A stretch of 41,911 nucleotides of DNA, from positions 1-41,911 of IMG/VR virus record IMGVR_UViG_3300029893_000022, one strand, 5' to 3'. Below are positions 1 through 41,911 of this stretch, in pieces. The notes beneath the pieces are model-generated. The model made no database searches. It worked only from the letters and a program-made list of their open reading frames with translations, and had not been told where the DNA came from. Position 1 is the first letter of the stretch, and the number at the start of each line of letters is the position of its first letter. The position numbers and the translations under genes were made by a program. This stretch comes from a virus.

Positions 1-79
1 AGTTACGGGCTGCCCGATACAGATACTCTGGGTCGCCGATGGCGATCAGAGCCTCGATCAGCCGCGGATCGTAGCGGTC
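1..79. repeat. terminal exact direct repeat; identical to 41833..41911
   Basis: Character-by-character identity of window positions 1-79 with 41833-41911; both copies lie inside coding sequence for the tandem-repeat protein. Confidence 0.9.
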
Positions 80-598
80 ATCGGGCAGGTTGCAGGCTGC
101 CCGATACAGCCACTCTGGGTCGCCGGTGGCGATCAGAGCCTCGACCAGCCGCGGATCATAACGGCTATCAGGTAGATCGTAGGTCGCCATGAATAGCAGC
201 CGGGCTTCGCCAGTGGCGATCAGTGCCTCGACCAGGCGCGGATCGTAGCGGTCATCGGGCAGGTTGCAGGCTGCCCGATACAGCCACTCTGGGTCGCCGG
301 TGGCGATCAGAGCCTCGACCAGCCGCGGATCATAGCGGCTGTTGGGCAAGTTACGGGCTGCCCGATACAGATACTCTGGGTCGCCAGAGGCGATCAGAGC
401 CTCGACCAGCCGCGGATCATAACGGCTATCAGGTAGATCGTAGGTCGCCATGAACAGCCATTCTGGGTCGCCGCTGGCGATCAGAGCCTCGACCAGCCGC
501 GGATCGTAGTGGCTGTCGGGCAGATCGTGAGTCGCCGTGAATAGCAGCCAGGCTTCGCCGGAAGCAATTAACTTATCTATATCATCATCAGTATTCAT
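1..598 (-). CDS. tandem-repeat protein (about 27-aa repeats YDPRLVEALIAxGDPExLYRAAxNLPxxR), 3-prime end runs off window start
   Basis: Minus-strand ATG at 598-596 gives MNTDDDIDKLIASGEAW... then seven or more 27-aa repeats; open to position 1. The listed plus-strand ORF 223..453 is the antisense shadow. Paralogous to 41152..41775. Confidence 0.6.
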   Translation of the reverse strand, partial: MNTDDDIDKLIASGEAWLLFTATHDLPDSHYDPRLVEALIASGDPEWLFMATYDLPDSRYDPRLVEALIASGDPEYLYRAARNLPNSRYDPRLVEALIATGDPEWLYRAACNLPDDRYDPRLVEALIATGEARLLFMATYDLPDSRYDPRLVEALIATGDPEWLYRAACNLPDDRYDPRLIEALIAIGDPEYLYRAARN

Positions 599-687
599 GA
601 TTCTCTCTCCATTTGCCTAAAGTATAACACACGTATTACACACAATCAATATGTTTAGATTAGAAATAGATTAGAAAAGGTATGTAC

Positions 688-715
688 TTGACCATTCCTG
701 TTTGTGTGTTAAAAT
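688..715 (+). promoter_or_regulatory. putative sigma70-like promoter for the lysis genes
   Basis: TTGACC (688-693), 16-bp spacer, TGtTAAAAT extended -10 (707-715), in the divergent intergenic region 599-731 just upstream of the ATG at 732. Confidence 0.3.
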
Positions 716-731
716 TGGGCTGGAGGTGATT

Positions 732-1028
732 ATGGATGCAGAGACTTTATCCATGCTGGCCGGGGCTGTTCTATCCCTGGCGTTTTCCTATGTGCCGGGA
801 TTATCATCCTGGTATGATCCCTTAGCCGCCGAGTACAAGCGCCTGGTGATGCTCGGCTTGTTGGTGCTTGTAGCAGGGGCGGCCTTTGCCCTGGCATGTG
901 CAGGCCTGGCGGCAGACCTGGGGCTGGCGTTGACCTGTGACCGGCAAAACGCAGTGGGGTTGGTGCGTGCGCTGGTGCTGGCAATCGCCGCCAACCAGGG
1001 CGTTTTCAAACTTACCCGCAAGCCATAG
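732..1028 (+). CDS. holin-like small membrane protein
   Basis: ATG at 732 preceded by GGAGGTGA; 98 aa with two to three hydrophobic helices; directly upstream of the endolysin gene. Confidence 0.45.
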   Translation: MDAETLSMLAGAVLSLAFSYVPGLSSWYDPLAAEYKRLVMLGLLVLVAGAAFALACAGLAADLGLALTCDRQNAVGLVRALVLAIAANQGVFKLTRKP

Positions 1029-1361
1029 ATGGATGTTGATAGCTGGGTCGCGATTATTATCGCTTTGATTGGCGCGGCAGCCGGCATTGGTGGTCTGATC
1101 CGCCAGGCTCTGCGCGATAAGCCAGACATTGCAGCACAGTATGAGCAGATGGCGGAGCGCCAGGCCATGAAAATACAACAGATGCAGGCGCGCATAGACG
1201 CGCTGACAGGTGAAATCGAAGAGCTGAAGCAGGCTCTCGAAGAGCGAGATCGGTTGATCCAGGCATGGCAGGCTGGGATCAGGATGCTAATTGACCAACT
1301 AACGGCAAATGAAATCATCCCAGTCTGGATGCCGAAAGAGAAAGCGGACAAGACAAAATGA
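1029..1361 (+). CDS. membrane-anchored coiled-coil protein (possible lysis accessory or spanin-like)
   Basis: N-terminal hydrophobic segment WVAIIIALIGAAAGIGGLI followed by a charged helical region (EIEELKQALEERDRLIQ); stop overlaps the next start (ATGA). Confidence 0.5.
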   Translation: MDVDSWVAIIIALIGAAAGIGGLIRQALRDKPDIAAQYEQMAERQAMKIQQMQARIDALTGEIEELKQALEERDRLIQAWQAGIRMLIDQLTANEIIPVWMPKEKADKTK

Positions 1362-2020
1362 TCTATCCTGTCCCGAAAGATAGCATCATCACGCAGACCT
1401 ATCAGGATCATGTAGAGCGTGCAAAACGCAATGGATGGTGCTATCGTCCCGGAAGATGTCCTGGTGGCGTGTGGTACTATGGCGGCATAGACTGGGCAGT
1501 AGTGACCGGCACGCCGGTACAGGCTGCCGAATCCGGTTTGGTTGTTACCGCCCGCCAGGATGCCACAGGCTATGGCACGCACATAAAGATCAACCACGAA
1601 GACGGACGGGAAACAATCTACGCCCATCTATCGGAGCTTCGAATCCAGGCTGGCGATAGGGTAATCGCCGGTCAAGTTATTGGGCTATCAGGAAATACAG
1701 GTAATTCAACCGGCCCTCATCTACACTTCGAATTGCGAGTAAACGGGATACCGGTTGATCCAATGCCATATTTGACAGGTGAAATCCAGGCTGGCGATAA
1801 TGATAATACCCCGGAAAAGCCGGCCTGGAAGGAAATAAAACCTGGAGACATAGTCACCATTGCCAGCCCCTATCGGATACGCGCCGCGCCGGGAACCACG
1901 GCGCGCATCCTGGCGACCATTGCCAACTCTACCCAGGCTGAGGTCATCAGCCTGGATAACACAGGCTGGGCAGAGGTCATCATCAGGGGCTGGGTTCACC
2001 CCGACGGTTTGATTAAATAA
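1358..2020 (+). CDS. peptidase M23 (LytM-type) endolysin
   Basis: Motifs HIKINHEDGRETIYAHL and NTGNSTGPHLHFELR match the HxxxD and HxH zinc-binding signature of M23 peptidases; C-terminal extra domain of about 70 aa. Confidence 0.75.
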   Translation: MIYPVPKDSIITQTYQDHVERAKRNGWCYRPGRCPGGVWYYGGIDWAVVTGTPVQAAESGLVVTARQDATGYGTHIKINHEDGRETIYAHLSELRIQAGDRVIAGQVIGLSGNTGNSTGPHLHFELRVNGIPVDPMPYLTGEIQAGDNDNTPEKPAWKEIKPGDIVTIASPYRIRAAPGTTARILATIANSTQAEVISLDNTGWAEVIIRGWVHPDGLIK

Positions 2021-2023
2021 GCG

Positions 2024-2051
2024 CCCGGTGCGACAGAGATGTCGCACCGGG
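2024..2051. terminator. stem-loop terminator between convergent genes
   Basis: CCCGGTGCGAC-agagat-GTCGCACCGGG, 11-bp perfect stem; on the minus strand it is followed by TTATTTAAT. Lies between the endolysin stop (2020) and the minus-strand small ORF stop (2066). Confidence 0.4.
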
Positions 2052-2065
2052 CTTGCTGGTCGGCA

Positions 2066-2188
2066 CTATTTCGCACTGAGGATGGCGATTAACACCGCCG
2101 CCCCCAGCACGATGGCCGCCATAAGATTGAATGGCGGCGTAACCATCAGATAGGCTGCCACAGGGGCGGCCAAAAGTAACAGTTTCAT
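2066..2188 (-). CDS. small hydrophobic peptide (40 aa)
   Basis: Not in the ORF track (under 60 aa). AAGGAGAAtgaaATG RBS; MKLLLLAAPVAAYLMVTPPFNLMAAIVLGAAVLIAILSAK, almost entirely hydrophobic; last cistron of a minus-strand operon. Confidence 0.4.
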   Translation of the reverse strand: MKLLLLAAPVAAYLMVTPPFNLMAAIVLGAAVLIAILSAK

Positions 2189-2415
2189 TTCATTCTCCTT
2201 GCCCGCTTTACCCCGCGGGCTGGGGTGATCCTACCGGCGATTCCGATTCCACCCATCGCCACTGTGCCGTCCTGGCGCGGGCGTGTGGTGGCGGTTACCA
2301 TCCCTCACGCCTTATTTGGGATGGCCCATGAGCGCCGCGGCAGCATACACTCTGCCGCACCGGGCTTTCACCGGTCGCCCACCCGTGAGGGTGGGCGGGC
2401 CTTGCGGGCGGGGGG
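2189..2415 (-). ncRNA. candidate structured intercistronic RNA element, copy 1
   Basis: GC-rich segment starting right after the stop of gene 2416..2790; about 85 nt are 85% identical to copy 2 (2791..2929). Minus-strand hairpins CGCCCACCC-ucac-GGGUGGGCG (plus 2376-2397) and GCGGCAG-aguguaug-CUGCCGC (plus 2337-2358), plus further hairpins toward the small ORF. Confidence 0.35.
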
Positions 2416-2790
2416 CTAGTCCTCAGGAGGCAACAGCCCCTCCGCTTTTGCCCTTTCACGGGTCATATAGACCTCGTGAGCAGCGAAATTAATTCGCTCT
2501 TTTTTGTCCGGTCTCCCGGACAAGCCTTCGAAGAATTTCTGAGTTGGCTTTTTGGGGAAGTAGTTATTCCCCAGACCCAACTCATTTTTTAAGTTTTTCG
2601 AAGTTATCACCCGCACCGGATACGGGACGTTTGCCAGACCCGCCTGCGAAGAACAGAACTTACAAACGTGAACATACGTCTGAGACTCATTGTCCCAGGC
2701 CTCGTTGTTTGTCTCATCTCTGCACATTGTGCAGGGGGCCCATGTCCAGCCCCCCCTGTCATCATACTTTCTCACCCATTCGGCCTTCAC
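2416..2790 (-). CDS. Cys-rich (zinc-ribbon-like) hypothetical protein
   Basis: Likely GTG start at 2790 with AGGAGA 5 nt upstream (the longer listed ORF 2416..3006 runs through copy 2 of the RNA element); 124 aa with C-x2-C ... C-x2-C (CTMC, CKFC). Confidence 0.5.
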   Translation of the reverse strand: MKAEWVRKYDDRGGWTWAPCTMCRDETNNEAWDNESQTYVHVCKFCSSQAGLANVPYPVRVITSKNLKNELGLGNNYFPKKPTQKFFEGLSGRPDKKERINFAAHEVYMTRERAKAEGLLPPED

Positions 2791-2929
2791 TTTGTTCTCC
2801 TGCCCGCCTATGACCCGACGGGCGGGGTCTAGTGATTGATTGCCCATGAGCGCCGCGGCATCTCTGCCGCACCGGACTTCCACCGGTCGCCCACTCCGAG
2901 AGCGGGCGGGCCTTGCGGACTGGGAGGGG
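2791..2929 (-). ncRNA. candidate structured intercistronic RNA element, copy 2
   Basis: Starts right after the stop of gene 2930..3148. Same three-hairpin core as copy 1; the first stem carries compensatory changes (CGCCCGCUC/GAGUGGGCG with a G-U pair, plus 2888-2908) and the second keeps the stem with a GAGA tetraloop (plus 2855-2870). Confidence 0.35.
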
Positions 2930-3148
2930 CTACACAGGCTCGAAGAGCAACTCCCGTTCCCCCTCCACTGTTCCCCAGAAGCGACCGTTTGTCGCCTCGT
3001 CAACAACGATTTTTCCGACCGTCGGGTCGTACTCGATCATCATCTCAACAATTTCCCCCAGCCTGCCTACCTCCAGATACCCCCCCCAACGGGGGGTAAG
3101 GATTCTAACCATCCGCTCGTCATTTTCATAGTCCTTAATAGTAGTCAT
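2930..3148 (-). CDS. hypothetical protein (72 aa)
   Basis: GGAGGAGAcagaaATG RBS; first cistron of the minus-strand small-gene operon. Confidence 0.5.
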   Translation of the reverse strand: MTTIKDYENDERMVRILTPRWGGYLEVGRLGEIVEMMIEYDPTVGKIVVDEATNGRFWGTVEGERELLFEPV

Positions 3149-3212
3149 TTCTGTCTCCTCCCGGCCTTTTCCCCGACCGGTGGGGGGTTAGGTTGGTTGA
3201 CTGACTGTCTAT

Positions 3213-3240
3213 AGTGTAACACGTGTAGTACGAATGTCAA
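3213..3240 (-). promoter_or_regulatory. putative promoter of the minus-strand small-gene operon
   Basis: Minus-strand TTGACA (plus 3235-3240), 16-bp spacer, TACACT (plus 3213-3218), about 60 nt upstream of the start at 3148. Confidence 0.3.
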
Positions 3241-3404
3241 GCTGGTTTATGGAACATTAATCAAACTCTAATCTTTCTCGCTGGTATAATCCAACCGTGA
3301 TTACCGATGCCTGCTACTACCTGTACCTAGCCTGGTGTCTCTCCTGGCTCTATGTCCTGGCTCTGCATGCCGGTTTATGACGCGCCGCGTCATAGACCAC
3401 TCCA

Positions 3405-3466
3405 CTGTACATGTAGTGTATAATTGCACACATTTGTGCTATAATAAATGGCACAAATGTGCCATT
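3405..3466 (+). promoter_or_regulatory. promoter with overlapping palindromic operator-like sites
   Basis: TATAAT at 3419-3424 and TGcTATAAT at 3437-3445; inverted repeats TACATGTA (3408-3415), GCACA-catt-TGTGC (3426-3439) and TGGCACA-aa-TGTGCCA (3449-3464) end 2 nt before the ATG at 3467. Confidence 0.35.
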
Positions 3467-3976
3467 ATGACCGATAACAGTAACAGCAACAGCCTGCTCG
3501 CAAACGATCCTAACGAGCTACAGCGCATCCTACAGTCTCTCAGCATGCTACAACTGCGCTGGTTGATCGCGCGAACAGAGGTTGATACCGACAAGGAAGC
3601 CTGCGAGCGGATCGGTATCGCCTATCACAGCTGCATGCGCTGGCCTAACAGGAACGACATCCATCGGGCATTGCGCCTGATGATGTACGACAAACTGGAC
3701 GCAGCGCGTGAGCTGCTCAAACGGTCTGTGGTCGAGGCAGTGGAGGAGCTGCGCCGTGAGCTGGACGATCCATCACCGCGGATACGCCAGCGTGCAGCCA
3801 TCGAGATACTGGATCGGACGATGGGGCGTGCAGTCCAGCCGTCCATCATGATAACTGCCGGTGTGGATGACCTGTTACGTCGGATATGGGGCGACGACGG
3901 CGAGCCAGCACCTGGGCCGGCTGGGGATGTGATAGATGGAGAGATGACGGATGCGCCGGTGTCTGATGATGGTTAA
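3467..3976 (+). CDS. HTH DNA-binding protein (terminase small subunit-like or transcriptional regulator)
   Basis: Start taken at ATG 3467 because the longer listed ORF from 3335 runs through the promoter and operators. HTH-like segment DKEACERIGIAYHSCMRW; later IRQRAAIEILDRTMG resembles the conserved C-terminal helix of P27-type small terminases; acidic tail. No obvious RBS. Confidence 0.5.
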   Translation: MTDNSNSNSLLANDPNELQRILQSLSMLQLRWLIARTEVDTDKEACERIGIAYHSCMRWPNRNDIHRALRLMMYDKLDAARELLKRSVVEAVEELRRELDDPSPRIRQRAAIEILDRTMGRAVQPSIMITAGVDDLLRRIWGDDGEPAPGPAGDVIDGEMTDAPVSDDG

Positions 3977-3979
3977 GAT

Positions 3980-4766
3980 AAGGTCGCTTATCGCGAGCGT
4001 AATGTTTTGAGGTTTTGTAGGTGATCGCAACGCATATTGACATACCCCCACATCTGGGGGTATGTCGCGTTATATGGGGGTTGCATCCAGTAGTTGGTGG
4101 TGTATCAGTAGATGCCGGAGTGTATCAGATGTATCAAGATGCCGGCTGATTGTATCAGTGTATCATTGGATTGTATCATTGTATCAACCCGTACATGTGG
4201 GTGGTAGTGTCTCGTACGGTGTACATACCCCCATATATAGGGGTATTGAGAAGCAATAAATTGTATCAGTGTATCATCTATCTATCATAGGTTAAGCAAC
4301 CAAGGCAACCAAGGCAACCAAGGCAACCAGAGCAACCCCTATATATAGCCATCAATGCCGTATATGGATACTACCCCCCATATATGGGGGTATAATAATT
4401 GATGATTTTTAATCTTCAATTAATGATTAAGCAACCTTTTTAAGCAACCTTAAGCAACCTGTAATGTATCTATATAATACTTGTACAATACCTAAACATT
4501 GATTATATGTATGTATAGGTTGCTTAAGTTGCCTTGGTTGCTTAAGTTGCCTTGGTTGCTCTGGTTGCTTAACCTCGTAAGCTTTAATATTTCATAACCA
4601 TACCAGTATATCAATCACTATTGCATTTTAGGGCTACTTTATGCCATTTTAGGGGTGTTTTAAGCCAAAAAATGCCCTAAATGGGCATCTCAGATTGTTT
4701 CCGGGCCGGCCAGGTCAGCCCGAAAAGGTGTCGAGGTTAAGCAACCAAGGCAACCGGTGCAACCTT
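3980..4766. repeat. iteron-rich AT-rich noncoding region (candidate replication origin or packaging/partition site)
   Basis: TGTATCA repeats (4101-4187, 4261-4277); C/G-tract palindromes (4043-4062, 4225-4246, 4372-4392); GCAACCAAG tandem repeats (4296-4337) with an inverted array (4518-4573); TAAGCAACC x3 (4428-4460); AT-rich core (about 4393-4430); GCAACC cluster at 4738-4764. Confidence 0.5.
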
Positions 4767-4768
4767 AT

Positions 4769-5053
4769 TTATTGATCGTACCGGTGCATGATTTCGAGAA
4801 ACTGTTCTACACTGTACACAATCGCTGCAGGTGTATCATCCCCAAACTGCGACCACAACGCCAGCTCTCTTTCGGTCAGCTTGCCCCCAGGCGACTTGAT
4901 CTCCAGTGCCACCCAGCGGCCAGACCTGGACAAACAAAACGCATCCGGCGCACCATCCCCCTGACGATACGTGTCTACCCATACATAGCCGGCCCGCCGT
5001 GCTGCATCCCGTATCGCTGCGTGGTTAGCGTCTACACGTGCGCTGTATCTCAT
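4769..5053 (-). CDS. VRR-NUC domain nuclease
   Basis: GAPDAFCLSRSGRWVALEIKSPGGKLTERELALW matches the PD-(D/E)xK core of VRR-NUC (G.PD ... ALEIK ... GKLT..E..W); GAGGA RBS; start overlaps the upstream stop (ATGA). Confidence 0.6.
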   Translation of the reverse strand: MRYSARVDANHAAIRDAARRAGYVWVDTYRQGDGAPDAFCLSRSGRWVALEIKSPGGKLTERELALWSQFGDDTPAAIVYSVEQFLEIMHRYDQ

Positions 5054-5454
5054 CTGTCCTCATCTTGTCCATTGATCGGGAGCAAGTTTTTGGCAATTCT
5101 CAGCATCGAGCGTAAGTGATATTCGTTTTCGCAACTAAGCAAGAAGCGCCTCGCCTGCTTCTTCTTGTCGGCATCGGCGATGCCTAGCGCCAGGCGCTGC
5201 CGCTCGCGGATGGCTTCCAATGCCAGACGCTCGACCTCGCCATCGGCGTCCGGCGTCCAGATCGGCGGACGCCAGATGAGCCATTGGCGCAGGTCATGCC
5301 GGTAAGCCACACGACCTGCAAAACGCTCGGCGAAGAATTCAGCGTTGCCCGCATCTGTTAGCGCGAAGTCGTCGGCGGCGCTGGTTTCTTCTATCGGAAC
5401 AACCCCAGAGCAGTTGACGGCAATAGTTTCAATAGGGGGAGTTGTTGATACCAC
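5050..5454 (-). CDS. primase/helicase N-terminal-domain-like protein (possible gene fragment)
   Basis: FALTDAGNAEFFAERFAGRVAYRHDLRQWLIWRPPIWTPD matches the TDxGNAxRF ... W.W.G..W N-terminal motif of phage D5/P4-type primase-helicases, but the ORF is only 134 aa, starts at GTG with no RBS and has no polymerase or helicase motifs. Confidence 0.4.
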   Translation of the reverse strand: MVSTTPPIETIAVNCSGVVPIEETSAADDFALTDAGNAEFFAERFAGRVAYRHDLRQWLIWRPPIWTPDADGEVERLALEAIRERQRLALGIADADKKKQARRFLLSCENEYHLRSMLRIAKNLLPINGQDEDR

Positions 5455-6014
5455 CGGTGAGTATATGATTATGGAGCGCGGCTTTGGAGCTGATTAATTC
5501 ATCTCCGAGTGTGCGCATGATTCTTGCCCGGGGTCGAAAAAATCCTTCACCAATTGTCTGATTTTGATCGCTCATTTGACATCATCTCGTTGGATAAGTA
5601 TTTTATCTGGTTTTGGAACCAAATATCGGATCCGGCACATGCACGCCCAGCTCGTTGCGGATGTACTTAAGGACTCCTGGCGCGTGCTTGCCTGGCGTTC
5701 ATCTGTCCATTTTCTGCCCATAATAAACGGCTTTGTAGAGAAAATCGTTGAACAACCGACAGATTTGAAGCCAGTTCTGGTCATGGTTTGGGGTGATCTG
5801 ATAGTTGCCGTTAATCGCCGGGATTTTTTGCATGAGCAATCCTGGTAGTGGAGATATGCCCCTGGCGTGTATCCTTCAGGACGTTGGGGATAACTGTCAG
5901 CAGATATAATCGGTGATCAATGATACGAGGTAGGTGTATCATATATGCAACAATCTTCCTGGATTATGAGACAGTTTTATTGTATACACATTGCATAAGA
6001 GCCTGTTGCATAAC

Positions 6015-6227
6015 CTATCTGGGCAATACATATCGGTACCCCCGTTTTTCTCCTTCAGGGATAAGCCAGCCGCTGGCAACCAGATTACGGGCGATATGAA
6101 GAGCAGTGTGTCTTTTAACGCGGAGAATCCGGCGAATATCTCGATTGGTGATAAATCCTTGAGTTTTGATTTCCTCCAGCAGGCATTCACACGCTCTGCT
6201 CGCGGTAGCAGCCAGCGTTTTCGCCAC
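6015..6227 (-). CDS. small winged-helix DNA-binding protein (putative)
   Basis: ITNRDIRRILRVKRHTALHIARNLVASGWL is HTH-like; GTG start with weak RBS. The overlapping listed ORF 5939..6460 looks less protein-like. Confidence 0.35.
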   Translation of the reverse strand: MAKTLAATASRACECLLEEIKTQGFITNRDIRRILRVKRHTALHIARNLVASGWLIPEGEKRGYRYVLPR

Positions 6228-6275
6228 CAGGCGACCAGTTCCGAGAATGGCAAGTTGCGATAGACTCGTTCAGTA

Positions 6276-6524
6276 TCACGGCCTTCCATGTACGTTTCCA
6301 GATTGTTCACCAGGCGAAACAGGAATACTTCTCGCTTCACACCATGACGAAGCAATTCGGATGAAAATCTTAATTGGTTCAGCACTCGAACCATTGTTTG
6401 CCATTTCCGGCGCGGTCGCCGCTGCAGTGCTGGCGGACTGGGAGGTCTGACGGCAAGCAAAAGCGAACCAAAACAGAGCAGCGAACATCACGGCAATCAG
6501 GATCAGGACAATCCAGCGCTTCAT
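6276..6524 (-). CDS. small membrane or lipoprotein-like protein
   Basis: ATG at 6524 overlaps the upstream stop (ATGA) and uses GGAGGA from the upstream gene end; MKRWIVLILIAVMFAALFWFAFAC is a signal/TM segment ending in Cys. Confidence 0.4.
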   Translation of the reverse strand: MKRWIVLILIAVMFAALFWFAFACRQTSQSASTAAATAPEMANNGSSAEPIKIFIRIASSWCEARSIPVSPGEQSGNVHGRP

Positions 6525-7123
6525 GGCCGTCCTCCGTTGGAACCCTGGCAATACCCGCAGGAGCAGGCAGGGCGTTGACCGGTCTTAACGGCGGCAACCA
6601 GTCGGTCGAGCTTGGCGTTGATCTTCTCGGCGACGGTATCGCTGTGAGAAACGCCGATAACGCGCATCTCGCCGGTGTCGCGCGCCAGATATAGCACATG
6701 GGCGCGCTGGTATCCGGCGAAGTGCATATACGCCTGCACCTGAAAGAAGACGCGGTTAGGCAGTCGGGGCGGTTCAGGGAGCCATTTGGCGCATTCGATG
6801 GTCTTTATCTCTAACAAATCTCCTTCCACCTCGCCATCGGGATGTCCCTGCACCAGACCATCGTACAAAACGATCGGATTCGCTGCGCGATAAAGACCCA
6901 TCTCGATCAGACGAGCGACGAGCGCCTCTTCCAGAGCATACCCCATTGCATCTTTCAGGCGCTCCCGGGTGCTGTGAGGAACCCCGTGTGTGTAAATGTC
7001 GTAGATGACTCGTTCACACCCGCCGATAGATGACAGACCGATATAGTTACGACGTTCTTGGTGGCGGCTGCTCACGCGTGATGTGAAGTCAATAATAGCG
7101 GACTGCAATTGGATAGATAGCAT
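6521..7123 (-). CDS. Cas4-like PD-(D/E)xK nuclease with Cys cluster
   Basis: AAGGAGC RBS; DGEVEGDLLEIKT (D ... E.K); one N-terminal Cys (GGCER) plus C-terminal CSCGYC, the pattern of Fe-S-containing Cas4/RecB-family nucleases. Confidence 0.55.
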   Translation of the reverse strand: MLSIQLQSAIIDFTSRVSSRHQERRNYIGLSSIGGCERVIYDIYTHGVPHSTRERLKDAMGYALEEALVARLIEMGLYRAANPIVLYDGLVQGHPDGEVEGDLLEIKTIECAKWLPEPPRLPNRVFFQVQAYMHFAGYQRAHVLYLARDTGEMRVIGVSHSDTVAEKINAKLDRLVAAVKTGQRPACSCGYCQGSNGGRP

Positions 7124-7135
7124 ATAGAAGCTCCT

Positions 7136-7279
7136 TTACAGGTCGAAAGCCAAATCTATGGCGTGAAGATGGAGTTTGGAGAACAGCGCACGGCGTTGGG
7201 TGGGTTCATCCCGCTTGCGTTTAATATGTCCCCAGTTGCGTACCGGCAACTCCCGCCGGCAACGACTACATGTTTTCAT
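7136..7279 (-). CDS. small basic Cys-containing peptide (47 aa)
   Basis: Not in the ORF track. ATG at 7279 overlaps the methyltransferase stop (ATGA); MKTCSRCRRELPVRNWGHIKRKRDEPTQRR...; lies just downstream of repeat copy R1, whose start codon is ACG instead of ATG. Confidence 0.35.
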   Translation of the reverse strand: MKTCSRCRRELPVRNWGHIKRKRDEPTQRRALFSKLHLHAIDLAFDL

Positions 7280-8001
7280 TCTGCGCCTCTCGTTCCAGCT
7301 CGTCTATGGCGTCCTGCGGCACATGATAGCTCACGCAGCATCCACCGTCCAATGTATTCTGTGTATGCTGGTGGGATCGCTTCCGCCAGTTCGCCGCGCG
7401 TCATCCAGTTTATTCCCAATGCGCTCCGCCCGACCGCCAGCGAAAAGTTATGGCCGATAATCGTTGCCATCTTAGATGGATCACTGAAGTATTTATTGAG
7501 TCTTTCAAATCCGACTTTCTCGCGTGTGCATCCCGCAGGGTAAAAATAGATGGAAGGGCTGGTTTCGAATCGCCTGTGTCTATGTGTTTTCAGCCCAAAC
7601 ATCGTTCCACATAGTACGAGCGAATCCTTGCTCAGCCCGTCTTCTCCAACCGCTTCGACGATGTTTTCGATGATGTAGGGTTTACCAGTTGCAATCAGCG
7701 TTTTGCGAACATTCTTTATCAGGCGTGGATAGACTGTGACATCTACTATTCCCTTCATGCGACTGTATCCCTGACATGGAGGGCTGGCGTGGATGATGTC
7801 GTACTCTGACCCGTGTTCCGTCAGGTAATCCAGGGCATCGCCCTGGATGAACCTGAACGGATAGTGTGGCTGCGGATGGATGTCAATCCCTGTAATGTCT
7901 ATAATTCCCGCATGATAATAGCCCATCGCCGCGCCGCCGGCCCCGCAGAACAGATCGAGCAATCTTATTTTGTTGTTCTCTTGCCTCTCGTTCCAGCTCA
8001 T
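7276..8001 (-). CDS. DNA (cytosine-5)-methyltransferase
   Basis: Motif I DLFCGAGGAAMGY, motif IV SPPCQGYS, ENV-like IENIV; 241 aa (compact). Start codon and AGGA RBS lie inside repeat copy R2. Confidence 0.75.
   Translation of the reverse strand: MSWNERQENNKIRLLDLFCGAGGAAMGYYHAGIIDITGIDIHPQPHYPFRFIQGDALDYLTEHGSEYDIIHASPPCQGYSRMKGIVDVTVYPRLIKNVRKTLIATGKPYIIENIVEAVGEDGLSKDSLVLCGTMFGLKTHRHRRFETSPSIYFYPAGCTREKVGFERLNKYFSDPSKMATIIGHNFSLAVGRSALGINWMTRGELAEAIPPAYTEYIGRWMLRELSCAAGRHRRAGTRGAE
7285..7324 (-). repeat. conserved gene-start module, copy R1
   Basis: gcctctcgttccagctcgtctatggcgtcctgcggcacat; about 92% identical to R2 and R3; the start-codon position reads ACG. Confidence 0.8.
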
Positions 8002-8022
8002 CTATGGCATCCTGTGGCACAT
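7983..8022 (-). repeat. conserved gene-start module, copy R2 (contains the methyltransferase start)
   Basis: gcctctcgttccagctcatctatggcatcctgtggcacat; minus strand reads cacAGGAtgccatagATGAGCTGGAACGAGAG, encoding MSWNER. Confidence 0.8.
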
Positions 8023-8062
8023 TTGCTCGCGCCTATCACTCAGCTTGAGTTCCATTCAGCAA

Positions 8063-8425
8063 CTATTTGTTCGCTTCATCCTTTTCTATCATCCACTGTT
8101 TAACCTCCATCAGAAACTTGACTTCTTCTCTGGCAGCTAAGACTGCCCGATCGCGATTGTCTTCCGCGCGAAAATAGTCTTCAAACGGCGTATATTTGCA
8201 CCAGACGAAGCCTGTGTATAGCTTAACTGGACACCATTTGCATCTATCGTCAAGATACTTTGCGCAGAGCGAACACGTATTACTCCCGCCATTGTAAATG
8301 TACTCAATGGACGGGTCATTGTAGGCATCTGCGATATATTACCATTTTTGTATTGCCTGGTCAATGTCACCAGGTTCCATGTCATAAGCCACTAATTTGC
8401 TTTGTATGATGATCTCCAGCTTCAT
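8063..8425 (-). pseudogene. Cys-rich zinc-ribbon-like gene interrupted by an in-frame TAA
   Basis: AGGAGGA RBS and ATG at 8425; 28 codons, then TAA (8341-8339), then 91 in-frame codons with no start codon (YIADAYNDPSIEY...NTCSLCAKYLDDRCKWCP...) to TAG at 8065. The listed ORF 8137..8385 is an out-of-frame shadow. Confidence 0.35.
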
Positions 8426-8660
8426 TTTGATCCTCCTGTTCTCGTTCCAGCTCATCTATGGCGTCCTGTGGCACATAATAGCCATGCTCACGTAATGTCC
8501 TGAGAAACTCCGCCGTCTCGCCTGGTGTATCAAAGTCGCGGCTGTCTCCATCATAGGGGCCACCCGCAAGCCATTTAACGTGTACCACATAGACGCCGTC
8601 CGAATAGTAGCAGTACACGTCCGATCTGAAGTTATCGCTGCTAAATCTGCAGTACGCCAT
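8382..8660 (-). CDS. hypothetical protein (92 aa)
   Basis: GGAGAG RBS and ATG at 8660; 3-prime end reads through repeat R3 and overlaps the next gene. Confidence 0.5.
   Translation of the reverse strand: MAYCRFSSDNFRSDVYCYYSDGVYVVHVKWLAGGPYDGDSRDFDTPGETAEFLRTLREHGYYVPQDAIDELEREQEDQNEAGDHHTKQISGL
8441..8476 (-). repeat. conserved gene-start module, copy R3
   Basis: ctcgttccagctcatctatggcgtcctgtggcacat; its ATG (8455) is in frame with the ATG at 8425 of the Cys-rich gene, giving MSWNENRRIK-MKLEII. Confidence 0.8.
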
Positions 8661-8663
8661 CTG

Positions 8664-9011
8664 TCACTCTCCTATCAATTCCAACTGCCCACGCTCGATC
8701 ATCCTGCGGCGCCGCGTCTGCGCGGCATTGTGCCGATGATGTGCAACATCATATCGCAGATGGCATCTCTGGCACATCGCGCGTAGGTTCGACGGATCGT
8801 TGTTGTGCGTGTCGTGATCCAGATGCGCCACGGTCAGGATCACCCGCCCGCGGAATTGCTGCGCCGGTTGATGATCCATCTCCTCGCAGCGTCCACTGTG
8901 ATCTATCCCGCACTCGCCCGTGCATTCGCACTGCCCGCCGGCGCGGTCGTGTCGGATCGAGAGCGATATTTCTCGCCAGTTTTCGGGATAGTTGCGCATG
9001 TCAATCGGCAT
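8664..9011 (-). CDS. HNH endonuclease
   Basis: CECTGEC ... LTVAHLDHDTHNNDPSNLRAMCQRCHLRYD: Cys pairs flanking the H-N-H core. Confidence 0.75.
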   Translation of the reverse strand: MPIDMRNYPENWREISLSIRHDRAGGQCECTGECGIDHSGRCEEMDHQPAQQFRGRVILTVAHLDHDTHNNDPSNLRAMCQRCHLRYDVAHHRHNAAQTRRRRMIERGQLELIGE

Positions 9012-9186
9012 ATCCTGTTATTCCTCTTCTTCGCTGCCGTCAAACAACGACATCTGCTTCACATGCCCGTCCAATGGCAAACAGTGTGGGCTAAACCACA
9101 ATCGTTCTTTGGTGCGGTTCTCGCTATTTGCTGTCTTGCCATTGCTGTTGCCATAGGAACGCCCGGCAGTCCAGGAGTTTTATAAT

Positions 9187-10242
9187 CTAATGAATTGTCT
9201 TCTGTAGTGACCATCGTGATCCGTTCCGATAGACGATATTCTTCTCTGCCAGGACTTCCAGGGAGCGCATGATCGTTCCCTTATTTCGTCCTGTCACTTC
9301 CGATAGTTCTAGCAGTGTTACTCCGCCTTCGTAGCTGCGGATGATGTTTATCAGTTCGCGTTGCCCATCTGATAGTACTTCTTCCGGCTTTGCGATCTGC
9401 CAGCTTGTGGTTGTCAGGTCGAAACGCAGATCGAGCATTTGCTCCTCGATGTCGCGTCCAGAGATTGCCAGCTTTGCGCCTGTCTTCCCCGGTTCTTTAT
9501 ATAGCCCCAAGATGGTATCTGCTACCGCGCCTTTGGATGTTGATCCGATGATGTCGCTAATCGGATCGTCGTTTCCGGTGAGCAGTCCGCGTTTACGATG
9601 GTGATCTATGACGATGATAGATACACCCTCGGAAGTTGCTTCCTGGAGGGGTCCCATGACGTGTGTGACTGCGCCCATGTCGTTCCAGTCGCGGACGTGG
9701 AATGCACGGGTGAGAGTATCTATGATTAACAGGGAATAACCGGCGTCTCTTGCGAATGTTGCAAACGTGCTTGAGTTTTTGAATAGCAATTGAAAATCTC
9801 TGGAGAATACTACGTTTAGATTTCTTTGTGCCTCTGCCGTCCAGTTTTGTTTGTGTTGTCGTTCGCGGAAACGGCGTTGGCCATCTTCGAGCGCGCAGTA
9901 GAATACTTTTCCGGGCGTTACCTTGCGCCCTAGAAAGTAGCCATCCGAACAGATCGCCAGTGCCAGCTCCATTGCGAACCAGGATTTGCCTTTTTTGGGA
10001 GGTCCCGCGAGCAGTGTAAATCCGGCGGGGATGATTTCTTCCACCACCCAGGCCGATTCGGGGAATTCCATATTGTAGATTTCATCACCGCGCCATATAC
10101 GTGGCTCATATTTCGGCTTGCGCTTGGGCGCAGCTTCCGAGGCCGGCGGCTCCGGCATTGATGATTCCGGCGTCAATATCCGTTGATCGTTGCCGGATAA
10201 CCGATCAATCAGGTTTTTGAGGGAATCCATATCATCATTCAT
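9187..10242 (-). CDS. RecA-like (AAA_25/RepA-type) ATPase with C-terminal winged helix; putative replicative helicase or initiator
   Basis: Walker A LLAGPPKKGKSWFAMELA; Walker B SLLIIDTL and IIVIDHHRK; C-terminal HTH-like LLELSEVTGRNKGTIMRSLEVL. Confidence 0.7.
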   Translation of the reverse strand: MNDDMDSLKNLIDRLSGNDQRILTPESSMPEPPASEAAPKRKPKYEPRIWRGDEIYNMEFPESAWVVEEIIPAGFTLLAGPPKKGKSWFAMELALAICSDGYFLGRKVTPGKVFYCALEDGQRRFRERQHKQNWTAEAQRNLNVVFSRDFQLLFKNSSTFATFARDAGYSLLIIDTLTRAFHVRDWNDMGAVTHVMGPLQEATSEGVSIIVIDHHRKRGLLTGNDDPISDIIGSTSKGAVADTILGLYKEPGKTGAKLAISGRDIEEQMLDLRFDLTTTSWQIAKPEEVLSDGQRELINIIRSYEGGVTLLELSEVTGRNKGTIMRSLEVLAEKNIVYRNGSRWSLQKTIH

Positions 10243-10580
10243 AGCGATTCCCTCAACTCTCTTTGTAATCGGTCAAGACTGTTAAAAAAAATCCAATCTT
10301 GCTCCAATTGCATCGCAAGATTGCTTATGTCATTATAGTATTCTCTGGCTTCGATCAGCCAGATTGTTATGGTTATTTTATCTCTGGGTGATGGCTGCGC
10401 GTTGATGTCCCTGCGCAGGGCAGAGATAAATCGTCTGGCGCATTCATCTGTGAATTGATCTGGCGATAACTTATCTATCGCTGCCAATACTTCATCCGGC
10501 CACACCAGCGCGCAACCTGCCAGCATGCGCCCCAATCTGGCAATACGCTGTAGCAGAAGATCATTTATTGTTGCTGGCAT
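10239..10580 (-). CDS. hypothetical protein
   Basis: 113-aa ORF; its stop overlaps the ATPase start (ATGA). Confidence 0.5.
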   Translation of the reverse strand: MPATINDLLLQRIARLGRMLAGCALVWPDEVLAAIDKLSPDQFTDECARRFISALRRDINAQPSPRDKITITIWLIEAREYYNDISNLAMQLEQDWIFFNSLDRLQRELRESL

Positions 10581-10728
10581 TTTTCTTCGCCGACTGTAGC
10601 TTTTTGTACTCTTTGTTGATAAGCTGGCGTAGCACTTCGCCCTTTGTCACTTCCAGCATTTCTGCTATTTTCTGCAATCGCGATAGTTCTTCTTCTGAGA
10701 TCCGAAATGCGAACAGTGTGCGTCTCAT
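10561..10728 (-). CDS. ribbon-helix-helix (CopG/Arc-like) regulator
   Basis: Start taken at ATG 10728 with GGGAGAGGG RBS (the listed ORF extends upstream without support); MRRTLFAFRISEEELSRLQKIAEMLEVTKGEVLRQLI is a beta-strand then two helices, typical of RHH proteins. Confidence 0.5.
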   Translation of the reverse strand: MRRTLFAFRISEEELSRLQKIAEMLEVTKGEVLRQLINKEYKKLQSAKKNASNNK

Positions 10729-10747
10729 GCCCTCTCCCTTCGAAAAA

Positions 10748-10789
10748 TTGTTATACAATATGTTATACCATATGATTCGTTTTTTATCA
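10748..10789 (-). promoter_or_regulatory. putative promoter of the minus-strand early operon with GTTATAC direct repeats
   Basis: Minus-strand TTGATA (plus 10784-10789), 17-bp spacer, TATAAC (plus 10761-10766); tandem GTTATACa and GTTATACc (10748-10770) overlap the -10 region. Confidence 0.3.
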
Positions 10790-10857
10790 AGGATAATTGT
10801 GTTATTATATATTGGTAGGGGGTAATTGGTCTGGTTGGTTGCTCTCTCTCCTGAGGC

Positions 10858-10883
10858 CAGACGCACCATATATGGTGCGTCTG
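10858..10883. promoter_or_regulatory. perfect 10-bp inverted repeat (operator-like)
   Basis: CAGACGCACC-ATATAT-GGTGCGTCTG in the divergent intergenic region; a TGtTATAAT extended -10 on the plus strand (10921-10929) lies just downstream. Confidence 0.4.
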
Positions 10884-10908
10884 TGCCGTTAATTTAAGTG
10901 ATTACCAT

Positions 10909-12345
10909 ATGTTGTATCGCTGTTATAATACAGTTATGCAACAAAGCCTGGAAAAATATGTTTCTGCGGCTAAAGACGCCGGTTGCACTGCCGATCAAAT
11001 GCGGCGATTCCTGACCGCCGGTTATATTGCCCTCCCCTGGACTTTGAATTTTCATGCCGCCGCACGCATGGCGGATCAAGATGACGGCCCTTACTGGATT
11101 GCCCTGGGCGGCGCACGCGGCCCAGGAAAATCCCACGCCGTGCTGGCACAAGTGGCACTGGATGATTGTCGTCGTCAACCAGGATTGACTGTATTATATC
11201 TGCGAAAGTTACAACGATCCGCAGGAGAAAGTCTCGAAGGTCTGGCAAAGCGTGTTCTGGGCAGGGTGGCTTATAGTTATAGTGGAGCGAGTGGGTTGTT
11301 GCGTGTGGGGGAAAGCCGGATTATCATCGGCGGTTATCGCAATAGCCAGGACATTGATCGCTATATCGGCCTGGAATATGATGCGGTCGTCATAGAAGAA
11401 GCGACACAAGTCGGAGAAGATAGAATCACTGCTTTGCGCGGTAGTATCCGTTCCAGCATTCAAGGATGGCGAACACGAGTTTATCTCTCTACTAACCCAG
11501 GCGGAATCGGACACCGATGGTTCAAAAAGACATTCGTCCGCGCCGATCCAACAACCCGCTTTCTGGGGCTTCCGGTTCGTTTCTTTCCGGCTACTTACCG
11601 CGATAATCCGTTCTTGAGCCGTGACTATATCGAATACCTGGAATCTCTGCGCGGCCCGTTGGGTTCTGCATGGCGCGATGGCGATTGGGATACATTCGAA
11701 GGTATTGCATTCCCAGATTGGAATGGTGCAGAACATGTCGTCGAACCATTCGATATTCCTAAAGAATGGCCGCGCTGGAGGGCAATTGACTGGGGCTATG
11801 CCGCGCCCCTCGTTTGCCTGTGGTTATCACGCGATCCTGACAGTGGAAGAATATATGTCTATCGTGAATATACTGCGAAGCAATTGACGGATCGCCAGCA
11901 GGCAAGGATCATCCGCGAATTGACATCGCCAGGTGAAAATATCAATATCACGTATGCCGATCCAAGCATGTGGGCAAAGAAGAATGTCGCAGATGTGGTG
12001 ACCAGCATTGCCGATGAATATCGAACAGAAGGTATAATATTAACGCCTGCTGATAATGATCGCATAGATGGGAAGCAGCGCATCCATCGCCTGTTGGCAA
12101 AATTGCCGGATGGCAAGCCTGGATTGCAGGTGATGTCTAATTGCGAATATTTGATCGAGACTATGGAAACAATTCCCAGCAGTTTAATCTGGCCCGAAGA
12201 TGTTGACACGGAGGCGGACGATCATGCCTACGATGCACTGCGCTATGCATTGACGAATTACGATCACAAGCCGACGGAACGCGTAGGAATGGGGATATTG
12301 TTATATAACCGCGAGTTTGAGAAACTAAGGAAGATACTGGGATGA
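10909..12345 (+). CDS. terL: terminase large subunit
   Basis: Walker A GGARGPGKSHAV; Walker B-like YDAVVIEEATQ; C-terminal nuclease-like region (IDWGYAAP ... DHAYDALRYAL). Start uncertain: ATG 10909 or ATG 10936 (MQQSLEK...). Confidence 0.85.
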   Translation: MLYRCYNTVMQQSLEKYVSAAKDAGCTADQMRRFLTAGYIALPWTLNFHAAARMADQDDGPYWIALGGARGPGKSHAVLAQVALDDCRRQPGLTVLYLRKLQRSAGESLEGLAKRVLGRVAYSYSGASGLLRVGESRIIIGGYRNSQDIDRYIGLEYDAVVIEEATQVGEDRITALRGSIRSSIQGWRTRVYLSTNPGGIGHRWFKKTFVRADPTTRFLGLPVRFFPATYRDNPFLSRDYIEYLESLRGPLGSAWRDGDWDTFEGIAFPDWNGAEHVVEPFDIPKEWPRWRAIDWGYAAPLVCLWLSRDPDSGRIYVYREYTAKQLTDRQQARIIRELTSPGENINITYADPSMWAKKNVADVVTSIADEYRTEGIILTPADNDRIDGKQRIHRLLAKLPDGKPGLQVMSNCEYLIETMETIPSSLIWPEDVDTEADDHAYDALRYALTNYDHKPTERVGMGILLYNREFEKLRKILG

Positions 12346-14045
12346 CAGAAAAAAAGTACGATGAACAAAAGTTTCTGGAATTGACACAGTATGCGTATGA
12401 TATGCAGACTTCCAGTTCTGGGCGTGATGAGATGATCCAGGCCATGCGCCACATGTACACACTGGATGACCCAGAATTAGAGAAGCTCGGCAATACGTTC
12501 AAGAATATCGTAATCTCATATTCTCCCACAGCGAGCAATGCAATCGAAACCGCAGTGCGCTTGTTGAGCGTCAACGAACCGGGCGTGAACGTGCCGGAAG
12601 AAATGCACGAAACGACCGACCCGGAAACGCTGAATAATATTGAACGGTTTGCCCAAATTATGCTGCGGCAGTCGGATCGAATTCGCGGATCTCTGTTGAT
12701 TGTGGATGGTATTCGTTCTGGTTTGCTGTATGATGAGATTCACATAACCGTTAATAGCACGAATGATCTATATGAACAGGTGAAAAGCCGCGGCGGTGGA
12801 TTGGCAGCGCGCGCAGAACGTGTCAAAAATCTGACGCCTTATCTGTTTTCTGTGCATGATCCGACAGGTTGTTATGTGGATTGGGACATTATGGGGATGC
12901 GCGCCTGGGCGCGGCGAGTAGAAATGAGCGCGCAACGGATCATAGATGAATATGGAGATGCCGGAAGAGAAGCCGTTGGATCATATTCGAGTAGCTCACT
13001 CGGACGATTGAATACTTATTTTGTCTGGTCAATGTGGGATTTGGATTATTACGTCTGTTGGATCGAAGGCGCAAAAAAGCCGATCTATTTTCGAGAGAAT
13101 GAATTAGGATTTATTCCGGTTGTGGTGCATACAATCGAAGGTTCTGAGATGTTCTCTGATCGGAAGATGCGCCGAATGCCGTTCCTGTATCGCATGTGGA
13201 AAAGCGGCGTTTGGAAAAGCCAAAATATTGCGCTATCGGCAATCTATACCAGAGCAAGAACCAGAATGTGGGCGACCTATTTATACAAAGCCCCATCTGA
13301 TGCAAGCAAGCCGGAAATTGATTTGACTATGCCGATCAATATGATTCAGATTGATCCGCGATATGAAATGATGCCGTTCCCCTCCGATCCGGCGAACAAC
13401 GAAATGTGGCAGGCGTGGAATTTATCCGATCAGCTTGGCACAGAAAGCACGATCTATAAACAGGTTGCCGGTAAGCCCTTGGGACCAAATTCTACATACA
13501 GCGAGACGGCACTTCTTTCACAAGCAGGGCGCTTGCCATTAGTGCCGGTGCAGCGCAAGATGGAATGGGCGCTGGGCGACGCGCTGCGGATGGCTTTCTT
13601 GTGGATGAAGAACGATTCTGGGGAATATCAAGGACAGGAACGCGGAAACATTTATACCTTGAACGCCGCACAGATACCGGATAATCTTGAAATAGAAGTC
13701 AATCTGGATATTGCCATGCCGCAGGATCGCCTGCAACAGGCAAACATTTTCAATATTCTGAAGGATCGTGTACCGGATGAATATTTGTACGAACATCTGT
13801 TGAATGAACGTCAACCCAAAGAAATGGTGAAGCGTCTATGGCAACAAAGAATACGAGATGCCTTGATTGGGAGCGAATTACAACAGATGATGCAACAACA
13901 ACAGGCGCAGAATATGCCACAGCCACCACCTTCCCAGCCAGAAGCGATGGGAATGCAAGGAATACCGCCGGAGATGATGATGGGTGGAATGCAGGGGCCC
14001 GAACAAATGCGCGGTGAACAGATGCCCGGAGGTGAAATGCCGTGA
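12342..14045 (+). CDS. portal protein (putative)
   Basis: 567 aa immediately after terL with ATGA overlap; size and position typical of portal; Gln/Met/Pro-rich C-terminal tail. Confidence 0.65.
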   Translation: MTEKKYDEQKFLELTQYAYDMQTSSSGRDEMIQAMRHMYTLDDPELEKLGNTFKNIVISYSPTASNAIETAVRLLSVNEPGVNVPEEMHETTDPETLNNIERFAQIMLRQSDRIRGSLLIVDGIRSGLLYDEIHITVNSTNDLYEQVKSRGGGLAARAERVKNLTPYLFSVHDPTGCYVDWDIMGMRAWARRVEMSAQRIIDEYGDAGREAVGSYSSSSLGRLNTYFVWSMWDLDYYVCWIEGAKKPIYFRENELGFIPVVVHTIEGSEMFSDRKMRRMPFLYRMWKSGVWKSQNIALSAIYTRARTRMWATYLYKAPSDASKPEIDLTMPINMIQIDPRYEMMPFPSDPANNEMWQAWNLSDQLGTESTIYKQVAGKPLGPNSTYSETALLSQAGRLPLVPVQRKMEWALGDALRMAFLWMKNDSGEYQGQERGNIYTLNAAQIPDNLEIEVNLDIAMPQDRLQQANIFNILKDRVPDEYLYEHLLNERQPKEMVKRLWQQRIRDALIGSELQQMMQQQQAQNMPQPPPSQPEAMGMQGIPPEMMMGGMQGPEQMRGEQMPGGEMP

Positions 14046-14047
14046 CG

Positions 14048-14248
14048 ATGAATATTGATGATCTGCGTGAGATGATTCTGGCTGCACGCCGCGAAGCGGC
14101 CGATATTGTGCGGGATACGATAGATGATTTTTATCGCCCAGACCGCGAATTGGAACTTGCTCTACATGCATCTACTCTGCCGGTGGATGCATGGCAATAT
14201 GTTGATCCAGAGATCAGACGGCAGATAATGGAGGTGTTCAATGCCTAG
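14048..14248 (+). CDS. hypothetical protein (66 aa)
   Basis: ATG at 14048 with GGAGGTGA upstream. Confidence 0.45.
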   Translation: MNIDDLREMILAARREAADIVRDTIDDFYRPDRELELALHASTLPVDAWQYVDPEIRRQIMEVFNA

Positions 14249-14930
14249 AGACCCTTATGATCATCCATCCTCTTGGCGTCCGATTGGTGGAGGTCGCTCG
14301 CCTTATCCAACCTATGGGCAGGGGCCGTATATGCCGCCGGTCAGGGGCCGATCTTCTTATCCAACCTATGGGCAGGGGCCATATATGCCGCCAACTGCCG
14401 CACCGCGGCAAACTCCGCAGCCAACCGCCGGTGGCTGGAATCCTGGCGTATATCAAAGAATGAGTACCTGGGTGGATTTAATGCGAGAAAATAATCAACC
14501 TGCCGGTTGGTATGGCGCAACATCTGGCGGCTATACGGGACGAGTCTATGGTGAGCTTGGTGGCCTCGGCGCTTATAATCCCGTGACCGGAGCATGGGAA
14601 CCGGCGATTACGGCTACGATGTATGACCCCAATTATGGGAATCCGGCGACTTATAGCGGATATACTTTCAGTAGAAACAGAAACCGTGGAGGTCGCTATG
14701 CATGGATGACTAATCTCTGGGAACAAAGATTGGGGCGTGAATTGACACCACAAGAAAGATATGATGTGATGAATCCGGCACGCTTCAATCCATATACCGG
14801 AGAGACAAAAGTCCCTGCGGGCAAAAAGGTATTAGGTTATAAGCCAAAAGCCGGTGGCAAGAAAGGCAAGAAGGGCCGTGCAGGTGTTGCGCCTGGATGG
14901 ACGAGCGCCGTAGCGCAATTCAACGTATAA
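14241..14930 (+). CDS. Pro/Gly/Tyr-rich low-complexity protein with internal duplication
   Basis: GGAGGTG RBS; duplicated motif YPTYGQGPYMPP; Lys-rich C-terminus; likely virion-associated given its position. Confidence 0.55.
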   Translation: MPRDPYDHPSSWRPIGGGRSPYPTYGQGPYMPPVRGRSSYPTYGQGPYMPPTAAPRQTPQPTAGGWNPGVYQRMSTWVDLMRENNQPAGWYGATSGGYTGRVYGELGGLGAYNPVTGAWEPAITATMYDPNYGNPATYSGYTFSRNRNRGGRYAWMTNLWEQRLGRELTPQERYDVMNPARFNPYTGETKVPAGKKVLGYKPKAGGKKGKKGRAGVAPGWTSAVAQFNV

Positions 14931-14934
14931 AAAG

Positions 14935-17900
14935 ATGACCGATCGTCCACCTTCCTCTCCTGATGCAGGTGAAATCTGGCGCGGCGTCTTCGGCGATCTT
15001 TATGGATTGGATCGCCCGGAAAGACAGCCGATGCGCCCAGAAGCTGTCGAGCGCCCAGAAATACCCAGGAATCTTGTCAGTTATGACAGTGAACGTCTCA
15101 AGACGCTCTATGGATTGACGCGCGCCACAACCAGACCGGAATGGATGGATGACCGCGTAAGCGGATTGATTGAGCAAGCGTACAACTTCTATGAGCAAAA
15201 CAATCTTTTGCCTACGGAAGTAGTCAGCTTGCTGGATGCAATTCCACTCGAAGGAATCCAAATGCCGCAAATTGGCGCCGAACCATTGCCGGAAATTGCC
15301 CCCGGACAGGCGCGTTATTACGGCATGACTGAGGAAGAATGGAATTCTTTAGACCCGTGGCAGCGATTGAGCATGCGCGTCATGGGAACGGCTGTTCCGG
15401 CGGGAGCGGCAACCGGTGCGGTAGCCGGCATTGCCGGAGGTGGTGGTCTTCAAGGTGGGATCGTCGGCGCGGCCATTGGTACAGGTTTGGGAGTCCTCGG
15501 ACAGAAGTTTCCGGCGCTGCAAACCTTCATGGATCGTGTGCTGGGCGTTGCCTGGCGCACCGGTAAACGCGCCGTTGGCACTGTTGGACTTGGATTGTAT
15601 TCGCTCAAACCTGGCGATGATTTCACGTTTGGTGAATGGATACGCAATCTGGATGATGCCTGGTATGCGTCTGAGCATGCGGCGCGGGTAATGCCGCTTG
15701 CAAGTCCTATGGAAGCATTTACCCGCCTTCAACCATTCCAAATACCGGTGGCCGGAATGCGCACCGGACTGGAAAGTATCCAACGCGGATTGGAAGGGCT
15801 TGGATTTGGTCGGCAGGCAGAACAAGTAGAAAAGGTTTCTCAACTATTTCCAGGGATAAAATCTCCGGTTGAATTGCGCATTGAGGATGGAAAATGGAAA
15901 GTATCCACGGTGCCCCGCCCGCAGATGGAAGCCTGGGAATTTGGAACGACTAAAACTCGCATCATCCCTGAAGAACAACAAGGCGCGCGGGCGCTGATCG
16001 AATATATGCGCCGTCTGGATTCTATCCCACCAGAACAGTGGGCGGAGGGACGTGCTGCCCTGGATGAAGAATTCGTGCAGCGTTATGGATTCCAGGGACA
16101 GATGAAAGAATTGTTGGGGTCTATCTTTCTCGATCCGTTTAATTATTTGGGGGGATGGACAACGAAAATAGCCGGGGGTGTGGGGAAATTACTCGGCGCA
16201 GCACCGGAGTTTGCAAATGCAATGGAAGGTGCAGCAGGGCCGGTTCAGGGTGTCCAACGCTTCAAAGCCCTGACGCGCACAATGGAGTTTGCGGATTGGA
16301 AACAATTATCGCCCATCGAGAAATGGTTGAGCGGCGCTTATTCCCCGGACGGAACACCAAAATTGTTGGAGAAGATGCCCAATGGCGGCATCCGTGGCGC
16401 AGCTTATAAGGCACTTGGCGGAGACAGCAGTCCTATCGCACGATCTTTTGGTTATCTGTTTCATCTGACGCCAGAGTCCAGAGTAAAAGAACTGGTCAAT
16501 GTTGGGTCTCAGAATATTGCCATGATCGCAGATCGGGCGGCAATGAACCCTGAACAATTCGTGAAGTTCGTGGAATTGATCGCGGATAATCAGATCGAAG
16601 CCGCTGCGCAATTGTCGGTAAAGGCATTTGGGGGGCCGGAGATGGGAGCGCTGATTCCTTCGTTGCGCGAGAATTTGCCCCTGTTGAAACAGGCCTTGGA
16701 AGAATATAACTCACCGCAGGCGCGCCAGATGCGCATTGCATTGCAGAATATCGCCAAAGTGAACAACATAGACGAAGCGACATTGATAAAACGCTTGATG
16801 GATATTCGCAGTGGTGATCGCAATGCTTTGACTTTCTTCAATAGCCTGCGAGAAACTGCTCAACGTGTGGGGGATGATGCAGCACAGGCGATATTGAAAG
16901 CCATTGATGATGGAGAATTGACGCCGGAAAGTCTGAAAGAATTTGCCGATGCAGTGAGCAGCAAGGGCGCAGTGTGGAGCGATAATCAGATGATCGGCAA
17001 GATGTATGCCACACTGATAGATGGCGTATCCCAATGGGCAGTGGATTATTATGGAGTAAAGCCCGATTCCTTTTCCATTCGATTGGGGAATATCGTTCGT
17101 CAGGTACAAGGACTGGTATTTCTGGATGCTTCGCCATCATATGCATTGCAGAACATTATAGACAACACATTGAAGATCACACGTGAAGGGGGTATTCTTG
17201 GATTTGCTATTTCCGGCGGGGCGCAAAAGTATATTGCGGATTTCTATCATGGGATTGCGCCAGAAAGTCTTGTGAAAGGTGGCTTGGCTGAATACTCATT
17301 CGGCGGAAAGGCATTGCCGGGTGCCATTGCCAAAGCAAAAGAAACACCGCCGGATGCAATTTCCAGAGCCGAAAAATTGATAAGCGGAATTCGGGAGAAG
17401 CTGCCTGTCTCGATGGGCAGATTATCCGCCAGGGCTGAGGTAAAAATGCGCACCGCAGCCTTTGCGGATGGTTTGCGCAAAGCAATGAACAATCTGTGGC
17501 AACCCGGAAAAGGATTTGATCGTTTGCCCGCAGAACTCGAAAATGCAATCGGCAAAGAAAATGCTCATGCTCTCTATAACAAGATCGCCGGGCTGCATGA
17601 TGGACAGAAGATTATTGATAGCCTGTTCGCCGAAGCAGATATTGGGCGGGTGGTAGATGAAGCTGTTGGGGATGCTGCTTCTGCTTTAGGGAAAGACGCT
17701 ACGGCGGCACGCCAATTGTTGGATCAGCTTGGCATCTTAGATCAGTTAAGAGAGAAATTACCGCCAGGGGCTACGAGCAATCAAATACATGCCGCCTTTG
17801 ATGACGTAGTGAAACAGGCGCGTCAGGAATTTGCCAAACAACATCGAGAACAAGTCATGGCGCGTTTCGAGAAGGCGATTAATAAAAGCTCCGAAGAAGG

Positions 17901-20900
17901 AACATTAGGGACATTGGCGGTTTTCGATGATATTTCTCAGATGCATTATGAGCAACGCATGTATGACATCAGTCAGTGGGATGCCATTTTTTCTGGGAAA
18001 GAGATCGGCGTTCGAGGAGATGATATTTCGGCGGCTGTGATTCGCCAGTATGAACAACAACGAGATGCGTACAAAATGCTCAATGAAAACGTACGCGCTA
18101 TGTACGCCGGTGTCTCTGAGGCGTTGGGAGTTGACAGCGCTTATGGAAAATTCTTTGCCAATACTGCTTTGGATGAACATAATCTGTGGCGTGGTTTTTA
18201 CGACACGGTTCTGGCGGACTATAAACGATTGCGGGCGGAAGCTGCGAAGCTGAAAGGAAAAGATGTACCGGCTCAGGAATGGAAGCGCATCAGCGATCTT
18301 TGGGCGGAAGTGAGAGAAAAGAACCGTCAGCTCTATATCGAGACCAATACCAGAGCTTTGGAGATACAGGCGGCGCGGGATACGAAAGTCGTAGAGATGA
18401 TTGGGACGCGCTATGGCGAAGAAGCTGCTGTGGCTGCCAAACAATGGTTGGATGGAGTACGAAACATAACAGACGAACTTTATACTGCTGTTGAAAACTT
18501 CCGCCTGAGCCTGGAAGAGATGCCACGTGAACAACGCGGCCCGGCGTGGGAGAAATTCTGGCGCGAGACCTATCAACCGTTGATGGCAAGACGCCTCGCC
18601 GAGAACCTGGCTGGCGCACGCGAAGTCTATGCACGGGCAATGCAAATCGAAAAATCTGGAGCGGCAAGCCCACCCAGAGCCGAACCTATTGCGCCTGCCG
18701 AGAAATGGGTTCAGGAAGCACGCCAGCAGAAATTATATGAAATGACCGGCCTCACCGAACAAGATCGTTTGTTTGTGATAGAGATGCGCCGTCTGGCTTC
18801 TGAGTATGGAATTCCGAGCGCAGATGAAAGTGGAAGACCGATTTCCGGTTTCGATAAACGCCTTATCAATACGATCAATAAATATGGTGGGACAGATTAT
18901 AAAGATATTCTGGAGATCAATCCTGAAATTGCACGCCAGGCATTGGAGCGGCATGCAATTGAAAAAGGAATTGAATTACCGCAAGAACCGCGCGTTGCTG
19001 ATTTTCCAGAACCTGATCCAGACGAGGTTCTGAAACTAGCACAGACGATTGAACAGGAACGGCTTGAAGGCGCATTGCGCGGATGGACAGAAGATTTACC
19101 CGGATACAAGCCGATTGAAAAGAAACCGACCGCTCCGACAGGAGCAGATGTGATTGGCGTAGCACCTCCAGGGACGATAGATGGTTTATCTGGGATGCCG
19201 CTTTATGACATCAATTGGCAAGGATGGAATACTGAGGTCAGCCCATTGTTGCGCGCATTGGAAGATACTATGCTTGATCCGACAAAGCGAGCAGTGACGG
19301 CTAAGAATCTGAATCTTACACCAGAACAAACCAAAGCCTTGCGTTTGTGGGCAGAGAAAGTTCGTGGACAATTGACAGATGCCAAGTTCGCTGCCACAAA
19401 GTTTTCTGAGATCAGTATGAATATGGCGATGCTGGATTATGATCGGCGTTATGGTTTAGATAATATTGCCAACTTATTCATCCCTTATCAATTCTGGTAC
19501 ACGCGTTCTGCACTGAACTGGATGCTTACTGCTATTGACCGACCGGCGTGGTTCGTGCAATGGCATCGCATCCGTGAAATGCAAGAAGAATTAGCCAGAC
19601 CGGTGGAAGGATTTCCTTCGCGTCTGGCGGGAAAGCTGGCTATTCCAATGCCTTTTATGCCGGAGGGTTGGGGCAACACGATTTATGTTGATCCGTGGCA
19701 TCAGATATTCGGTTTCGAAAGTATGCTTGCCCAGGTAACGCGGCCGTTGGCACGTGATATTTCTAATCGTGTTGGGCGTGCCACTTATATTATTGACGAA
19801 ATGATACAGAATGGCGAGATTACACCCGAAGAGGGCGATCAAGCCAAAAAGAGTCAATCCGGCGCAATATGGGAACAAGCATATAGACAAGCAGAAGCCG
19901 AAGTGAAGGCAGAAGTTTCCACACCGCTGGATTTGGTCAACACTGTGTTCTCATTTAGCTTGCCGTTGCAATGGGCATTAGAACGAACAGGATTATTACA
20001 GGATCGTTATGGTGGTGGTGTTGGTAGTTACCCATTGTTCTCCACCATTCAGAACATCACCAGCTTCATGACGCCAGGTGGAATCAACATACCGGAGACA
20101 ATATCCAATGCATTGGGAGCGGCTGAAAATCCAGAAGCCTATCGTGGTTTTCTGTATGAATACTATATTCAGCGCGAACTGGCGAACATGGCTGCTAATG
20201 GTGCAGATATTGAATTGATCCGCAAAGCAATGGTAGATAAGAGCGGCCCGCTTTGGGAAGCGGCGGAAAGAACTGCGGCACAACAACAGGCGGTTCGTTC
20301 TTTTGCGTCTATCTTCTGGGCGGACTTCTTTCCAGAGGGCGAAGAACAACAGAGAAAGTTGAGAACTCTATTCGAGCAATATGCCGATCAAGGAAAGCTG
20401 ACGGAGTTTTTCGATAAATATCCAGAGTATCAGGCGCGCATGATGCTTAGAAACTGGGATGATCCAGAAGCCATGATGCGTCAATTTTTGGTCAGCAATG
20501 CCTGGGATGCCTATTATAAATTGAGCGATTTAGAGAGACGCGCTGTGCGTGAACAGTTCGGCGATCTCTTTGCGGATAGTTTCTTGAACAAAGAGACGCG
20601 TAGCTATGACAGCATTGATACAGAGACGCTTGCCGGATGGGTGCGTGCTATGCGTGGGGTTGTTCCTGAAACTGCGCCAGGGGGGATGCCACAGATTGAA
20701 CTGCCGACGCCGGAATTAAGTGCGCTCTATGACCAATATAATTCGCTTCCTGGATCAGATTTGATGAAATTCTACTGGTCATTGCCGGAAGCGATGCGAG
20801 ATGAATTCAAGCGCAATCATCCAGAATATTATCAGTATCAGGATGCGAAGGCGATCTTTTTGATGCAGCATCCTGATCTATTGCCATACATCATTAGCGA

Positions 20901-21384
20901 GGATAGCTATCTTGCTGGCGCATCGCCAGAAGTTTTACAGGAATATTATTTCTATCTGGCTGAAAGAGCAATGTATTTTCCTATGATTAAGGCGACACAG
21001 AATCAATATTACAGCCTTCCAAAGAATGAACGTCGGGCATTTCTGGCGCAGCACCCAGAATTGAAAGCCTATTGGGATTGGAATAGAGATCGGAAAGATC
21101 AATTATCTCCAATGGCGCGTTATTATGTGATAGGCGAAGAGGGGATGCGCAAAGAAGCGCTGGGGAATTTATATGAGCCGGAATATGAAGTGAACTATGA
21201 GGTATTCCCAACAGAATTATTGACATTTCTGCTGGCAGAATCGCTTCTCAATCGTCCGCTGGGGCCGAGCAGCATGGCGACTCTGCGTGATATTTGGGAA
21301 CAAGAGCGCCCGCCCATGTCTTTTGAGGATTGGCTTGCTCTGGTAAGACAGGGATTTGCATGGGATCCAATCAATGCAAGATAA
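14935..21384 (+). CDS. giant protein (2149 aa), function unknown; possibly virion-internal or ejection protein
   Basis: A 6450-nt open frame between portal and scaffold/capsid genes; N-terminal Gly-rich hydrophobic segment (GTAVPAGAATGAVAGIAGGGGLQGGIVGAAIGTGLGVLG); otherwise largely helical and charged; no Walker or polymerase motif recognised. Confidence 0.8.
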   Translation: MTDRPPSSPDAGEIWRGVFGDLYGLDRPERQPMRPEAVERPEIPRNLVSYDSERLKTLYGLTRATTRPEWMDDRVSGLIEQAYNFYEQNNLLPTEVVSLLDAIPLEGIQMPQIGAEPLPEIAPGQARYYGMTEEEWNSLDPWQRLSMRVMGTAVPAGAATGAVAGIAGGGGLQGGIVGAAIGTGLGVLGQKFPALQTFMDRVLGVAWRTGKRAVGTVGLGLYSLKPGDDFTFGEWIRNLDDAWYASEHAARVMPLASPMEAFTRLQPFQIPVAGMRTGLESIQRGLEGLGFGRQAEQVEKVSQLFPGIKSPVELRIEDGKWKVSTVPRPQMEAWEFGTTKTRIIPEEQQGARALIEYMRRLDSIPPEQWAEGRAALDEEFVQRYGFQGQMKELLGSIFLDPFNYLGGWTTKIAGGVGKLLGAAPEFANAMEGAAGPVQGVQRFKALTRTMEFADWKQLSPIEKWLSGAYSPDGTPKLLEKMPNGGIRGAAYKALGGDSSPIARSFGYLFHLTPESRVKELVNVGSQNIAMIADRAAMNPEQFVKFVELIADNQIEAAAQLSVKAFGGPEMGALIPSLRENLPLLKQALEEYNSPQARQMRIALQNIAKVNNIDEATLIKRLMDIRSGDRNALTFFNSLRETAQRVGDDAAQAILKAIDDGELTPESLKEFADAVSSKGAVWSDNQMIGKMYATLIDGVSQWAVDYYGVKPDSFSIRLGNIVRQVQGLVFLDASPSYALQNIIDNTLKITREGGILGFAISGGAQKYIADFYHGIAPESLVKGGLAEYSFGGKALPGAIAKAKETPPDAISRAEKLISGIREKLPVSMGRLSARAEVKMRTAAFADGLRKAMNNLWQPGKGFDRLPAELENAIGKENAHALYNKIAGLHDGQKIIDSLFAEADIGRVVDEAVGDAASALGKDATAARQLLDQLGILDQLREKLPPGATSNQIHAAFDDVVKQARQEFAKQHREQVMARFEKAINKSSEEGTLGTLAVFDDISQMHYEQRMYDISQWDAIFSGKEIGVRGDDISAAVIRQYEQQRDAYKMLNENVRAMYAGVSEALGVDSAYGKFFANTALDEHNLWRGFYDTVLADYKRLRAEAAKLKGKDVPAQEWKRISDLWAEVREKNRQLYIETNTRALEIQAARDTKVVEMIGTRYGEEAAVAAKQWLDGVRNITDELYTAVENFRLSLEEMPREQRGPAWEKFWRETYQPLMARRLAENLAGAREVYARAMQIEKSGAASPPRAEPIAPAEKWVQEARQQKLYEMTGLTEQDRLFVIEMRRLASEYGIPSADESGRPISGFDKRLINTINKYGGTDYKDILEINPEIARQALERHAIEKGIELPQEPRVADFPEPDPDEVLKLAQTIEQERLEGALRGWTEDLPGYKPIEKKPTAPTGADVIGVAPPGTIDGLSGMPLYDINWQGWNTEVSPLLRALEDTMLDPTKRAVTAKNLNLTPEQTKALRLWAEKVRGQLTDAKFAATKFSEISMNMAMLDYDRRYGLDNIANLFIPYQFWYTRSALNWMLTAIDRPAWFVQWHRIREMQEELARPVEGFPSRLAGKLAIPMPFMPEGWGNTIYVDPWHQIFGFESMLAQVTRPLARDISNRVGRATYIIDEMIQNGEITPEEGDQAKKSQSGAIWEQAYRQAEAEVKAEVSTPLDLVNTVFSFSLPLQWALERTGLLQDRYGGGVGSYPLFSTIQNITSFMTPGGINIPETISNALGAAENPEAYRGFLYEYYIQRELANMAANGADIELIRKAMVDKSGPLWEAAERTAAQQQAVRSFASIFWADFFPEGEEQQRKLRTLFEQYADQGKLTEFFDKYPEYQARMMLRNWDDPEAMMRQFLVSNAWDAYYKLSDLERRAVREQFGDLFADSFLNKETRSYDSIDTETLAGWVRAMRGVVPETAPGGMPQIELPTPELSALYDQYNSLPGSDLMKFYWSLPEAMRDEFKRNHPEYYQYQDAKAIFLMQHPDLLPYIISEDSYLAGASPEVLQEYYFYLAERAMYFPMIKATQNQYYSLPKNERRAFLAQHPELKAYWDWNRDRKDQLSPMARYYVIGEEGMRKEALGNLYEPEYEVNYEVFPTELLTFLLAESLLNRPLGPSSMATLRDIWEQERPPMSFEDWLALVRQGFAWDPINAR

Positions 21385-21428
21385 ATCTCATGTTATAATA
21401 ATTGTACAAGTGTATGAGGAGGTCTTGA

Positions 21429-22139
21429 ATGGACAGTATTGACAACAGCTTTGGGAGTGGTTTGGCGGAGGAACAACTGCCGGACGAAACCATTCAGGCG
21501 GATGGCGCACTTCCAGAGAGTCAACCACAATACGTCACAGAAGACATTCTGGAGCATGTTTTGGATCAGTTCAGCGAAAAGCTGACACGTAAAATCCAGA
21601 GCATGACGGACAAGAAGTCTGACCGCATCAAGAAAGAACTGGAGAAGAAACTGCAAGAGAAGGCTGAGATTTATGCGGCGCTGGGATTACAGATGCCAGA
21701 ACACATAAAACAGCAAGAGATCGAGCGTTATCTTCAGTCAATCCAGGATCAGCCGGAAGCAGACGAAGGAGCTGCTCCTATCATTCCTGATCCGATTGTG
21801 GAGGCGGTCAACCGGCGCGCAGCGCTGATCGAGAAGAGGTATGGCGTGACTTTGAATGAAGATGACCCTGAGATCAAGCTGGTCAACTTCCGCACGCTGG
21901 ACCCAATGGAATATCTCGAATCGCGTGAAGCGGCGGTGAAGGCGAAGGCCGCGCGTCTGAAAGGCGCGGGGCAAGGTGCGCCGTCTGTGCCTGCTGCACG
22001 TTCCCCGGCGATAGGTCAGGGTCAGCCCAGCGGTGATTTGATGGCACAGTATCTGCGCGAGATACAAAGCGTTCGCCCTGGAAGCGAAGAGGCGCTGCAA
22101 ATTCGGCGCAAATATCGCCAGAAGGGGTTGGCTCTATGA
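21429..22139 (+). CDS. scaffolding-like protein (putative)
   Basis: GAGGAGG RBS; acidic, helical, coiled-coil-rich 236-aa protein directly upstream of the capsid gene. Confidence 0.5.
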   Translation: MDSIDNSFGSGLAEEQLPDETIQADGALPESQPQYVTEDILEHVLDQFSEKLTRKIQSMTDKKSDRIKKELEKKLQEKAEIYAALGLQMPEHIKQQEIERYLQSIQDQPEADEGAAPIIPDPIVEAVNRRAALIEKRYGVTLNEDDPEIKLVNFRTLDPMEYLESREAAVKAKAARLKGAGQGAPSVPAARSPAIGQGQPSGDLMAQYLREIQSVRPGSEEALQIRRKYRQKGLAL

Positions 22140-22155
22140 ATTAGGAGGTTTTTAA

Positions 22156-23304
22156 ATGGCTGTCACGGATAGTCCATTCAGCACTTACAGCGATACCACC
22201 ACTCATCGCCGGGCAATTACGGATGTCATCAGCTTGATTGACCCGACCACCACTCCGGCGATTGCCGCGATGGGCGGTTTGGATGGAGCTGCTTCAAAAT
22301 TTCGTTTTGTGAACTGGCCTTCAAAGACTGTCGAATGGCTTGAGGATACTCATGCTCCATTGAGCGATACTTTGAATGAATCGGCCAGCATCACTTCTAC
22401 TGTCACCACGATTACGGTTACGGATGCTTCGCTGTATGAGCCAGGATACATTATCAAGATTGATAGTGAATATCTCTGGGTCTCCTCGGCTGCGATTACA
22501 ACCAATATCTTGACCGTTACTCGTGGCGTTGCCGGTTCTACGGCTGCGACCCACGCCTCCACTGCGTCTATTGAGATCATCTCCAATGCACGCGTGGAAG
22601 GTGCGGAAAGCACGCCGATTGCATTTACGACTCGTACAACCGGTTCGAATGTGACACAGATTTTCCATCAGGAAGTCAAAGTCCCGCGTTCGCAAATCAA
22701 GTTATCTCAATATGGCATTGCAGATGAAATGGCTTATCAGAAAGATAAGGCTGTTCCGGCGATTATGCGCATGATTGAGAAACATATATTTAACTCGAAG
22801 GCGCTTTCGACCGGTTCTGTTTCGGTTGGCCGCATCATGAACGGCTTGCAGGGCTTCATCACCACCAACAAGATCAGTGGAGCGAGTCTGTCTCAGGCGG
22901 CATTTGAGAATGCGGTTCTTTCCGCTTATAACAATGGTGGCGGCGGGCCGTGGGTGGCATTCGTCAATCCGGTTGTGAAACAGAAGATCAAAAACTTCTA
23001 TGACACGACTGGAGTAGCTTCGGCGACCATCCTGCGTGTATCTCAGGATACGCGCGAAGTCGGCATGAACATTGACCGCATCAACACCCCATTTGGTACG
23101 GTTGATCTGGTGATGACGCGTTGGGTTGCTTCCAACATTGTTCCCATCGTTGACCTGCAACACGTTGGGTTCATCACCTATGATCCGTTCCAGTGGGAAG
23201 ACCTCGCCAAGACCGGCGACTATGAGCGCGCCGAAGTGGTCGGCGAGTTCACCTTCTGCCTGCGACAGGAGAAGGCACACGCCATTTTGACCGCGGTGAG
23301 CTAA
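22156..23304 (+). CDS. major capsid protein (putative)
   Basis: AGGAGG RBS; 382 aa; position after scaffold; followed by a strong hairpin terminator. Confidence 0.6.
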   Translation: MAVTDSPFSTYSDTTTHRRAITDVISLIDPTTTPAIAAMGGLDGAASKFRFVNWPSKTVEWLEDTHAPLSDTLNESASITSTVTTITVTDASLYEPGYIIKIDSEYLWVSSAAITTNILTVTRGVAGSTAATHASTASIEIISNARVEGAESTPIAFTTRTTGSNVTQIFHQEVKVPRSQIKLSQYGIADEMAYQKDKAVPAIMRMIEKHIFNSKALSTGSVSVGRIMNGLQGFITTNKISGASLSQAAFENAVLSAYNNGGGGPWVAFVNPVVKQKIKNFYDTTGVASATILRVSQDTREVGMNIDRINTPFGTVDLVMTRWVASNIVPIVDLQHVGFITYDPFQWEDLAKTGDYERAEVVGEFTFCLRQEKAHAILTAVS

Positions 23305-23310
23305 TCAACT

Positions 23311-23340
23311 GAGGGGCGGTGGAAACGCCGCCCCTCTTCT
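23311..23340 (+). terminator. putative intrinsic terminator after the capsid gene
   Basis: GAGGGGCGG-tggaaac-CCGCCCCTC stem-loop followed by TTCT. Confidence 0.45.
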
Positions 23341-23350
23341 AAAACCGACA

Positions 23351-23575
23351 ATGTCTCTATCGAGCATCAGCCCCATTGTAAAGTGTAAATATCCTGGATG
23401 CGGGCGTTATGTGACGATTCAGATCGAAACGTTTGTTTCAGACCCCGACGGACAGATCATGCAATTATCTATGAAAACAGCGATGGAAAATGCATTGTGC
23501 GATTTCCATCGGCGTCAACGCGCCTGGTACTCACAGCAAGGGCGTCTTGAGGATTGGGAAGCCGGAAGACCATAG
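23351..23575 (+). CDS. small Cys-containing hypothetical protein
   Basis: 74 aa with CKYPGC ... CDFH; weak RBS. Confidence 0.4.
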   Translation: MSLSSISPIVKCKYPGCGRYVTIQIETFVSDPDGQIMQLSMKTAMENALCDFHRRQRAWYSQQGRLEDWEAGRP

Positions 23576-23586
23576 AAGGATAGATC

Positions 23587-24492
23587 ATGAGCCACAAAAT
23601 TGATATTGGAATTGCCTGCGGACAGGTGCAGTATTCTTCCTGGTGGGGAAGAATGCTTGGCTTGCTATTACAGGAACAGCAAAACGGAATAGAAATTGGA
23701 CAGATCATGACCATTGGAAGCGCGCTGCCCGATTTCAACAAAAACAACATCGTTGGCGGATGGCGAAACGTCAATGAAAAAGGGCGTGCTTCGAAGACCG
23801 ATGCCAACCGCGTGGTGATTACCAAGAGATTCCTGGGCGGCGATCCACAGCATGATTGGAAGGCAGAATGGCTGATGTGGTTCGATGACGATACCGTACC
23901 GCCGGATAACGTCATATCCAGATTGCTGGCACACAATAAAGATGCAGTCGCCGGGCTGTATTTCAATCCCAATCCGCCGAAGAATCCAATTGCTTATGTG
24001 AAAAATAAAGATGGCGTTGGATATGACGCGCTCTATAATTTTCCTTATGGGGCGCTGATGCAGGTGGATAGCGTTGGGATGGGGTGTACATTGGTACACC
24101 GTTCCGTTTATGAACGCATCCAGAGTGAATTTGAAATCTTTGTCCGTCCTAATGGCTCTTATATGCCCATACATAAGAGCGCCATCTATAATAAGAACAT
24201 TCCAGAACTTACGGCACAACCGGAAACGATGAAAGAAATCGTCATCAATGGCTGGTATTGCATGCGAATACAAAAACCAGACGAAGACGATGATCGTGCA
24301 TTTCCATTTTATGCGATGGAATATGGACGGACAGAGGATCATCACTTTTGGGAGCTTGCGGCACAGGTGGGCATCAGACCGTGGGTGGATACTACGATCA
24401 CCTGCGGCCATATCAAACCGGCGGCTGTGACGTATAAGGACTACAAAGATTATGTCAATGGGGTAACATATGAGAATACTGGCGCAAGGTAA
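23587..24492 (+). CDS. GT-A fold (family 2-like) glycosyltransferase
   Basis: GAAGGA RBS; DxD-type motif MWFDDDTVPPDN in a 301-aa soluble protein. Confidence 0.6.
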   Translation: MSHKIDIGIACGQVQYSSWWGRMLGLLLQEQQNGIEIGQIMTIGSALPDFNKNNIVGGWRNVNEKGRASKTDANRVVITKRFLGGDPQHDWKAEWLMWFDDDTVPPDNVISRLLAHNKDAVAGLYFNPNPPKNPIAYVKNKDGVGYDALYNFPYGALMQVDSVGMGCTLVHRSVYERIQSEFEIFVRPNGSYMPIHKSAIYNKNIPELTAQPETMKEIVINGWYCMRIQKPDEDDDRAFPFYAMEYGRTEDHHFWELAAQVGIRPWVDTTITCGHIKPAAVTYKDYKDYVNGVTYENTGAR

Positions 24493-24958
24493 TCCCGAAT
24501 TAATCAAGCAACGATATGGGGGATTGGGAATTGAGATCGTCGAGGAATTATCTGAGGATGATAAAGATTTCGACATGATCGTATTGGATCATGTATTGCA
24601 ACAATTCAATCGGCGTGATGTGCCGGAAGCAATTGAATACTATAAGGAGAAATTGAAAACGGGTGGGGATATGATAGTCACCACGCCAAGCCTTGAATGG
24701 GCTTGCAGCGAGATCGTGACGAACGACAATCCATCTGCAATGGTCTATCTCAGCCTTTATGGCGACGACAATGTACAAAACAGAAGTGGCTTTACGCTGA
24801 ATTGGTTGCGGGCTATTCTTGAACGCGCCGGATTTTATACCAAGATAGCAATTGGAGAATGGTATATTGCCGAAGTGAATGGACAGCGGGAAAAAGCCAT
24901 GAAAAACACAGTCATTGGAACGAAAATGCCTGAGGATCCGTCGGAGGCGATTGAGTGA
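24470..24958 (+). CDS. methyltransferase-like protein (divergent)
   Basis: 162 aa overlapping the glycosyltransferase 3-prime end; DMIVLDHVLQ resembles the motif II region of class I methyltransferases, but no clear GxGxG motif. Confidence 0.45.
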   Translation: MRILAQGNPELIKQRYGGLGIEIVEELSEDDKDFDMIVLDHVLQQFNRRDVPEAIEYYKEKLKTGGDMIVTTPSLEWACSEIVTNDNPSAMVYLSLYGDDNVQNRSGFTLNWLRAILERAGFYTKIAIGEWYIAEVNGQREKAMKNTVIGTKMPEDPSEAIE

Positions 24959-25470
24959 TGCTGGCAAATTACAGGAAAGTTATCGAATGGGTGAAGAAAA
25001 GAAAGCCAGAACGCGGAGATATTCTTGAGATTGGTTGCTTGGGCGGAGATGGAACGCGTCTGTTGGCAAATGAATTTCCAGATCGAACGATTGTAGTCGT
25101 TGATCCGTTCGATATACAAGCCGACAAAACGCCGGGGATGGAAGAACTTTACCAGAAGGAATTGAAAGGGCGGGATCAGATCGAAGTCTTTTCGGAAAAC
25201 ATATCCAATGCAAAGGCGACGATCAAAATTGTGCCGATGGACAGCCGTGATTGGACGCCATCTGAGGAATTCTTTCTGGCTATTGTGGATGGAGGACATT
25301 CCGCAGATTGCATCGAAAATGATCTACGCAAGCTTTGGGCAATCACGCGTTATATTGCAGTACATGATTACGGAACGATGCCGGATGTTACAAAAGTCGT
25401 GGATCAATATATCGAGGCATTGAAGCCGAAGACAACACGCATAGATGATTTCATTATTCTGGAGTTTTGA
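24958..25470 (+). CDS. class I SAM-dependent methyltransferase (TylF/O-methyltransferase-like)
   Basis: GGAGG RBS; motif I ILEIGCLGGDGT; acidic-loop VVVDPF; AIVDGGH. Confidence 0.65.
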   Translation: MLANYRKVIEWVKKRKPERGDILEIGCLGGDGTRLLANEFPDRTIVVVDPFDIQADKTPGMEELYQKELKGRDQIEVFSENISNAKATIKIVPMDSRDWTPSEEFFLAIVDGGHSADCIENDLRKLWAITRYIAVHDYGTMPDVTKVVDQYIEALKPKTTRIDDFIILEF

Positions 25471-26669
25471 TGATATTCTTGATTTTTGCCTTATCGCTTT
25501 GGTATGCCTGGCGTTATAGTCGGACGGAGATTGATCCAGATTGGGCAATGTTCAATTTGGAGGGATTTACCGGCGCAAGATACGGCAAAGATTTCATTGA
25601 TTGCAAATCCCCTCTAATACACTACTGGTACAGGGGCATTGCAAAAATGGTGGGCAAAGACGTGAAACGTGTAAAGTTTGCCCACCATTTTCTTATATCT
25701 ATTCCTGGGTTCATCATTGGCGGGTGGCAGGGATTGGCATTCGTCGCTCTGGTCAATAGTGGATGGCTATATGCCTTCCACGGGAACGTCGGACAACAGG
25801 CGGCGGGATTGATTATGCTCTCGCTCTTTGCGCAGCAGGAATGGATTTCAACGGCTTTGTTGTTCGCTGCGGTAGCATTCGAACCCAAACTGGTATCTGT
25901 GCTTGTCATTCCCTTATTGCATGGGTGGTATCTTCCTTTTACACTGCTTTCGTTGACAGGGATAAGTATTGCGCTGCTAATACGCTTCTACGCTCCGCAA
26001 TATTGGGGCTGGTTATGGGAAGCGAATATTGTTGTGCCGAAGCGCATGACGGAGATGAGACGTAAACTGCTCAAAAATGGAGTGGATTATATCAATATTC
26101 CATCTCAGGGAATGTTATTCATCTTGCCGTGGCTTTGGTTTGCGATTGTCAATCGCCCAGATGTTCTATATTGGCTGCCGTTATTTCTCTATATGTTATT
26201 GATGATCGTTGGAATTGCTGTGCGCTCCAATCACTTCATTCCGTTGGCGGCGTGGATCGCGCTTGCTTTGCCACAGACGGCAATCTACGGATTATTGGCG
26301 ACGGAAATCCTGAGCGGAATGTTCTATTTACCCAATATCTGGCGCAGATATTACCCTGGACTGGCGAACATTAATCAAGATGCAAAGGCGGTTGGAGAAT
26401 GGCTGAGAGATAAGCCGGGCAGATTATGGGTGAATGGATTGCATACGGGAATCTATATCTATTCCGGTAAGCCGCCATTTGGTGGAATGACAGAACAAAT
26501 CGAGATTCGCGAGAATGTTCATGAACGGCGGGAGGCATGGCGCAATGCATTCAAGGCAAGTCCGCCAGAATGGGTGGTTGTTGGCTTCGAGCCAGGATGG
26601 AAATTCGAGCCAATAGGTTATAATCTTGTTGCGAAAACAATGCATAGTAATATCTACAGGAGGTCTTGA
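25470..26669 (+). CDS. polytopic membrane protein, GT-C-like glycosyltransferase (putative)
   Basis: GGAG RBS; about 400 aa with nine or more hydrophobic helices and a soluble C-terminal region; resembles lipid-linked-sugar-dependent membrane glycosyltransferases. Confidence 0.55.
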   Translation: MIFLIFALSLWYAWRYSRTEIDPDWAMFNLEGFTGARYGKDFIDCKSPLIHYWYRGIAKMVGKDVKRVKFAHHFLISIPGFIIGGWQGLAFVALVNSGWLYAFHGNVGQQAAGLIMLSLFAQQEWISTALLFAAVAFEPKLVSVLVIPLLHGWYLPFTLLSLTGISIALLIRFYAPQYWGWLWEANIVVPKRMTEMRRKLLKNGVDYINIPSQGMLFILPWLWFAIVNRPDVLYWLPLFLYMLLMIVGIAVRSNHFIPLAAWIALALPQTAIYGLLATEILSGMFYLPNIWRRYYPGLANINQDAKAVGEWLRDKPGRLWVNGLHTGIYIYSGKPPFGGMTEQIEIRENVHERREAWRNAFKASPPEWVVVGFEPGWKFEPIGYNLVAKTMHSNIYRRS

Positions 26670-26670
26670 A

Positions 26671-26964
26671 ATGGAAATCTATAATCGCGTGGTGAGTGGC
26701 GAACTTGCCGGATCAATATCGGCGGCACAGATGCCGAACATCATTTGCCGTGCAGTTATCTTTACTGCACTCAAATCGAATGCCGGTAATGTTTATATCG
26801 GCGGGGCGGAAGTTACCAAACCGGATGGAACGACCGATACTACCAGCGGTTTGGAATTAGCCCCTGGGACGATCAGCCCCTGGTTTTATGTACAGAATAT
26901 GAGCAAGCTATACTATATCTGTGATAATGCCGGAGATGATCTGACCTATGTCGCATTAGGATAA
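26671..26964 (+). CDS. hypothetical structural protein
   Basis: Start at ATG 26671 with AGGAGGTC RBS (the listed ORF 26626..26964 starts earlier inside the upstream gene). Confidence 0.5.
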   Translation: MEIYNRVVSGELAGSISAAQMPNIICRAVIFTALKSNAGNVYIGGAEVTKPDGTTDTTSGLELAPGTISPWFYVQNMSKLYYICDNAGDDLTYVALG

Positions 26965-26976
26965 TAGGAGGCGAAC

Positions 26977-27429
26977 ATGGCCGGATGGACAAACAGGGGT
27001 AAGTATTCTAACCTTGCGCTATGGGCAAGGACGACTGCGCCGGTGACCACCAGCTTTTACATGGCATTGGTGAAAAGCACTCCAACGGCAGATACCAATC
27101 TCATGTCTGATCTGACGGAGATTGCTACCGGAAATGGATACACCAGCGGCGGTATCAGCCTGAGCCGAAATGCGACAGACTTCGACGTTCTGACCGAGGA
27201 CGACACGAATGATATTGCTTATGTGCAGGTAAAAGATATTGTCTGGACGGCAAGTGGTGGAACACTGCCATTAGATGGGAACGGCGCAACATATGCCGTC
27301 ATCACGGATGATAATGCAACGGTCAGCAGCCGCCAAGTATATCACTATGGAAGCTTGGGCAGCGCACGCGTAGTAAGCGATGGACAGACATTGACGATTC
27401 AGAATTTCGAGATTCGCTTGGCGGAGTAA
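26977..27429 (+). CDS. hypothetical structural protein
   Basis: AGGAGGCGAAC RBS; 150 aa, Thr/Ser/Gly-rich, beta-rich composition. Confidence 0.5.
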   Translation: MAGWTNRGKYSNLALWARTTAPVTTSFYMALVKSTPTADTNLMSDLTEIATGNGYTSGGISLSRNATDFDVLTEDDTNDIAYVQVKDIVWTASGGTLPLDGNGATYAVITDDNATVSSRQVYHYGSLGSARVVSDGQTLTIQNFEIRLAE

Positions 27430-27434
27430 AGAAT

Positions 27435-27836
27435 ATGCGCTGGATAAGAAAATTGCTTTCGGACATTACCGGAAAGTATGATGTAATGGCCTATGCCAGA
27501 CGCGAGAAGCGTGAAGAAGACCTGGGTTGCGAATGGTATGCCTTCCTTCCTTCCGAGATATATCCGGCAACACTGGCGCGCATCTATCAGGCGCGCAACG
27601 AAGATGAAGCTCCAGAAGAATTGATTGATCCGAAGTCGCCACTTCCAAAAGGCATCGCTGAATATTATCAAAATCGGGCGCGTTCATTTTCAGATGAAGC
27701 ATTTGAATTGAATACAGAAGAACGTGAAGCACTCTTAGAACTGGCACGGCTTTGGTTTACCCAGGCGCTACATGTGCGAGTTGAAAGGCCTATAGGTGTA
27801 CATATCTTGAAAGATGACGCCTATAAATTGAGGTAG
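27435..27836 (+). CDS. hypothetical protein
   Basis: 133-aa ORF in the structural gene series. Confidence 0.5.
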   Translation: MRWIRKLLSDITGKYDVMAYARREKREEDLGCEWYAFLPSEIYPATLARIYQARNEDEAPEELIDPKSPLPKGIAEYYQNRARSFSDEAFELNTEEREALLELARLWFTQALHVRVERPIGVHILKDDAYKLR

Positions 27837-28124
27837 ATGCGAGTACTTATGAATGAGATTGAAATTGATATTCCACAAATGGGTATCAGATATACCGAAG
27901 AAGGAGAACTCGGACTGCATATCATAATTATGGTTAAGAGCAGCATGGAAGTAGATGATGTTGCTGTTGCGATAACGACGCACCCGGAAGAAGTCTCTGA
28001 GGATTTCCGAGAGTACTATGAGGACGGATTCAGAGATATTTTTGGAATGCCATTTACAGAATTGTTGCTAGAGTTGAAGAGGAAATCAGACATTGATTCT
28101 CTTCTGGAGAGTCTGGATGTTTGA
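27837..28124 (+). CDS. hypothetical acidic protein
   Basis: 95 aa; ATG directly follows the upstream stop. Confidence 0.45.
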   Translation: MRVLMNEIEIDIPQMGIRYTEEGELGLHIIIMVKSSMEVDDVAVAITTHPEEVSEDFREYYEDGFRDIFGMPFTELLLELKRKSDIDSLLESLDV

Positions 28125-28139
28125 GCGAGGAATAGCCTG

Positions 28140-29135
28140 ATGGCATTTGGAGATGTGATTCAGACGGCGGAGAACAGTGTTGCCAGCGGCGCAGTAACGG
28201 TGACGTTCTCCGCTGCGACGGCTGGGAACCTGTTGATCTTCTGCGTTGCCAGATCCTCAGCATTAGCAGTCGGGACTACATGGGGAACACCTACCGGATG
28301 GACTGCTCTGACTAACACACCAGAAAATGTTGGAAATCTGGGTGCGACCTGGTACTATAAGATTGCCGCGGGAGGCGAAACATCTGTTACCAGTGCCGAA
28401 AGCACACCGCCAGGCAATGGGCGTGGTGTGGTGGTGGAATTTGCGGGACCTTTTGCGACCACACCACTGGATCAAACGGCGGAGAATGAGAGCAATCTAT
28501 CAACCGTCGTTACTTCGCAAGCCAGTGGAACAACAGGAACGACATCGCAGGCGGATGAACTTGCAGTTGTGTTCTTTGGGGCAGATACGGCTATCAATGT
28601 GGATGAAAGCCGAAACTATAACAACAGCTTCAGTGAAGTGATCTTTTCCAATGCCGTGACGAACAATGCACGGGCGGCAGTGGCGGTAGCGCGGCGGGTG
28701 CTGAGCGCAACGGGAACATACTCTTGTACATATTCCTGTACCGACACCGGCGATGAGATGTACGGTGCAATTGCCACTTTCAAAGCGCAATCCGGCGGCG
28801 GTATTTCTGTGACGCCAACGGCTGCCTCTTCGACGGCGAGTTCGATCAATCCGACTGCTGTTTTGGGAAGCCTTTCTGTGACGCCGGGGGCTGCGGCGGC
28901 AAGCACGACCGTAGTCGCTCCCACAGCAATATTAGGAAGCGTGAGTGTGACGCCGAGTATTTGTACGGCATCTGCTTCGACAGTTGCCCCTTTGACGGTT
29001 TATGGATCGGTAATCATTGATGGGATTGTTGCTCTGGCAAGAGCATTGGTATTGAATCCGCAGGTACAGGGCGGCGAGACGGCGAGTGCAATCAAGAATG
29101 TGGCTCATTATCTCTTCGACAGATTTGGGAGATAA
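28140..29135 (+). CDS. tail fibre-like protein with tandem SVTP repeats
   Basis: 331 aa; C-terminal tandem repeats (ISVTPTAASSTASSINPTAVLGSLSVTPGAAAASTTVVAPTAILGSVSVTP...); Ser/Thr/Ala/Gly-rich. Confidence 0.5.
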   Translation: MAFGDVIQTAENSVASGAVTVTFSAATAGNLLIFCVARSSALAVGTTWGTPTGWTALTNTPENVGNLGATWYYKIAAGGETSVTSAESTPPGNGRGVVVEFAGPFATTPLDQTAENESNLSTVVTSQASGTTGTTSQADELAVVFFGADTAINVDESRNYNNSFSEVIFSNAVTNNARAAVAVARRVLSATGTYSCTYSCTDTGDEMYGAIATFKAQSGGGISVTPTAASSTASSINPTAVLGSLSVTPGAAAASTTVVAPTAILGSVSVTPSICTASASTVAPLTVYGSVIIDGIVALARALVLNPQVQGGETASAIKNVAHYLFDRFGR

Positions 29136-29162
29136 TATGTATAATAGGAATGGAGGTGTGAT

Positions 29163-29339
29163 ATGGCCAAGAAAAAGAAAAAGGTGCGTGGCTTCGAAAA
29201 GAACGCACAATTAATTGCCAAACGACAAGGTATTAGCATGGAAAGTGCCAGGAAGATTTTAGCTGCCGGTGCGCGTCGAGCATCTCCGGCTGCAAAGCGG
29301 CGCAATCCACGTTTGAAAAGAGTGAAAGGCAAACCATAG
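29163..29339 (+). CDS. small highly basic protein (58 aa)
   Basis: Not in the ORF track. AGGAATGGAGGTG RBS; MAKKKKKVRGFEKNAQLIAKRQG...KRRNPRLKRVKGKP, Lys/Arg-rich. Confidence 0.4.
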   Translation: MAKKKKKVRGFEKNAQLIAKRQGISMESARKILAAGARRASPAAKRRNPRLKRVKGKP

Positions 29340-29348
29340 GCATAAACC

Positions 29349-30146
29349 ATGACGACCCTATTCAATGCCACGCTAGAACTGGCAAAAGTATTGGGCTATG
29401 TTATTTCTTCCACCACGACCGCCGATGGTTCAACCACGACACTCATAGACTCGGCGCGTGTCACTGAAGTGGATGATTTCTGGAATGGTGGCACACTCTG
29501 GATTACCAGCGGCACTTATAGCGGCAACAGCCGAAAAGTGACAGACTTTCTGAATTCTACTGGAATGTTCACTTTTTCGCCCGCTCTTGCCGGAGCGCCG
29601 GGAACCGGCAATACCTATAGTGTCATCAATGGAGATTGGCCGAAGGAAATGCTGATCCAGTTCATCAATCAGGCATTGCAGGACATGGGGGATGTTCCGG
29701 CGATTGACACCAGCCTGACCACCACGGCGAACACTGCACGCTATGCGCTGCCTTCGGGCGTCTATAACATCAAACGTGTGGAAATCGAAGAGAACATCAG
29801 CTCAGCTTATCCTTACATTCCGTGGTTATTGTGGCGAGAGATAGATGGTTATCTGGAATTCGATCTACAATATCCAGAAGCCGGAAAAACTATCCGATTG
29901 ACTTATGAAGCTAAACATGCCACGGTGAGCAGCGATGCTTCGATCATCAGCAATTACGTTGATCTGCGGCTGCTGGTGTGGAGTGCGGCGGTTCACGCCT
30001 GGCGCTGGCGGATGCAACGTGTGGGCGGGGATAAGCCGATCTTCCTGCAAATGATGAGCGAAGCCATACAAAATCGAGACAAATTGCTTGCAAACCCTGA
30101 GATGCGCAAGAGAATTCCGAAAGATCCGCGAGTGCCGTTATTATGA
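29349..30146 (+). CDS. hypothetical tail/structural protein
   Basis: 265 aa; stop overlaps the next start (ATGA). Confidence 0.5.
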   Translation: MTTLFNATLELAKVLGYVISSTTTADGSTTTLIDSARVTEVDDFWNGGTLWITSGTYSGNSRKVTDFLNSTGMFTFSPALAGAPGTGNTYSVINGDWPKEMLIQFINQALQDMGDVPAIDTSLTTTANTARYALPSGVYNIKRVEIEENISSAYPYIPWLLWREIDGYLEFDLQYPEAGKTIRLTYEAKHATVSSDASIISNYVDLRLLVWSAAVHAWRWRMQRVGGDKPIFLQMMSEAIQNRDKLLANPEMRKRIPKDPRVPLL

Positions 30147-32884
30147 CAGCTACAGCCAGTATCTTCAATGAACGCAGTACGCACCATGTTGTCTTATCTT
30201 CCGGGGCTACAAGCGTTGGATTGATTTTGAGTGATAACCGTGGGAATGCATCGCCGCTGGCGTTTGACATTACCCCTATGGAAAGTGGTACGATCAAGAC
30301 ATTTCAAGGGGTGGAGAAGTATAGCGATCTGGATATGCCCTATGAAAGCATTGTGCAGGAAGAGTGGGGCGGCGGGCAAGGAAACTTTGACTTCGATAAA
30401 GATCATTCCATGTACAAAGATGGGATGATAGATACCATTCGTTCTGAACAAATGATCGTTCCGGGGATGGCAGTATATGCTCAAGGGTTTTACCGAAATC
30501 ATGCGACTTCGTGGGATTATCGCACCTCTGCCGGTGATGCAGTGCAATATTCCGCTTATGAGCTGGAAAGTTATCCAAAGGCGATTGCGCAAAAATTTAC
30601 TGCGTCTTTAAATTTCAATGCAAAATATATCACGTTCGTCTATAAGAGGACAGACCCCCTCGATCCTGCCGGAAATATTATGATTTCGATCTGTGCGGAT
30701 GATGCAGGAGGAAGCAAGCCCGGAACTGCACTACAATTTTATGCGATGCCTGCATTGCCATATCCCTATGAATGGCGAACTGTAAGGGTCGTATCTGATA
30801 CGACTTTGGCTTTGACCTCCGGTACTAGTTATTGGGTGAAATTCGGCGGCATGTCGGGCGGAGCCGGAACAAGAAGCGCCATTCTAACCAATTCAATTGC
30901 CAGAACAACATATCAAACGACGGACGGCACGAACTGGACAAGCTTAGGAAAAAGTATTTATTTTCGCCTCACGGATTCAGATACGACGCGCAACTGTAAA
31001 GCTCACTTTGTCGAATATAAAGGCGGCTTGTTATGGGTGGCGCAATACGATAACAATTCTCCATCTAAATTATTTGTTTATCCACATGTTCCATTTGGCG
31101 TTGCAACCGGAACGCAAACTTCATCAACCTTGCAAGACACAACCAGAACCTGGACAACGGATACATTTAAGGGTGGTATTGTAAAAATTATGCGTGGCAC
31201 GGGAAGCGATCAAAAGCAACCCTGGCGATTGATTACCGGCAATACAGCAAATACTCTGAGCGTTTCTCCAGATTGGGACGTTACACCTGTCTCTGCGTCT
31301 TCCGAATATGTCATTATAGGATCAGATCAATTTTATGAATTTACTGCATTTGATACAAACTATGATGTCGTTGTGAAAGATGTTCTGGCAGCAAATGGCG
31401 CACTCTATTTTGCCAATGGCGACAGCACGGCAATGGTGCGCATGGTTGGATATAACAATGCCGGAACGTGGACATGGGATTATTCAGACCTGGGCGGATA
31501 TACGGCCGGCAGTCCGGCAGAGACAGGGCAATTCAGCCACTTACTCTATGCGGGAGATGAGGCGGGGAATTTCGTTTGGGGAGCGACGGGCGGCTTTCCA
31601 CCACAGCTCTATAAGGCAGAACCGGTAGACTTGACCGGAACAAGCATCCCCGGAAGTCCGTCGCTTACTTTCAATGCTTATGATGGGGCGAATGGAAACA
31701 TAGGGGATTTATATCAACGAATTACCGGATTGATTCAGTATGGCACTTATGGCAATGTGCATGTATTAAAGGAAGAGGGCATCTGGCAAGTCTATAACGG
31801 ACGCTCATTTCGTATCAGTTCGGAAGAACAACGCGTTGCTACCGATTATCGCTCTGGAAAAGCCCGAACGACAAAGGGCAGTTATCTGTACTTCGCCTGG
31901 CATGATACAGTATTCCGCTACTATGAAGGAGTCTTCGATAACATCGGCCCCAATTGGGGGGGAAAGAGTTTGCCGGATGATCGGCGGGGTGTTATCTCGG
32001 CTATTGTTTCTTATCCTGGAATGCTGATCGTTGCAATTGATGGCGGAACGAGTAAGTATTCCAGCATCATGGCATATAACGATCAGGGATGGTGTACGCT
32101 TTATGTAGCACCAGATGTTGGAATGCGCATACAGTCTCTCTATATCCAGAGCATGCCGGGAGATAATGTAGATCGGCTATGGTTTTCTTGCGGTGCAGAC
32201 ATTCTTTGGATGCCGTTAAGCGTCGATCCTTACAATCATCCACGGGTTCAATATCATTTCTATCCTTTCTGGTGTGGGGGCATATTGGAGACATCGGATT
32301 ATTATCTTTCGATGAATGATATTGAGAAGTATTATCGCAAGCTGAAAATAAGCTGGAATGTCAAATTGCACCGTGATCCGGTTGGCGCAATCTATATCAA
32401 ATCAATAGACGCTGCAGGAGATGATGACACCTTAGGCGCAATCTATGTCCAAGACTACGAGGCATCCAGTGGCTCTGTCGTTGTGGATAAATCTGGTAAG
32501 AAGATACGTTTCATATTATGCTTCGACAATTACTGGAGCGACAATACGCCGCGCATCATTGCAACGACAATCGAGGCAGTGAAACGTTTCGATCAGGAAT
32601 ATACGATCTTGCTGACGGCGCGCCTGGAAGATAACGAAGTCAATCTGCTGGGCAATCCAGACGATTACCGCACTGCATTAGATAAATACAATGCATTGAT
32701 TACATTGCAAAACACGACTGCGCCGGTGACCATGCATAGCATGATTAAATCATTGGACAGCAAGTCGGTATTTGTGGATCGAGTGAAGATCAGACCGGTA
32801 TGGGAACATCTGGAAGAACGTGATCGCTCGAATGTGGAACGCTATCTGGTTGAGATTGCGCTGATAGATGCACTGACATCATGA
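30143..32884 (+). CDS. large tail protein (913 aa; putative tailspike or receptor-binding protein)
   Basis: Long beta-rich sequence with many Gly/Thr/Ser/Tyr/Trp; largest gene of the tail region. Confidence 0.6.
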   Translation: MTATASIFNERSTHHVVLSSGATSVGLILSDNRGNASPLAFDITPMESGTIKTFQGVEKYSDLDMPYESIVQEEWGGGQGNFDFDKDHSMYKDGMIDTIRSEQMIVPGMAVYAQGFYRNHATSWDYRTSAGDAVQYSAYELESYPKAIAQKFTASLNFNAKYITFVYKRTDPLDPAGNIMISICADDAGGSKPGTALQFYAMPALPYPYEWRTVRVVSDTTLALTSGTSYWVKFGGMSGGAGTRSAILTNSIARTTYQTTDGTNWTSLGKSIYFRLTDSDTTRNCKAHFVEYKGGLLWVAQYDNNSPSKLFVYPHVPFGVATGTQTSSTLQDTTRTWTTDTFKGGIVKIMRGTGSDQKQPWRLITGNTANTLSVSPDWDVTPVSASSEYVIIGSDQFYEFTAFDTNYDVVVKDVLAANGALYFANGDSTAMVRMVGYNNAGTWTWDYSDLGGYTAGSPAETGQFSHLLYAGDEAGNFVWGATGGFPPQLYKAEPVDLTGTSIPGSPSLTFNAYDGANGNIGDLYQRITGLIQYGTYGNVHVLKEEGIWQVYNGRSFRISSEEQRVATDYRSGKARTTKGSYLYFAWHDTVFRYYEGVFDNIGPNWGGKSLPDDRRGVISAIVSYPGMLIVAIDGGTSKYSSIMAYNDQGWCTLYVAPDVGMRIQSLYIQSMPGDNVDRLWFSCGADILWMPLSVDPYNHPRVQYHFYPFWCGGILETSDYYLSMNDIEKYYRKLKISWNVKLHRDPVGAIYIKSIDAAGDDDTLGAIYVQDYEASSGSVVVDKSGKKIRFILCFDNYWSDNTPRIIATTIEAVKRFDQEYTILLTARLEDNEVNLLGNPDDYRTALDKYNALITLQNTTAPVTMHSMIKSLDSKSVFVDRVKIRPVWEHLEERDRSNVERYLVEIALIDALTS

Positions 32885-32890
32885 TAGAAA

Positions 32891-33244
32891 ATGCCAGTTG
32901 GAAACAATTACCTTGTACAAGGATCGTGGGCAAGCAAAGAGGAATATTATTTCTCTCTGGCATTGGATCGTCTCAGAATATCCTATCAATTTCAATTGTC
33001 TTTGTGGATGGGCAATTTGCGCCGCGGTGGAGTGAAGATAGATTTTCTTGTGTTCATTCCATATCGGCAACCGGTAGAAATCTTAGGCACACGTTGGCAC
33101 ACAGGAAGTTTCGGAAAAGATGATCCGTGGCGTCTGGCGCGCATTCGTGCGCATTTCAAACGAGACGTGATCGAAATTTGGGATTATGACTTAGAGACGC
33201 CGGATGAGGCTTATATCACGGCCAGGCAAAAATTGAGGGTATGA
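32891..33244 (+). CDS. hypothetical protein
   Basis: 117-aa ORF; no clear RBS. Confidence 0.4.
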   Translation: MPVGNNYLVQGSWASKEEYYFSLALDRLRISYQFQLSLWMGNLRRGGVKIDFLVFIPYRQPVEILGTRWHTGSFGKDDPWRLARIRAHFKRDVIEIWDYDLETPDEAYITARQKLRV

Positions 33245-33245
33245 G

Positions 33246-33704
33246 ATGGAAGGGCTGATTGCTCCACTGATTGCAGTATATACACAAAACACAGGACAGA
33301 CGTTTTCCAGTGGTGTGACTACTGTAGTCAATTATGAGACGAAACAGATAGACACTTATAAAGCAGTGACAACAGGCAGCGCATGGAAATATGTTGCGCC
33401 GATTTCGGGAGTACATATTATCAATGCGCGACTTTTATTCAATACCAGCACTGCATGGGCATATGGGGAAGTAGCCAGTTTATATATATATCACAATGGC
33501 ATCTATCATCTTGTTGATCATTGGTCAGACATCAACAGCTCAACCACGGCAGTAACCAGGATGTTGCGAGGTACATATATCATGCGTCTCAATGTGCTGG
33601 ACACGATACAGATATATGTTAATCAAGCCAGCGGCGCAAATCTGACTACAACCAGCGATTATCGGTCTAATCGTGTCGAGATCATTGCATGGCCGGAGAA
33701 ATGA
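33246..33704 (+). CDS. hypothetical structural protein
   Basis: 152 aa, beta-rich composition. Confidence 0.5.
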   Translation: MEGLIAPLIAVYTQNTGQTFSSGVTTVVNYETKQIDTYKAVTTGSAWKYVAPISGVHIINARLLFNTSTAWAYGEVASLYIYHNGIYHLVDHWSDINSSTTAVTRMLRGTYIMRLNVLDTIQIYVNQASGANLTTTSDYRSNRVEIIAWPEK

Positions 33705-34516
33705 AATATCACGTTATCGTTGTCAGCGATATGCACCTGAACAGTGCAGTCAGCCTTTGCCCGCCGATTGTGAATTTGGATGACGGGGGTACTTATCATG
33801 CCAGCAAAGGGCAACGCTGGCTTTGGGATTGCTGGAAGGACTTTGTACAGAATTGCGCGAAGCTCGAAGGAGAGAAGATCGCCATATTGAACGGTGATCT
33901 GGCAGAATTGGATATTAAACGAAGAAGTATCCAGTTAGTGTCTACGAACAAAGCCACCATTCAGCGCCTCATTTTGGAGGCGCTCGAACCTTTAATAGAT
34001 GTCGTAGATCATGTGATCGTCATTCGTGGAACGGCGGCACATACCGGAAAAAGCGCATGGATCGAAGAAGCGATTGCCAATGATCTGGATCACACGGCAC
34101 GCTATTCAGATAATATTGCTTCCTGGTGGCATTTCCGCGGGGTAATCGGTGGAGTACGAATGGATGTGGCGCATCATGCCAGCATGGGTTCTATACCGTG
34201 GGGCAGGGCGAACGCAGTTAACACGGCAGCGGCGAAAATCACATGGCTCTATACAGTCAAGATGAAACAGCCAATACCGCACGTTGCCATTCGCAGCCAT
34301 AATCATCTGCGCGCAGATAGCTATGACAATTATGACGTGCGGGTATTATTTACCCCTTGCTGGTCGTTGGCGACCGAGTATAGTTATCGGACAGGACGTG
34401 AAAATGATGCGGCGGATATTGGCGGCTATGTGATCCACTGCGAGAACGGGAAGTACGATGTGGATAAATACAATTACAATTACGACATGAGGCAAATATG
34501 GAAGTGGAGAATCTGA
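33689..34516 (+). CDS. calcineurin-like metallophosphoesterase
   Basis: VVSDMHL, GDLAELD, GTAAH and later His-rich motifs fit the metallophosphatase signature; start may be the ATG at 33701. Confidence 0.65.
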   Translation: MAGEMKYHVIVVSDMHLNSAVSLCPPIVNLDDGGTYHASKGQRWLWDCWKDFVQNCAKLEGEKIAILNGDLAELDIKRRSIQLVSTNKATIQRLILEALEPLIDVVDHVIVIRGTAAHTGKSAWIEEAIANDLDHTARYSDNIASWWHFRGVIGGVRMDVAHHASMGSIPWGRANAVNTAAAKITWLYTVKMKQPIPHVAIRSHNHLRADSYDNYDVRVLFTPCWSLATEYSYRTGRENDAADIGGYVIHCENGKYDVDKYNYNYDMRQIWKWRI

Positions 34517-34761
34517 ACATTGAAGATGCAATGCAAGAAATCTATCACGCCTTTTCGCATGATAGATTAGATGAGGATGAATTCACAGTACGCATGTATG
34601 CCGAATTACACGGCATTCCATATCAGACGGCTAACAATCATCTATTGAAGGCATTAATGGCGGGGAAGTTGACCCGCCGCTATGCGATCCACGGCGGGAG
34701 GCAATGTTGGGCTTACCGTGTTGTTCGCGATGCCGAACACACAGATCGCACAGACAAATGA
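34498..34761 (+). CDS. hypothetical protein
   Basis: 87-aa ORF at the end of the plus-strand block. Confidence 0.45.
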   Translation: MEVENLNIEDAMQEIYHAFSHDRLDEDEFTVRMYAELHGIPYQTANNHLLKALMAGKLTRRYAIHGGRQCWAYRVVRDAEHTDRTDK

Positions 34762-35059
34762 GACCTGGGTCTTCGTAGCGGTGTGGCTCGCGCCGACCGC
34801 TACGATAGCACCAGGTTTCGATAATATCCCCTTTCTTGATGCGAATGAGGGGATGAGTGGAGAGGGGTTTGTAATCGTCAGTTGAGATCATAGGTAATGA
34901 AGTCAAAATCTTCCCGTGGCAAGGTATTTTCGAAGAGTGTCTTGTCCGTATAATATACCACGCGATCTGGCAGAAGCGAGGGATAGGTATTCTCCATCTT
35001 CTGATAGTAGAAGATATGTTGATGATAGTTGAACAGGATCAGTTGAATGTAATTCATAG

Positions 35060-35610
35060 GTCGCTCATTGTATATGGGTTACTAATTGACATGGCTTGCA
35101 CGGAGTTTTTGGGTTACTTCCATCGCTTAGCTCGCTTCTCTGTAATGGGTTACTTTGTTAGCTTGGCTCGCTTACGCTAGATGGGTTACTCCTCTCGAAT
35201 GGCTCGCTTCGTTCCGTTGGGTTACTTGCTGTGCTTGGCTCGCTTCTGCGACATGGGTCACTCAACTCATATGGCTCACTTCCTCAGTTTGGGTTACTCA
35301 CTGAGCTTGGCTCGCTTGTATATCATGGGTTACTCCTTGAGACTGGCTCGCTTGGGTAGCATGGGTTACTCATAATCGGTGGCTCGCTTCATCACCCTGG
35401 GTTACTCGCCAGCAATGGCTCGCTTACCCACTTTGGGTTACTTGCTTCGCTTGGCTCGCTTTCTTTTGATGGGTTACTTCACCCTCTTGGCTCGCTTTCT
35501 TAGCTTGGGTTACTTGCCGAGTTTGGCTCGCTTGTATATCATGGGTTACTCACTAACACTGGCTCGCTTCCGTCTTCTGGGTTACTCCGCGGTAATGGCT
35601 CGATTGGGCT
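35060..35610. repeat. tandem array A of a 36-bp dimeric repeat (18-bp half-units TGGGTTACT+N9 and TGGCTCGCTT+N8), about 15 units
   Basis: Read directly: the two cores alternate with strict 18-bp spacing; variable segments are pyrimidine-rich on the plus strand; downstream (3-prime) of minus-strand gene 35619..36311. Confidence 0.85.
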
Positions 35611-35618
35611 TGCCGAAA

Positions 35619-36311
35619 TTATATCTCATCATACCACCCAAACTCTTCCGGCGTATATAGGCGATGATGATTGTTCTCTGCCACAATCCAGGGATCGCTA
35701 ACAGGCAATCCCTCTAACTTGCGCCATACCAGCCACAGGTGCGATAACCACACTTTTATCATCTTGCGCATGGCGGCGTTATGCTTGTGCAGCTTTGTCC
35801 AATCTTCGCGGCTTTCGTACTCCTCGCGCGCCTTGTCGTAAATGTCGCGATAGGGACTGCCGGAGCGCAGGAAGGATGAACCGATCAAATAGCAGGTTGT
35901 CTTGAGGCGAATGTTGTAATGGAGTTTCTCGCCCTTGACCGGCTTCTCGCGTTCTCCGTTGATGACGGCATAACCTGCATACCGCCAAAGGGCGCTGATG
36001 GTATCGGCGCGGTGGATGTCAATCATCACCACCGTTTTCAGAGCAAGTGTCTTTCCGACGCCTCTCACGCGGCACATATATTCCACAATCGGAAAATCAT
36101 CCGCCAAATCTTTGATGGATGAATCCAGCTCATCTTCCAACAACTGGAATTTGGTCATCCACTGCTCGATATAATGGCGGTACGTTGGATTATCAGTACC
36201 GCGGTCTATTGCGGACAGGCGATTGCTGAATTGAATGCGTGCTTTCTGGATGATTCGGTCTCGCAGATCAACCAACGCACGGGCTAAAACTGAAATAGAT
36301 GGGTCTGTCAT
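35619..36311 (-). CDS. IS110-family recombinase C-terminal domain-like protein (coiled coil plus helix-hairpin-helix), lacking the N-terminal DEDD catalytic domain
   Basis: AAGGAGAG RBS and ATG at 36311; VRGVGKTLALKTVVMIDIHRADTISALWRYAGYAV and HNAAMRKMIKVWLSHLWLVWRK resemble the conserved C-terminal (Transposase_20-type) region of IS110/IS116/IS902 proteins; only 230 aa; no DEDD motifs. Confidence 0.6.
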   Translation of the reverse strand: MTDPSISVLARALVDLRDRIIQKARIQFSNRLSAIDRGTDNPTYRHYIEQWMTKFQLLEDELDSSIKDLADDFPIVEYMCRVRGVGKTLALKTVVMIDIHRADTISALWRYAGYAVINGEREKPVKGEKLHYNIRLKTTCYLIGSSFLRSGSPYRDIYDKAREEYESREDWTKLHKHNAAMRKMIKVWLSHLWLVWRKLEGLPVSDPWIVAENNHHRLYTPEEFGWYDEI

Positions 36312-36361
36312 GATATTCTCTCCTTATATAGTATGTATGGTAACGCTTACTGATCTTAGGT

Positions 36362-37215
36362 TTGCTTCCCAATTCCGGCTCGCTCTCAACGAATGGACTG
36401 CTCTTCCTTAATGGCTCGCTCTTTTTATCTGGGTTTCTGCATCGAAATAGCTCGCTCCTCTCGTCTGGATTGATTGTTCATTGTGGCTCGCTTATGCTCC
36501 ATGGGTTACTTTTCGATCCTGGCTCGCTTTCCGTCTCTGGGTTACTTAGAGATGCTGGCTCGCTTGCGCGGGATGGGTTACTCACGTTGCCTGGCTCGCT
36601 TCATTATCCTGGGTTACTTGACCTTTGTGGCTCGCTTACTTGGTTTTGGTTACTCGTCAATTATGGCTCGCTTCTCGCATATGGGTTACTCCGTTATTCT
36701 GGCTCGCTTGCGCAGGTTGGGTTACTCACTGCGTATGGCTCGCTTACTTGCCATGGGTTACTCACCGCGTCTGGCTCGCTTGCATATCCTGGGTTACTCC
36801 TGAACTTTGGCTCGCTTCAGCATCGTGGGTTACTCTCCGCGTCTGGCTCGATTGCAGTAGTTGGGTTGCTTTTACAGTTCGGCTCGCTTCCCGCACGTGG
36901 GTTATGGGTTACTCATCTTCAGTGGCTCGCTTTCGGTTTCTGGGTTACTTTCGCCTACTGGCTCGCTTTCTGACTCTGGATTACTTGTATGCAATGGCTC
37001 GCTTACACATCGTGGGTTACTCTCCGTGTCTGGCTCGCTTGCATATCATGGGTTACTCCTAAACAATGAATGGCTCGCTTGCGCGGGATGGATTACTCAC
37101 GTTGCCTGGCTCGCTTCTCCAGCTTGGGTTACTCAAGTTGCCTGGCTCGCTTCGTCATCATGGGTTACTTTTCAAGGGTGGCTCGCTTTATTCATTCAGA
37201 ATGGCTCTTCCATTC
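36362..37215. repeat. tandem array B of the same 36-bp dimeric repeat, about 23 units
   Basis: Same cores and orientation as array A; includes segmental duplications (for example GGCTCGCTTGCGCGGGATGGgTTACTCACGTTGCCTGGCTCGCTT at about 36563 and 37071); upstream (5-prime) of gene 35619..36311. Confidence 0.85.
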
Positions 37216-37410
37216 CTCGCGCGGATCAATACCGAGTTCACGACAGATATAGATGGCTTCATCGCGCAATATCTTGTTGGACTCCACCTGATCTGACAGG
37301 AATTCGAACGCTGCATCTTTGCCATGACGACGCATCTTATTAATCGCCGTCTGACGCGCTATGACAAAAGGCATGTAAGACAATGGAATGTCGTCCATCT
37401 TATCCTCCAT
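37192..37410 (-). CDS. hypothetical protein
   Basis: 72-aa ORF; an internal ATG at 37398 is preceded by GGAGGA. Confidence 0.4.
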   Translation of the reverse strand: MEDKMDDIPLSYMPFVIARQTAINKMRRHGKDAAFEFLSDQVESNKILRDEAIYICRELGIDPREEWKSHSE

Positions 37411-37485
37411 ACATCCAGGTCAATATGATTCCGATCAATGCCATCAGCACCAGGGCTTCCAACAGGACAAGAACCGCTCCGAGTT

Positions 37486-37974
37486 TCATTGCTGCACCTC
37501 TTGGCTGAAAGCCTCCGGCGGCAATGCACCAACCGGAAGCAACATCAACCCAACCAGCGGCACGGTAGCATTGGCAGCGGAGCGCAACGCAGCCTGAACG
37601 GCAGGAACACTTCCCATCACTTCTTGCCATCCGTGCGCCTTGAGTTCGGCAGCGATCTCCCCCATCGTCTTTGGCAAGACATAATTACCCTTGCCACCGG
37701 TCAGGCGATAGAAAAGCGCAATCGGATCGCCGACGTTGCAGTCGAGACAGGCAAAGCCGAACCCATCTGCAACGCGCCAGACGACAAGAGTTAGATTGTC
37801 TTTCCACAGGACGGCAGTTCCGGGGGCGGCGTTGAGTGCCGCCCGGATGCCTTCACGTGTGGCAGCCGGCTGGAGGGGTACGATCTGCCCCTCGGCGATT
37901 GGCGCTCCAGCGCAGGCCGCAAGATTGAACGCCAACCAGATCAAGATCATGTGTTCGAACAATTTGCGATACAT
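37486..37974 (-). CDS. lipoprotein (putative)
   Basis: Start taken at ATG 37974 with AAAGGAGATAACG RBS (the listed ORF extends to 38109); signal peptide with lipobox-like LAAC. Confidence 0.5.
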   Translation of the reverse strand: MYRKLFEHMILIWLAFNLAACAGAPIAEGQIVPLQPAATREGIRAALNAAPGTAVLWKDNLTLVVWRVADGFGFACLDCNVGDPIALFYRLTGGKGNYVLPKTMGEIAAELKAHGWQEVMGSVPAVQAALRSAANATVPLVGLMLLPVGALPPEAFSQEVQQ

Positions 37975-37987
37975 CGTTATCTCCTTT

Positions 37988-38326
37988 CTATGGATAGGGT
38001 GGATATGGATATGGGGTAGATATTGGCGGATATGGTTCTGGAGTTTCCGTCGGTGTTGCCGGATAGTAAGGGTCTGGGAGCATAGGTGTTGCCGTGGCCG
38101 GTTCATCAATGTTCAACGGAGCGCAATTCAGATATACCTTTCTGGTAATGCGCAGCTTCTTAGATAGCGTCAGGTTGCAAGTGTACCAACCTGGTTGCGG
38201 AGTGCCGTAGATCACTTCGCCTTTTATCATCACGCCCTCAATCTCGGCATGAGCCAGGCCTTGTTGGATAGTCAGCAGCAAGACGGCCAACAATGTTATT
38301 CCGGTTGCAAATTGAAATTTACTCAT
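37988..38326 (-). CDS. secreted protein with Pro/Tyr-rich C-terminus
   Basis: GAAAGGAGAA RBS; signal peptide MSKFQFATGITLLAVLLLTIQQGLAHA; C-terminal PYPYPPYP tract. Confidence 0.5.
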   Translation of the reverse strand: MSKFQFATGITLLAVLLLTIQQGLAHAEIEGVMIKGEVIYGTPQPGWYTCNLTLSKKLRITRKVYLNCAPLNIDEPATATPMLPDPYYPATPTETPEPYPPISTPYPYPPYP

Positions 38327-38556
38327 CTGGTTCTCCTTTCGTTGAGATGTGATCCAAGTTTTATCAGCAGCTCTACTGCGCCGCAGACACCCAGGCCACG
38401 CACCTGGTTGGTCAATAGATTGATCTGCTTGATGATCTTCTGTCTTTCTGATTCGCTCAAATTATCAAAACGATCCAGGTAATATCCACTATCTTCTAAA
38501 CTGGACGTTGATAATTCTTTGCGAATACGATACTCGGTGATGATGTAATCTACCAT
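38323..38556 (-). CDS. hypothetical protein
   Basis: 77-aa ORF overlapping its neighbours by a few nt. Confidence 0.45.
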   Translation of the reverse strand: MVDYIITEYRIRKELSTSSLEDSGYYLDRFDNLSESERQKIIKQINLLTNQVRGLGVCGAVELLIKLGSHLNERRTR

Positions 38557-38780
38557 CAGTAAGCCTCTAATCCGAGATAATGAATAATTGTCAAGGCGGC
38601 TTCATCTGCCGAATTACAATAGGCGCAATAGTAATCTTTATGCCCAAAATTTATTTCGGTGTCACTGAGTGCAATGAATAATCCTTGATATTGACCGCGT
38701 GGATAGGGCAGGAAGAACAATAATTCCTTTGATTCCCGCGCAGCCCATTCAAGCAATGCGATCATCTCTTCAATATTCAT
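38556..38780 (-). CDS. hypothetical protein
   Basis: 74-aa ORF. Confidence 0.45.
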   Translation of the reverse strand: MNIEEMIALLEWAARESKELLFFLPYPRGQYQGLFIALSDTEINFGHKDYYCAYCNSADEAALTIIHYLGLEAY

Positions 38781-39298
38781 ATCTCACCACAATCCAAAAC
38801 TTTATAACGGTGTATCACTGCTCCTGCCTCATCCATCTCTACAGGCGATAAATCTTTACCGCGCTGGTCTGGTCTGAGATAAGGCAGATCAATTGACCAC
38901 ACTTCTATTGCAGCAGCCGCGATGGACAGCGGAATATTTCCTATGACAATCCTGCCATCAATTTGAGACACATCTTCTACATGGTCAATGACTTTGCAGG
39001 AGGTATATCCGCGTTGTCGTAGCCACTCAATTGCTCCGGCATGGCGAGAGACAATGATGTAATAATCTGAAGAATGATTCGCCAAAACAAACTGGAGTAC
39101 ATTCTTCTCAATTGCTTCATCCACCAATGCTTCTGGATAACCATCCATAAGCGCATAGTGGCGAGCTTTGTCTTTCCAGCCTTCTTTCTCAAGATCAGAA
39201 AGAGATGGTTCTCGTGAAAGATACCAGGATTCTATGGCAGCCAACCTATAATTGCCTGCATCAACATATTGTTCAATTAGTTTATATGTGTCGTTCAT
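38777..39298 (-). CDS. hypothetical protein (173 aa)
   Basis: AGGAGAAAGA RBS; no family recognised. Confidence 0.5.
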   Translation of the reverse strand: MNDTYKLIEQYVDAGNYRLAAIESWYLSREPSLSDLEKEGWKDKARHYALMDGYPEALVDEAIEKNVLQFVLANHSSDYYIIVSRHAGAIEWLRQRGYTSCKVIDHVEDVSQIDGRIVIGNIPLSIAAAAIEVWSIDLPYLRPDQRGKDLSPVEMDEAGAVIHRYKVLDCGEI

Positions 39299-39479
39299 TC
39301 TTTCTCCTGATCCAATCGTTCAGATGTTCTGGAGCAACAACAGTTTCGAACATCTCTAGCGTGTCATAATAATTGCGGCGCAAGTCTGCTACGATTTCTT
39401 CTGCGGTGGGGCGACAGTACTTCTGGCAAAACTCGCGCCGCGCCGGGGTATCCTTGAAGATGCAATCAGAACAGATCAT
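39282..39479 (-). CDS. small Cys-containing hypothetical protein
   Basis: Start taken at ATG 39479 (MICSDCIFKD...); C-x2-C and CxxxC motifs. Confidence 0.45.
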   Translation of the reverse strand: MICSDCIFKDTPARREFCQKYCRPTAEEIVADLRRNYYDTLEMFETVVAPEHLNDWIRRKNERHI

Positions 39480-39606
39480 GAGCAATGCTCCATATTCCCA
39501 GCCCTACCAGGCATAAGCACGCCCAGATCAGACTAGAAAAGATCGTAGCGTAGATCATGCCACGGAAGAATGGATTGACAGGTGGGATAGGATCGTTGTC
39601 ATCCAT
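39466..39606 (-). CDS. small membrane peptide (46 aa)
   Basis: Not in the ORF track. GGAGGCTATTA-ATG; MDDNDPIPPVNPFFRGMIYATIFSSLIWACLCLVGLGIWSIAHDLF has one TM helix. Confidence 0.35.
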   Translation of the reverse strand: MDDNDPIPPVNPFFRGMIYATIFSSLIWACLCLVGLGIWSIAHDLF

Positions 39607-39728
39607 TAATAGCCTCCAAGCCATGCAACGACGGCATGTAACATTGCCGGATGCGCTTCCAGGAATAGATAGAAGGCATACAACAAGACGAAGAAAGCCG
39701 CAAGTAGGATTGTCTGATGGTCATTCAT
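39606..39728 (-). CDS. small membrane peptide (40 aa)
   Basis: Not in the ORF track. GGAGGAAATATA-ATG; MNDHQTILLAAFFVLLYAFYLFLEAHPAMLHAVVAWLGGY. Confidence 0.35.
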   Translation of the reverse strand: MNDHQTILLAAFFVLLYAFYLFLEAHPAMLHAVVAWLGGY

Positions 39729-40876
39729 TATATTTCCTCCGGTGGAGGTGAATCGTCCATTAGAAATTGTTGTCCTTCGGCGAGGAGAGCTTCATTGTAT
39801 GCTGCCTGAGCCTCCTTGTAGGCCATTGGATCAGGTTGATAATCGCCGCCGCTATCCTGAGTTGGTTTGAGCCAATCCAGCGCGGCCAGGATCATAGGAT
39901 CGGGAACATCCTTCATGCTGTCCTGACCGAACACATACCTTTGAAAGGTATGGCGTTTGTCATCGTCCTGGAAAATCTTATCCAGGAGCATTGCTACCAG
40001 GCCGCGTTGCTTATTGGATGCCGTCTTTTCCTTGTATTTTCCGGCTTTGATGGCGATGGCTTCCACCAATGCGGCGGGGGGGAGTGGGCGTTCAAATTTG
40101 CCGGGCTTGGGTTTCGGTGCCGATGTCTCGAAGCCGAGTTCTTGCATGATTTCATTTTCGCTTCGTCTTTCGGCTTCGGCGAATGCAACATCCACAGATG
40201 GAGCATCTATGAATTCTCCCTCGATCTCCTTCTCGGCCTGTTCTATAATGGATGCGTCATTTGGGTCGAGGTATCCCCAACGCATGATGAGGAGGCGGAG
40301 AACAGTCTTGCGCTCCATCGCCTCCGGGTCTTTACGCCAGATGCTCTGTTCATTGGAATAGTTGTTCGGATTATATCTCTTGGCGTGGGCATGGATTTGT
40401 TCGACGGTCATGTAAAGGGTTTTTCTGAACCCATTGACCATCTCGAAGGCGCCCAGCCATCCGATCACCTTGTCGCCTGTGCGCGAACCGCCGATCGTGT
40501 GCAATCCGGTGATGCGATCTTCGATCACTTCTTCCCCCTCGTAAATCTTACCGACATTGATATATCGGTACTGGCCGGTTCTGACGGCCATATCGTAAAA
40601 GCCTTTGTATCCAGGCCAGAAAACAGCTTTACCTTTGATCGGAACGATATAGGCCTGTCGTTTCGAGGCATCCACAGACAGACGCAAGGTGGCGGCACGC
40701 ATGGCTGCCACAAAAATTGATTGCGGCGTACACTGTTGGAGCTTACCGGTTGGATCGTTCGCCACGGTAAGCAAAACCGATGAAATGTAGGAGGCGGCGT
40801 TGTCCTTTCCCAGGACTTCTGCGAACTGAGACATCACTGCCTCAGATCGCATATACAACTCAATTTCGTTGCCCAT
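39728..40876 (-). CDS. RecT-like single-strand annealing protein (putative)
   Basis: AAGGAGAG RBS; 382 aa; N-terminal half resembles RecT/Red-beta-type annealing proteins by pattern only; acidic C-terminal tail. Confidence 0.5.
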   Translation of the reverse strand: MGNEIELYMRSEAVMSQFAEVLGKDNAASYISSVLLTVANDPTGKLQQCTPQSIFVAAMRAATLRLSVDASKRQAYIVPIKGKAVFWPGYKGFYDMAVRTGQYRYINVGKIYEGEEVIEDRITGLHTIGGSRTGDKVIGWLGAFEMVNGFRKTLYMTVEQIHAHAKRYNPNNYSNEQSIWRKDPEAMERKTVLRLLIMRWGYLDPNDASIIEQAEKEIEGEFIDAPSVDVAFAEAERRSENEIMQELGFETSAPKPKPGKFERPLPPAALVEAIAIKAGKYKEKTASNKQRGLVAMLLDKIFQDDDKRHTFQRYVFGQDSMKDVPDPMILAALDWLKPTQDSGGDYQPDPMAYKEAQAAYNEALLAEGQQFLMDDSPPPEEI

Positions 40877-41183
40877 TTAATCTCTCCTTTATGATCTTAT
40901 TCTGTTCAACGATATGCGCAATGGTTGCGCAGACTACACACTCATTGCAACTGCACCCGCCGGCTTGATAAGTGCTGCGGGCAAGGATCATATTTTTGTA
41001 GGCTTGCTGCCAGACTTCACGCCAGACGGCAGCCAATTCATTTTCGCCATCCGGCACTGTCGTCCATATATGCAGCGCTTCGGCTTCGATCTCTTCGGCG
41101 CTACGTAGCCATTCTGGACGCCAACGGCGGGCATAATGCCCATCGGCTATATTAGCTTGATCTAAGATTGCCCAATCGTTCAT
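40860..41183 (-). CDS. hypothetical protein
   Basis: 107-aa ORF with a CSCNECVVC motif. Confidence 0.45.
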   Translation of the reverse strand: MNDWAILDQANIADGHYARRWRPEWLRSAEEIEAEALHIWTTVPDGENELAAVWREVWQQAYKNMILARSTYQAGGCSCNECVVCATIAHIVEQNKIIKERLNGQRN

Positions 41184-41775
41184 TCTCTGCCTCTTCCTGC
41201 ATTGCTTTCGCCACTAATAAGCGCAAGTACTGGGACACATTCCCTGGAGACTTGCGTCGCAGAAACTCAATCTGTTCAGTAGTCATCCTTACATTGACTA
41301 TCTGCATCGGTTTATTTTCCATCGTTCCTACCTTATCCAGCCCCACAAATACAGTTTCAGAGAGGAATGATGATGAATGCTGAACATTCTCAATAATAGA
41401 AAGTGTCTCGACCAGCCGCGGATCGCGGCGGCTGTTGGGCAAGTTACGGGCTGCCCGATACAGATACTCTGGGTCGCCGATGGCGATCAGAGCCTCGATC
41501 AGCCGCGGATCGTAGCGGCTGTCGGGTAATTCAATGGCTGCTCGATATAGCCAGATAGCTTTACCAATGGCGATCAACGCCTCTAATAGTCGCTGATCGT
41601 ATCGGTCGTCGGGGAGGTCAACGATAGCCTGGTATATCCAGGTAGCATTACCAGTGCCGATTAGCGCATCCAGTATACGCGGGTCGTATTGGCCATATGG
41701 CAACTCGCGAGCTGCCCAGTATAGCTCCTCGGCGACGCCAGATGCAATTAAGCTATCAATATCAAGGGTGTCCAT
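41152..41775 (-). CDS. tandem-repeat protein (27-aa repeats) with in-frame C-terminal RHH-like segment
   Basis: AGGAGAGG RBS before ATG 41775; five repeats of the YDPRLxEALIAIGxxxxLYRAAxxLPxxRYD type; the last 56 codons (from the internal ATG at 41322, preceded by AGGTAGGA) read MENKPMQIVNVRMTTEQIEFLRRKSPGNVSQYLRLLVAKAM, RHH-like. Confidence 0.6.
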   Translation of the reverse strand: MDTLDIDSLIASGVAEELYWAARELPYGQYDPRILDALIGTGNATWIYQAIVDLPDDRYDQRLLEALIAIGKAIWLYRAAIELPDSRYDPRLIEALIAIGDPEYLYRAARNLPNSRRDPRLVETLSIIENVQHSSSFLSETVFVGLDKVGTMENKPMQIVNVRMTTEQIEFLRRKSPGNVSQYLRLLVAKAMQEEAENERLGNLRSS

Positions 41776-41911
41776 GTTCCTCTCCTTTCATTAGTGCCTT
41801 GACCAGCCGCGGATCATAGCGGCTGTTGGGCAAGTTACGGGCTGCCCGATACAGATACTCTGGGTCGCCGATGGCGATCAGAGCCTCGATCAGCCGCGGA
41901 TCGTAGCGGTC
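41762..41911 (-). CDS. C-terminal end of a tandem-repeat protein, 5-prime part beyond the window end
   Basis: Minus-strand frame open from 41911, reading DRYDPRLIEALIAIGDPEYLYRAARNLPNSRYDPRLVKALMKGEEHGHP then TGA at 41764-41762; same frame (mod 3) as the partial gene at 1..598. Confidence 0.5.
   Translation of the reverse strand, partial: DRYDPRLIEALIAIGDPEYLYRAARNLPNSRYDPRLVKALMKGEEHGHP

Follow-up and report, generated by a model that had tools for sequence, protein, structure and literature searches.

The genome of a complete, closed phage of ~41.8 kb carries two long arrays of short repeats, one on either side of a single small gene, which raises the question of what such a locus encodes and what its repeats are for. 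The window analyzed here is the whole 41,911-nt stretch of the corresponding virus record (IMGVR_UViG_3300029893_000022). A sequence-only reading had described two arrays built from a strictly repeated 36-nt unit, lying in the same orientation around a minus-strand gene at 35619..36311, a layout that is borne out by the sequence; its estimates of the unit number (array A, ~15; array B, ~23) agree with our counts of 15 and 23. We conclude that the two arrays and the gene between them very probably constitute a dual-repeat TIGR-TasA system of a phage, and we annotated the locus accordingly, in the order of the minus strand:

36339..37209, minus strand: upstream TIGR array (array B of the sequence-only reading), 23 units, recognized by motif positions, phase, information content, and 36-nt periodicity.
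35619..36311, minus strand: tasA, encoding 230 aa with a coiled-coil and a Nop domain and without a nuclease domain; a ribosome-binding site, AAGGAGAG, lies upstream of the ATG.
35059..35605, minus strand: downstream TIGR array (array A of that reading), 15 units, with the same edge and loop repeats as the upstream array.

TIGR-Tas systems are RNA-guided DNA-binding systems that were first described in 2025 (Faure et al., Science 2025, PMC12045711). Their arrays are defined by two alternating repeats of 8 to 12 nt, with spacers of ~9 nt and tigRNAs of 36 nt; published arrays most commonly contain 5 to 15 units, have an edge repeat at the start and at the end, and are typically followed by a rho-independent terminator (PMC12045711). 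In the repeats of the TasR system, CCA is box C, the edge repeat has an extra pair, and the loop repeat has an A-rich center; box D is canonically UG, and divergent box motifs covary between edge and loop repeats (PMC12045711). Read on the tas strand, the 36-nt unit of the phage locus is composed of an edge repeat (AAGCGAGCCA), an 8-nt spacer A, a loop repeat (RAGUAACCCA), and an 8-nt spacer B (10 + 8 + 10 + 8 = 36 nt), and this alternation of 10-nt repeats with 8-nt spacers falls within the TIGR definition. Both repeats begin with AG and end with CCA, so that box C stands at the 3′ end of edge and loop repeat alike; box D is AG in both, versus the canonical UG. The two repeats were assigned as edge and loop because the former has an extra C4-G7 pair, the latter has an A-rich UAAC center, and both arrays open and close with edge repeats, full or degenerate.

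The repeats are confined to the arrays. Exact copies of TGGGTTACT (n = 29) and TGGCTCGCTT (n = 29) follow one another in alternation at 18-nt intervals, all between 35075 and 35605 or between 36376 and 37188, and no exact copy of either was found outside the arrays on either strand of the whole window. Tandem Repeats Finder (TRF) returned periods of 36, 72, 108, and 144. The repeats carry ~1.7 to 2.0 bits per position, the two 8-nt variable blocks carry 0.03 to 0.46 bits, and a half-variable R/Y position (1.0 bit) adjoins the TGGGTTACT core. With degenerate terminal repeats included, the arrays extend over 35059-35605 and 36339-37188. The first full edge repeat of the upstream array occupies 37188-37179, and positions 37209-37202 ahead of it may hold a truncated edge (AAGAGCCA); the stop codon of a 72-aa open reading frame (ORF) upstream of the array (37192..37410, minus strand) lies 3 nt ahead of that full repeat. 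Toward its 3′ end, this array passes through degenerate units into a degenerate terminal edge repeat (36349-36339), which is followed by the tasA ribosome-binding site. The first edge repeat of the downstream array lies 13 nt past the tasA stop codon, and degenerate edge repeats at 35101-35092 and at 35068-35059 close the array directly before the ATG of a 59-aa ORF. Phase is broken in two units, by a 7-nt partial duplication (36898-36904) and by a 12-nt spacer (37058-37070). A scan of the minus strand around the arrays detected neither a sigma-70-like promoter nor an intrinsic terminator, and Rfam yielded no family match across the locus.

The variable segments had been described as pyrimidine rich on the plus strand, which holds mildly (58 to 60% purine on the minus strand), and some units as segmentally duplicated, as in those at 36592 and 37107, whose spacer pairs are identical. 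The spacers fall into families: comparison identified one duplication of a whole unit, and 10 A-A and 9 B-B pairs differ by no more than two mismatches, versus ~3.2 pairs expected. Two other interpretations of the repeated DNA were rejected. ORFs of 203, 145, and 160 aa that cross the arrays on the plus strand are artifacts of the repeats, in which every frame is open and phase-breaking indels shift the frame. A stem-loop structure of the units was also discarded, since spacers A and B of one unit are no more complementary to each other than mispaired spacers are (p ~0.3).

The gene between the arrays cannot be extended upstream, and its product is at most 230 aa long. From its sequence and predicted structure, this product is identified as a nuclease-less Tas protein, TasA, much nearer to the Tas proteins than to IS110. 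It scored 183.5 bits against the NCBIfam equivalog model NF052498, "TIGR-Tas" (cut-off, 100 bits). A phmmer search of the PDB matched TaTasR (9mty_A, E = 1.9e-28; its length of 331 aa agrees with the legend of Fig. 2 in PMC12045711) and SpTasH (E = 2.4e-15), the alignments spanning TasA residues 11-226. The AlphaFold2 (AF2) model (pLDDT, 94.7) opens with two long N-terminal helices and, in Foldseek, resembled TasH (TMq, 0.88) and TasR (0.76) more closely than IS621 and ISCro4 (~0.6; IS621 probability, 1.0). Profile, phmmer, AF2, and Foldseek results thus all place in this protein the coiled coil and Nop domain of a TIGR-Tas effector. No HNH, RuvC, or DEDD match was found in Pfam, and it is the lack of a nuclease domain that distinguishes TasA from TasH and TasR. 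PADLOC returned no match for TasA.

Residues with assigned roles in SpTasH could be located in the alignment. The aromatic-basic pair by which SpTasH unwinds DNA is W203/K211 (10.64898/2026.08.11.744272), and these residues align with the invariant Y141 and with K/R149, respectively. The processing residue H296 of SpTasH aligns with H215 of TasA, and 46 of the 49 sequences keep histidine at this position. Where SpTasH has its catalytic tyrosine, Y289, TasA has W208; tyrosine occurs here in 41/49 relatives and tryptophan in 8/49, and TaTasR likewise aligns with a tryptophan. Because of this substitution, self-processing by TasA is uncertain.

Array and gene also occur together elsewhere, a co-occurrence that the sequence-only reading had proposed to test. 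At 17 of 18 loci encoding TasA homologues (30 to 72% identity), 36-nt arrays with xGCGAGCC(A) lie on the tas-coding strand. When the repeat pair alone served as the query, a Tas gene was found in 16 of 26 viral contigs, co-oriented with the array in all 16; on the other 10 contigs with the same repeats, the DNA examined contains no Tas gene. The adjoining, co-oriented array is thus conserved among homologues, and the pairing and its strand relation persist across phages that differ in their other genes. In this clade, edge and loop repeats both have AG as box D; at two loci (L011 and L015) both have UG, a pattern that fits the published rule of covariation between divergent box motifs. Beside four "orphan" arrays (L032, L038, L039, and L041), searches with HMMs, hhalign, NCBIfam, the PDB, and loose tblastn revealed no hidden Tas gene. 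Mini-CRISPR arrays of phages use the Cas proteins of the host; by analogy, it is possible, though rather unlikely, that some phages, with these four as candidates, carry such arrays without any tas gene and rely in trans on the TasA of elements residing in the same cell.

The locus is a well-formed further example of the known TIGR-TasA kind and introduces no new principle. With the published dual-repeat systems, such as FpTIGR of Flavonifractor plautii (PMC12045711), it shares a solo coiled-coil and Nop protein of ~230 aa, box C as CCA, co-oriented arrays on both sides of tas, a phage setting, and the lack of adaptation genes. It differs in having AG versus UG as box D in both repeats, spacers of 8 + 8 nt, as in SpTIGR, versus 9 + 9 nt, rather long arrays (15 + 23 units, against the most common range), tryptophan at the processing-tyrosine position, and no detected post-array terminator. 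SpTasH (Salicola phage CGphi29; PDB 9w03/9w04) and TaTasR (9mty) have the coiled-coil/Nop core, the unwinding pair, and the C-terminal histidine in common with TasA, and the guides of SpTIGR likewise contain 16 variable nt. However, these two proteins carry an N-terminal HNH or RuvC nuclease and cut both strands, whereas TasA is expected only to bind.

Kinship of TIGR-Tas extends to the IS110 bridge-RNA recombinases and to box C/D snoRNPs. The IS110/IS621 recombinases have a homologous RNA-binding C-terminal module of the coiled-coil/Nop type and a guide RNA with two bipartite loops; they also have a DEDD/RuvC-like domain, a single bridge RNA, and IS ends, none of which is present here, where many short guides are instead arrayed. 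Archaeal and eukaryotic box C/D sRNPs (Nop5/Nop56/58) likewise combine a Nop dimer on a coiled coil with box C/D motifs that flank two short guides, but they act on RNA targets by 2′-O-methylation with fibrillarin and L7Ae, and the structural match of TasA to them is weak (1nt2; TMq, 0.36). CRISPR, especially in its nuclease-free type IV and V-M forms, resembles TIGR in that arrays of repeats and variable spacers give rise to guides and that interference is possible without cleavage. TIGR differs in its two alternating 10-nt repeats, its guides split into two 8-nt spacers, one for each DNA strand, its freedom from a PAM, its lack of cas1/cas2, and an unrelated effector fold.

The locus probably works as follows. 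Both arrays and tasA would be transcribed on the minus strand, probably within a minus-strand operon that runs into them. TasA would dimerize through its N-terminal coiled coil, and its two Nop domains would bind both ends of the edge and loop repeats, AG as box D and CCA as box C. Cutting of the precursor within each edge repeat would release 36-nt tigRNAs, each with the loop repeat in the middle, 8 nt of spacer A before it and 8 nt of spacer B after it, framed by the 3′ half of one edge repeat and the 5′ half of the following one; a TasA is reported to bind RNAs of 36 nt (PMC12045711). As shown for other Tas proteins, the tigRNA would then bring the dimer to a DNA target of 16 bp, with no PAM required, and spacers A and B would pair with neighboring stretches on opposite strands. 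Since TasA has no nuclease domain, the predicted outcome is binding and bending of the DNA without cleavage. The most likely effect would be to repress the transcription, or block the replication, of DNA belonging to the host or to rival mobile elements, and ~38 guides would allow many targets.

We searched for such targets. The published text did not settle the target geometry: its "8-nt 3′ overhang" and "C-5 rule" favor A+rc(B), and one sentence conflicts with this; both geometries (A+rcB and rcA+B) were therefore scanned, with two wrong geometries and 20 mispaired-spacer sets as controls. In the window outside the arrays, on both strands and in both dual-strand geometries, the 36 regular guides had no exact match. 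The sole match with one mismatch pairs a degenerate unit with 32299-32314. Because the self-matches did not exceed the controls, the scan lends no support to a role of the guides in regulating the genome that encodes them. Within 200 kb of related loci, likewise, nothing rose above control level. In sequence collections, a 16-mer is expected many times by chance, a point that is also made in the literature.

Other explanations of the arrays and gene were weighed against this reading. The sequence-only reading had taken the gene for a domain-truncated IS110-like element that matched only the C-terminal part of the recombinase. What stands of this is the coiled-coil/Nop-type module shared with IS110 and the absence of a DEDD domain, and a decayed insertion sequence, with the repeats as debris or a bridge-RNA relic, could also account for the match of TasA to PHROG 4285, "transposase" (1.9e-36), for the fold similarity to IS621 and ISCro4 noted above, and for precomputed PF02371 matches in 8/120 TasA homologues among the matches listed. 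Nevertheless, Pfam Transposase_20 (PF02371) did not match TasA even at E ≤ 10, the DEDD models were equally silent, and the Tas matches are far stronger than those to IS110. The protein opens with its coiled coil, where an IS110-family transposase would have the N-terminal DEDD (RuvC-like) domain, and an array occupies the DNA upstream of the ATG; the RNA element is an array of 38 units and not a single two-loop bridge RNA. More than 460 homologues share the length of TasA (about 225 to 245 aa, with listed homologues of 222 to 246 aa) and many invariant residues; this large family of full-length proteins shows that TasA is not a truncation and indicates that it is selected as a full-length protein. 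An insertion sequence in decay is almost certainly the wrong explanation. Hardly less improbable is a role of the arrays in cis, as an iteron replicon, a copy-control locus, or a partition centromere, with the protein binding the double-stranded repeats. Many direct repeats do flank one small gene on both sides, and since ParB-like genes share an operon with tasA at some published loci (PMC12045711), a link to segregation is not absurd. Yet iterons (17 to 22 bp) and parS palindromes are conserved throughout, whereas about half of each 18-nt half-unit is hypervariable; the protein folds like the RNA-binding Nop proteins of the Tas group and not like Rep, ParB, or a winged-helix protein; the pairing of array and gene and their strand relation stay constant across phages otherwise different in gene content; no Rep or ParB gene was found among the neighbors of the locus; and a better origin candidate lies elsewhere in the genome, at 4296-4667. 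CRISPR-Cas was rejected on geometry, as the sequence-only reading had already noted: two alternating 10-nt repeats with 8-nt spacers replace the single repeat of ~25 to 37 nt and its similarly sized spacers, and no core cas gene is present. Of the proposals made in that reading, the idea of a repeat RNA bound by the protein was essentially correct, judging from sequence and model, in the form of a TIGR guide-RNA array with a TasA effector. The raw sequence had thus led to a true RNA-guide locus, and TIGR-TasA replaces the IS110, iteron, and centromere readings.

Within the TIGR-TasA reading, the output of the system may be other than transcriptional. It is possible, though on balance doubtful, that TasA keeps rival plasmids and phages from being replicated or inherited, or that it bends DNA under RNA guidance in aid of recombination or integration. 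TasR targeting causes strong plasmid loss, and competition between mobile genetic elements or aid to an integrase by RNA guidance has been proposed for TasA (PMC12045711); in addition, a homologue lies beside a cI-like repressor gene in an early prophage region (L017), and the tasA locus studied here is part of an operon with RecT and Csx16-like genes. However, the sole direct assay of a TasA to date identified it as an RNA-guided transcriptional repressor in Escherichia coli that binds target DNA in electrophoretic mobility shift assays (Xu et al. 2026, bioRxiv 10.64898/2026.09.09.750476), integrase and ParB genes are absent beside the locus, and the target scans provided no sites by which the outputs could be separated. 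More speculative still, and in our estimation rather unlikely, is a specific form of the repressor model: the library of ~38 guides and the non-cutting TasA might act as a multiplexed silencer of host or rival-phage genes that grows by in situ duplication of units and point divergence, not by capture of target DNA.

The locus is a clean and complete example, with two arrays, ~38 guides, and a nuclease-free effector in a closed phage genome, and is usable for work on natural targets, on processing with tryptophan in place of the catalytic tyrosine, and on array evolution. The NCBI and Logan contigs are 100% identical to the window and reveal no array polymorphism between assemblies, and the comparison is for that reason uninformative on array change. 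No INPHARED phage matched 22 kb of the window in a megablast search, and no mention of the accessions was found in the literature. The Csx16-like domain protein, encoded ~1.6 kb from the locus, is the only Cas-related match. Elsewhere in the genome, the candidate origin consists of inverted sets of GCAACC repeats around an AT-rich core, with a palindrome, and lies 1.9 kb from a YqaJ-like gene and 4.5 kb from an AAA_25 helicase gene.

Within 35059-37209, a 230-amino-acid open reading frame (ORF) on the minus strand (35619..36311) lies between two repeat arrays, each built from a strict 36-nt unit: array A (35059-35605), downstream of the gene, and array B (36339-37209), upstream of it. Sequence inspection, exact motif counts, and Tandem Repeats Finder, which reported periods of 36, 72, 108, and 144 at the arrays, confirmed this arrangement, and the unit numbers (15 in array A, 23 in array B) match those estimated by the sequence-only reading. 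TGGGTTACT and TGGCTCGCTT have 29 exact plus-strand copies each and alternate every 18 nt; neither has an exact copy outside the arrays on either strand of the 41.9-kb window. Across 32 clean stacked units, the repeats carried ~2 bits per position and the two 8-nt variable blocks 0.03 to 0.46 bits, with one R/Y position adjoining the TGGGTTACT core. Phase is broken in two array B units, through partial duplication of 7 nt in one and a 12-nt spacer in the other, and degenerate units form the left-hand end of both arrays. The minus-strand sequence of a unit is AAGCGAGCCA, N8, RAGUAACCCA, N8.

TIGR arrays consist of two distinct alternating repeats of 8 to 12 nt, designated edge and loop, with spacers of ~9 nt (Faure et al. 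2025, PMC12045711). As published, CCA ends both repeats here, an additional C4-G7 pair is possible in the edge repeat AAGCGAGCCA next to the box pair, the loop repeat RAGUAACCCA has an A-rich center (UAAC), and a AAGCGAGCCA-type repeat stands at the start and end of both arrays. The 16 variable nt per guide equal those of SpTIGR. Box D, in contrast, is a variant, since both repeats start with AG; the variant is the same in edge and loop repeats, as the paper describes for divergent motifs. This covariation extends to related loci (AG/AG in the window's clade, UG/UG in two other loci, L011 and L015).

The 230-amino-acid protein has no Pfam match but passed the NCBIfam equivalog NF052498, "TIGR-Tas system RNA-guided endonuclease" (183.5 bits; cutoff, 100). 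Searching PDB sequences with phmmer returned 9mty_A (E = 1.9e-28), whose 331 residues equal the length reported for TaTasR, and TasH chains (2.4e-15). An AlphaFold2 model built from 49 homologues (mean pLDDT, 94.7) predicted a pair of long helices at the N terminus and a helical domain after them; Foldseek against the PDB placed TasH on top (TMq = 0.88) and TasR second (0.76), with the bridge-RNA recombinases IS621 and ISCro4 below (~0.6) and Nop5 much lower. TasA is the solo coiled-coil/Nop member among TIGR-associated proteins (PMC12045711). Because the ORF can be no longer than 230 amino acids, lacks a nuclease domain, and has more than 460 homologues of equal length (~225 to 245 amino acids), we identify the protein as TasA. 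Automatic annotation under the name of NF052498 would therefore overstate its activity.

We examined array-gene cooccurrence, a check proposed in the sequence-only reading, both from the protein and from the repeat pair alone. Among 18 loci encoding homologues at 30 to 72% identity (16 IMG/VR viral contigs and one prophage present in two assemblies), 17 carried a 36-nt array beside the gene, each with xGCGAGCC(A) on the coding strand. The repeat-pair query (AAGCGAGCCA-N8-RAGTAACCCA) recovered 26 viral contigs, 16 of which encode a Tas homologue, and in all 16 the array and gene are co-oriented.

The ends of the window are identical over 79 nt (1-79 and 41833-41911), and the window therefore represents a circularly closed phage genome, ~41.8 kb (about 41,832 bp) in length. 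It encodes a large terminase, an SU10-type capsid protein, an M23 peptidase, RecT, a YqaJ-like protein, and an AAA_25 helicase, together with the features listed below.

Additional features of the phage genome
8-523, minus strand: 87-bp tandem repeat, 5.9 copies, in an open reading frame
2319-2412 and 2837-2923, minus strand: twister-sister self-cleaving ribozymes (Rfam RF02681; 60.6 and 63 bits; gathering score, 34)
4296-4667: lower-GC repeat region with four to five GCAACCAAG, three TTAAGCAACCT, inverted GGTTGCTTAAGTTGCCTT, and a CCCCCCATATATGGGGG palindrome around an AT-rich core
14935-21384, plus strand: 2149-amino-acid ORF in the structural module, no Pfam match
38777-39298, minus strand: 173-amino-acid protein with Csx16/Cas_VVA1548 in its C-terminal half (Pfam, 5e-17; PADLOC, 3.9e-18)

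The tandem repeat at 8-523 encodes 29-amino-acid repeats of the type DPRLVEALIATGDPEWLYRAA.NLPD.RY, and the two ribozymes bracket or overlap a minus-strand ORF (2416..3006). The Csx16-like gene lies in the minus-strand block shared with the TIGR array, ~1.6 kb upstream of it. Csx16 domains otherwise accompany type I/III CRISPR and CARF proteins; such a protein could, in a phage, be a counterdefense factor.

The proposal that the arrays are iterons or a centromere fails on several grounds: hypervariable sequence occupies half of every 18 nt, the protein adopts an RNA-binding Nop fold, and the pairing of array and tas gene is kept across unrelated phage backbones. Moreover, the repeat region at 4296-4667 resembles a replication origin of the iteron type and is a more convincing candidate for that role than the TIGR arrays. 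The gene had also been read as the C-terminal part of an IS110 recombinase without the DEDD domain. This captures a true evolutionary relationship, as a match to PHROG 4285 "transposase" (1.9e-36) indicates, but another family fits the protein better; a decayed IS110 element is at odds with the size and conservation of the family and with the stronger Tas matches. CRISPR was ruled out by array geometry, as the sequence-only reading had held, and by the absence of cas genes. We conclude that the locus is a genuine, well-formed TIGR-TasA locus. Because the class was published in 2025 (PMC12045711) and catalogued (~20,000 tas loci and 6,685 arrays), and a family model is already available at NCBI, the locus belongs to a known kind. 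Its distinguishing features (AG in box D, 8+8-nt spacers, arrays on both flanks with ~38 guides in total, a Trp in place of the processing Tyr, and a complete phage genome as context) are useful details rather than new principles.

The constant strand relation and the position of box C suggest that the arrays are transcribed from the minus strand. The stop codon of an upstream 72-amino-acid ORF precedes the first edge repeat by 3 nt, array B reaches the ribosome-binding site of tasA, and array A begins 13 nt past the tasA stop codon; given this close spacing, a single read-through transcript is plausible. A scan around the arrays found neither a promoter nor a terminator of their own on the minus strand. 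By analogy with other Tas proteins, the arrays would be cotranscribed with tasA, and the two spacers of each 36-nt tigRNA would pair with different DNA strands, spacer A on one and spacer B on the neighboring stretch of the other. Since TasA has no nuclease domain, the expected outcome would be binding and bending of DNA without cleavage. One TasA is a reversible RNA-guided transcriptional repressor that bound target DNA in electrophoretic mobility shift assays (10.64898/2026.09.09.750476). Residues important in the solved complexes are conserved: SpTasH W203/K211, the aromatic-basic pair of the unwinding junction, corresponds to invariant Y141 and to K/R149, and the processing His (H296) to H215. 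The processing Tyr (Y289), however, aligns with Trp here (Tyr in 41 and Trp in 8 of 49 family members), which makes autonomous processing by this TasA uncertain.

All 36 regular guides were scanned against the window in both possible geometries, with wrong-geometry and mispaired controls. There were no exact matches and one single-mismatch match, no better than the controls; the phage does not obviously target itself. Target matches in 200 kb of related loci likewise did not exceed controls, and difficulty in finding targets is also reported across the whole TIGR-Tas family. Spacer families were commoner than with shuffled spacers (10 and 9 close pairs versus ~3.2 expected), and one whole unit is duplicated, consistent with array growth by duplication and divergence.

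Bona fide TIGR arrays of the dual-repeat type, sharing the edge repeat AAGCGAGCCA, are also present in four other viral contigs (L032, L038, L039, and L041); those of L039 (2872-6024, minus strand) comprise 44 units in four clusters. The family HMM, hhalign, NCBIfam, PDB search, and loose tblastn found no Tas gene in the examined DNA of L032, L038, and L041 and part of L039. These arrays may be "orphans," their Tas protein being encoded at another place or provided in trans. On an 819-kb contig (L017, JGI 3300025161), a gene (8001-8711) for a 68%-identical TasA lies with its array in the early region of an integrated prophage, where a divergent cI-like HTH repressor is a few genes away and the terminase genes are downstream; the family therefore also occurs in temperate phages. 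A further homologue (L019; 54% identity) is found in the genome of Ornatilinea apprima (Chloroflexota).
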